In this document: in pieces, positions 1-64,000 of the stretch
Layout of the letters: each line of letters opens with the position of its first letter
How positions within the stretch are numbered: the first letter of the stretch is position 1
From: the human T2T-CHM13v2.0 reference genome, Homo sapiens
Strand: one strand, 5' to 3'
Assembly: GCF_009914755.1 (NCBI RefSeq)
Contig: NC_060934.1
DNA length: 64,000 nt
The notes under the pieces: generated by a model
The model's database searches: none
Seen by the model: the letters and a program-made list of their open reading frames with translations, nothing else
Told to the model about the DNA's origin: nothing
Position numbers and translations under genes: made by a program

Positions 1-122
1 TTCAAGAGGTACATTAATGGACTACAGGTCAGACGGGAAGACAGTATCTTCATCTCATTTAACTAAGTGCTTTAGTTTTACTTTTTAAAATAGGGAGCAG
101 AGGCAACAGCTTCCATACTCAC

Positions 123-191
123 CTGTAGTGTTCTTTCTAAACCCTGTATATTCAGGCGAAAGCCACTTTTCTGCTGGTTAGATGCAAGGTT
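123..191 (-). CDS. EPC1: EPC1 exon 12 (69 nt, symmetric phase 0, likely cassette), NLASNQQKSGFRLNIQGLERTLQ
   Basis: Acceptor tgtcatag|AACCTT and donor CTACAG|gtgagt; 23 codons, matching the recalled difference between 836- and 813-aa EPC1 isoforms. Confidence 0.9.
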
Positions 192-271
192 CTATGACAA
201 CAGTTGGTAATTAGAGATGAACTCTGGTGGGAAACAATGAGGGATAATCATAAGACAGACAAATCCCTCAC

Positions 272-390
272 CTGTGATGTGTTGGTGGAGGAATTACTAT
301 TTGCTTGCTGTTGCTGAATTTGTGCAAGCTGCTGTTTCTGCATGAGTGCCAGTTGCTGTTGATGTTGCTGGTATTGTTCGGCTGTAAATG
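272..390 (-). CDS. EPC1: EPC1 exon 11 (119 nt), AFTAEQYQQHQQQLALMQKQQLAQIQQQQANSNSSTNTSQ (Q-rich)
   Basis: Acceptor ttatgttcag|CATTTAC completes G|CA from exon 10; donor TCACAG|gtgagg. Confidence 0.95.
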
Positions 391-1030
391 CTGAACATAA
401 AATAAAGAAACACTTTATAAAAATGCCCAGCTGTCATGTATGTCTTACAGTACTAAAACAAAAATTCTGCATTAAATCTGTGCAAAATTGAAGCATCTGA
501 CAAAGGATCATGATCCTGCTAAAGATCACTTCCAAATGAAAATTTCTGCGTTTCTGCTACCACATTTAACAAGAGTGGCATGAATTTAAAGAAAAAAAAA
601 ATTAAACTTCCTGAATTAAACACAGGAAAGAGAACTGCTCACTTCCCAAATTTCAACACCACTATTTTTTTTTTAAGCTGTGACACTTGTTCTACACAGT
701 GTAGAAAGATAATATCAGCTTTTAAAATCCATAGATTTGGAATTCAGCTTTGCACTGAGCTTGAGAGAATATCTGATAATTACATTTGGTTTCTATTTAA
801 TCCATATCTTCCCAAGGCATTCAGATGATCCCTAATGGCTCTGTGTATATATACTAATAGTTCTACATATTTTCTAATTGTAGTCATTAAAAAAATTTGC
901 TCTATATGAAAGATTACAGTTGTTGGTTGGTTTATTGCTTTTTTTTAAAGAACTCATCCTTTAAGTTTAACAGGAAGAAAAGAGGCTCTAATGTTAAGGT
1001 TAATTAATTTTCCCCACCCAATTAACCCAC

Positions 1031-1147
1031 CTGGAAAAAATCCAGTCAATAAGAACGGAGTTGTTTATGTTGATTTACTGTACAGAATGATGTCTGAGGA
1101 AAGACACTGTGTTATGCTACTTATGTTTGTCTATGGAGAGCTCAGTT
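1031..1147 (-). other. EPC1: Candidate poison (PTC) cassette exon in EPC1 intron 10, 117 nt
   Basis: Acceptor tttttttgtttgttttttttag|AACTGAG and donor TTCCAG|gtgggt; reading from exon 10 gives G|AA CTG AGC TCT CCA TAG (ELSSP*). Confidence 0.7.
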
Positions 1148-2460
1148 CTAAAAAAAACAAACAAAAAAATGTTCATTTATTACCCCCCCAAAAAAGTGTG
1201 TGCAGTTTTTAAAAAGGAAACCTTTTTCTCTTTTTTGCCAATTAAAAAAAAAAAAAGCACATACAATCACAATACCTCTGATTTTAAAGGCGTCTTTAAG
1301 AAGCCTGTGATGTTTGAGTAAGAATTATTTTAAAACAAAAAAAGGTTTATCATGCATCCCTGGCTACCAGGGAATCTATAAATCATGCACATTTCCTCAA
1401 TCTAAAGTTTAATGTTTTCAAAATACTGTCACCTAATTTGTTGTTTAACTTCAGTTTGATAATTTAGTTAGAATATCACTTCAAGTTTTATACTTTTCAC
1501 TTATATAACTCATGAAGAATCTTTCTTTATCCTCCAGGATATACTTTCTGCCTGGTACAACTAGAAAATTAGGTTAGGTACAAATTCTGCCATGTTTTGA
1601 ATGGATCAGAAAATTGTGAAATAATATTCAAGAAAACCTAATAAGTTATTAGTATCTACACAGGTTCTTATACTTGAGTTGAACTAAGTTCTTGGGCTAT
1701 AAGGGCAAAAAATGTTGGAAATTGGTTTTCTTATTTTCTGTGTGTGTTAAAATCTGTTTAGTTGATATCTTCCCTTTGATGAGCTCCTTTTCCTACTATG
1801 TTCGTAATTCACAAATCTGCAATCTATAGAAAAGATTTTTATTGATAATAGAATGCTCCCTAAATATTGACATAAAAATAACTGTCAACATGATCATTTC
1901 CATATAAACAGAAATGTGTTATACCAAAACTTGAAGAAAATCTAAAAAAGTCAATGCTGCCCTCAAATAATTTCATAGTTAATATTTCTCATGTTTAAAA
2001 AAAATCCACGAAAATTATTTAAATGTAAGAATCCTTGACTCACTAGATACTTTTGCCAATATATTTGTGAGATTTACAGTTTAATTTCCTAAGTTTGAGT
2101 GTGTTGCCTAAGCCTTGGCTTTTCTAGTAGGGAATGCTCAGTAAATTTAAAAGCAAACAAACCATTTTTGGAAGGTCAGGTCATCACATATATAGAAAAA
2201 CAATAATTTAGCATTCACTGAATGTCTATGTATTAAAGTCCATATATATGAAAGAAAGTATTCTTTTGTAGAACTTTGCTGGCGTGTGTGTTTAATTAAA
2301 CATTTATCAATAGCTAATTAGAAATCAATGTGAATAAAGTCCAAATATTTTTGCCTTATTTAACATCTTAATCCTGAGTCTTTGAAGATCTTGTGAATTT
2401 CACTTCTTAACAACTGTTAACTTCTTCCTAATACAGACTTGGAAATAAAAATGCAATCAA

Positions 2461-3064
<604 letters not shown>

Positions 3065-3336
3065 TCAACATTTTAGATTACTATGTTAGCCTATTTGTTA
3101 GATATTGCTGTCTTCTACAGAGTCTAGTTATGAAATTTTTCCTGGACACTTTTGGCAAATAGTCTAGGAGAAATGCACAGAGCAACCCTTAAGCTGTAAG
3201 TGGTGGTAATAATAACTATGGTCTAGGGGCCAAAAGACCTTGACATTCTTAGTCCTCAGCTCTATCATAATTAGCTGAGTATTCCTGAGAAAGTAAATCT
3301 TTTGGGACTCTGTCTTCATCTAAAATGAGAAAGACA

Positions 3337-3661
<325 letters not shown>

Positions 3662-4675
3662 TTAGGTGATCATTAAGGTCCTCTTCAGCTATGAGATGCT
3701 AAGGTTTTATATTCTTCTGAGAAATAAAGTTCAATTCCTAAAGAAGGTCCCAGTGTGAATGAGTAGAAAAACCTGTACCAAGGTAGTAAATATGGGCAAA
3801 AGAAATCTGAACCTCAGGTCATGATACCATTATAACCTGAAAGTCTAACCAAATGCTAAATGGAAATAAGACAAAAATGACCATGCTCACCCTCTCTAAA
3901 TGTCTATGAATGGATTGAGATATCAAGGTAGAACATTTTTAGGTTGTATGTCTACCTCCTGATATGGTATGAGAATCAAGTTTGTAATTCCCACAAAGGT
4001 GGACAAGATGGTTGTTGTTGACAGATGACCAAACCTACAGTCAGAATCCTTTCACAAAACCAAAAAATTTTGAGGTCAGGAAGGACTCTTAGAGATTGTA
4101 GGATTTCTTCCTACAACCTCATCTAGAGATGAAGAAACTTCTGAGGTCACACATATGTAACAGTGGAAGGAAAAGAGAACCCCAAAGCAATGAGATTTTA
4201 AATTGAAAAATAGACAAAAATTCTTGGATTTAATATTTACAAGAAATCTATCTTCTGAGGTACCAACAATATGAATCAAGTGCTTAAAAAGCCCACACAC
4301 ATAGAGCACCTGACAAACAAGGGTCTACGCAAGGAGAATCCTATGTGTGGGACAGGATTAAAAGCTCCAAATATTTAACCAGGAACGGGATTAGGAAAGG
4401 AAGCATGATAGGACTTCAACTGGGTGAAGGCCATTATGATGCTGAAGGGGGAGCAAACTCACTCGGTATGCTTCCATGAGCAAACCAGGGACTTGCAGGT
4501 TTTAATTTAAGAAGGCAGTTTTTGGTTCAATACATAGACAAACTTTCTAACCAAGATCCTCAAACAACTCAATCTAGAAAGTTGTTGAATTTAGCTTCAC
4601 TAGAAATACTTAGGCAGAAGTAGAAACTACCTTTGTTTTGGTAGCTTCTAAGTAACCAATTTTCTTGGGCAGAAA

Positions 4676-4977
4676 TTTTTTTTTTGAGACAGGGTCTCAC
4701 TCTGTTGCCTAAGCTGGAGTGCAGTGGTGTGATCTGGGCTCACTGCAGCCTTGACCTCCTTGGGCTCAACTGATCCTCCCACCTCAGCCTCCCAAGTAGC
4801 TCTAGCTCGGACTACAGGCGAGCATCACTATGCCTGGCTAATTTTTGTATTTTTTTGTAGAGATGGGTGTTTCACCATGTTGCTCAGGCTGGTCTTGAAC
4901 TCCTTAGGCTCAAGCAATCCACCTGCTTTGGCCTCCCAAAGTGCTGGGATTACAGACATGAGCCACTGCGCCCGGCC
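4676..4977 (-). mobile_element. AluJ
   Basis: gggctcaa/cactgcagcc J-type diagnostics. Confidence 0.85.
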
Positions 4978-5196
4978 TAAGACTCTCTGAGTCCATTTGT
5001 ACTAAAGGGAAGCCATGGTATGGTACACCAGCAGCTGGAACAGCCTATAGTTCAGACTGCTGCTCTGTGCACTGCACTCTTATAGCTAAAGGTGATCAAC
5101 TGAGATGATCAAAGGAGTGCAGCTGAGGGGAAAGTGATGGGTGCTAAGGAAACATTCAGCCGTGAAAGATGGAGTTTAGATTACCAAAATGTACAC

Positions 5197-5725
<529 letters not shown>

Positions 5726-6175
5726 TACTTTGTTTTTAATAACAAAACCAAAAGTAACCCCAAATGCCTAAAGACCCTGAATTAGAAATTTCTTTTAGTA
5801 CACAGGCCAAACATTATTTTAATATAAAACAAAAGGTAAAATGATTCTTCAGGTAGTTATTAAAGTATGATCTCCTAATTAGTGAGATTGAGTTGACAGG
5901 GTTCACGAGCCTTATCAGCCATCTAGAAATCTAATTTGAAAACCAAAGTTTGTTTTAATTCATTTGTTGGCAAACTATGACCAGACCTGACCTCATCTGG
6001 CCGTGAATGACTGAACATGAGATTATTTGCAGTCAAATATTCCTCTTAGTGTGAATATTCTTGCATTTTATTATATGACTATAGAACTATTAATGTATTT
6101 TACTACAGGTGCTACTCCAGACTCTGCTACAGATGTTATATAATAATCCACCTTCTATAGTAAAAAAAATTCTGA

Positions 6176-6479
6176 GGCTGGGCGCAGTGGCTCATGCCTG
6201 TAATCCCAGCGTTTTGGGAGGCTGAGGCAGGCGGATCACAAGGTCAGGAGTTCGAGACTGCCTGGCCAATATGGTGAAACCCCGTCTCTACTAAAAAATA
6301 CAAAAATTAGCCAGGCGTGGTGGCACGCACCTGTAGTCCCAGCTACTCGGGAGGCTGAGGTGGGAGAATCGCTGAACCCGGTAGGCGGAGGTTGCAGTGA
6401 GCCAAGATCGTGCTACTGCACTCCAGCCTGGGCGACAGAGTGAGACTCTGTCTTAAAAAAAAAAAAAAAAGAAAAAAAA
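6176..6479 (+). mobile_element. AluS
   Basis: Full dimer with poly-A tail. Confidence 0.9.
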
Positions 6480-7299
6480 CTTATGAATTTTGGAACACAT
6501 TTGAATAAAGTCAAGGTCCTGCAAATTCACAAAATCTTACAAAATATTCAGTGCTCAAATCTAGAGCTCCTTTTCCACAGTAGGATTAAGATGTTATGTT
6601 GCAAACTAAATTGCACTAAGTTACGGATATTAAGACTTGGAACATATCATTCTAACCATATATCTCTTATTCGTTTATAAAAATAAACCAAATCTTTACT
6701 GCAGATATGAGAGCTTAGAAAAATAATTCAGAATGCTGGTGAAATTTTACTGGAAATTAGGAATTCACATATTGAACATAGAATTGTAGCTTAAAAATCA
6801 CTTTGTTTCCAGTCTTTCTGAATTATATAAGGACTCTTACATAAGAGTCCTTATGCAAATGCATAGTCAGTCACTGAACACTCAACTTCCCAAGGTGCTT
6901 TTGTGAGTATTAAAAAAACAACTGTATTTGGAAACTGTCCAAAATCACCTATTAACTGAAGATTATTAAAAATATACAATTTATCCTTAAGTACTAAAAC
7001 CTAGCCCCCAAAATTCCATATACACATACGGTCTTTCCCAGTTCCTTACCACTGTGTTATCCTGCTGCATGGTATCCAGAGGACCAAGCACTCAACACAC
7101 CTAACTCACACAATACTCAGGTATTAGGAAGCCTGATACCAGACTGCTCAGGCTACACAAATATGCAAAATAGTCAAGAGTGGGAAGGAAAGTAAAAAAG
7201 ATTCTGAGTAGTTGAAAGAGACTATAAAATCAGCATATTAAAGCTCATGCACTTTACTAAAATGTACTTCTATTATCTTCATTTAGAATTTCCTATTTA

Positions 7300-7849
<550 letters not shown>

Positions 7850-7979
7850 CATGACAAACATAAAAACAATGAATAATCAGAAATGGCTATACTATAACTC
7901 GCATATTTGGCTTAAGTAGCAGGAAAGCTTATCAGCTGACTTGTATTTTACAAAATAGTTAACTTCCAAACTCATAAAC

Positions 7980-8450
<471 letters not shown>

Positions 8451-8775
8451 TGACTCTTCTGTTTTAATAAGCCCAACACTGCCAGTTTTTCTGCTGGCAT
8501 CAGACTACATCAGAGTTTCTTTGGTTAAGTGCCAGAGGAAGTAGTCTGGTTTGTATGTGGGGGCCATGCTGTATGAAAATTAAAAATTATCTTTAAAATC
8601 ACAATTACTACTGAATGAGGTAAGATGCTTAACCTATGAATAAAGTGGCAATGCGGGCACTCACGCCGTAAGAGGACCAACACATTCAACTTCCCCTACT
8701 CCAGGCTCACTCTGGAGAATATATTCTTTCAGTAAATTGTATTTAGAATTCTGTATAACATTTGAGCTGCTACAT

Positions 8776-9079
8776 TTTCTCTTTTTTTTTTTTTGAGATG
8801 GAGTCTCACTCTGTCGCCCAGGCTGGAATGCAATGGCACAATCTCGGCTCACTGCAACCTCTGACTCCCAGGTTCAAGCCATTCTCCCTGCCTCAGCTTC
8901 CTGAGTAGCTGGGATTACAGGCGCCTGCCATCATGCCCAGCTAATTTTTGTATTTTTTAGTAGAGACCAGGTTTCGCCATATTAGCCAGGCTAGTGTGGA
9001 ACTCCTGACCTCAGGTGATCTGCCCGCCTCGGCCTCCCAAAGTACTGGGATTACAGGCATGAGCCACCACACTTGGCCT
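8776..9079 (-). mobile_element. AluS
   Basis: Antisense Alu dimer. Confidence 0.9.
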
Positions 9080-9355
9080 AAATTTTGTTTTTTTTTTCTT
9101 CAGGGGCCTGGAGTTGGATTAAGTGAAATGCACTTATGATATGGCTGCATTGTAATATACTTTATAAAGTATGCAGAGAAAAGCTTTAGGTCTCTGGAAT
9201 ATTCACAAATATAAATGAACAGTGTTACCCTACAGTAGTCTGTAGGTATCTATCCTCTAAGTATTAGAAGATCTAGCAAAATTTAAGGAGAAATTGAAAA
9301 TAATTAAGACAACAGGAAAAAAAATAGATAAACTCATTTTTAAAAAGTAGTATTG

Positions 9356-9642
9356 AGGCTGGGTGCAGTGGCTCACCCCTGTAACCCTAGCACTTTGGGA
9401 GGCCAAGGCAGGAGGATCACTTGAGGCCAGGAGTTCAAGACTAGCCTGGGCAACATAGACCCTATCTCTTACAAAAAATTAGCCAGTCATGGTGGCATAC
9501 GCCTGCAGTCCTAGCTACCCAGGAGGCTGAGGTTGGGGGATCACTGAGCCTGGGAAGTTGAGGCTGCAGTGAGCCATGACTGTGCCACTATACTCCAGTC
9601 TGGGTGACAGAGAAAGATCCTGTCTTAAATAAATAAATAAAT
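9356..9642 (+). mobile_element. AluJ
   Basis: gcctgggcaacatag and gaggctgcagtgagccatga J-type diagnostics; (TAAA)n tail. Confidence 0.85.
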
Positions 9643-10233
9643 AGTTGTATCGCATATATGGAGGAAAGAAATGATAAAGAAGAAAAATTACAAGGTTACT
9701 AATGATTTCTTTTCAGCTAAGCTTTTGGTAATGCTCATCTTTTAATGTTCTTTGGGCAAACACAAATCAAACAATTTTTACAACTGTTATTAATATGCCT
9801 AAAGCAGTATAGCAAAACATTTTTCATAAAAAAAGAGCATTATAAAATCCTTAAATATTTAGGATAGTTATACACTTCAACTTCTCTATTTAAGGGGTGG
9901 AGAAGATGGAGATTGATGGAACATGCCTATTTTCTGAGAAGTCTTAAAGAATTTTTACAGCTTAGAAAGCTTAATTATCAGGGTAACCTATGACAGGTTT
10001 ATACTGTTAAAACCTCTATACTAACACTCTATGTAAGTCTTTATTGAAAAGTTCTTTATTTTGATTCTTAAGACTATAAAAGTAGAGAGAAACTGGCTTT
10101 TGGTGATAAAGACAGTAACATTAATGGGATTATAAATAAGCTGTTAGTCCCTAAAATAGCTTTATCTTCCAGCTGATTTCTGAATTGTGATTATTTTTCT
10201 CATGAGCTGAAAGACTTCCATTTCATAGAAGTA

Positions 10234-10966
<733 letters not shown>

Positions 10967-11246
10967 TACTTTTTTTTAACCACCAAGTAAATTAGTTTAC
11001 GGAACATTTTCTGGAGGTCTTTAAGAATCAGAGCAAATGTTCATATTTATGAAGCAACTTAACTATAACCCTACAGGGTGAATTAGGGGAATGATAAATA
11101 TCTTCATAGTCCTCAGATTACCTTTACAAAAATCAGTAGTAACATAATTCAATGGTGAATTTCTACAATATATAGGCTTCAAATAACACAAACTTATGCT
11201 TTAAAACAGACAGCTAAGATTATAGGAATATTTTAAATAAACAGCA

Positions 11247-11252
11247 TTTATT
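11247..11252 (-). promoter_or_regulatory. Candidate intronic polyadenylation signal AATAAA in intron 10
   Basis: Plus-strand tttatt; U/GU-rich sequence follows on the minus strand (tgctgtttattt...ctgtctgtttt); about 440 nt after the read-through stop at 11693. Confidence 0.4.
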
Positions 11253-11805
11253 TTAGACACATTTCAAATAGAAGCCACAATAATCAAATAGATATTATCT
11301 GAAAACGTTTCAAAAATATTAACCCTTTAAATGTTCTTCTCTGAAAAATTAGTTTATCTTTAACAAATTATTCTGAATTATTGTGTCAACATATAAGGTT
11401 ATGCATATATATTCACTTGCTGGTCTCTATGTTAAAGCAAACTAGGTAAAAACTAGAGAAATATCTGAACATAAAATGGTTAACAATTTACGGCCCATTT
11501 TCTTCTCATATTATTGAAAAATATGATAAATCTTGTGGTTCACGGACTATATCCAGGAAACAAATGTCACATATTAAATAGAAATAAACCATCTTTGTAT
11601 GCAGGTATGTTTAAATGAAGACACACACATACAAACTCCTATAGCAACAGGATTCAAATAAATACTTAGACCAAGATTTTTTTTTTAACTGTTTAAGAGA
11701 AAAGGACTTTAAGCCATAAATGTAACAGACCACATAGTCGAACAAATGGGAAATGGTTGGACCTGACATTTCTATAGAAACGTACATCATTAACAGTCAA
11801 CATAC

Positions 11806-12158
11806 CAAAGTGTGCTGAACCACTGCTACTTTTACTTTGCGTAGAGGTACTGCATGTCTGGGTCCCAGGTTGTGCTGTTCCTGTTCGGTTTATACTCCTA
11901 TATAATTTTCTACAGGAGAGTTCATCATTGTCACTGTCATGTAGGGATGGTGTCCGAGGCCTAAAATGCCGCCATCTACATGATTTGATATTGACTAGTA
12001 TCTGACTGAGGTCTTTAGAGAAAGATTTGTCCGAGGTATTTGTTTCTGAGGTATTGGCAAACTGATTGACTGGAGAATGTTGTGGTGAGGAAAGCATTTC
12101 CAAATCCAGATGGTGAAACACACTGTCATAGTCTGAATGAGCTCTGTCCAGTAAGACC
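11806..12158 (-). CDS. EPC1: EPC1 exon 10 (353 nt), VLLDRAHSDYDSVFHHLDLEMLSS...WRHFRPRTPS...SSSGSAHF
   Basis: Acceptor tttaatag|GGTCTT and donor CACTTTG|gtatgt; overlaps ORF 11693..12121; ends in phase 1. Confidence 0.95.
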
Positions 12159-12579
12159 CTATTAAAAAATCAGACAAGAAACAGTTATTTAAAATAGCTA
12201 TTCAAAGATTATATATTAAAGCTTTTTCTTTTTACCCCCAACTGCCAAAAGGCCAACTCATACTGAATATTTAAAAGCTTTAAAGTTGATTATTTTAGTG
12301 TTTGGTTTTTATAGGCTACAACCTCAATTTCTAATAAAAGTTCTTTTAACAAATTGTTTTTCAACTAAAGATTTTCACTTCCATTACAAAGCACCAAAAT
12401 GAATGCTTTATAAAATGTTGCGAACACATTTATTCTATATTTAAGCAAAAACTTCATTCCTTTTGGGGGGAAAGGGAGAAGAGAGAAGAAAAGCAACAAA
12501 AAACATAGTATACCATTAACATTTCTTATAGACAAAATATTTGAGATCCACTACTCTAGAGGATATATTCTTATGTTAT

Positions 12580-12901
<322 letters not shown>

Positions 12902-13801
12902 TAAACATTATAAATGGCTCCAAGTCAAAATAATAACATTGATTAATGTTAGTAATAGAATAAAATATAGCTAACGTAGAGAATTTTCACTGCTCCTGAT
13001 GTCAGCAGTGATGGAAAAAAACGGACTAAATAAAATGTATTTTAGTGCCTAGATAATTCTTAACCAATGTTTAAATAATAAAAAAAAACCCTCTGCAATT
13101 AAGAGTTGAAGATGAAAAAAATATATGTATAAGCCATTAGTTTATCATAAATATACGCTTGGGTTTCTTCCTGAAAAAGCACCTTGATACTATTATTTGC
13201 TTTCCCTTTTAATTTTCCCCGCACATTATACATTAACGTCTCTCCATTCCTTGAGTTTATGTGTTTTGCTATTTGTTTCCTGTCCCCATACAAGCAACTC
13301 GCATAAAGGCATTTAGAGTATGAAGGAAGGAATTCTACAAGGTTTAAACAAAGGAAGAACAATTAGATCCTAACAAACTGGGATGTCAAGATCAGGTTAT
13401 GCATGGATCCTTTTCACTGTCAGGTTAAACCCATTATACTAGCTAGTGTGAAACAACTTTTTTGCAGTTTCTTTAACTTAATACACTGTGTGCAATCAGG
13501 ATTTACACTTGTCTTCATCTGTTGCCCTTTCTCACAATTCTACCCCTTGATAATTTATCTGAGGTTTTCCACCTTGGGGAGAAAAGCAGGTCCACTAGGG
13601 ACCCAATAGAGTTATGTCAAAAACTATGGATGTGTAAGAACCAGGCAGCACAGCAACAAAAATATTTTAGTCAACAGATCAGTTAAGAATAGCAAATAGG
13701 AACTAATGAGTTGTTCAGAGGGATTACCTGACTTTAAAAGTTAGATTCAATCACCCTAATGCCTAAAATATCCTTCTGCTAGGAATACAGAAATACCTTA
13801 C

Positions 13802-13950
13802 CTTCCACCGCGCCCAACCCGTCTTCGTGCAAATCCAATACACCTTTGGGGTACGGTGAGAGTAGTTAAGCAGTATCTATATCGCACATCCCCTAATCCT
13901 CCATCTTTAGGACTAGTCCAAGGCCAGTTGCCAGTTTGGTCTAAGTGAGG
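13802..13950 (-). CDS. EPC1: EPC1 exon 9 (149 nt), PHLDQTGNWPWTSPKDGGLGDVRYRYCLTTLTVPQRCIGFARRRVGRGG(R); EPcB region
   Basis: Acceptor ttttttaag|CCTCAC and donor GGAAG|gtaagg; GFARRRVGRGGR motif. Confidence 0.96.
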
Positions 13951-14033
13951 CTTAAAAAAAAAAATCCAAATTGTTTAATTTTGTCAGTTAAAGGTAAATA
14001 GTTTGTTATTTACAAAGACACTCTGAAACTTAC

Positions 14034-14123
14034 AGCATAGTACTGACAGCCTGCTTTCCTACGGAAAGCAAAAGGACCATCAGGATCATTGTCTTCCTCA
14101 GCTTCCGAAGAGCCAGACAAAAC
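14034..14123 (-). CDS. EPC1: EPC1 exon 8 (90 nt), VLSGSSEAEEDNDPDGPFAFRRKAGCQYYA
   Basis: Acceptor tttaaag|GTTTTG and donor TATGCT|gtaagt; conserved DGPFAFRRK motif. Confidence 0.95.
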
Positions 14124-14205
14124 CTTTAAATGAAATAAAGAAAGTAGGTCAGATACGTGACTTCCTACATCCCTCCTCAATGTTCATAGAGAATTGTATT
14201 TGTAC

Positions 14206-14382
14206 CTGGGAGAGAGGTTCTTCGTCTGAGCTGGGAAAGTCATACTGATTCAGATCTTTAGCATTGAAGACTGGCAGTGCAGCAGGACTCGTCTGTTGGG
14301 GAGTAGCAGCGGCAGACGATGGTAAGACTTTGGGCTTCTTTTCATATTTCCGTTTCGGTCGGATAAGATCGGCTTTATCTTG
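14206..14382 (-). CDS. EPC1: EPC1 exon 7 (177 nt), QDKADLIRPKRKYEKKPKVLPSS...DFPSSDEEPLSQ
   Basis: Acceptor ttgcag|CAAGAT and donor TCCCAG|gtacaa; overlaps ORF 14149..14397; includes a basic NLS-like RPKRKYEKKPK. Confidence 0.95.
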
Positions 14383-15228
14383 CTGCAACAAAGACATGAA
14401 TTAATTATACACCAGAAACCATGTTCAACAAATTTGCAGTTTTGGGGGAAATTTTAAAAAGAAGTTTATTGCTATAATGAGGGCATTCATATTCATAAGA
14501 GACACAACACTCTATGTTTGGCCATCTTATAGTGTAAAGTCTAGAGAAGTTGGCCTCCATGAAAGCATAAATTTGTCCTACAATCTAAACATAATCACAC
14601 AAATGATTCTGTTTCAATTAAAAGGAGAGAACAGAAGTTCTCCAACTTCTGAAGTCTTACAACTGCAATTAGTGTATTTACTGCTGGCTCCTCCCATTTT
14701 CTTAATTTTCTATGAAAATTCTAGAAGAGAATTTTTTTTTAAAGGGGATTGTCTAATCCTTATTCTCAACAAATAATAAATATAGGACAAATAATAATGA
14801 AAATGTCTTCGTATACACAGAAAGCAAACTACAGAAAACTGTTAACATAGTAGAAAACAAAGCCATAATGCTGAGTGAGGGGTTATACAAATAAAGAGTA
14901 GTAAGGATTTGTGGGCTGAACAATGTAAGCTTTCTGAAATGGTGACTTTTGAACAGTTTTAAAGGATAAAGATATGAAATCATTAAATAGGGGAAATGCA
15001 GGATAAAATATACAGGCAACAGTAACTGAGCTGATGGAACACAGCATGTTCGAAACATGTATTGCAGATGATGGCAAAGGTTGGGAGAAGTATGAATTTG
15101 ATATGTAGGCAATAGGTAAGGTAAAGTAGTGGCAAAAATTGTATTTGTTGGAAAGAAAAAGATCACGGCAAATACCACGGTTATGTAAATACGCTAAATA
15201 TTCATGTTACATTTTATGTAGTTTATGA

Positions 15229-15758
<530 letters not shown>

Positions 15759-15915
15759 TAAAGTAACTTTCAAGCATGAGTGGCACATATAGAGGAAAGC
15801 AAATAATAGGATAATTAATCTTAAAATATGATAACTGAAGGATAACACTAAAGTAGTCCACAAAATCATGTAGGGCTCAGAGGGGGGGACCACATTAAAA
15901 TAGTTAAGAGTGGGA

Positions 15916-16412
<497 letters not shown>

Positions 16413-16734
16413 CTACGTTTTTTAAAAATCAAAATGTCCATGTTAACAAAGTGGGAAAAAAAAAAGTCCATGTTTTTTCACAAAATGGTCTGGTCCCTGG
16501 CACTGCTTTAAATAACTCCCCGCCTCCCCCTGCAAAAAAAGTCCAGGCTGGGGAAATCATCATTCATTCTAACTGGTGTGGCAGGTTGTACATTCAGGCT
16601 TGAAGGTCTGTTTACCACAATAAAAAAAAAACCTGAGTGAGCATGATATTAAATGATGCAGGGGAGATAAAACTGATGGCAAATTTTCCCATTCCTCAAA
16701 TTAAACTGGTATGGTAGATGCAAAGTTTCATGAA

Positions 16735-17032
<298 letters not shown>

Positions 17033-17308
17033 ATGAAAAATTTCATACAAAAAATGCATAACGTACTTTTTCCTCAGATGTACACTTTCCAAGAAAGTGC
17101 CACTTAATTAATGGCTCTCCTTTATTTACCTCAGTTTTCCTTCACTAATTTTATTTCCTCTCACAAATTTTATTCTTCACAAATTGTGACTTAGTTAAGT
17201 ACTAATTTGTCAAATATTTCCATTTCTAAATCATTATATTACTATTAAGATATCAAAATTCCCTCTTATACACTATTGTGTCCACAAAAGACAGAAAAAC
17301 TCATTTGA

Positions 17309-17656
<348 letters not shown>

Positions 17657-17825
17657 TCAGGGAGGATTTCATGTCTTTCTCCCTAACTCTCCATATTTTG
17701 TATGAATTATTTCAATACTTCATAATCCTACAACTTGTAAAAGGAATATTTTTCCTTTTATCAGATATAGTAACAAAAGCTTCCCTTTATAAGGAAGAGA
17801 AACAAAAATAAAATTTTAATTATAG

Positions 17826-18201
<376 letters not shown>

Positions 18202-18287
18202 TATGTGTGTTTTTCTTTTTAACTTTCATTCTAATGATAAAATACCATCCCATTATTAGATACTATTATCACAAAAACATTAATCAC

Positions 18288-18447
18288 CTTATTAACTTTG
18301 AACTCCTTCACATCCATTGCTTCCTGGTGTTTAAATTGACTGCTATTAGTAATAGGGATGATGGGGATGGCATAAGTAGGTTTCATTGGCTGTCTCTGTG
18401 CCATAACCTCAGACATGATCTCTCCATTGTAGTCGCCCAAATTATAC
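18288..18447 (-). CDS. EPC1: EPC1 exon 6 (160 nt), YNLGDYNGEIMSEVMAQRQPMKPTYAIPIIPITNSSQFKHQEAMDVKEFKVNK
   Basis: Acceptor ttttag|GTATAAT and donor AATAAG|gtgatt; overlaps ORF 18231..18461. Confidence 0.95.
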
Positions 18448-18479
18448 CTAAAATTATACAAATGAAAGTTTAAAATTAT

Positions 18480-18725
18480 ATATATTTAAGGAATACAATG
18501 TGATGTTTTGATATACATTTATACTGTGAAATAATTACCACAATCAAGCTAATTAACATATCCATCACCTCACATAATTACCTTGTGTGTATATGTGGTG
18601 AGATTACTTAAGATCTACTCTTAGCAAATTTCAAGTATATAATACATTGTTATTAACCATGCTGTACATTAGGTCTCCAGAATGTATTCATTTCATAACT
18701 GTAAGTCTGTACCCTTTGACCAACA
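18480..18725 (-). mobile_element. L1MA 3' end fragment
   Basis: tacaatgtgatgttttga...aagctaattaacatatccatcacctcacat...aagatctactcttagcaaatttcaag. Confidence 0.7.
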
Positions 18726-19620
18726 TATAAAATATATAATTTTTATTTGTCAATTATACCTAAATAAAGCAGGAAAAAGAAGAAAATTTTGGAAAGTTAG
18801 TTTTATAAGTATTTACCTTTATAACCATTAATAACTAGCTGACTGAGATATAATTATAAACACCAATTACATTTAAGGCAAGATTGTAGTTAAACTTTGA
18901 CTATTCAATTTCTCTCAAAGATTACATAATTCCTTTTGTTTCTTCCTTTTACTTTTTTGGCTTATAGCTTTATCATGGCATATAAATAGAGGATTGTTGG
19001 GAAAAAATCAAAAGCTGGAATTTTAATGTAGCAATTTTGGTGAAAGATTTGGTGAAGTTGAAAGTAATGCCTAAAATGGTGCTAAGGATCTTTCTGCTAA
19101 TTAGAATTGCCTGGGCTTTAAAACTAATTTTTCTAAAAGTAATCACAAGAAATTTAAAAGTGGTTTTCTTTGGGGATAGGGACTAGAAATAGGGCAGAAG
19201 TTTTCTTTAAGTTTTCATTGTGTACCTTGCCAAATGCTTGAGTGGTAAGATATATGGGCCTTTCTCCCTCTTTCTTTACCCTTTTCTATTTAACAATCCA
19301 GTGTTTTAAATTTTATATGCATTAAAAAAGAAGCAGTACTATCAATTAACTCAAGTCCTACATGCAACTCAAGGACCAAAAAAGACCACTTTGAAATGGA
19401 AATACTTGGTATGTTTTAACTTAAGTGAATCCAGTCACTTTTAAAGAAAATAGAGGAAAACATGTAAAAGTATAAAAAGTATCATACCACATATTTAAAG
19501 TCTCTATTATTAAAAAAAGATATTTCTGTAATTAGATTATTGCATAGGAAATAAATTAACTCAATATACAAAATGTTAATGGCACTATACTTCCTCTAAC
19601 ATTATTAAAATATACATTAC

Positions 19621-19769
19621 CTCTTTTCCATAATTTCCAGTGTTAAGTGCAATAGCTCTCTTTTACTTTTTTCTCTTCTTTTTATCATCTCTAGAATAGT
19701 AACAGCTCGACTTAGATCTCGTCGCAGCTTAAGCATTTTTTCGTAAGAGGCTTCATCATTTTTGCGATT
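19621..19769 (-). CDS. EPC1: EPC1 exon 5 (149 nt), NRKNDEASYEKMLKLRRDLSRAVTILEMIKRREKSKRELLHLTLEIMEK(R)
   Basis: Acceptor ttgcag|AATCGC and donor AAAGAG|gtaatg; contains the KRREKSK motif. Confidence 0.96.
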
Positions 19770-20112
19770 CTGCAAATGTGAAGTTGCTTGTTTAATGTTA
19801 GTAAGTATTTCTAACTAGTGGTATAGTTATTGACCCATAAAATTTATATATTTGAAGGGTTAAATTAGAATTTAAAGACAATAAAAGGGAGCACAGATCA
19901 CCAGGAAATCAATTTTGTATTGATTTTTAAATGGATTAACATTAAAATATAACATTAATAGCTGCATAATAAATCTTAAGTTCAATTTAAGTATTTTTCT
20001 TATAATTGGAAAGTCATATTTGAATATAAATTAAACCACAGTATTGAGACAGTCATAACTATAAATAATTTTTATTATATAATTATCAAAAAAATTCTTC
20101 AAATTCACTTAC

Positions 20113-20319
20113 TTTTCGAGTCTGCATTTTTTCAGTACGCCTTCTAAAAGCCACATAAGGATCATTTGTGCTGGAACCATCTCGCTTCTCTTGTTTTACT
20201 GATGGAATAAGAGATGGCCCTCGACAGTTTTTTCTCTTTTTAATCCAATATTCATAAACTTCTCTAATTAGTTCATCATCTTCTTTTAGCAGTAGTTTGG
20301 CTTCCTGCAGACTGACTGG
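20113..20319 (-). CDS. EPC1: EPC1 exon 4 (207 nt), PVSLQEAKLLL...YEYWIKKRK...DPYVAFRRRTEKMQTRK
   Basis: Acceptor catttag|CCAGTC and donor CGAAAA|gtaagt; contains the conserved DPYVAFRRR motif. Confidence 0.96.
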
Positions 20320-20439
20320 CTAAATGTAAAACCATTATGTCATTTTCATACAATACACATACAAGGTTCATAAGTATTTACTTCTAAATTTAAAGGACAA
20401 TAATCAATATTACAACATTATTAACAAATGGGAAACTTG

Positions 20440-20620
20440 AGGAGTACATTATGCCTGTCAGTCACTGAACTAGGGTGCTTTATATACATTATTTCATCTT
20501 TACGACAATCCCAGGGCAACCAAGGCACAGAAAAATTTAAACATATTGCTCAAGATTACACAGGTTACTGATAAGCAGAGATGAGATTTGAATTCATACT
20601 TTTTAACTCTAAAGCCTGAC
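20440..20620. mobile_element. MIR fragment
   Basis: aggcacaga...ttgccaagattacacag...gcagagatgagatttgaa core. Confidence 0.55.
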
Positions 20621-20716
20621 TGATTACCCCCAACCTGCAATCTCACACTCTTTCCATACAATACAGTTCTTTACATAGAATATGTATATACTTGTTATAT
20701 ACAAATGAAGTTGTAC

Positions 20717-20862
20717 CTGCTGACCACTGCCTTTTTCTAGGCGGTCAATCATCTCCTCAAATTGCAATGGGCAGATGTCCATTTTCTTTTTCAGTTTATT
20801 CACAAATACTTCATCTTCAGAATCCAAATCATAATCAGGCTGTTCAGCATCCAAACTAAAAG
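20717..20862 (-). CDS. EPC1: EPC1 exon 3 (146 nt), PFSLDAEQPDYDLDSEDEVFVNKLKKKMDICPLQFEEMIDRLEKGSGQQ
   Basis: Acceptor ctgtcag|CTTTTAGT and donor CAGCAG|gtacaa; overlaps track ORF 20624..20854. Confidence 0.96.
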
Positions 20863-21374
20863 CTGACAGAAGGAACCATATGCAATCATTTACTGTGTGA
20901 ATTCACCGACAAAAACTCCACAGATGTCTGCATAAAAACAAGACCTAGACTTTCTAAAGAAATAAGAAAGAATTCTTGGATTTTGTTTTCAGAGTCGCAA
21001 ACAATCTAAGCTTAGATTTGTCTTACACATTTAAAGTTAAAGAAAGGAGATTATCTTTACTATGAATATACATATAAGTAATAAAAGACAATGGATGCGA
21101 CACCCTCCAACCACTCCTAAAAGCAAATACACTAGAAGCCTATTAAGAACATAAAGCGATCATTAAAACTTATTTGGTTGAACCATGTGAAGTGCCATTT
21201 TTATAGCTCAAAAATCATCACATAGGCAATTTTTATAATATAAAAGGAGAAGGCCTTTAAGATTTTTTTCTATAATATTTAAGTCCTATTTTGTAGATTA
21301 TTCAACTACTTTACCAAAAGCTAAGGGAGTGGTCTTTAAAGTTGAAGTGTTAGAAGCCACTACCAATAACAGTA

Positions 21375-21682
21375 CAGGTTGAGAATCCCTCACCCAAAAT
21401 GCTTGGGACCAGAAGTGTTTTGGATTTTGGAATATTTGAATACGTATAATGAGATTTCTTGAGGGTGGGACCCAAGTCTAAACACAAAATTCATTTTTTT
21501 CACATATACTTTATATGCATAGCCTGATGGTGATTTTATGTAATATTTTAAATAATTTTGTGCGTGAAGTTTTGACTGTGACCCATCATCACATGAGGGC
21601 AGGTGTATAATTTTCCACACGTGGAATCACACTGGTGCTCAAAAATTTCGAACTGCGGAGCATTTCAGATTTTGAGTTTTCA
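21375..21682. mobile_element. Tigger4/MER46 DNA transposon
   Basis: ta-caggttgagaatccct...aaatgcttgggaccagaagtgttttggatttt terminus. Confidence 0.75.
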
Positions 21683-22789
21683 GCAGCTGTCACTCGGTGA
21701 GTATGTTCCTGCCTAGGAAGTTTGTTTCTCTACGCGAACACTGTCATGCTGATGGAAATGGGAGGATCTTAGATCTGCAAGAACCGCTGCTACTATCAAA
21801 TGTTGTTTAATTACTTACCAAAATTAAGCTAGGTTGATATGAATATAAGCAAAATATTAAATAGCTTTAATATAAAAATTTGTCTCACATCTTTCCCTTA
21901 CTTAATTCCTTCTACTAACATTACAGTCCACATCTTTAGAATGGTATAAGGCCCTTTTTTCCTATTCTCTCCAGTGTTATCAGTTCTTTATGATCTAGTA
22001 ACATCAGATTTCATTGATTTCATGCAGTATGCTATTTCATGACTGCAGGCCTTTACAAAAATCCCTGTTTTTCTGCTTGCCCACCAAGGAGGCAAATGCC
22101 TATTTATTCTTTTTAGCACCCAGCCTGGTATCACTCATCTAGAATCCTTTTTTGATTTTTCCCCACCCAAGAAGTGGTTCCTAACCACTTTCATCTTTTT
22201 TAGTGGCTAAGAACCCACTTCACATACTTTATAATCTGCTTGTTAAGCATGCCTCCCTATTAGAATGTGTGTGATCTCTTTAGGGAGAGGCATGCCTTCT
22301 TTACTTCTGTACCGCTAAGTGGAGGGTAACAGGTTTCACCTTGTATGCCACCTCTGTAATGTTACGTCTATTAAAGTGGGGGGAAATAACCTCCAAACCC
22401 AGTCAGACATTAAAGTCTGTGATGGGTACAAAGGGCACTATTTAGCTGCCAAATACTGCCATCTCTGCTTAAAGCTTAACACAGTGTCTGGCCTGGGGAA
22501 GTAAAAAAACATTGGTACAGTTGAATGTATTATTTCACTGTTTTATTTTTTATTTTGACCTATATCACTTCTATAACATTCCTATTAAAATAAGTAAGTA
22601 TTCAGACTATAAAGATTTCTAGATGTTAACATCTCTGTACTCACAGTACCTGCAATCATGGGCCCTCCAATGATTTTCCATCATCTCATTTTGTCATTAT
22701 TATGTAAACAGCTTTTAGAGATCCTCAAGTTGATTAAAACTGTTAGATTAAAAACACTTGATATATTTTGTTCCTAACCAAAATAATGC

Positions 22790-23359
<570 letters not shown>

Positions 23360-23746
23360 AATGTTCTGCTTCTTAAGGTTATATTTCATTTTTAGGATCT
23401 CATTTATACACTACAGTTTGGCATCCTCTTCTTTAGATCGTATCACATGTCAAACCACAATCACAAAGCCTAATTATTCATTAAAACAAAATGAGCTTGC
23501 CAAGGATCACCTTGCTTCGCATCAAAATACACTTGCCATAGCTTCTGGTAGATATTATATTATCAATGGCAAGTCACACCCAACATATCAGGGGCTGCAT
23601 CAAGACTGAAAAGGATGATTTCTATCATATGAATCAAGGAGCTCAGGGTCTTTCCCTCTGACATTAACAAGGACCTGAGTGTCTGAGCCCTTTTGCCTCT
23701 GCAAGAGGCTTTTCTTTTATTCAGTGCAAACTCATATAAAATCTTA

Positions 23747-24097
<351 letters not shown>

Positions 24098-24393
24098 CTA
24101 GAGAAAAGCTAACATGTAAAAACCCACTTTGGAATTTCATTTGACCAAAAAACCCACACCCAACAACCTTATTATGTAATTTAGCTGTAGCTGAATCTGC
24201 AGCTTCCAATAAACACCTCAACCCAAGCTAATAAAAATGTAAAATATTCATCATGTTCCTAGAATTAAGAGTATCTTCAGATTTTCTGGGTCATGTTATT
24301 GGATGTGTTCAAAGTAAAAAAAAGGGTCTAAAGAAAAACAGGCAAATAGGTCATCTTTTCTAATTAAGTTCTATCAATTAAATTGAGACCTAG

Positions 24394-24712
<319 letters not shown>

Positions 24713-24914
24713 TATAATTCTTAAATAATAACGAGAACTACACTGTGTAAGCTGGCTCCTTTAAAAATATTCTGATAGGAATAAACCCAGAGATGCATAC
24801 AGGTAAACAGAATACAGTATTAGTGTGATACACAGATGTAGGAAAAAGTATACCATAACTGCCATGTAGACATAAAGTAAGCCTAAGTAAAATACAACAG
24901 GACTTATACATTGA

Positions 24915-25222
<308 letters not shown>

Positions 25223-25291
25223 AGTTAGATTATTTTTAAAGGAAATCCAGTCTGGTACAAACCGTGGTATTTAAAGTCTAGTAATAGATAT

Positions 25292-25754
25292 TTACTATGG
25301 GGTGGGAAGTATTTGACATCTTTGCCTTAGATCTAAGACAAAGATATTAAAGTTTAGTAATAGAGATGGAATGTAAGTGTCTACGTAACAAGTGCCATTT
25401 ATGACTCAAACTAAGTGTGCATTCGGTGAGTATGTCCATAACTTCAAACAGCGTTTTAAAAATACAGGAAACAAATAGTGAAAGGATATCTGGATCCATG
25501 AAACAGCACACAATGTGGATTAGGAACAGAATATACACCCTGATTGAAAGGAAGGAAGGTAGGAACACTACCCAAGGTTGAAGAAAAATTGTCACACCAG
25601 TTTTAACACGAGCACTAACTGCATGATTAATAATATCTACTTGCAAAGCTCTTGATATCAATTCTGAGCAGCAGAAAAGACTGTTGTGAAGATGTTACTT
25701 ACTATGGGGTGATAGGTATTTGACATCCTTGCCTCAGCTCTAAGATAAAGATAT
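25292..25754 (+). repeat. Dispersed 56-bp direct repeat (25292-25347 and 25699-25754)
   Basis: ttactatggggtg....gtatttgacatcYttgcctYagMtctaagaYaaagatat, 49/56 identical. Confidence 0.9.
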
Positions 25755-26125
25755 CGCTGACTAGCCAGATCATGGAAATCTTCAGTTTCCTTTGCTTAAA
25801 AGCTAGAGCTTGGGGTCACTTCCAGAATGTACTTAGGGAGCGAAAATGGTGAATATTAGATTTGAAATCTCAGATATAAGATCTTTCGTACATAAAGTTC
25901 TCTGGTTGCTGTTATAGATTTTATCTGTCAGAAAGCAGTACCAGCAGAATATGCTGCAGGGGATGTTGAGGCAGGCAGTGGGAAGGAGAAAATAATCTTT
26001 CAGAATCAGAGCACAAAGACAGGATATCCGTTCTGAGAGGTATTGAAAATGTAGGTTCTACTTTAGGAAAAAAGTATCCGTTAAAAAAACTTTACTTAGA
26101 AGTCAAAACTTATATAAGTTGTTGA

Positions 26126-26530
<405 letters not shown>

Positions 26531-26663
26531 TGAACTCCTGACTTCAGGTGGCCCGCCCACCTTGGCCTCCCAAAGTGCTGGGATTACAGGCGTGAGTCCC
26601 CGTGCCTGGCCACCATTGTCTTTAAGACATTGATGTTTTTTGGGTATGTCCCCCTCCCCAAGC

Positions 26664-26666
<3 letters not shown>

Positions 26667-26699
<33 letters not shown>

Positions 26700-26709
26700 T
26701 ATTATTATT
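26667..26709. repeat. (CAT)n(TAT)n compound microsatellite
   Basis: About 11 CAT units followed by TAT units. Confidence 0.95.
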
Positions 26710-27384
26710 AGCACATTCCTCACTCTGTGTTTTTCTGATTTTTTTCTCCATTGTGATTAGATTACACATTCTTGGCTAGGTTATTGCAAAGTAAACTTTT
26801 TAAGTCCTTCTCAGAATATCCACATCTAGAGGCACACAATATTCATCTGTTCCTCATAAGTAATGACAATTTTGATCACCAGTCAAGATGTTGCCCAATT
26901 TTTTCTTCTTCTTTGTAATTAATGAGTAGTTTGTGGAGAGAGCTTAAAGCCATGCAAATCTCCTCATCAAAATTTCCTCTCTTATTGAGCACACACTGAT
27001 GATTCTAGTATGATCCAACCCTGATTTATGATAATTGCAAAAATGAGGTTTTTTTTTTATTTTGAGACGGAAGCTCGCTCTGTTGCCCAGGATGGAGTGC
27101 AGTGGCGCGATCTCAGCTCACTGCAAGCTCTTCCTCCCAGGTTCATGCCATCTCCTGCCTCAGCCTCCTGAGTAGCTGGGACTACAGGCACCTGCCACCA
27201 CGCCCGGCTAATTTTTTGTATTTTTAGTAGAGACAGAGTTTCACTGTGTTAGCTAGGATGGTCTCGAGCTCCTGACCTTGTGAATTTGCCTGCCTCAGCC
27301 TCCCAAAGTGCTGGGATTACAGGCGTGAGCCACCGTGCCGGGCCACAAAAATGATTTTCTAACTCTAGCATTTTTTTTAAATTT

Positions 27385-31080
<3,696 letters not shown>

Positions 31081-31670
31081 CCCATAGATACAGGGCAGCT
31101 AACACAAATTTAGCAGCATTATCTTTATTAATATTCCAAAGTATACATCTTTCCAAAGACAAGTTACCTCAAATTTGTACAATAAAAAATTTTCTCCCAA
31201 ATAAGCTACAATTCTGCTGTCATTTATTAATATTTGATTATAATGTCAGGAGTCAATTCCTTTTTCAATATAGTAGTACCTTTTGACTTTACTGACCACA
31301 TATAATTCACTAGTTATCAGTCAAATGTATTTTATAGATTCTGATCATCAATAAGTAAGCCATCTTTAAGACATGTATTAATTTTTTCTCATAATGATAA
31401 TGTAAATTAGTATAATTTTATCTTATTTTACTCAACCTTGCTTTAACCTAAAAGCATGCATTTATAAGATAATATAGCTTGTGGCAGCAGAACAGAATGT
31501 GGTTTTAGTTAACATACATGGGGAAGATCAGATCCTTAGCTTTCAAATCCACCTTGGCATGATTTTCTGGAAAACAACTTTTTAGGTTCTAATATCTATC
31601 ACATTTGTTTATAACGTCTGTGTCTGTCTCTTAAATGTAACAAAACGTGACTGCACAAGTAGACTAGTTA

Positions 31671-32140
<470 letters not shown>

Positions 32141-32347
32141 TTACCTTACTAACCTTTCAATTATTTGTTTTTAAGTTGTTAATTAATTGGAGATTGAGTA
32201 AAAGCTCTCAGCTATTCATCACCAAATGTCACACAGTTATCAAACGATCACTGCTTATGAAGAACCTATCACTATTAAGTGAAATAAGTTCCCAATCAGA
32301 GCACTAAATTTTAAAAATTAGCATCACTCTACTAGAAAAAACAGATT

Positions 32348-32562
32348 TGGGGTTGGCAAGCTATGGCCTATGGGCCAATTCTGGCCTGCCATCTGTTTTT
32401 ATCAGTAAAGTTTTATTACAACACAGCGACGTTCATTCATTTTTCTATTCTCTTTAGCTGATTTTGCACTGCAACAGCAGAACTGAATAGTTGTGACAGA
32501 ATGACCCACAAAGTCTACAGTAGTTACAATCTGACCCTGTACAGAAAAAGTCTGCTGACTCT
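32348..32562. mobile_element. MER58A
   Basis: ggggttggcaa..tatggcc..tgggccaa..ctggcc...taaagttttatt...acacagc. Confidence 0.75.
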
Positions 32563-32908
32563 CACTTACATCAAGAAGTTCTTTAAGACTATCAATATTA
32601 TTAATTCTAAACAGGAAGAAAACTATTTCTATATCTGAGTTTTTTTTTTTTTTCTTATCCTTCTTGACTAAAGCAGCATAAGATTGTATGCTGGAATGAA
32701 ACAAAAAATGTAGAATAATAAATGCTATCTTTTCTTGTCAGATATCTCAAATATCATTTTAAAAGTTGAAAATGGACTCTACTAACTCTTAAGCTGATGC
32801 TGGTCAATGAAACAAATAACAAAAACGCTCCTGAAGAGATAAAAATCTGTCAAGTTACATAATAAGAGAAATATAGAAAATACAATCATTAAGAGAATCA
32901 TTACTTAC

Positions 32909-33068
32909 GCTGTATGTGAATGAGCTGCTTTGGCATCTTAAATTCCCCAGGATATATAGACTCATAGTAAGCAATATTACTTTCTGCCTCTGGGACCGGT
33001 ATAACCATATTATCCCTCTTCTCGCCATACACCTGCTGTGCTGAAATAGCCCGCTGAAGATGATGTTC
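32909..33068 (-). CDS. EPC1: EPC1 exon 2 (160 nt), EHHLQRAISAQQVYGEKRDNMVIPVPEAESNIAYYESIYPGEFKMPKQLIHIQ(P); EPcA domain
   Basis: Acceptor ttcttctttttag|GAACAT and donor ATACAGC|gtaagt; ends in phase 1, matching exon 3. Confidence 0.96.
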
Positions 33069-33679
33069 CTAAAAAGAAGAAAAAACAGGTAAGTTCATGT
33101 ATTTTTAAAAAGCAGTAAACAGATCATATAGCCAAAAAGGTTTTTTTGGCTCATTTGTTTTTAAAATAGAGAGATTCTAGTAGTAGATCTTAAAAGCATG
33201 TTGTTAACACGATACAACTAGTGATAAAATCAGTTCAGGTAGAAACAAAAAAAATTTTGTCAGAAACACTGAATATTTCCTCAATATAGCAAAAGGAATT
33301 GCCAAAACAGAATTATATAAAGAGATTCAAAATAGTTGACAAAAACAAAGCTTGCATTTTACGGATGAGACGTGGAGAAGGAGTTAAAACATTTGAACTT
33401 GTTATATAAAGAAAGTGGGCTATGGTTAAAAATATTTTATTGATTCAAATCTCTTATTCATGTAATACTTCATAAATTTAGAAGGTATTTGAATACAAAT
33501 CAACTAAATATGGTTTCTTCAAAGAAGGGCAGAGGTTATCTCCATTTTGAGTTGAAACTGACAGACTCAAATCCTGGTCTTTTGTCTGAAATGATAACCT
33601 TTCATACACATTTCCAGAGCCCTTTCTGAGCAGCTGCAGAGTATGTGTAGGGGCAGAAAGCACATTCTCTGGACTCAGG

Positions 33680-33865
33680 CTGTCTGATTAGAACCCAACT
33701 CCGATACTGAAACAGTTTGTGACTCCCGGCAAGAAACCAGTCTTCTAAATCTATTTCCTACAGTAAGAGAAAAAAAGAATCTACTGTACAGAGTTGGAGA
33801 TTTAAGTAAGATAAATGTGAATAAAATGTTTAGTATAATGCCTGACATATAACAGGTGCTCAAAA
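33680..33865. mobile_element. MIR fragment
   Basis: aatgcctgacatataacaggtgctcaa terminus. Confidence 0.5.
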
Positions 33866-33994
33866 TAAGTTTTGGTTTAGCCACCACACAGAAAGCTTTT
33901 CCTAGTTTGTGATACTACCAACTGCCATATAAAGGTATTAGTCTCATCCAGGCCTATCAACACTGAATTTTGGTATATGCCTTATTAAATTCAA

Positions 33995-34018
33995 ACACAC
34001 ACACACACACACACACAC
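33995..34018. repeat. (CA)n
   Basis: About 12 units. Confidence 0.95.
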
Positions 34019-35237
34019 AAACAAGTTCATGGATAAAAAGCATTCTAATAGTATGAAAAGTTCCAGTCTTCATAGGTAGTCCATTAGGAATGTGTATTTT
34101 CTTCCCAATATTTTAATGTATATACAAATGTGTACATATTTAAATATGTAAAGGAATATATATATTCCTATATAAATGGATATAAGATATACACAATGTA
34201 GAACTTTATCCCTAGCTTTGGTTTGCTTGATATAACCTGGAGATCTTTCCATACCAATACTTCTACTACATTCCTTACAATAGCTGCATTATATTCCACT
34301 ATATGGACTTACCAAATTTATTTAACCAGATACAAATTGAAAGGGAAAAAACTCTGGCAACAACCTAAATGCCTACCATCTCCTAAGTGCTACAAAGAAC
34401 CACTCATGTATTACTATGTACAAGATATCTTTGTGGACTTGTGAAGGCATCTGTAGGACAACTACAAATGGAAGTGCTCAAAGGGTATATCTAAGGTTGT
34501 AACAACACATATTCCTCATTCCTTAAGTAACTATTTCTCAATATTCCTTTTGAGTTTAAAACTCTTTGCCCTTCTTGTTACTTTAGGTTAATTTCTTTAC
34601 AAATGATAAAGTTTCTTTTCTTTCAAATGTTGCTCTTCTTTGCTCATTTTCAAAAGTGTTGCATTTTTCTTATTCATACTCAATTTGATTTTTGATTCTA
34701 AACCCTCAGAATGCCTAATGACTCCTGGGAGCTGGTAGAAACTAAGTCTTTATGTGTGTATATGGGGTGGGGAAAACAGTGTCACTAAACAGCAAGTTCT
34801 ATCTTCTACTTTGGTAGTCTATTGCCATATTTACTGGCCCTGAATGCCCACTGACACAGGGCATTTTTGCCAACCCCAGTGTATGTCAGTTACATGCGTG
34901 CTCTTGAACTCTCAGATATCCTCAAATGTCAAGAGAAATATTCTTAGCACACACACCAAACTCAAGGAGAGAGTACGGAAGCAAGACACGTGATTCATAG
35001 TTTGCTTTTTGTTCCCAGCTCACAACCCTTAATCTCTTAACCCTTAATTTCTATGTGTAGGTGAACATATAAGTTAGATGTTTTACCTTTTGGACTGTTG
35101 CAAATCTGTCTTACTCCTGGTGATGCCTTTAGAACATAGCATTCAAGCATTCGTTTATTTTGTTTAACTAGTTCTGATATCTGGCACCTGGTCCAAATGA
35201 GAGGTAGCTGTAGTTGAGAACAGAATATGCCAATGTC

Positions 35238-35531
35238 GGCTGGACGTGGTGGCTCATGCCTGTAATCCCAGCACTTTTGGGAGGCTTAAACTCCCTTGAG
35301 CCCAGGAGTTTGAGACCAGCCTGGCCAACATGGTGAAACCCCATCTCTACTAAAAATACAAAAATACAAAAATTAGCTGGGTGTGATGGCATGTGCCTGT
35401 AATCTCAGCTACTTGAGAGGCCGAGGCAGGGAGAATCGCTTGAATCTGGGAGGCGGAGGTTTCAGTGAGCCGAGACTGCACCGCTGCACTCCAGCCTGGG
35501 TAACTGAGCAACAGTCTCAAAAAAAAAAAAG
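35238..35531 (+). mobile_element. Alu (J/S)
   Basis: Dimer; TSD ataYgccaatgtc. Confidence 0.88.
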
Positions 35532-35787
35532 CATACGCCAATGTCTGAGACTATTAGTTGGTCAGAAAATGAATACTTCACATATTACCACATCCTCCCA
35601 CCTCAAGATTATGAAACAAATTCACCCTTGTCAGGTCTTTACCCCTTTTAATAGTTTATTTTTACATCTGTAATTTATTTTTTCTATAAGAAGAGACAAA
35701 GATCTACCTTTTTTCCCCAAATAGTGAGCCATCTGTCCTAATGTCATGGATGAAATAATCTGTTCTCCTTAATCATTAAAAATGTTC

Positions 35788-36575
35788 CCACAGGAATCCT
35801 CACACACTGTTGGTGAGAATGTAAATTAGTACAGCCACTATGGAAAACAGTATGGAAGTCCCTCAAAAATCGAAACAAATAAAACTACCATACGATTCAG
35901 CAATCTCACTGCTAGGTATATACCCGAAAGAATGAAAATCAGTATATCAAAGAGGTATCTGCACTCTCATGTTTACTGCAGTACTTTTCACAATAGCCAA
36001 GATTTGGAATCAACCTAAATGTCTATCAACAGATAAATGGATAAAGGAAATGTGGAACTACACACAATGGAATATTATTCAGCCATAAAAGAGAATGAAA
36101 ACATCTATCATTTGCAACAACATGGATGGAACTGGAGGACACTATGTTAAGTGAAATAAGCCAGGCACAGAAAAAAAATTTCGCATATTCTCGCTCATTA
36201 TGTGGGAGCTAAAAATTAAAACAATTGAACTCAATTGTTCATTAAAACAATAGAAGGGTACTGGGGAGGGGTAGAAAAAGTGGGGATGGTTAATGGGCAG
36301 AAAAATATAGTGAGATAGAATGAATAAGATTTGAACAGTATTTGATAGCACAGCAGGATGATGACAACCAACAATAATTTATTACATATTTTAAAATAAC
36401 TAGAAGAGTAGAATTGGAAAGTTCCTAAGACAAAGAAATGATAAATGCTGAAGTGATGTATGTCCCCATCACCCTGATGTGATTATTACACATTGTATGC
36501 CCCTATCAAAACATCACATGTACTCCCTAAATATCTATACCTATTATGTACCCATAATAATAAAAAATTTAAAAA
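35788..36575 (+). mobile_element. L1MA 3' end
   Basis: tgttggtgagaatgtaaattagtacagccactatggaaaacag...tatgtacccataataataaaa. Confidence 0.85.
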
Positions 36576-36683
36576 ATTATCTATATTTTAAAATACATTT
36601 CACTTGCAACTGGGAGTATTTTCAAGCTTTTTTTTTTTTTTTCTTTTCCCATTCCACTCAACTCTCTCCTATGCCAGTATTTA

Positions 36684-36884
<201 letters not shown>

Positions 36885-37010
36885 CTAGTATGGTAATTTC
36901 CCACTCATACTTTTTCCTTATCAGGTTTCTCATTTATTTTTTTCAAATAAACCATAATAAAATTAATTCTTTAGGTATAAAACATGACCCCTAAGGAGTT
37001 CTGATTTTTA

Positions 37011-37345
<335 letters not shown>

Positions 37346-37737
37346 AAGAACATGGATTTTGTAATCAAGAGTTCCCTGGTATTTGAATGTTGGCTCCACA
37401 GTTTACTAACTCTATGACTTTGGGACTTGGGATAAATTATTTATTCTTTTCCAGCAAGAGTTTTATTATTTGTAAATGTGTATTACATACCTACCACGTG
37501 GGATTGTGGTTAACATGCCCAAGATGTACTAGTACCCAATGCATGGCAGCTAGTCTATACCTTTCATTATTAGAGAAGCTGAAGTTTTTCATACCCTTAG
37601 TTACCATTTATATCCTCTTGTATGAATAGTTCTGTAGAAAAAAACTTCCCTTATGTTATATCCACTTTTCGTAACTGTGAAACCAAAATTTTGTGTATCA
37701 ATATTATAGTGAACACTCACTGCTTTAAAAAATCTTA

Positions 37738-38031
<294 letters not shown>

Positions 38032-38164
38032 TTACCTCTTATCTTTAACAGTCAAGAAAACAATCTCCATTTTATAAATGGCATTTGGGGTGAAGTGTCA
38101 TGATATATGCAACATACTTTCAAATGGTTCAGAAAACAAGATTTAAAGAACAGGAAAAAAACCA

Positions 38165-38482
<318 letters not shown>

Positions 38483-38743
38483 CTACAAAATATTGTAGAA
38501 TCTGGGTTGAAGGTATATAGATGGCCACTGTATTACTCTTTCAACTTTTCTATACATTTGAAAAATTTTATAATAAAAAGTTGGATAAAGAAGAGGGCAC
38601 TACAGGTCAGGGATGTATATAATGTAAAACAAATATGGTTAGGTTCTTCTAAGGCTTAAAAAAAAAAAAACAAAAACCTTCCTTCCTCAACAGCTGAAAT
38701 AATCATTACCTTCTACTATTCATATTTACTCCCTCCCCAAGTA

Positions 38744-39205
38744 CAGCAGTTCTCCCTTATCCACAGGGGATACATTTCAAGACAATCTCAGTGGATGGCT
38801 GAAACCACTATTGAACCCTGTGTATGCTATATTTTTCCTATACGTACATACCTATGATAAAGCTTAATTTACGAATTAGGCACAATAAGTAACAATAATA
38901 GAACAAATATAACAATATACTGTGACAGGTTATGTGACTCTAGTCTCTTTCTCAAAATATACCGCATTCACCCTTATTGTGATGTGAGAAAATGCCTCCA
39001 TGATGTGATGAAGTGAGGTGAATAAGGTAGGCACTGTGATGTAGTGTTAGACTACTACTGAAAACTAATTTAAAACGTTTTTAAAAACTCATTTTAACTT
39101 AGAAATCATTTCTAGAATTTTCCACTTAATATTTTCAGACTGCAGTTGGACTGTAGGTGACTGAACCTGCAGAAAGCAAAACCATGGATGATGGGGGATT
39201 GCTGT
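38744..39205. mobile_element. MER44 (Tigger7 family)
   Basis: TIRs cagcagttctcccttatccac / atggatgatgggggattgctg. Confidence 0.75.
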
Positions 39206-40742
39206 GTACACCAGGAGCCTGAGACGAGGAGACCACACAGAGAAGGCCAGTGAGGCTGAAGCACAGTGAGTGAGGTGGTGAGTGACAAATTCTTATGTAC
39301 AAGGAGTCAAGCGCCAGATCATGCAGAGTCTTAGGGGTCGTGTCAAGGATCTGTCCTTTTTCTACGAGCAATAGCGGCTGCAGGGTTTTACAAGAGCACC
39401 TTGGCTGCTATGTAGTAAATGGACCACACTTTATAAAACAGAATATACGTAGCCCTTAAATATTTCTGAATGACATTTAATGACATGCACAAACCATCAA
39501 TTAGAGAGACATCTGAAAATTGTAAGTTCAAGATATTTAAATACTTTTAAAGAAAAAGACACAACTGAGCCTATCTATACAGAAAACAATCTAAAGTATA
39601 GATATATATCTCAATCATCCCTATATTCCTTTATCCCCTACCTTTATTTTTTCATAGCATGTACCATCCTCTGAAAGGCCATATAGTTGGTTTATTTACT
39701 ACCGTTAACCATCTCTCCCTACACCTGCACCCCCAATCTAAGCAACATAAGAGAAGGGATTTGTCTATTTTGTCCACTGCTGTTATCACCACCCTAAAAT
39801 AGTGTTTGGAACAAAGCGGAGTGCTTAAATGTTATGTGTGTATGTATATGTGCATGTACACATACATGTGCACGCACACACAGTTTTAAAAAACATTTTT
39901 AAAACTCAAAGCTATATACACTATTTTCATAAAATAACATTAAATAAGAAAAAGTGGGATTTTTTTTTGCTTTCAGTAGGAAGAAGATGCAAAATGGTAA
40001 AGACAAGAAACAAAATAAATTAGGAAATGAGTTCTGTGTTTCATTCAACAGATATCTAATGACTTGACTAAATATCTGAGATTATACAAGTGTAAATTAC
40101 AATGATATTCCAAGCTGTTTCACTGAAGTACTACTTTCAAATTATTAATAGGTAGTCTAATGAGAAGTTTGATAATTTAAGTGTACAGAAGGCTGGGTTT
40201 GAAACTTAGATTTTTTTTTTTTAAGGACTTCTGAGAGCATGGTAATGTAAACTGTAGTTCTTAAAGGAGGATACAGCCATTCCGAACCAATGACAATGGA
40301 ATCATTTTTTTCAGAAATTATCCACTAATCATTGATAGAAAACTTTTGAAATACAGTTTGGGAAATGCTGGTATAAAACAAAAACCAGAGATACAGGGCA
40401 GAACATCCAGACTTAATTCTGTTCATTAATTAACTTAGTCTAAATTTACTGAGTGCTAACCATTATGTGCCTGGCACTGGGACACAATGGCAAATAAGAG
40501 AGACATGCTCTACATGACACTGCAGAGGTTACACTCTAACAGGAAGGACAGATACTAATGAAATCTAAAAATAAATTGTACAGTGTAATAAAGTACTATG
40601 AAGGAAAAGTACAATATGTTTAGAGAAATATAAACAGGAAACATTTCTGAGACTATCGCTTTATCAGTGGAGAAAGTGACATTTAAGCTAATATCTGCAG
40701 GAATTGGAGTTAAGTCAAAGATTGTTTTAAGAAGAAGGAACA

Positions 40743-41090
<348 letters not shown>

Positions 41091-43274
41091 TTACTATTTA
41101 TAACATGCTGGATGGGTAAAATTTCTTTAATTATAAAATATTTACGATAATTAGGTTCAGCTGTGATTTCACAATTAATTGCTGTAACACCAAGATCAAT
41201 TCCAATTTTTCATTGTACAGAGGCATAAACTCTCAAATCAGCCTGATTTTAAAGTGAACAAAGGAAATAAAGTTAAATAATTTAAAGAAATATTTAATAT
41301 GCAATCTTACAAAAATGGAATTGGAATCAGATGAACCATAGCTTATAATTAAGCAAATAGCTTAAAAGCCTCTTGGGCTGAAAGTAATTATAGATAAGTT
41401 TTCTATACATAGCAATATGAACAATAAAAAGAGGATGAGAAAACACTGAACAACAATCTTTAGAAAGTTCAGAGGCACACTTTCATGTCATGAGCTTTGC
41501 TATCATGGCACCCAGCTCCAAAAGTATTCACTTTTGTTACTTCAGCCTGCCTAGTGCAATAGAAGAGTGCCAGGTTTTAGAGACCCAAGTGTGAATTTTA
41601 GCTTCAACATCTGACTCCAAGTCCAGCAAGTCACCCTGCTATGTATTTTTATTATTTGCAAAATATATTTTCCTTACCCATCTCCCTCTCTTCTCTCCAG
41701 CAGGAAATGCTCCCTTTTCTCTTTATTACTTTTGCTTACACCATGAAAAACATTGCCTTTTCAGGTGGCTTTCTATGGTCTCTGTTAAATGCATGGTTAG
41801 CTAACACAAAAGGGTAAGCCTGCTCTAAACAGGCCATATCACTAATGTTAAGAAGCCAGAAATATTTTTTATTAAATAAGAGTGACATTAACTATCTGTA
41901 GATAAAGCCTATCTGGAGGCATAGGTTTTGCTAATGTGTCATAAACATCTGCTCTGATCCTCTGTTCACATGGGTGGGTATCTTTGCTGCTATCGCCATT
42001 CCTCATGCTCTCACCCCACCATTGGAAATTCCCACTTGATCTTCAAAGTCGGGTTCAAAATGATCTTTTCTCTACTTCTCCTAGGAAGAATTTCTCTCTC
42101 ATCTGTGATTCTGCAATACTAAATTTTATACTTAGGGCATTGTGCTATCACTATTTATGTTTACATACTGATCTCCAAAATGTGAGCTCTTTAAGAGTAG
42201 AGACGATGTCTAATTTGCCTTTGCATCTTTTCCTTCAAAAGATGTATTCTCATGTACTATTTGGGGACTGTAAATCTTTTAAGGTTGAGGACTAAATAAT
42301 ATTGTCTTTGTAATGGACTCATTGCCTGGTATAATATTTTGGCTTACTGTAGGCGCTCAGTATTTTATAAAATACCATTGTCAAAAGATGAAAAGGATCA
42401 ACCTAAATAAAACACATGAAAAAAGACATTTCTACTTGCTCTATAATAAATTATAATAAACATTACCAATCTAAAAAGAGCTATTCAAGGTTATATTATG
42501 CAGATTCCTAAACAAAGATTAAATTATATTCATTTATTCATTAAATTTTTATTTAAGCAAATAATGATCATACCACTTAGACATAACAATTAAGGCTACC
42601 TTTAGACCTTTTTGGTTACTGAATTAAAAACAGCTTATTAAAAGCAACAATATCATACAAAATTCCATATGTGTAAATAAGTGATGACTAATTATGTAAG
42701 AAGCTACTTAAGAAGTTTAAATCCCTGAATATTTATGCATGTAGAGGGAGACTCCATTGCTAGTTGAACAAAAGGCCTGAGCTGAATTATTTTCTCTACT
42801 ACTTTCAAATGACATTTCTAAGAACCCAAACAAGTAACTCTATGGAGGAACACTGCTCCAGCAAATACCACCTAGTTTTTCTACATCCAAACGCCCAACT
42901 CTTCCCTGACTCGTTATAATCGCCTCTAACTGGTTCCCTGCCTGCACCTTCATCTGTTCTTCATGGAACAGTGAAAGCAATCCTGTTAATATACAAGTCA
43001 GGTCATGTCATTCTTCCATTCAAAATCTTACACTTATTTCCCATCTCACTCAAAATAAATCCCAAAGTCCTTAAAATTGCTTCCAAGGTCCAACATGATT
43101 TGCACTCCCCTTTCCTTGTTACCTCTCTGGTACTGTTAACTATTCCCCTTTTCACTCACTCTGCTATAGTCATACTGGATTCCTTACTGTTTGTCAATCT
43201 TGTAAGAATCAGCCTGCTCCCTCACCTCAAGTTTTTGTTTCAATGTCATCTTCCCAGACTGATCAGATCATTCC

Positions 43275-44200
43275 TTACCAGTTATCCCACTATATGCCCA
43301 GCAGAATGGCTAAAATAGAAAAGGCTAACAACATCACATGATGGGGAGGATATGGAATAACTAGAACTCTCATACATGGTTAGTGAGGAAAGGCTGATAG
43401 ATACTGTAAGACCAAACACACACAATCCATAGCCCGGCAAGTCTGCTCCTAAGAATTTACTCAAGAGAAAGGAAAACACAAGTCCACAGAAAGACGTGAG
43501 TAAGAATGTTCAAAGAGCTTTATTCATAATGGGCCCAAACTGGAAGCCACTCAAATGTCCACCAAAATAGGACAGATGAACAAACTGTGGTAAAGCCATA
43601 CAGCAGACTACTACTCAGCAATAAAAAGGAATAAACTATTTATACATGCAACAACATGGGTAAATCTCAAAAACACCATAGGGAGTAAAAATAGCTTCGC
43701 ACAAAGTACATCAATGAAGTTCTCAACTGGCAAAAATAATCTATGACAGAAAAAAATATCATAACAGTAGTTCCCTCTGGGAAGTGGAGGCAGGGACCGA
43801 GAAGGGGAATGAAAGAGTTTTCTGGAATGATGGTAATGTTCTCTATCTTGATGGGGGGCTGAGTTATGTAAATATATGAATATGACAAAATTTAGCCAAT
43901 ATCCACTATTTGTGAATCTCACTGCATGTCAATTTTGACTCAAATGAAAGCAACAGTAAACAAATAGTGAACTCTAATGAATGATATGCATGCTGAAGTA
44001 TTTAGGAAAACATGCACTCGTGTGTAATTTACTTTAAATGCCTTTAAAAAATAAGATGAATGGAGAGATGAATACATGGGTGATAAAATAAATAATAACA
44101 TGGAAGAATCTAGCTAGTGGTATATTATGGGTAAATTCTCATTGTAAATTGTTAAAACTTTTACTGAATGTTTGAAAATGTTCACTGTAAAATCTTGCTG
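43275..44200 (+). mobile_element. L1ME-type 3' end (L2 fragments on either side)
   Basis: cagaatggctaaaat...gaatgttc..agagctttattcataat...tactcagcaataaaaaggaa...atgcaacaacatggg. Confidence 0.7.
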
Positions 44201-44492
44201 AACCCCAGAACACTGTGTTCCCCAACTCTGTTTTATTTTTCCCTAGCACTTGTGACTTCCTTATAGACCACTTGACAGTTTCTTCTCACCAGAATATAAG
44301 ATCCTTGAAGGTAGGAGTGAGATTTTTTTGCTTTGCTTTATCCCAGGTCTACAATCACGCCTAAAGCATGTAAGTATCCAATAAATACTTATTTAATAAA
44401 TAAATGAGCCAATGAATTATACCAGTTATTTAAGGTCCACAAACTATTACCATTTGGAATAGATTTCATAAAGAAACAAAGATAACATTTCA

Positions 44493-44844
<352 letters not shown>

Positions 44845-45519
44845 TTAAGGACAGATAGTATCTGGCAAGGAAAAGAGCAATTTAATATCTATTATATTTC
44901 ACAAGAAATAAATGATACAAGGTTATTACTCTCTACCTATCCTCTTGCTTAAAGCTCAGTAATCAATTTCTAGAATACAAAAAGGAAGACCTTTACAGAT
45001 AAAATAGTCCAGTTCTGTTATTTCTCTTCAGTGTGAAACATTTGCCAATTTACTACTTTCCTTATAAAATCAACAGGATGTAAAGTCAAGTGACTGAGTA
45101 GCACAATAACAGGTGGCCCAGACATGAAGTTTCATTCTGATTCTGTCCTCTCATGTCCTTATTTGTACCCCTAGCATCCGTTTAGGCTTAGGTCGTTTAT
45201 GCTGTACATATTAAGAGCCTACATGCCCAGTGTGATGTGTGACAATGTAAGCGGGAAGGGAATAAAATTAGAGTCTCTTTCTACGCTTAGAAAAGCCGCA
45301 ATCTAATTGAATCATTTCCCCAAAATTAAATTTTAAAAGGCTCTCCCAAACTGTTATTTTTTGTTGTAATCTTTATGCTGATGATTTCTATGCCTCCAAA
45401 ACAGCCCCGAGAGCAGTAAAATACAGATACAAATGTGTCTGTTTTTTTCTAAAATGCCCTACAGCAGCAGCAATGAACTAATTTAAATCTGTCTAAAAGT
45501 GCTTATATAATCAATAACA

Positions 45520-46280
45520 CAAACTAAATCTGTCCCACTGCTTAGTCCTTAGCCCTTGTATATACGCACCCTTGCAATTTCATCCAGTATCATGGCTTCA
45601 ACTACCATTTGGATGCTGGTGATTATTCTAAATCTTAACTTCTAGCTCAGAATTCTGAACTCTAGACATGTATATAAAGACCTTACTATATGTTCCACAG
45701 ACATCTCTCACATAACATCGACACCCCTGCTCCATGACTCTCCAAATCTGTTCCTCCTCCTGACCTACGTCAGCAAGTTTCACTGTCATCTATCCAGTCA
45801 CCCAAGTCAGAAGCCTCAATGTTTCCAGCTCCCTTTTGCTTCTTATTTCCCCATTTCCAAATCAGGCACAGATTTCTCATTGGTTTTATGACTAGAAATT
45901 ACTCAATACTCTCCATCCCACGGCCACAGTTCGTGCAGCAAGTGGCCTTCTAACCTCTAGTATTACATTACTCTCCACTGGTCTTTCTAAGAGTTTGACC
46001 AAGTCAACTCTCACACTTCATCTTTGGGTCTTTATTTGCCTCCCTGGTGAAATTCAAACTTGCCTTGGGAAACAGGTCCTCATGACCTAGCTCTAGCTAA
46101 TTCCTCCAGTTCAACACCTGACCACTTTCTCCCCTGAATTTCCTAATCCACCTAGAATAAGCATCTAATAGAACTTTCTAGTAACATCTATATGTACTGT
46201 TCCCTGCCTCTAACTCCATCTATAACTCTTCTCCCTTCTTTATAATTCTACTAGGATGTCTACCCCGCTTTTGGAAAGTC
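45520..46280 (+). mobile_element. L2 fragment
   Basis: catggcttcaactaccat...ctagacatgtata...aaatctgttcctcctcctg...cacccaagtcagaagcct. Confidence 0.6.
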
Positions 46281-46786
46281 TTCCACAATGATTATGTAAT
46301 ACTATGGTAACATAAAAAACAGGCAGAAGTGACTTAAAAATGCCTATCTCCATAAAGATTCAACTGAAGTCTTTACAAAGTTGAAAACTGAGCAAGTCAG
46401 AATCTGGAAAAAAATTCTTGATAGAGATTCCATGACCCCTGAACAACCTGCCTCACACATACTGGAAGTGGCAGAAGATAAGAAAGTAACAAGAAGGATG
46501 TAGATTCCCCACAGATTGCTTATTTGTTGTAAGGGAAATATAGTAACTATACTGTGGAGAAACTGGACCATACTTTCACCAGATGGTGAAAATTACCATT
46601 ACCAGTGAGGTGCAGATGCATCTGTGTGCCTCCAGATGTGATGTCATGGGGACACGATATCCCTTATGTGACATTTCAGCTGGAAATGCAAAACTTCAAT
46701 ATGAGAAAACATCAGACAAACCTAAAATGGGGTCACTCTATTAAAAAAAGTCAAAACTGTATTCTTCAAAAATGTCTACGTCATAA

Positions 46787-47194
<408 letters not shown>

Positions 47195-47733
47195 TGAGAA
47201 AGAGAATAAAGCAAATAGGGCAAAGTGTTAACACGTCTGGGTAAAGGGTAGAGAATGCTCTATGTACTTACTACTCCCCTTCTTGCAACTTTTCTGTAAG
47301 TAAAATTACTTCCAAATAATGGTTGTTTTTTTTTTTTAAATAAAGCTAAGAGCAAAAGGACTTTTTTTTAAAAAAGTACAATCTGTACAAGAGATTCAAG
47401 TACTGCTTCCAGAACTGTTACCAAGTACCTGCATAATCCTTACAAGTCAGTGAAAGTCTCTTTCTTAAATTCCCTTTCTTAATTTCTTAATTTCTCTATT
47501 TAAACTAGTTTCAGAATACTGTTCTCTGAAAAGCAGTTCCAGCAATATCATTAAGTGTTATGTGAGGAGTTCTGTGATTAAATAATTTTGGGATATGCAC
47601 AGAGGCAGGGATAAGCTATGCTGAACAACGTCTTTACAGAAGAATCCTCACAGATTTTATGTATGCCAAAATGCATTATGATCTTCCAAATTAATAATAC
47701 AGAATTCAACATTTCTTAATTAGTCATTTGACC

Positions 47734-48018
<285 letters not shown>

Positions 48019-48249
48019 CTTTTGACCACTGTTCATGTGAGTTCTTTTGGTGGGACCTGATCTTTAATTTATAGTACCATTCTCCTCCACAATATATGTC
48101 ATCAATTTTGGGAAACATCATCTTGTAACTCCATTCACTGTCCAACTCATAATGAGGTCTTTTTCAGTTAGTTTATTTTTTTTAAGGGGGCTGTATTTTG
48201 ACTATGAAATCTCAAAATGGAACTACCTTTAATGGTTAAAGACAAAGAT

Positions 48250-48465
48250 TAGAGGTTAAACTATAGTGTGGGGCCAAATCTAGCCCACCACCTGTTTTTC
48301 TAAATAATTATATTGGAACATAGCCACACTCATTGGTCTGCATATCATTCCACAGCTGCTTTTGCCCTTCACCAAGAGAGTTGAGTAGTGATGACACAGA
48401 CTGTAGGGCCAGCGAATCTTAAAATATTTACTATCTGATTCTTTACGGGAAGAGTTTGCAGATCT
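48250..48465. mobile_element. MER58A
   Basis: gggccaaatctagcccaccacctgtttt...aaaatatttactatctg..tctttac.g.aagagtttgc. Confidence 0.75.
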
Positions 48466-48479
48466 TCAATATAGATCTG

Positions 48480-48642
48480 TTTTTTTTTCAGAGATGGGGT
48501 CTTGCTATATTGCCCAGGCTGGAGTGCAGTGGCTATTAACAAGCACAAACGGCACTTTACAGCCCCAAAATCCTGGACAAGTGATCCTCCTGCCTCTGCC
48601 TCCTAAGTAGCTGGTGCTACAGGTGCAACCACCACACCCCGC
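48480..48642 (-). mobile_element. FAM-like Alu monomer
   Basis: gcagtggctatt.aca.gc pattern typical of FAM/7SL-derived monomers. Confidence 0.65.
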
Positions 48643-49861
48643 TTAGATCCATTTAATTTTTGAGGTTCAGCAGACTAGTTGTGGTAAGGTAGATCAGTGG
48701 CAGAGACTAAAGAATGCTCTACTATTTACATAGTGAAAATGCCTGAGAGAAGAGGGAAGTAATATTAAGTAAAAAAAAAAACCGTATCACTATGTTCAGA
48801 CCCTTTATTAGATACTTCATGTTCACTCTGAAGACTGATTAAGTCACTTGTCCGAAGTGGCGGAAGTAGGATTTGGACTGAGGTCTGACTCCAGAACCCT
48901 ATGATCTTTCTACTGTAGCTTAATTCTCCCTTCTTGTCTTCTTCTGCCTTCCCCATCTATGGCTGGGTTCTGGTTGGTACTCAGGGGAAGATTCAGAATA
49001 CTAAGAGAGAAGCAAAAAGGACTTTAAATGGCTGAAGAGATGATCAACAGCATCCTAGGTATAAGGATTATTAGAATGCTACAACCAGTCCACCTAAGGA
49101 AGTAAGAGCAGGTTTCTTAGCTTCGCTTACAGGATTCTCCTTAGAGTACTTCTACTTGATTTTAGCTCCTAAGACTTAACTGCTGCTAATGTCCAGGCAT
49201 CCTAGATATGAAGGACAGAGCTGAGGAAGATGAAGTCACAAGAAAGCCAAGACCAGGTACAGATGCTTCCCTATGCCATTCTTAATCACGCATTAGCCTT
49301 ACATGTATCGCAGTTCGCAGTAAAAAGTCTGTTTTATCTTGCTTAATATACTCAAAAATAGAAAACTATTAAAATTTGTTAGTTCTTCCTCTGGATTTCT
49401 AACACTTTGCTTCTATCTTTGACACATTTACTATACCATATATGGAAACAAAATAATATAATCTTTTTACAGAAAGTAATGAGAAATGAGTTTACTTATA
49501 AGGAATCAGCTTAGTACTTTATTATTACTATAAAAGCTACCATAAAAGAAGTCAGAAGATAACTAAATTATTTACCATCCAGAGAGAGGAGGATTTATGT
49601 GATGAACTAAATAGGTTGAAACAAAGTATCAAGTAGACTAAATTTGACCATGCACTGTTCTTCTATCAAAAATAACAGATTTATCTATGGTTGGTTTCTT
49701 GCCAGTCAATGTAGCACTTAGCTGTTGTTACACTTACTTTATTACATACATTGTTTTACTTATCTAAAATATAAACCTTTAGGATTTCTATGAATGCTGA
49801 CATTTGTGCATGTTTAAGATGACTCTCAAATACTATAATGTGGCTAGTATGAGAAATGATA

Positions 49862-50268
49862 GTTCTCATCAATATGTGGGAGCTAAAAAAACAAACCAAA
49901 ACAAAAAACTGAACTCATGGAGACAGAGAATAAAGTGATGGTTACCAAAGGCTGGGAAGGGTAGTGGGGAGGGAGGGATAAAGAAGGGATGATTAACGGG
50001 TACAAAAACACAGTTAGATGGAATAAGATGTAGGGTTTGGCAGCACAATAAAGAGACCATTTTTTTAAAAAAAACCATGATTTATTGTATATTTCAAAAC
50101 AACTAAATGAGTGGAACTGGAATGTTCCTAACACAAATAAATGATAAATGCTTGAGGTGATGTATACTCAAATTACCCTGATTTGATCATTACACATTGT
50201 ATGCTTGTATCAAAATATCACATGTACCCTGTAAATATGTACAACTATTATGTATCCATAATTTTTTT
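49862..50268 (+). mobile_element. L1MA 3' end
   Basis: atgtgggagctaaaa...gaactcatggagacagag...taccctgatttgatcattacacattgtatgc. Confidence 0.85.
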
Positions 50269-51036
50269 AAAAAGAGAAGTATATACAATGTACTTCTTCT
50301 TATTCACTTCAGACTAAAACTAAAAATAATCTTACAGATTTTTCTTCCTTTTCACCGAGTCCCTAAGTTTCGCCAAAACCACAAAATCCCCCCCAGTGTA
50401 ATTTCTGATATTTGTAATAGAAGTAGTGTCTTCCTGGACTGGTTAAAAAATAAAAGGGACTTTGGCAATCTCAAAACTTTCTTGTTCAAATATGTGTATT
50501 TTATGTTTGTTCAAGCTTACCCCCTTTTATTTATAATTACCACAGCAGTATTTCATAATTTCTAATTTAATATTATTTGATACCATAAATTCTTTTCTTC
50601 TATATTGTATAACATGGTGTAAGGAAACAAAGTTTCTGATTTCATTAGATGAGTCTTATCAAATAGGAAGGTATCTAAGTATATAAAAGATATGATACTA
50701 TTCAACAGCACACAATGATCAGAAATCTGAATTGGAATTCCAAGTCTGCTGTTTACTAATTGTGACTTGACTTTTCTAAACCAAATTTCCTTATTAGTAA
50801 AATCAGGTAATTGCCATTATAAGAAGAAACTGAAACAACAAATGGACATAAACCTCTTAGCATGGTCCCTAGCATACACATATTAGCTCTCTGACTAATG
50901 AAATCAACCTGTTTCTTTACTGATAAAGCACAGAAAATGCCACCTAACTTCAAATGTTGCCATGAGGATTAAATAAACATACGTCCATAAAGTCCTGGTG
51001 CATTTATTATTCTAATAGGCAAATTATAATAATTAA

Positions 51037-51366
<330 letters not shown>

Positions 51367-51399
51367 TAGTTATTCTTTAATAAATAAGCTTAATAGTTA

Positions 51400-51684
<285 letters not shown>

Positions 51685-51841
51685 TTACTCTAATAAATCT
51701 TACTCTTATTTACTTAATAAATAAGTAGATAAATTTTTAAAACTTTAGTTCCAAATTTACCTTGTGTTTTCTTAAAAGATATTCTTTCTCCTACTAATCT
51801 TAAAAAACAAACAAACAAACAAACAAACAAGAACACATTTT

Positions 51842-52165
51842 AGCCGGGCGCGGTGGCTCAAGACTGTAATCCCAGCACTTTGGGAGGCCGAGGTCGGCGG
51901 ATCACGAGGTCAGGAGATTGAGACCATCCTGGCTAACACGGTGAAACCCCGTCTCCACGAAAAATACAAAAAATTAGCTGGGCGTGGTGGCTGGAGCCTG
52001 TAGTCCCAGCCACTTGCGAGGCTGAGGCAGGAAAATGGCAAACCTGCAGAACCCAGGTAACTGACGTTGCAGTGAGCAGAGATCCTGCCACTGCTCTCCA
52101 GCCAGGGCGACAGAGTGAGACTCTGTCTCAAAAGAAAAATAAATAAATAAAAATAAATAAATAAA
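51842..52165 (+). mobile_element. Atypical AluY
   Basis: AluY backbone with many transversions and a short insertion; (TAAA)n tail. Confidence 0.85.
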
Positions 52166-53894
52166 ACCTTGAATTAATTTTTAGCTGCAGACTGTCACTG
52201 TTAACAAAACAAGTGTCAACCTATGAACATAATCAATTCTCACTGTAGAACTTAAGGACGTTTTATGATAAATTCAAGCACTATACTATATTGAGTATAG
52301 TCAGAAACTTCAACTTGTACAAGAGAATGAGATCTCTCTACACACTGTAAAACACAAAACAAAATTAAAAAAGAAAAGTGTGTATTACCATCACAGGGAA
52401 GCCTTGTTTTTACAGCTTTTCTAATTAATAGCAATAATTCATTTCAAAGATTATTTACAACACATACCTCACCCCACAATGGATATGAGATAACTCACTG
52501 GATCATTTTTAAAGCTTAATGCTATGTTAAATAAATCTGGTTTCTTCTTTCCTATGGAAACAAGAGAAAATTCCTAACAACTTTAATTTCCACAGGAAGG
52601 GGCTAATGGTTGCAAAACGTGACATAAAAGAAGGAAAATTTTATCTTTTCTTGTAAAGGTTCTGAGGCTAATATAAACATCACACAAATTCCCTTATTTC
52701 AGAGTGGAAGGAGATAAAATACATCAAGTAAAGTTTCCAGATAATATTTAAGATGTTCCCTACAAAAATATTAAGTAAACCATACTAAAAGTTTGTATCA
52801 TGCATTAAATTTGGTTAGAATGAAAGGCTGATTCTTCCAAATGTAGGCAAAAAAAGAGTAATCACAATCTCATTTCAAAGAAGCAAACTGTGGCAGACAC
52901 TGCCGGTTTTTTGGTGTTTTTTTTTTTAACTCTATAAAGGCAAATTAACTTTTTCCAGTGATAAATGGTAGCAGAGGACTGGTGTTACAACACTTGTACT
53001 TAATTAGGAATTTATTTCAGTCTGACAATATCAACTACAGTATGCCTTCCAGTAAGTAAATGAGGTCTTTATGTTAAAGTCTGACCAAATCATGGTTAGA
53101 ATGCAAAACTTACTTTTTAATAGTAGGAAGAAGGATAAAGACCTTAAACTCAGGACAGATGAAACATGGCTTGATGAATTTATACCTCTTATCTGTCTTC
53201 TCAAAGATCTCCAAAAAACAAAAGTACAGTTAACACACTGCAAGGAGTTGTAGGACAGAACCTACAATATCCCTACTTCCTTATCCTTCCTCTTCCAATA
53301 CACAAAAACGAATACTGAAAGGGTTAAGTCTTTAGAGTTGTTCATCAAAATTTCTGGTATGATTGTACTTTCTGGCTGTCGTGTGGCTGGGAGGGGTTAG
53401 GTGCCTAATTCTGGCCAATTGTAAGTCAAAGTGACCTATATGACTTCTGAACCATGGCATTTAACTGTCAGTGAAAGATGTGAAATCTTTCAATGCACTC
53501 TTCCACCTGTCGCCAGGCTTGAGATGTTTACTGCTGTATCACCCTGGTTCCCCTGCTGATCCAGGACAATGATCCAAAATGTGACAAGAATAAGAAAAAA
53601 AACTTTGCGTATTTTATGCCACTAAGATTTTGAGGTTCTTGGTTATCACAGCATATCCTAGTCCATCCTAACAAATATAAATTGGTACCTGGAGATAGGG
53701 TACTATTATAACAAAAAAAACTAAAATATATGCCACTGGCTTGAAGGCCAGGCAGCAAGGAAACTTCTCAGAGGCTAGAAGGATGGCAATCCTTAACAAG
53801 CAGTACAAAATATTTGGTAAAAGTCAGTTATAATAACTTGAAAAGCAGATAATGTATTTAATAAACCTACAGCTCTAGAGGAAGAGGTTAAAAA

Positions 53895-54188
53895 AACTGG
53901 ACATTTCCTAACAGGTATAGGAAAAAATGCTCATCATGACTAACCATCAGGAAAATGCAAATCGACACCACAATAAAATTTCACCTCACTCAAGTGAGAA
54001 CGGCTATTAGAAAGACAAAAAGTAACAAATGCTGGTGAGGATGCAGAGAAAAAAAGAACTCTCACACACTGTCAGTGGGAACGTAAATCAGTACAGCCAT
54101 TACAGAAAACAGCATGGAGAGGGTCCTCAAAAAAAAAAAAAAAAAACAATGTAAATTACCATCAATAGATGAATGAAGAAAATGTGGT

Positions 54189-54230
<42 letters not shown>

Positions 54231-54700
54231 ATGGAATAATATTCAGCTACAAAAAAGGATGAAATTCTGTCATTTGCTACAACACAGATGAGCCTAGGAG
54301 ATACTATGTTAAAGTGAGATAAACCAGACATAGAAAGATAAATATCACATGATCTCATTCATATGTGAAATCTCAACAAAACAAAACAACAACTCATAGA
54401 AGTTGAGGGAAGAACAGTGTTTTCCAGAGACTGGGGATATCAGGAGGGACGGGAAACAGGAAGAAGTTGGTCAAGGGGTACAATTTACAGTCAGATAGGA
54501 GTAAGTTCTGGTACTCTATTGGACAGTAGAGTGACTATTGCTAACGACAGCACATTATATGTTTCAAAATAGCCAGAAGAAAGGATTGTGAGTGTTCTCA
54601 CAACAAAGAAATGATAAATGCTTAAGGTCATGGCTATGTTAATTGCCATGATCTGGTCATTACACAGTGTACACATGTATAGAACATTACTCCATAAATA
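53895..54700 (+). mobile_element. L1MA 3' fragment with internal deletion and (CA)n at about 54190-54225
   Basis: aaatgctcatcat..taaccatcaggaaaatgcaaatc...aacaaatgctggtgaggatgcagagaaa... Confidence 0.8.
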
Positions 54701-54704
54701 TAGC

Positions 54705-55033
54705 CAAGTGTTGCTTAATAATGGGAATGTGTTCTGAGAAATGCATCATTAGGTGACTGTATCATGCAAACACTATAGATTTTACTTAAAACTTAGATGG
54801 TGTAGCTTACTACATACCTAGGCTATATGGTATAGCTTACAGACTACTAACCTGTATCGTATGTTACTGTACTGATTACTGTAGGGAGTTGTAACACAAA
54901 AAAGTATTTGTGGATCTAAGCATATCTAAACATGGAAAAGGTACAGTAAGAATATGGTATTATAACTCTGGGGGACACCAGAGTCATGTCTGTGATCTGT
55001 TGACTGAAACGTCACTATGCAGAACATAAATGT
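54705..55033. mobile_element. Tigger3/MER7 DNA transposon
   Basis: gttctgagaaatgcatcattaggtga...ctacatacctaggctatatggtatagc...ttgactgaaacgtc. Confidence 0.75.
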
Positions 55034-56859
55034 ATGTATGATCACTACGTGCCAATTTTAAAAACCCTAACATTAAAATGGTATGTTGGTTGTTTTGACT
55101 GTGTTTGGTATTGCAAGAAAGAAACAAATTTTAAAATTGACCAGAGTTTGTAAGCAGGAATAAAAGGAAGAGGGCCCCAAAATGGGGAGGCTTGCAGTTG
55201 GAAGAAAAGATTTCTCAACCCCAAGCCATAAGTTTAAAAACCACCAAAGGCTTTGAGCAACAAAGGAAGAGTATCAAATCAAATCAAGAGTATGGGCATC
55301 ATATTCACTGTTAAAACATCTGAACGGGTTAAAGAGAAGAGTCTCAGAGCAGAGATCCAATTAAAATTGTGACACCCAATTAATGCTCTCAGTTGAATAA
55401 AATGCTCTGAGGAAAAGAAAAAGACACATAAATACACACACACAGAGCCCAACAGGTTACCGGTAGCAGCGTTTATAAGACATACATCTGGTAAAGAACA
55501 CTGGCATATGAGCTGAATGGAAACGTGTTTTTAGACACATTACAAGCTTGCACAGTTGTGCTACCGACAAACAACCCAGAGCCTGAATTAAAAACCTGAT
55601 TTAAAAGTATGCTTAAGTCTCCAACTTTCTATAGGAAGCAGGTTGTCAAGGGTTTTAGCTCCCAATGAGGGCATATTTTCCAATGACTACTTCAGATGAG
55701 GCTAAGGAAGATGATGGAAAAGGAGGAATCAATCTCCTAGATATCAGTGCCAACAGCCACAAAAAACAATGGCCTGGGGAGTTCCCCACCAGGGAGCAGA
55801 CCTAGTGCTGAAACCAGCACACTCTCCATATCTAGGGTAAGCCAGCCCTTGTCACACGGGGCTGTGGGGGGATTTCTGAATGGCGGTGGGATGGGGACTG
55901 CAGTGCTCCTCTAATGTTCTGTTATACACATGGAAGTGCTTATTGGGGTTATCCTGTCCCTGTTATTTCAACGTATATTGGGTGTGGCAGGAAGGTGGTT
56001 GCAGGTAACATTTTTGTTCACAGTTCTCCAGGTCAAGGAAACACATACAGGTCTGATATACAGAATTATGCGTATCACCTGGAAACTCTTAAGTTTGATG
56101 CAATCATTACTTGGGACTTCTGAGCTGGCTTCGCCGGGGGAGAGGAGTGTATTTTCTCTGTGAGAAGAAGGGTAAGCCAAACCTTGGCCTACTTGTTAAT
56201 GTGGTTGTTTCTGCCTTTTGGTCATATGACAAGATTGTACCTCCTGGCTCCTTTATGATTAGATGCAGCTATGTTTCTTGTTCTGGCCAATGAGCTGTGA
56301 GCAAAAGTGGCATGTAACTTCTGGCCAGAGCATCTTAACAGCTGATGCAAAGACAGACATTTCCAGCGCTCTCTTTCCTCCACTGCAGTGTACACAATGT
56401 TCAGGATAAAGGCTGCTCTGCCTGTCTGCATCCTGGAGTGAGGCCACATAGTACAGAACCCCCAAATCAACCCAATGGATAGTGCAATGCTAAAAACAGA
56501 ACTTTGTTGCAAAGCCACTAAGATTTTGGGATTGTTATGTTTATAGCCCAACCATACCTATCCTAATAAATGGAGGGAAACCCTTAAACTCAATTGAACA
56601 TTCAAGTAAGAGGCAAGCACACAGATAATCTATTTCAAGTTTTCTCTATTAATGATAAAAATGAGGGCTAGCAGTTAAGCTACTTGTCTAATCACATAGT
56701 AACCACAGGGTAGACTCTGCTGGAACCATCATTATCTTCATATAACTCTAAATTACAATAGGAGTTATGTCCCTTCTAATCTCTAAACATAGCTCTGGGA
56801 TAGACTAAACTAGAAACACATGAATAAATTAACAATAAGCCAATCCAGTCATTTATTAA

Positions 56860-57420
56860 AAAAATTACAGAGGCATTAAGCTCCAATGCTAGAGGTACTT
56901 GGAGCTTAAGAGTCATGTGGTGAGACTATAACCAAATAACTACATAAATAAAATGGAAATTTACAGCAGTAATTGCCATGAAAGATGATATTATGAGAGC
57001 CTGTGACAGTCCTGTCATAATGAGTGGATACCTAAGGAAGTGACCTTGAGCTGAGATCTGAAGGATCTGTGGGAGATTACTAAACCAACCCACAGGGGAA
57101 TGGTGTTTCAGTGCATGAGAATAAATGAGAAATGATTCTGTGGCTGAAGTGAATTTGAAGGCTTTGGAGGTACTAAAAGGACATAGGAGCCAGATTACAT
57201 AAAGCCTAGTATATAATGCCACTTTGAAAACAATGGGAACTCTTCATAGGTTTTTAGCAAGAGTGACACAATGAGATTTCCTTTTTCAAAGGGCCACTGG
57301 TTGTATTAAGAATACTGGGGAGGCAGCAATTATAGTCTTGGGAGGACCAGTGAGGAAGCTACTTAAATTTAGGCAAGAGATGGCAATACCTTGAATTATG
57401 GAAGTAGCAATAGAGACAAT
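56860..57420 (-). mobile_element. L2 fragment
   Basis: ggaagtgaccttgagctgagatctgaaggat...gccagattacataaagcct...aggcaagagatgg. Confidence 0.6.
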
Positions 57421-58300
57421 AACATCTGAAATATTTGGAACTTATTTTAAACTTTTGCTAGCCTGTCTACACCTTCATCCTAGTTCTCCAATTTCTCCAC
57501 TGGATTCACGGTCAGTCTGAATACATTAAGCTGAGTGGAAGGGCAGCCCACACCCATTTGTTACAGCTAGCTTACAGAAAACAGCATTTACATCACAAGT
57601 ATGCCTTTCCAACAGCCCCAGCAATCGTTTTAGAAGACACACACGTATTAGGGATGGGTGGTCATCTTGTTTCATGCCACTTTATTTAGTAATCAAACAC
57701 ACTGGATTATATTCCATTATTTCCCAATTGATAAGGTAGGCTGCTTAGTGAAAAATCCTGGATCCAAATCTTAGAAATCCCAGATTTTATTCAAATTTAA
57801 GATTCCAGAAAGGATTTAAGGTAGTTAGGCCCCCAAATAAAGGAACATTATTATAGGTATTAATTGGTTTCTTGCTAATGATACAAAGTACTACGCATCC
57901 TTGAGAAATAGTTTTAGATATGAACAAGAATTAAGGTTCAACTGAGAAATTTTATGGGAAAAAAACCCCAGTCATAAAAATATAAAGGCCAGAAAAAAAA
58001 GCATCTCCAAAAAAGCGGAACAAAATGTTTGCTCCATCACTACAAAAGTTAGAATGTCTGATCTCGTGTGTATTGTACAAAATCACAGTGTAAAAGTTCG
58101 AACGTAAGATGAAATAAAACTTAATGAATGCTTTAAAATAGTGTAGAGAAAATTCCAAGACAAATGAATCAAGGTATATTATTTTTTCTGTATATTTCAG
58201 GGTATACAGAAAAAAAGACTGCTATTTTCTTTTAAATTGCATTACAAAGAAACATTCACAAAGGGAAAAAATCCATATAGAAGTCTCATATTTAGTGTCA

Positions 58301-58514
<214 letters not shown>

Positions 58515-59497
58515 TTAAGGCAGGTAATATGGTAACTACAACTAAAATCTTCATTTTCAAAACTTTCAGATTAGAGAGAAGAAATTTTAATATACAAAAG
58601 TTTATAGAGTAAAATAACTGGTTTTGATTTTATATCATCTATCGTACTTACATTTACTTCAAATGAAAAAAAAAATAGATGACTTCTCCAGAACTTAATA
58701 TTACAAGTTGGTTTACGCAGTTTTATTAGACTTAGAGATAACATATAAACTATCCAAAGTAAAAATAAGTATTTTAATATTTACAACAGGGACTTTAAAA
58801 AAGACTACCTCAGATTGTTTTACTTACCATGTGAATTATAAGTCCCTTCAAGATAAGACATGTTTGTAAATTCTACAGTATTTAGCATTATACTTTGTAA
58901 ACATAAGTTTATAAGTGTTTGATGAGTAAGTCATCTCATAAGTCAACATGATGTACAAGTAGCCTAAGCACAGCATTTCACAAAACATTTTGGGGGAGGC
59001 CTTAACATTTTCTCTGGCTTAAAATTTTGGTTTATTAAAATGTCTCATGTCCTTCCCATAAAGCACAGCTTAAATCTTACTTTATTAGTCTCATTCCAAA
59101 AGCTCAAAGGCAGAAAAACACAAAACAGGTATCTGATTGCCATTTTAGAATACAAAGTTATCATTGACTACCTAGATTTTTCCAGAACTATTTAAACACT
59201 AATTCAAGAAACACTTGTGCTAGTGCAATATTACGCCTTTAAGATAAAATAGTTTTTGCTTTCAAAGGGTTTGTTGCAAAGGAAACAATCATAAATGAAT
59301 CTGTTTTCCAAAAGTGCTGTGTTAGGGCTTGGAAAGGCTTCATAACAGTTGACAGCAAACAGGTTTGTTGAACAGATAGAGGAAAGGAAAAGCATTTGGG
59401 GTAAAGGACAGTATAAGTAAAGGCAGAAGTAAGAGACAGCATGGCCCACTGAGAGAGCATGAAGCACAGTATAGTTCAGTTCACTGAGCAGAGGGCT

Positions 59498-61560
59498 TGT
59501 GGTAGCCAGCCTGCAGGATGACTGGTGTTCATACCCTTGGGTAGTCCCCTCCCACAGTGAACAAGGGTTGGTCTGTGTGACCAACAGCACATGGCAGAAG
59601 TGATAGTACGTCACTTCTAAGATTGGGTGATAAAAGACTTGCGTGCTGTCTTACCACTTGGTACACACTCTCTCGAGTCATTTGTTCTGTGAAGACACAC
59701 AGGTAGTAGAGAGAACTGGGACAGAAGCCTCCAGCCAACAATGTGAGCAAGACTGGAAGCAGGGCTGCAGCTGACTGCAATCCTGAACAGCTTTTATGCA
59801 GACACAGGTCAGAACCACCCAACAGATGTTGCCCCTGGATTCCTGATCCTCATAAACTGTAAGATTACAAATGTTTGTTGTTTTAAACTGCTACATTTAG
59901 GGTAATTAGTTACATAGTAATAGATAAGTAATACATGTTGATACTGGGAGTCCTCACTGCTATAACAGAACACTGCAATGTTGGATTGGCTTTGGAAACA
60001 GACCATGGCTCTTAAGGATAGTTTAGTTAAGAAGCTGTTTTTAAAAAGTCTCATGGTATTTCATAAGGCTACAAGGAGAATAGAAAAGTGAGGTAGATGT
60101 TATTGGAAACTAGAAGAGGAGGTATCCTTCCTAGGAAGGGGCAGGAGGCTTAGTAACACTGTGACCTTTGGTCATATAAAAACCAGAAATTTTGGCTGGG
60201 CGCGGTGGCTCACGCCTGTAATCCCAGCACTTTTGGGAGGCCAAGGTGGGTGGATCACAAGGTCAGGAGATCTAGACCATCCTGGCTAACATGGCGAAAC
60301 CCCGTCTCTACTAAAAATACAAATTTAGCCGGGCATGGTGGCGTGCGCCTGTAGTCCCAGCTACTCAGGAGGTTGAGGCAGGAGAATCGCTTGAACCTGG
60401 GAGGCGGAGGTTGCAGTGAGCCGAGATCGTGCCACAGCCTGGGCGACAGAGTGAGACTTCGTCTCAAAAACAAACAAACAACAACAAAAATCCCCCACAA
60501 AAACCTGGAAATTTTATGTAATGAACTGAGTGATTTAGCAAAGGAGAGTTTCAACTAGAAAGTGCTGCCTTGCTGTTTCTGCTATATACAGCAAAAAATG
60601 AGAAGATATAAATTAAATCAAGACCTCTTGAAGAGCAAGGACTTGATGGTTTAGAAAATTTGCAGTCTCTTTAGACTGCAAACAATGCTAACATTGAGAA
60701 ATGCATTCTGAGCCAAGATCAAATCCAGGGCACTGCCAGAAAAACATGATCTAAAAACTAAGCCATGGGAGTAACTATAAAATCTTCTGTTAAGAGCTCA
60801 GAAATACCAAAGACAGTACCTCAGAATACTACTTTGTCAGACAAAAGCCCTGCTAGAATTTTGCACTTCACAGTGTATCTCAGTCAGACAATAAGGCTTT
60901 ACGAGGAGAAGGGTGTTGTCTCTCAGTAAAAGCTCAAGGTAGTAACGGGCGTATCTCAAATAAATTTGTGCATATGATTTTCAACTAATAGATTGACCCC
61001 AAAAGGATTCACAAAAGATGCACAAAGTTTTAAAAAATACTTACATATGGTGAAACACTGCCAGCTTGAACTGAAAGAGACAACAGATGGAAAATGAAGC
61101 CTTCAGAGGCCCCAAATTGTGGTAGAAAGCAAGATAAGAAAACTAGTCAGTTGCAAACAAACATGTACTACCTTTCATGGGGAAAGGCGACTGTGGAGAA
61201 ACAACCACATGCCCAAAGGGCAAAGCTGAGAGCAGGGGTGAATTACACCTAGGAATTGAGACTCACCTAAGGATTGGCTGATTGGATTTCAGAATTGTTA
61301 CAGACCAGGGATTCCCTTGTGCCTACTATCTCTTGGCACCCGCCCCCCGCTTTGATAGGAATGTTTTATAGAGGTTACCTTAAGCCTGACCCAATACTGT
61401 ATATTTGGCAAGTGTCTGGAGAAAGGATGAGGACCAGGTAACATATCGCTTTGGCTTTACAGGTCAGCAGGAATTGTACTTGAGAAGCTGTACTTAAGGA
61501 ACATCCAAGAAGTCCCAACTGTACCTGAATCTAACTTAGATGAGATTCTAGACTTTGAGC
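59498..61560 (+). mobile_element. MaLR MLT1E/F-like LTR (about 59498-59935) plus internal sequence, with an Alu at about 60194-60490
   Basis: tgtggtagccagcct...aaactgtaagattacaaatgtttgttgttttaa...aatagataagtaataca, then MaLR-internal motifs. Confidence 0.65.
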
Positions 61561-61899
61561 TGTGATAGGATAAGACTTTTGAATATAACAGCTAAAAAAA
61601 AAAAAAAATCACACTTTATACAGGTATATGCTATTGACTCATATACCACAAATGGTGATGTCAATGAAGTGACTTTCGAACAATAAGAACTCCTGCAAAA
61701 GTTCTGAACAAAAAAAGTACAACATCCTCTTTATACACTAGCTGCTTTTCTGGAAAATCTACTGTATATTAAAACTGTACACTTCACATGTAAAATTAAA
61801 TTAGGTCCTAGACTCAGATAATTTATAAATTGTAATTTTATCTGCTGGAATGTTCTCTGGGATAGTCAAAAGTCATCCTGTGAGACTGTGTTTTGTAAG

Positions 61900-62046
61900 G
61901 TGGGGTTTATGTCATTACTAGGCCCCCTCTTATTTTTAATTAATATCAACAGCATCTCCCAATAACTGACAATCCAAAGCACCCCCACAAATTTCCAGAA
62001 TGTCTCCATAGTGGGAGAATGATATAGCCCTTGTTGAGAACCACTG
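61900..62046. mobile_element. MER20
   Basis: tgacaatccaaa...ccagaatgtctcc...gttgagaaccactg terminus. Confidence 0.65.
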
Positions 62047-62299
62047 CAAAGGAAGGAGAAGTCTGAGATACTCAATACAACCCTTAAAGGTCCATTTTCT
62101 GAGCCCTGAAACAACCGTGCTGTACAAAAATCCTTCATTGTGAAGATATTTATACAATTGTGCAGCAGGAATGATAGGTACTCCTTGGAGTTCAAGCGGT
62201 CATCACTTTCTACTTAGTGGAGCTGCCCTTCCTTGAGGCTATCATACCACTTCTAGCTGCAAGAATGGTCCTCTACAGTTTAGAATATCTAGCAGGAGG

Positions 62300-63880
<1,581 letters not shown>

Positions 63881-64000
63881 AAGGAAAAAAAAAAGTTCCT
63901 GTTGGAATTAGTAACCAATATCTCCATTAAATGGATCCAGGAGAGACATAAAATAGTTATTAGGAGTGAAGTCCTTGAGTAGGAGAGAGGATGGGATTAT

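What the first reader, a model, noticed from the sequence alone, without database searches (positions are those of the whole stretch)
1031..1147. Candidate NMD-triggering poison exon in EPC1 intron 10
Seen: on the minus strand, a near-ideal U-rich acceptor (tttttttgtttgttttttttag at 1148-1169) and a strong donor (CAG|gtgggt at 1029-1030) bracket 117 nt in a repeat-free part of an otherwise Alu-packed intron. Exon 10 ends in phase 1, so inclusion reads G|AA CTG AGC TCT CCA TAG. The stop lies 100 nt upstream of the next junction. Known: stops more than 50-55 nt upstream of a junction trigger NMD, and chromatin and splicing regulators often carry conserved poison exons. I recall an EPC1 poison exon being reported in CRISPR exon-skipping screens but cannot confirm it is this one. 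Inference: this is a splicing-based dosage control for the NuA4/TIP60 scaffold.
Basis: partly seen in the sequence, partly recalled or inferred. Interest (0 to 1): 0.8.

Follow-up and report, generated by a model that had tools for sequence, protein, structure and literature searches.

The report
Known stop-codon cassette exon in EPC1
This is a real, already annotated alternative exon of the human chromatin gene EPC1 that puts an early stop codon into the message, so it is an ordinary, already catalogued poison exon rather than a new discovery.

Summary
On the minus strand, window 1031-1147 is a 117-nt exon with a T-rich acceptor and a CAG|gtgggt donor. Spliced after exon 10 (phase 1) it reads E-L-S-S-P-stop, with the TAG 100 nt before the next junction.

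It is not new. The hub's RefSeq table lists 1031-1147 as an exon of other EPC1 transcripts. Two papers' supplementary tables carry the same exon, matched here by exon and intron lengths. PMC11169469 shows hnRNPL represses it in 4 human and 2 mouse datasets: inclusion about 5-17% rises to 17-32%. PMC13078869 flags it NMD_in; cycloheximide raises inclusion by 0.074, FDR 1.1e-4.

Sequence alone is not significant: about 0.9 equally strong site pairs are expected per 64 kb, and 2 are seen.

Decay looks modest. Total Epc1 mRNA is unchanged when inclusion triples.

The main rival is a truncated protein, EPC1(1-581) plus 5 residues. It would lack the whole E_Pc_C domain and the MBTD1-binding site.

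The parts
1031..1147 (-). 117-nt alternative cassette exon (poison exon) of EPC1, between exon 10 and exon 11 of NM_001272004.3
   Evidence: Sequence. The hub's RefSeq table lists it as an exon of other transcripts. Same exon by lengths and spacing as hg38 chr10:32273921-32274038 in PMC11169469 and PMC13078869.
1148..1169 (-). 3' splice site: polypyrimidine tract (18 T of 20, 2 G) plus AG, with no AG in the last 12 nt of the tract
   Evidence: Pyrimidine count 18 of 20, equalled by 1 of the 10 exons of the selected transcript; the range among those exons is 11-18.
1025..1030 (-). 5' splice site gtgggt. With the exon's last CAG it matches 8 of 9 positions of CAGGTRAGT.
   Evidence: The 10 exons of the selected transcript match 6-8 of 9.
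1131..1133 (-). In-frame TAG, codon 6 of the included read, 100 nt upstream of the exon's 3' junction
1065..1067 (-). Second in-frame stop (TAA), codon 28 of the included read
1196..1202 (-). CACACAC in the upstream intron, 49-55 nt before the acceptor. Candidate hnRNPL binding site (inferred).
   Evidence: PMC11169469 reports that every one of its conserved events carries a CA-rich motif. The exon itself holds 14 CA dinucleotides against 7.7 expected, which puts it in the top 3.1% of 117-nt windows.
1012..1028 (-). Three G-runs (GGG, GGG, GGGG) just downstream of the donor. Possible intronic splicing enhancer; the assignment is recalled knowledge and was not tested.
   Evidence: sequence only.
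11806..12158 (-). Upstream constitutive exon (exon 10). It ends in phase 1, and its last full codon is residue 581 of the 836-aa isoform.
   Evidence: The 836-aa length comes from PMC9296003.
272..390 (-). Downstream constitutive exon (exon 11), which holds the first 43 positions of Pfam E_Pc_C (PF06752)
11229..11805 (-). Read-through extension of exon 10, used as an alternative last exon (hub table 11229-12158). It adds 37 residues, then a stop, and has AATAAA about 20 nt before its end. This is a second route to a protein cut at the same boundary.
   Evidence: and the hub table.

Best explanation
Window 1031-1147 (minus strand) is a genuine, annotated alternative cassette exon of EPC1. It is normally kept at low inclusion, at least partly through repression by hnRNPL. 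The likely binding sites are the CA-rich exon and the CACACAC about 50 nt upstream of the acceptor (inferred).

When the exon is included, the reading frame hits TAG after five codons. That stop lies 100 nt before the next junction, and four junctions follow it in NM_001272004.3. The message is therefore unproductive for full-length EPC1 and is a substrate for exon-junction-dependent nonsense-mediated decay. The net effect is that more inclusion gives less full-length EPC1 mRNA.

Shown: the exon, its stop codon, its use in human and mouse, its response to hnRNPL loss and its response to cycloheximide.

Inferred: that decay is by NMD proper, that hnRNPL acts directly, and that the cell uses this to set EPC1 dosage.
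For: Anatomy and frame:
- Searches give the exon, its splice sites and the stops.
- Four downstream junctions: the cassette exon to exon 11, then three more coding exons below the window.
- The hub's RefSeq table lists 1031-1147 as an exon.

hnRNPL response (PMC11169469 Dataset EV5):
- The event appears in 6 of the paper's 9 datasets.
- Mean inclusion, control to hnRNPL-depleted (means): HEK293T 0.052 to 0.173; HepG2 0.047 to 0.234; K562 0.079 to 0.180; keratinocytes 0.090 to 0.204; mouse activated B cells 0.097 to 0.320; mouse fetal liver 0.167 to 0.285.
- The mouse event is a 111-nt exon in the same intron. The authors paired it with the human event at 70% identity or more for all three exons.

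NMD evidence (PMC13078869 Table S4a):
- Flag NMD_in; NMD score 0.395 against a threshold of 0.1313; pLI 1.
- Cycloheximide versus DMSO: change in inclusion +0.0735, P 2.2e-6, FDR 1.1e-4.

Productive output: productive Epc1 mRNA falls to about 0.69 of control in hnRNPL-deficient B cells by my arithmetic on the paper's numbers.

Splice sites: they are as strong as or stronger than those of the 10 exons of the selected transcript in the window.
Against: - Decay looks weak. Control inclusion of 5-17% at steady state is high for an efficiently degraded isoform.
- In mouse B cells inclusion triples while total Epc1 mRNA does not change significantly: log2FC -0.118, 95% interval -0.41 to 0.17. A simple steady-state model fits a relative decay rate near 1.4 and disfavours rates of 3 or more, unless transcription compensates.
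- The authors of PMC11169469 tested NMD only for SIRT1. [quoted passage not shown]
- Cycloheximide is not specific to NMD. The shift of 0.074 is below that paper's own 0.1 cut-off for a splicing change.
- EPC1 occurs nowhere in the held supplementary files of three NMD-factor studies: PMC9108619 (0 of 10 files), PMC12988323 (0 of 1) and PMC7470949 (0 of 1).
- Epc1 is absent from the mouse Upf1-knockdown and mouse-brain tables of PMC13078869. That paper's column Cons.mouse.NMD reads 0 for this exon.
- Whether the mouse exon carries a stop could not be checked.
Confidence: 0.65

Rival explanations
1. The exon is an isoform switch rather than a decay trigger. A useful share of the inclusion mRNA escapes NMD and is translated into EPC1(1-581) plus ELSSP (586 aa). 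This scaffold still assembles TIP60 but lacks the whole E_Pc_C domain and the MBTD1-binding segment. Loss of hnRNPL would then shift cells toward MBTD1-free TIP60.
For: - The cut falls exactly at a domain boundary. Pfam E_Pc_C begins at profile position 1-2 in the very next exon and runs through the last three coding exons.
- 255 codons follow exon 10 in the 836-aa isoform, so the last full residue is 581.
- PMC9296003 (passages read) expressed EPC1(1-581). It purified all NuA4/TIP60 subunits except MBTD1, which binds residues 644-672. It had HAT activity, gave more than 20,000 ChIP peaks and activated a reporter.
- A second annotated transcript ends the protein at the same boundary by intronic polyadenylation (11229-12158), which would be immune to NMD.
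- Steady-state inclusion is high, and total mRNA is unchanged on hnRNPL loss.
Against: - No protein evidence was seen for a 586-aa EPC1.
- The stop meets the 50-nt rule with four downstream junctions.
- Cycloheximide raises inclusion significantly.
- EPC1(1-581) is a laboratory construct taken from a tumour fusion, not a demonstrated natural isoform.
Confidence: 0.2
2. The exon is a tolerated by-product with no selected function. Strong splice-like sites arose in the intron, hnRNPL merely suppresses them as it does many pseudo-exons, and NMD clears what leaks through.
For: - Pairs of sites this strong are expected by chance about 0.9 times per 64 kb. A second, unused pair sits in an Alu at 6331-6451.
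- The paralog EPC2 has no similar sequence in its orthologous intron (C2:149221760-149232064) and 0 strong pairs there.
- No unusual RNA structure: z = +0.56.
- No paper found discusses a function for it.
Against: - The exon is used in both human and mouse, in the same intron, at a similar distance from exon 11 (640 nt versus 558 nt). Its sequence identity is 70% or more, and the hnRNPL response has the same sign in all 6 datasets that list the event.
- It is listed among splicing events that change during human brain development and among brain regions.
- It lies in unique, repeat-free sequence.
Confidence: 0.15

Closest known systems
hnRNPL-repressed poison exon of SIRT1 (PMC11169469)
   Same: It is in the same dataset and the same class of event. 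It is an internal cassette exon that brings a premature stop, is conserved between human and mouse, and gains inclusion when hnRNPL is lost.
   Different: For SIRT1 the authors showed lower total mRNA and a shorter half-life of the inclusion isoform. For EPC1 neither was measured, and total mRNA is unchanged in B cells.
Conserved or ultraconserved poison exons of splicing factors and chromatin regulators (Thomas et al. 2020; Yan et al. 2015). Both are recalled; neither paper is held, and only their titles were seen in a reference list.
   Same: A cassette exon with an in-frame stop more than 50 nt before a junction, sitting in a dosage-sensitive nuclear regulator (pLI 1).
   Different: Ultraconservation and autoregulation are not shown here. 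The known regulator is hnRNPL, not EPC1 itself. Identity with mouse is known only to be at least 70%.
EPC1(1-581) and the EPC1-PHF1 sarcoma fusion (PMC9296003)
   Same: The protein encoded by the inclusion mRNA would end at the same residue, 581, which is the end of exon 10.
   Different: Those are a laboratory truncation and a tumour fusion made by chromosome breakage. Here the truncation would come from normal alternative splicing and would add five residues. No protein has been shown.

Membership tests
Poison exon (alternative splicing coupled to NMD, cassette type) | Cassette exon that is actually spliced in, with both junctions supported by reads | tested here: met
   rMATS inclusion and skipping counts in 6 datasets. 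Listed in PMC13078869 Tables S4a and S5a. Listed as an exon in the hub's RefSeq table.
Poison exon (alternative splicing coupled to NMD, cassette type) | Inclusion introduces an in-frame premature stop codon | tested here: met
   TAG at codon 6 and TAA at codon 28 of the included read. Stops occur in all three frames of the exon.
Poison exon (alternative splicing coupled to NMD, cassette type) | The stop lies more than 50-55 nt upstream of the last exon-exon junction | tested here: met
   100 nt to the exon's own 3' junction, and three further junctions downstream.
Poison exon (alternative splicing coupled to NMD, cassette type) | The inclusion isoform accumulates when NMD is blocked | tested here: inconclusive
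   Cycloheximide raises inclusion by 0.0735, FDR 1.1e-4, in iPSC-derived neurons. But cycloheximide is not specific to NMD. EPC1 is absent from the held supplements of three NMD-factor studies and from the mouse Upf1-knockdown table.
Poison exon (alternative splicing coupled to NMD, cassette type) | Host-gene mRNA falls as inclusion rises | tested here: inconclusive
   In mouse B cells inclusion goes from 0.097 to 0.320 while total Epc1 log2FC is -0.118 (interval -0.41 to 0.17, padj 0.68). One dataset only.
Conserved or ultraconserved poison exon | Exon, splice sites and stop conserved across mammals or vertebrates | not testable with these tools
   Only indirect evidence. A 111-nt mouse exon in the same intron was paired by the authors at 70% identity or more. 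No mouse or other vertebrate sequence is available here. The paralog EPC2 has no counterpart.
hnRNPL-repressed exon | Inclusion rises on hnRNPL depletion, and CA-rich elements lie in or near the exon | tested here: met
   Same direction in all 6 datasets that list the event, out of the paper's 9. CACACAC at 1196-1202. The exon's CA dinucleotide count is in the top 3.1% of 117-nt windows. The canonical heptamers ACACACA and ACACAAA are absent from 731-1447. Direct binding was not tested.

The most novel reading that the evidence does not exclude
The exon is a physiological switch of TIP60 composition. Under low hnRNPL activity, or at particular stages of brain development, a share of EPC1 is made as a 586-residue scaffold ending at residue 581 plus ELSSP. 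That scaffold builds an active TIP60 acetyltransferase complex without the H4K20me reader MBTD1. The annotated intronic-polyadenylation isoform that ends at the same boundary would do the same.
Probability: 0.15. Interest if true: 0.55.

Novelty: already known. Interest (0 to 1): 0.25.

Why it matters
EPC1 is the scaffold that ties the TIP60 acetyltransferase module to the rest of the complex, and it is intolerant of loss-of-function variants (pLI 1). A regulated stop-codon exon is therefore a plausible handle on its dosage and, in principle, a target for splice-switching oligonucleotides.

The exon is already annotated and already sits in two published tables, so the finding adds no new element. 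Two things are still open. One is how efficiently the inclusion isoform is degraded. The other is whether a truncated, MBTD1-less EPC1 protein is made.

Tried and rejected
Tried without result:

- RNA gene or structured element. There is no Rfam match in 391-2432, and the fold of 981-1220 is no better than shuffles, z = +0.56. Rejected.
- Plus-strand gene. Only chance ORFs of 73 aa or fewer, and no notable repeats. Rejected.
- Repeat-derived exon. The stretch is single copy in its own genome and shows no Alu signal. Rejected.
- Paralogous poison exon in EPC2. blastn of window 701-1500 against 30 kb of EPC2 gave only T-run matches inside the orthologous intron. The same crude splice-site scan gave 0 strong pairs there. 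Not found.
- Literature. 'EPC1' with 'poison exon' gave 0 papers. The other EPC1 searches returned 16, 11, 7, 3, 6 and 9 papers. I opened passages in six of these. Only PMC11169469 concerns EPC1 splicing. Three hits were the 'EPC10' patch-clamp amplifier. One cited EPC1 only in its reference list. One listed EPC1 isoform counts only. The rest I judged from titles alone.
- The supplements of PMC11169469 and PMC13078869 are partly cut or unreadable here. One xlsx and two PDFs of the latter could not be read, and these may hold more on this exon.

Full report
**1. Observation**

- A tract of 18 T and 2 G ends in AG at 1169-1148.
- The exon runs 1147-1031 (117 nt).
- The donor is CAG|gtgggt, with GT at 1030-1029.

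The frame also checks out.
- The upstream exon 11806-12158 ends with the first base of a split codon.
- The downstream exon 272-390 supplies the other two bases.
- With the 117-nt exon spliced in, the read is E-L-S-S-P-stop. In-frame stops fall at codons 6 (TAG, 1133-1131) and 28 (TAA, 1067-1065).
- The TAG ends at exon base 17, so 100 nt remain before the junction.

The label 'exon 10 / intron 10' fits NM_001272004.3. Ten of its 14 exons lie in the window. Three further coding exons lie just below the window start, found by Pfam E_Pc_C matches and read at the sequence level. One exon is therefore left above the window.

The surroundings are as described. Alu-like hits fill 2462-10715 of the intron, but none lies in 391-2432. 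The stretch 950-1400 has one match in its own genome.

**2. Is it more than chance?**

On sequence alone, no.

By crude measures the sites are as good as or better than those of the 10 exons of the selected transcript in the window.

| Measure | This exon | The 10 exons of the selected transcript |
|---|---|---|
| Pyrimidines in the 20 nt before the AG | 18 | 11-18 |
| Donor match to CAGGTRAGT (of 9) | 8 | 6-8 |

At that stringency, however, the sense strand of the window holds 22 acceptors and 10 donors. About 0.9 pairs at 40-300 nt are expected, and 2 are seen. The second pair (6331-6451) sits in an antisense Alu and is not in the hub's exon table. A stop codon in a 39-codon non-coding exon is also the default outcome. 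The case rests on transcript evidence.

**3. Transcript evidence**

The hub's RefSeq table lists 1031-1147 among 'exons of other transcripts' of EPC1.

Two papers' supplementary tables carry an event with hg38 coordinates chr10:32273921-32274038. It is flanked by 32273162-32273281 and 32284697-32285050. The three exon lengths (117, 119, 353) equal those in the window. The two intron lengths are 640 and 10659 in hg38, against 640 and 10658 in the window. It is the same exon.

*PMC11169469 (EMBO Rep 2024).* I read sections 15 and 34, the figure legends and supplement file 5 part 3. The event is listed in 6 of the paper's 9 hnRNPL-depletion datasets (means).

| Dataset | Control inclusion | hnRNPL-depleted |
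|---|---|---|
| HEK293T | 0.052 | 0.173 |
| HepG2 | 0.047 | 0.234 |
| K562 | 0.079 | 0.180 |
| Keratinocytes | 0.090 | 0.204 |
| Mouse activated B cells | 0.097 | 0.320 |
| Mouse fetal liver | 0.167 | 0.285 |

The mouse event is a 111-nt exon in the same intron, 558 nt from exon 11 against 640 nt in human. The authors paired it with the human event at 70% identity or more for all three exons. The main text names EPC1 only in a list of genes with conserved events.

*PMC13078869 (JCI 2026).* I read sections 7, 11 and 12 and passages of the supplements. Table S4a covers exons that change during human brain development. Its row for this exon reads as follows.

| Column | Value |
|---|---|
| EANMD.flag | NMD_in |
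| UCSC_Cassette | 1 |
| Cons.mouse.NMD | 0 |
| NMD score (threshold 0.1313) | 0.395 |
| pLI | 1 |
| Change in inclusion, cycloheximide vs DMSO, iPSC-derived neurons | +0.0735 |
| P value | 2.2e-6 |
| FDR | 1.1e-4 |
| Gene-level log2FC | +1.86 |

Other genes in the same table show gene-level shifts of similar size, so the +1.86 is not specific to EPC1. The exon is also in Table S5a, which covers differences among GTEx brain regions.

**4. Mechanism**

The exon is rich in CA dinucleotides: 14 against 7.7 expected, in the top 3.1% of 117-nt windows. A CACACAC sits 49-55 nt upstream of the acceptor at 1196-1202. The canonical heptamers ACACACA and ACACAAA are absent from 731-1447.

This fits direct repression by hnRNPL, which binds CA-rich RNA. 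Binding itself was not tested.

Three G-runs follow the donor (1012-1028). They may act as an intronic enhancer; that role is recalled, not tested.

Inclusion puts a stop 100 nt before the next junction, with four junctions downstream in all, so the 50-55-nt rule is met.

My best reading is an hnRNPL-gated unproductive isoform that is subject to NMD and lowers the output of full-length EPC1.

**5. How strong is the decay?**

The evidence is mixed.
- Control inclusion of 5-17% is high for an efficiently degraded isoform.
- In hnRNPL-deficient mouse B cells inclusion triples, yet total Epc1 mRNA changes by log2FC -0.118 (SE 0.149, padj 0.68).
- A simple steady-state model puts the inclusion isoform's relative decay rate near 1.4. 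A rate of 3 predicts -0.46 and a rate of 4 predicts -0.60, both outside the 95% interval of -0.41 to 0.17, unless transcription compensates.
- Productive mRNA still falls to about 0.69 of control.
- The authors tested NMD only for SIRT1. [quoted passage not shown]
- EPC1 does not occur in the held supplements of three NMD-factor studies: 0 of 10, 0 of 1 and 0 of 1 files.
- Epc1 does not occur in the mouse Upf1-knockdown or mouse-brain tables of PMC13078869.
- The cycloheximide shift is significant but small, and the drug is not specific to NMD.

**6. The rival that deserves attention**

The stop falls exactly at a domain boundary.
- Pfam E_Pc_C (PF06752) starts at profile position 1-2 in exon 11 and continues through the last three coding exons.
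- 255 codons follow exon 10's last full codon when the optional 69-nt exon is present. In the 836-aa protein that last full residue is therefore 581 (the length is from PMC9296003).
- The inclusion mRNA would thus encode EPC1(1-581) plus five residues.

PMC9296003 (passages read) expressed EPC1(1-581), the part retained in the EPC1-PHF1 sarcoma fusion.
- It purified every NuA4/TIP60 subunit except MBTD1, which binds residues 644-672.
- It had acetyltransferase activity.
- It gave more than 20,000 ChIP peaks.
- It activated a reporter.

PMC11330486 (passages read) places the contacts with EP400, DMAP1 and actin in the EPc-B domain, from residue 399 on. The truncated form would keep that region.

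A second annotated transcript reads through the exon 10 donor. It adds 37 residues and ends after an AATAAA at about 11250. That is an NMD-immune route to the same cut.

No protein evidence for either natural truncation was seen.

**7. Other checks**

- No RNA family and no unusual fold.
- Nothing on the plus strand and no repeats.
- The paralog EPC2 has no similar sequence and no strong site pair in its orthologous 10.3-kb intron. The exon is therefore not an evident shared feature of the two paralogs.

**8. Literature and novelty**

'EPC1' with 'poison exon' returned 0 papers. Six further EPC1 searches surfaced only PMC11169469 as relevant. PMC13078869 was found through a general NMD search and a search of its supplements.

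The searches cover main texts only.

The exon is annotated, it is catalogued as NMD_in, and it has a known upstream regulator. As an element it is already known. No dedicated functional study was found.

**9. Verdict**

- The poison-exon interpretation is supported, with modest and incompletely specific evidence for decay.
- The dosage-control role is inferred.
- Interest is low to moderate. The one reading with some novelty is a natural, MBTD1-less EPC1 scaffold, to which I give about 15%.

Noticed in passing
window 6331-6451 (-): A second acceptor-donor pair as strong as the finding's (121 nt). It lies inside an Alu that is antisense to the gene (Alu-like hits 6177-6456 on the + strand) and is not in the hub's exon table. 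It is a candidate for Alu exonisation, and a reminder that such pairs arise by chance.
   Followed up: partly
window 11229-12158 (-): An annotated alternative last exon reads through the exon 10 donor. It adds 37 residues, then a stop, and has AATAAA about 20 nt before its end. This intronic-polyadenylation isoform truncates EPC1 at the same residue as the cassette exon does.
   Followed up: partly
window 11806 (exon 10 / intron 10 boundary): The end of exon 10 is residue 581 of the 836-aa isoform, the same end point as the EPC1 part of the EPC1-PHF1 sarcoma fusion studied in PMC9296003. By inference, those translocations break within the intron that holds the cassette exon.
   Followed up: partly
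window 123-191 (-): The optional 69-nt exon (23 codons, phase 0-0) accounts for the difference between 255 and 232 C-terminal residues. PMC13078869 Table S5a lists it as ORF_preserving, with a cycloheximide shift in inclusion of -0.038 (not significant).
   Followed up: partly
window 872-898 (-) versus L005:6924-6950 (EPC2, C2:149238323-149238349): A 27-nt match at 89% identity (E 4.7e-4 in a 30-kb search). It joins the EPC1 intron downstream of the cassette exon to a place in EPC2 that lies beyond the equivalent of exon 11. The two positions are not orthologous. Probably chance.
   Followed up: no
window 1183-1189 (-): A run of seven G, about 36-42 nt upstream of the acceptor, between the CACACAC and the T tract. 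Together with the G-runs after the donor, the exon is bracketed by G-runs. Meaning not tested.
   Followed up: no
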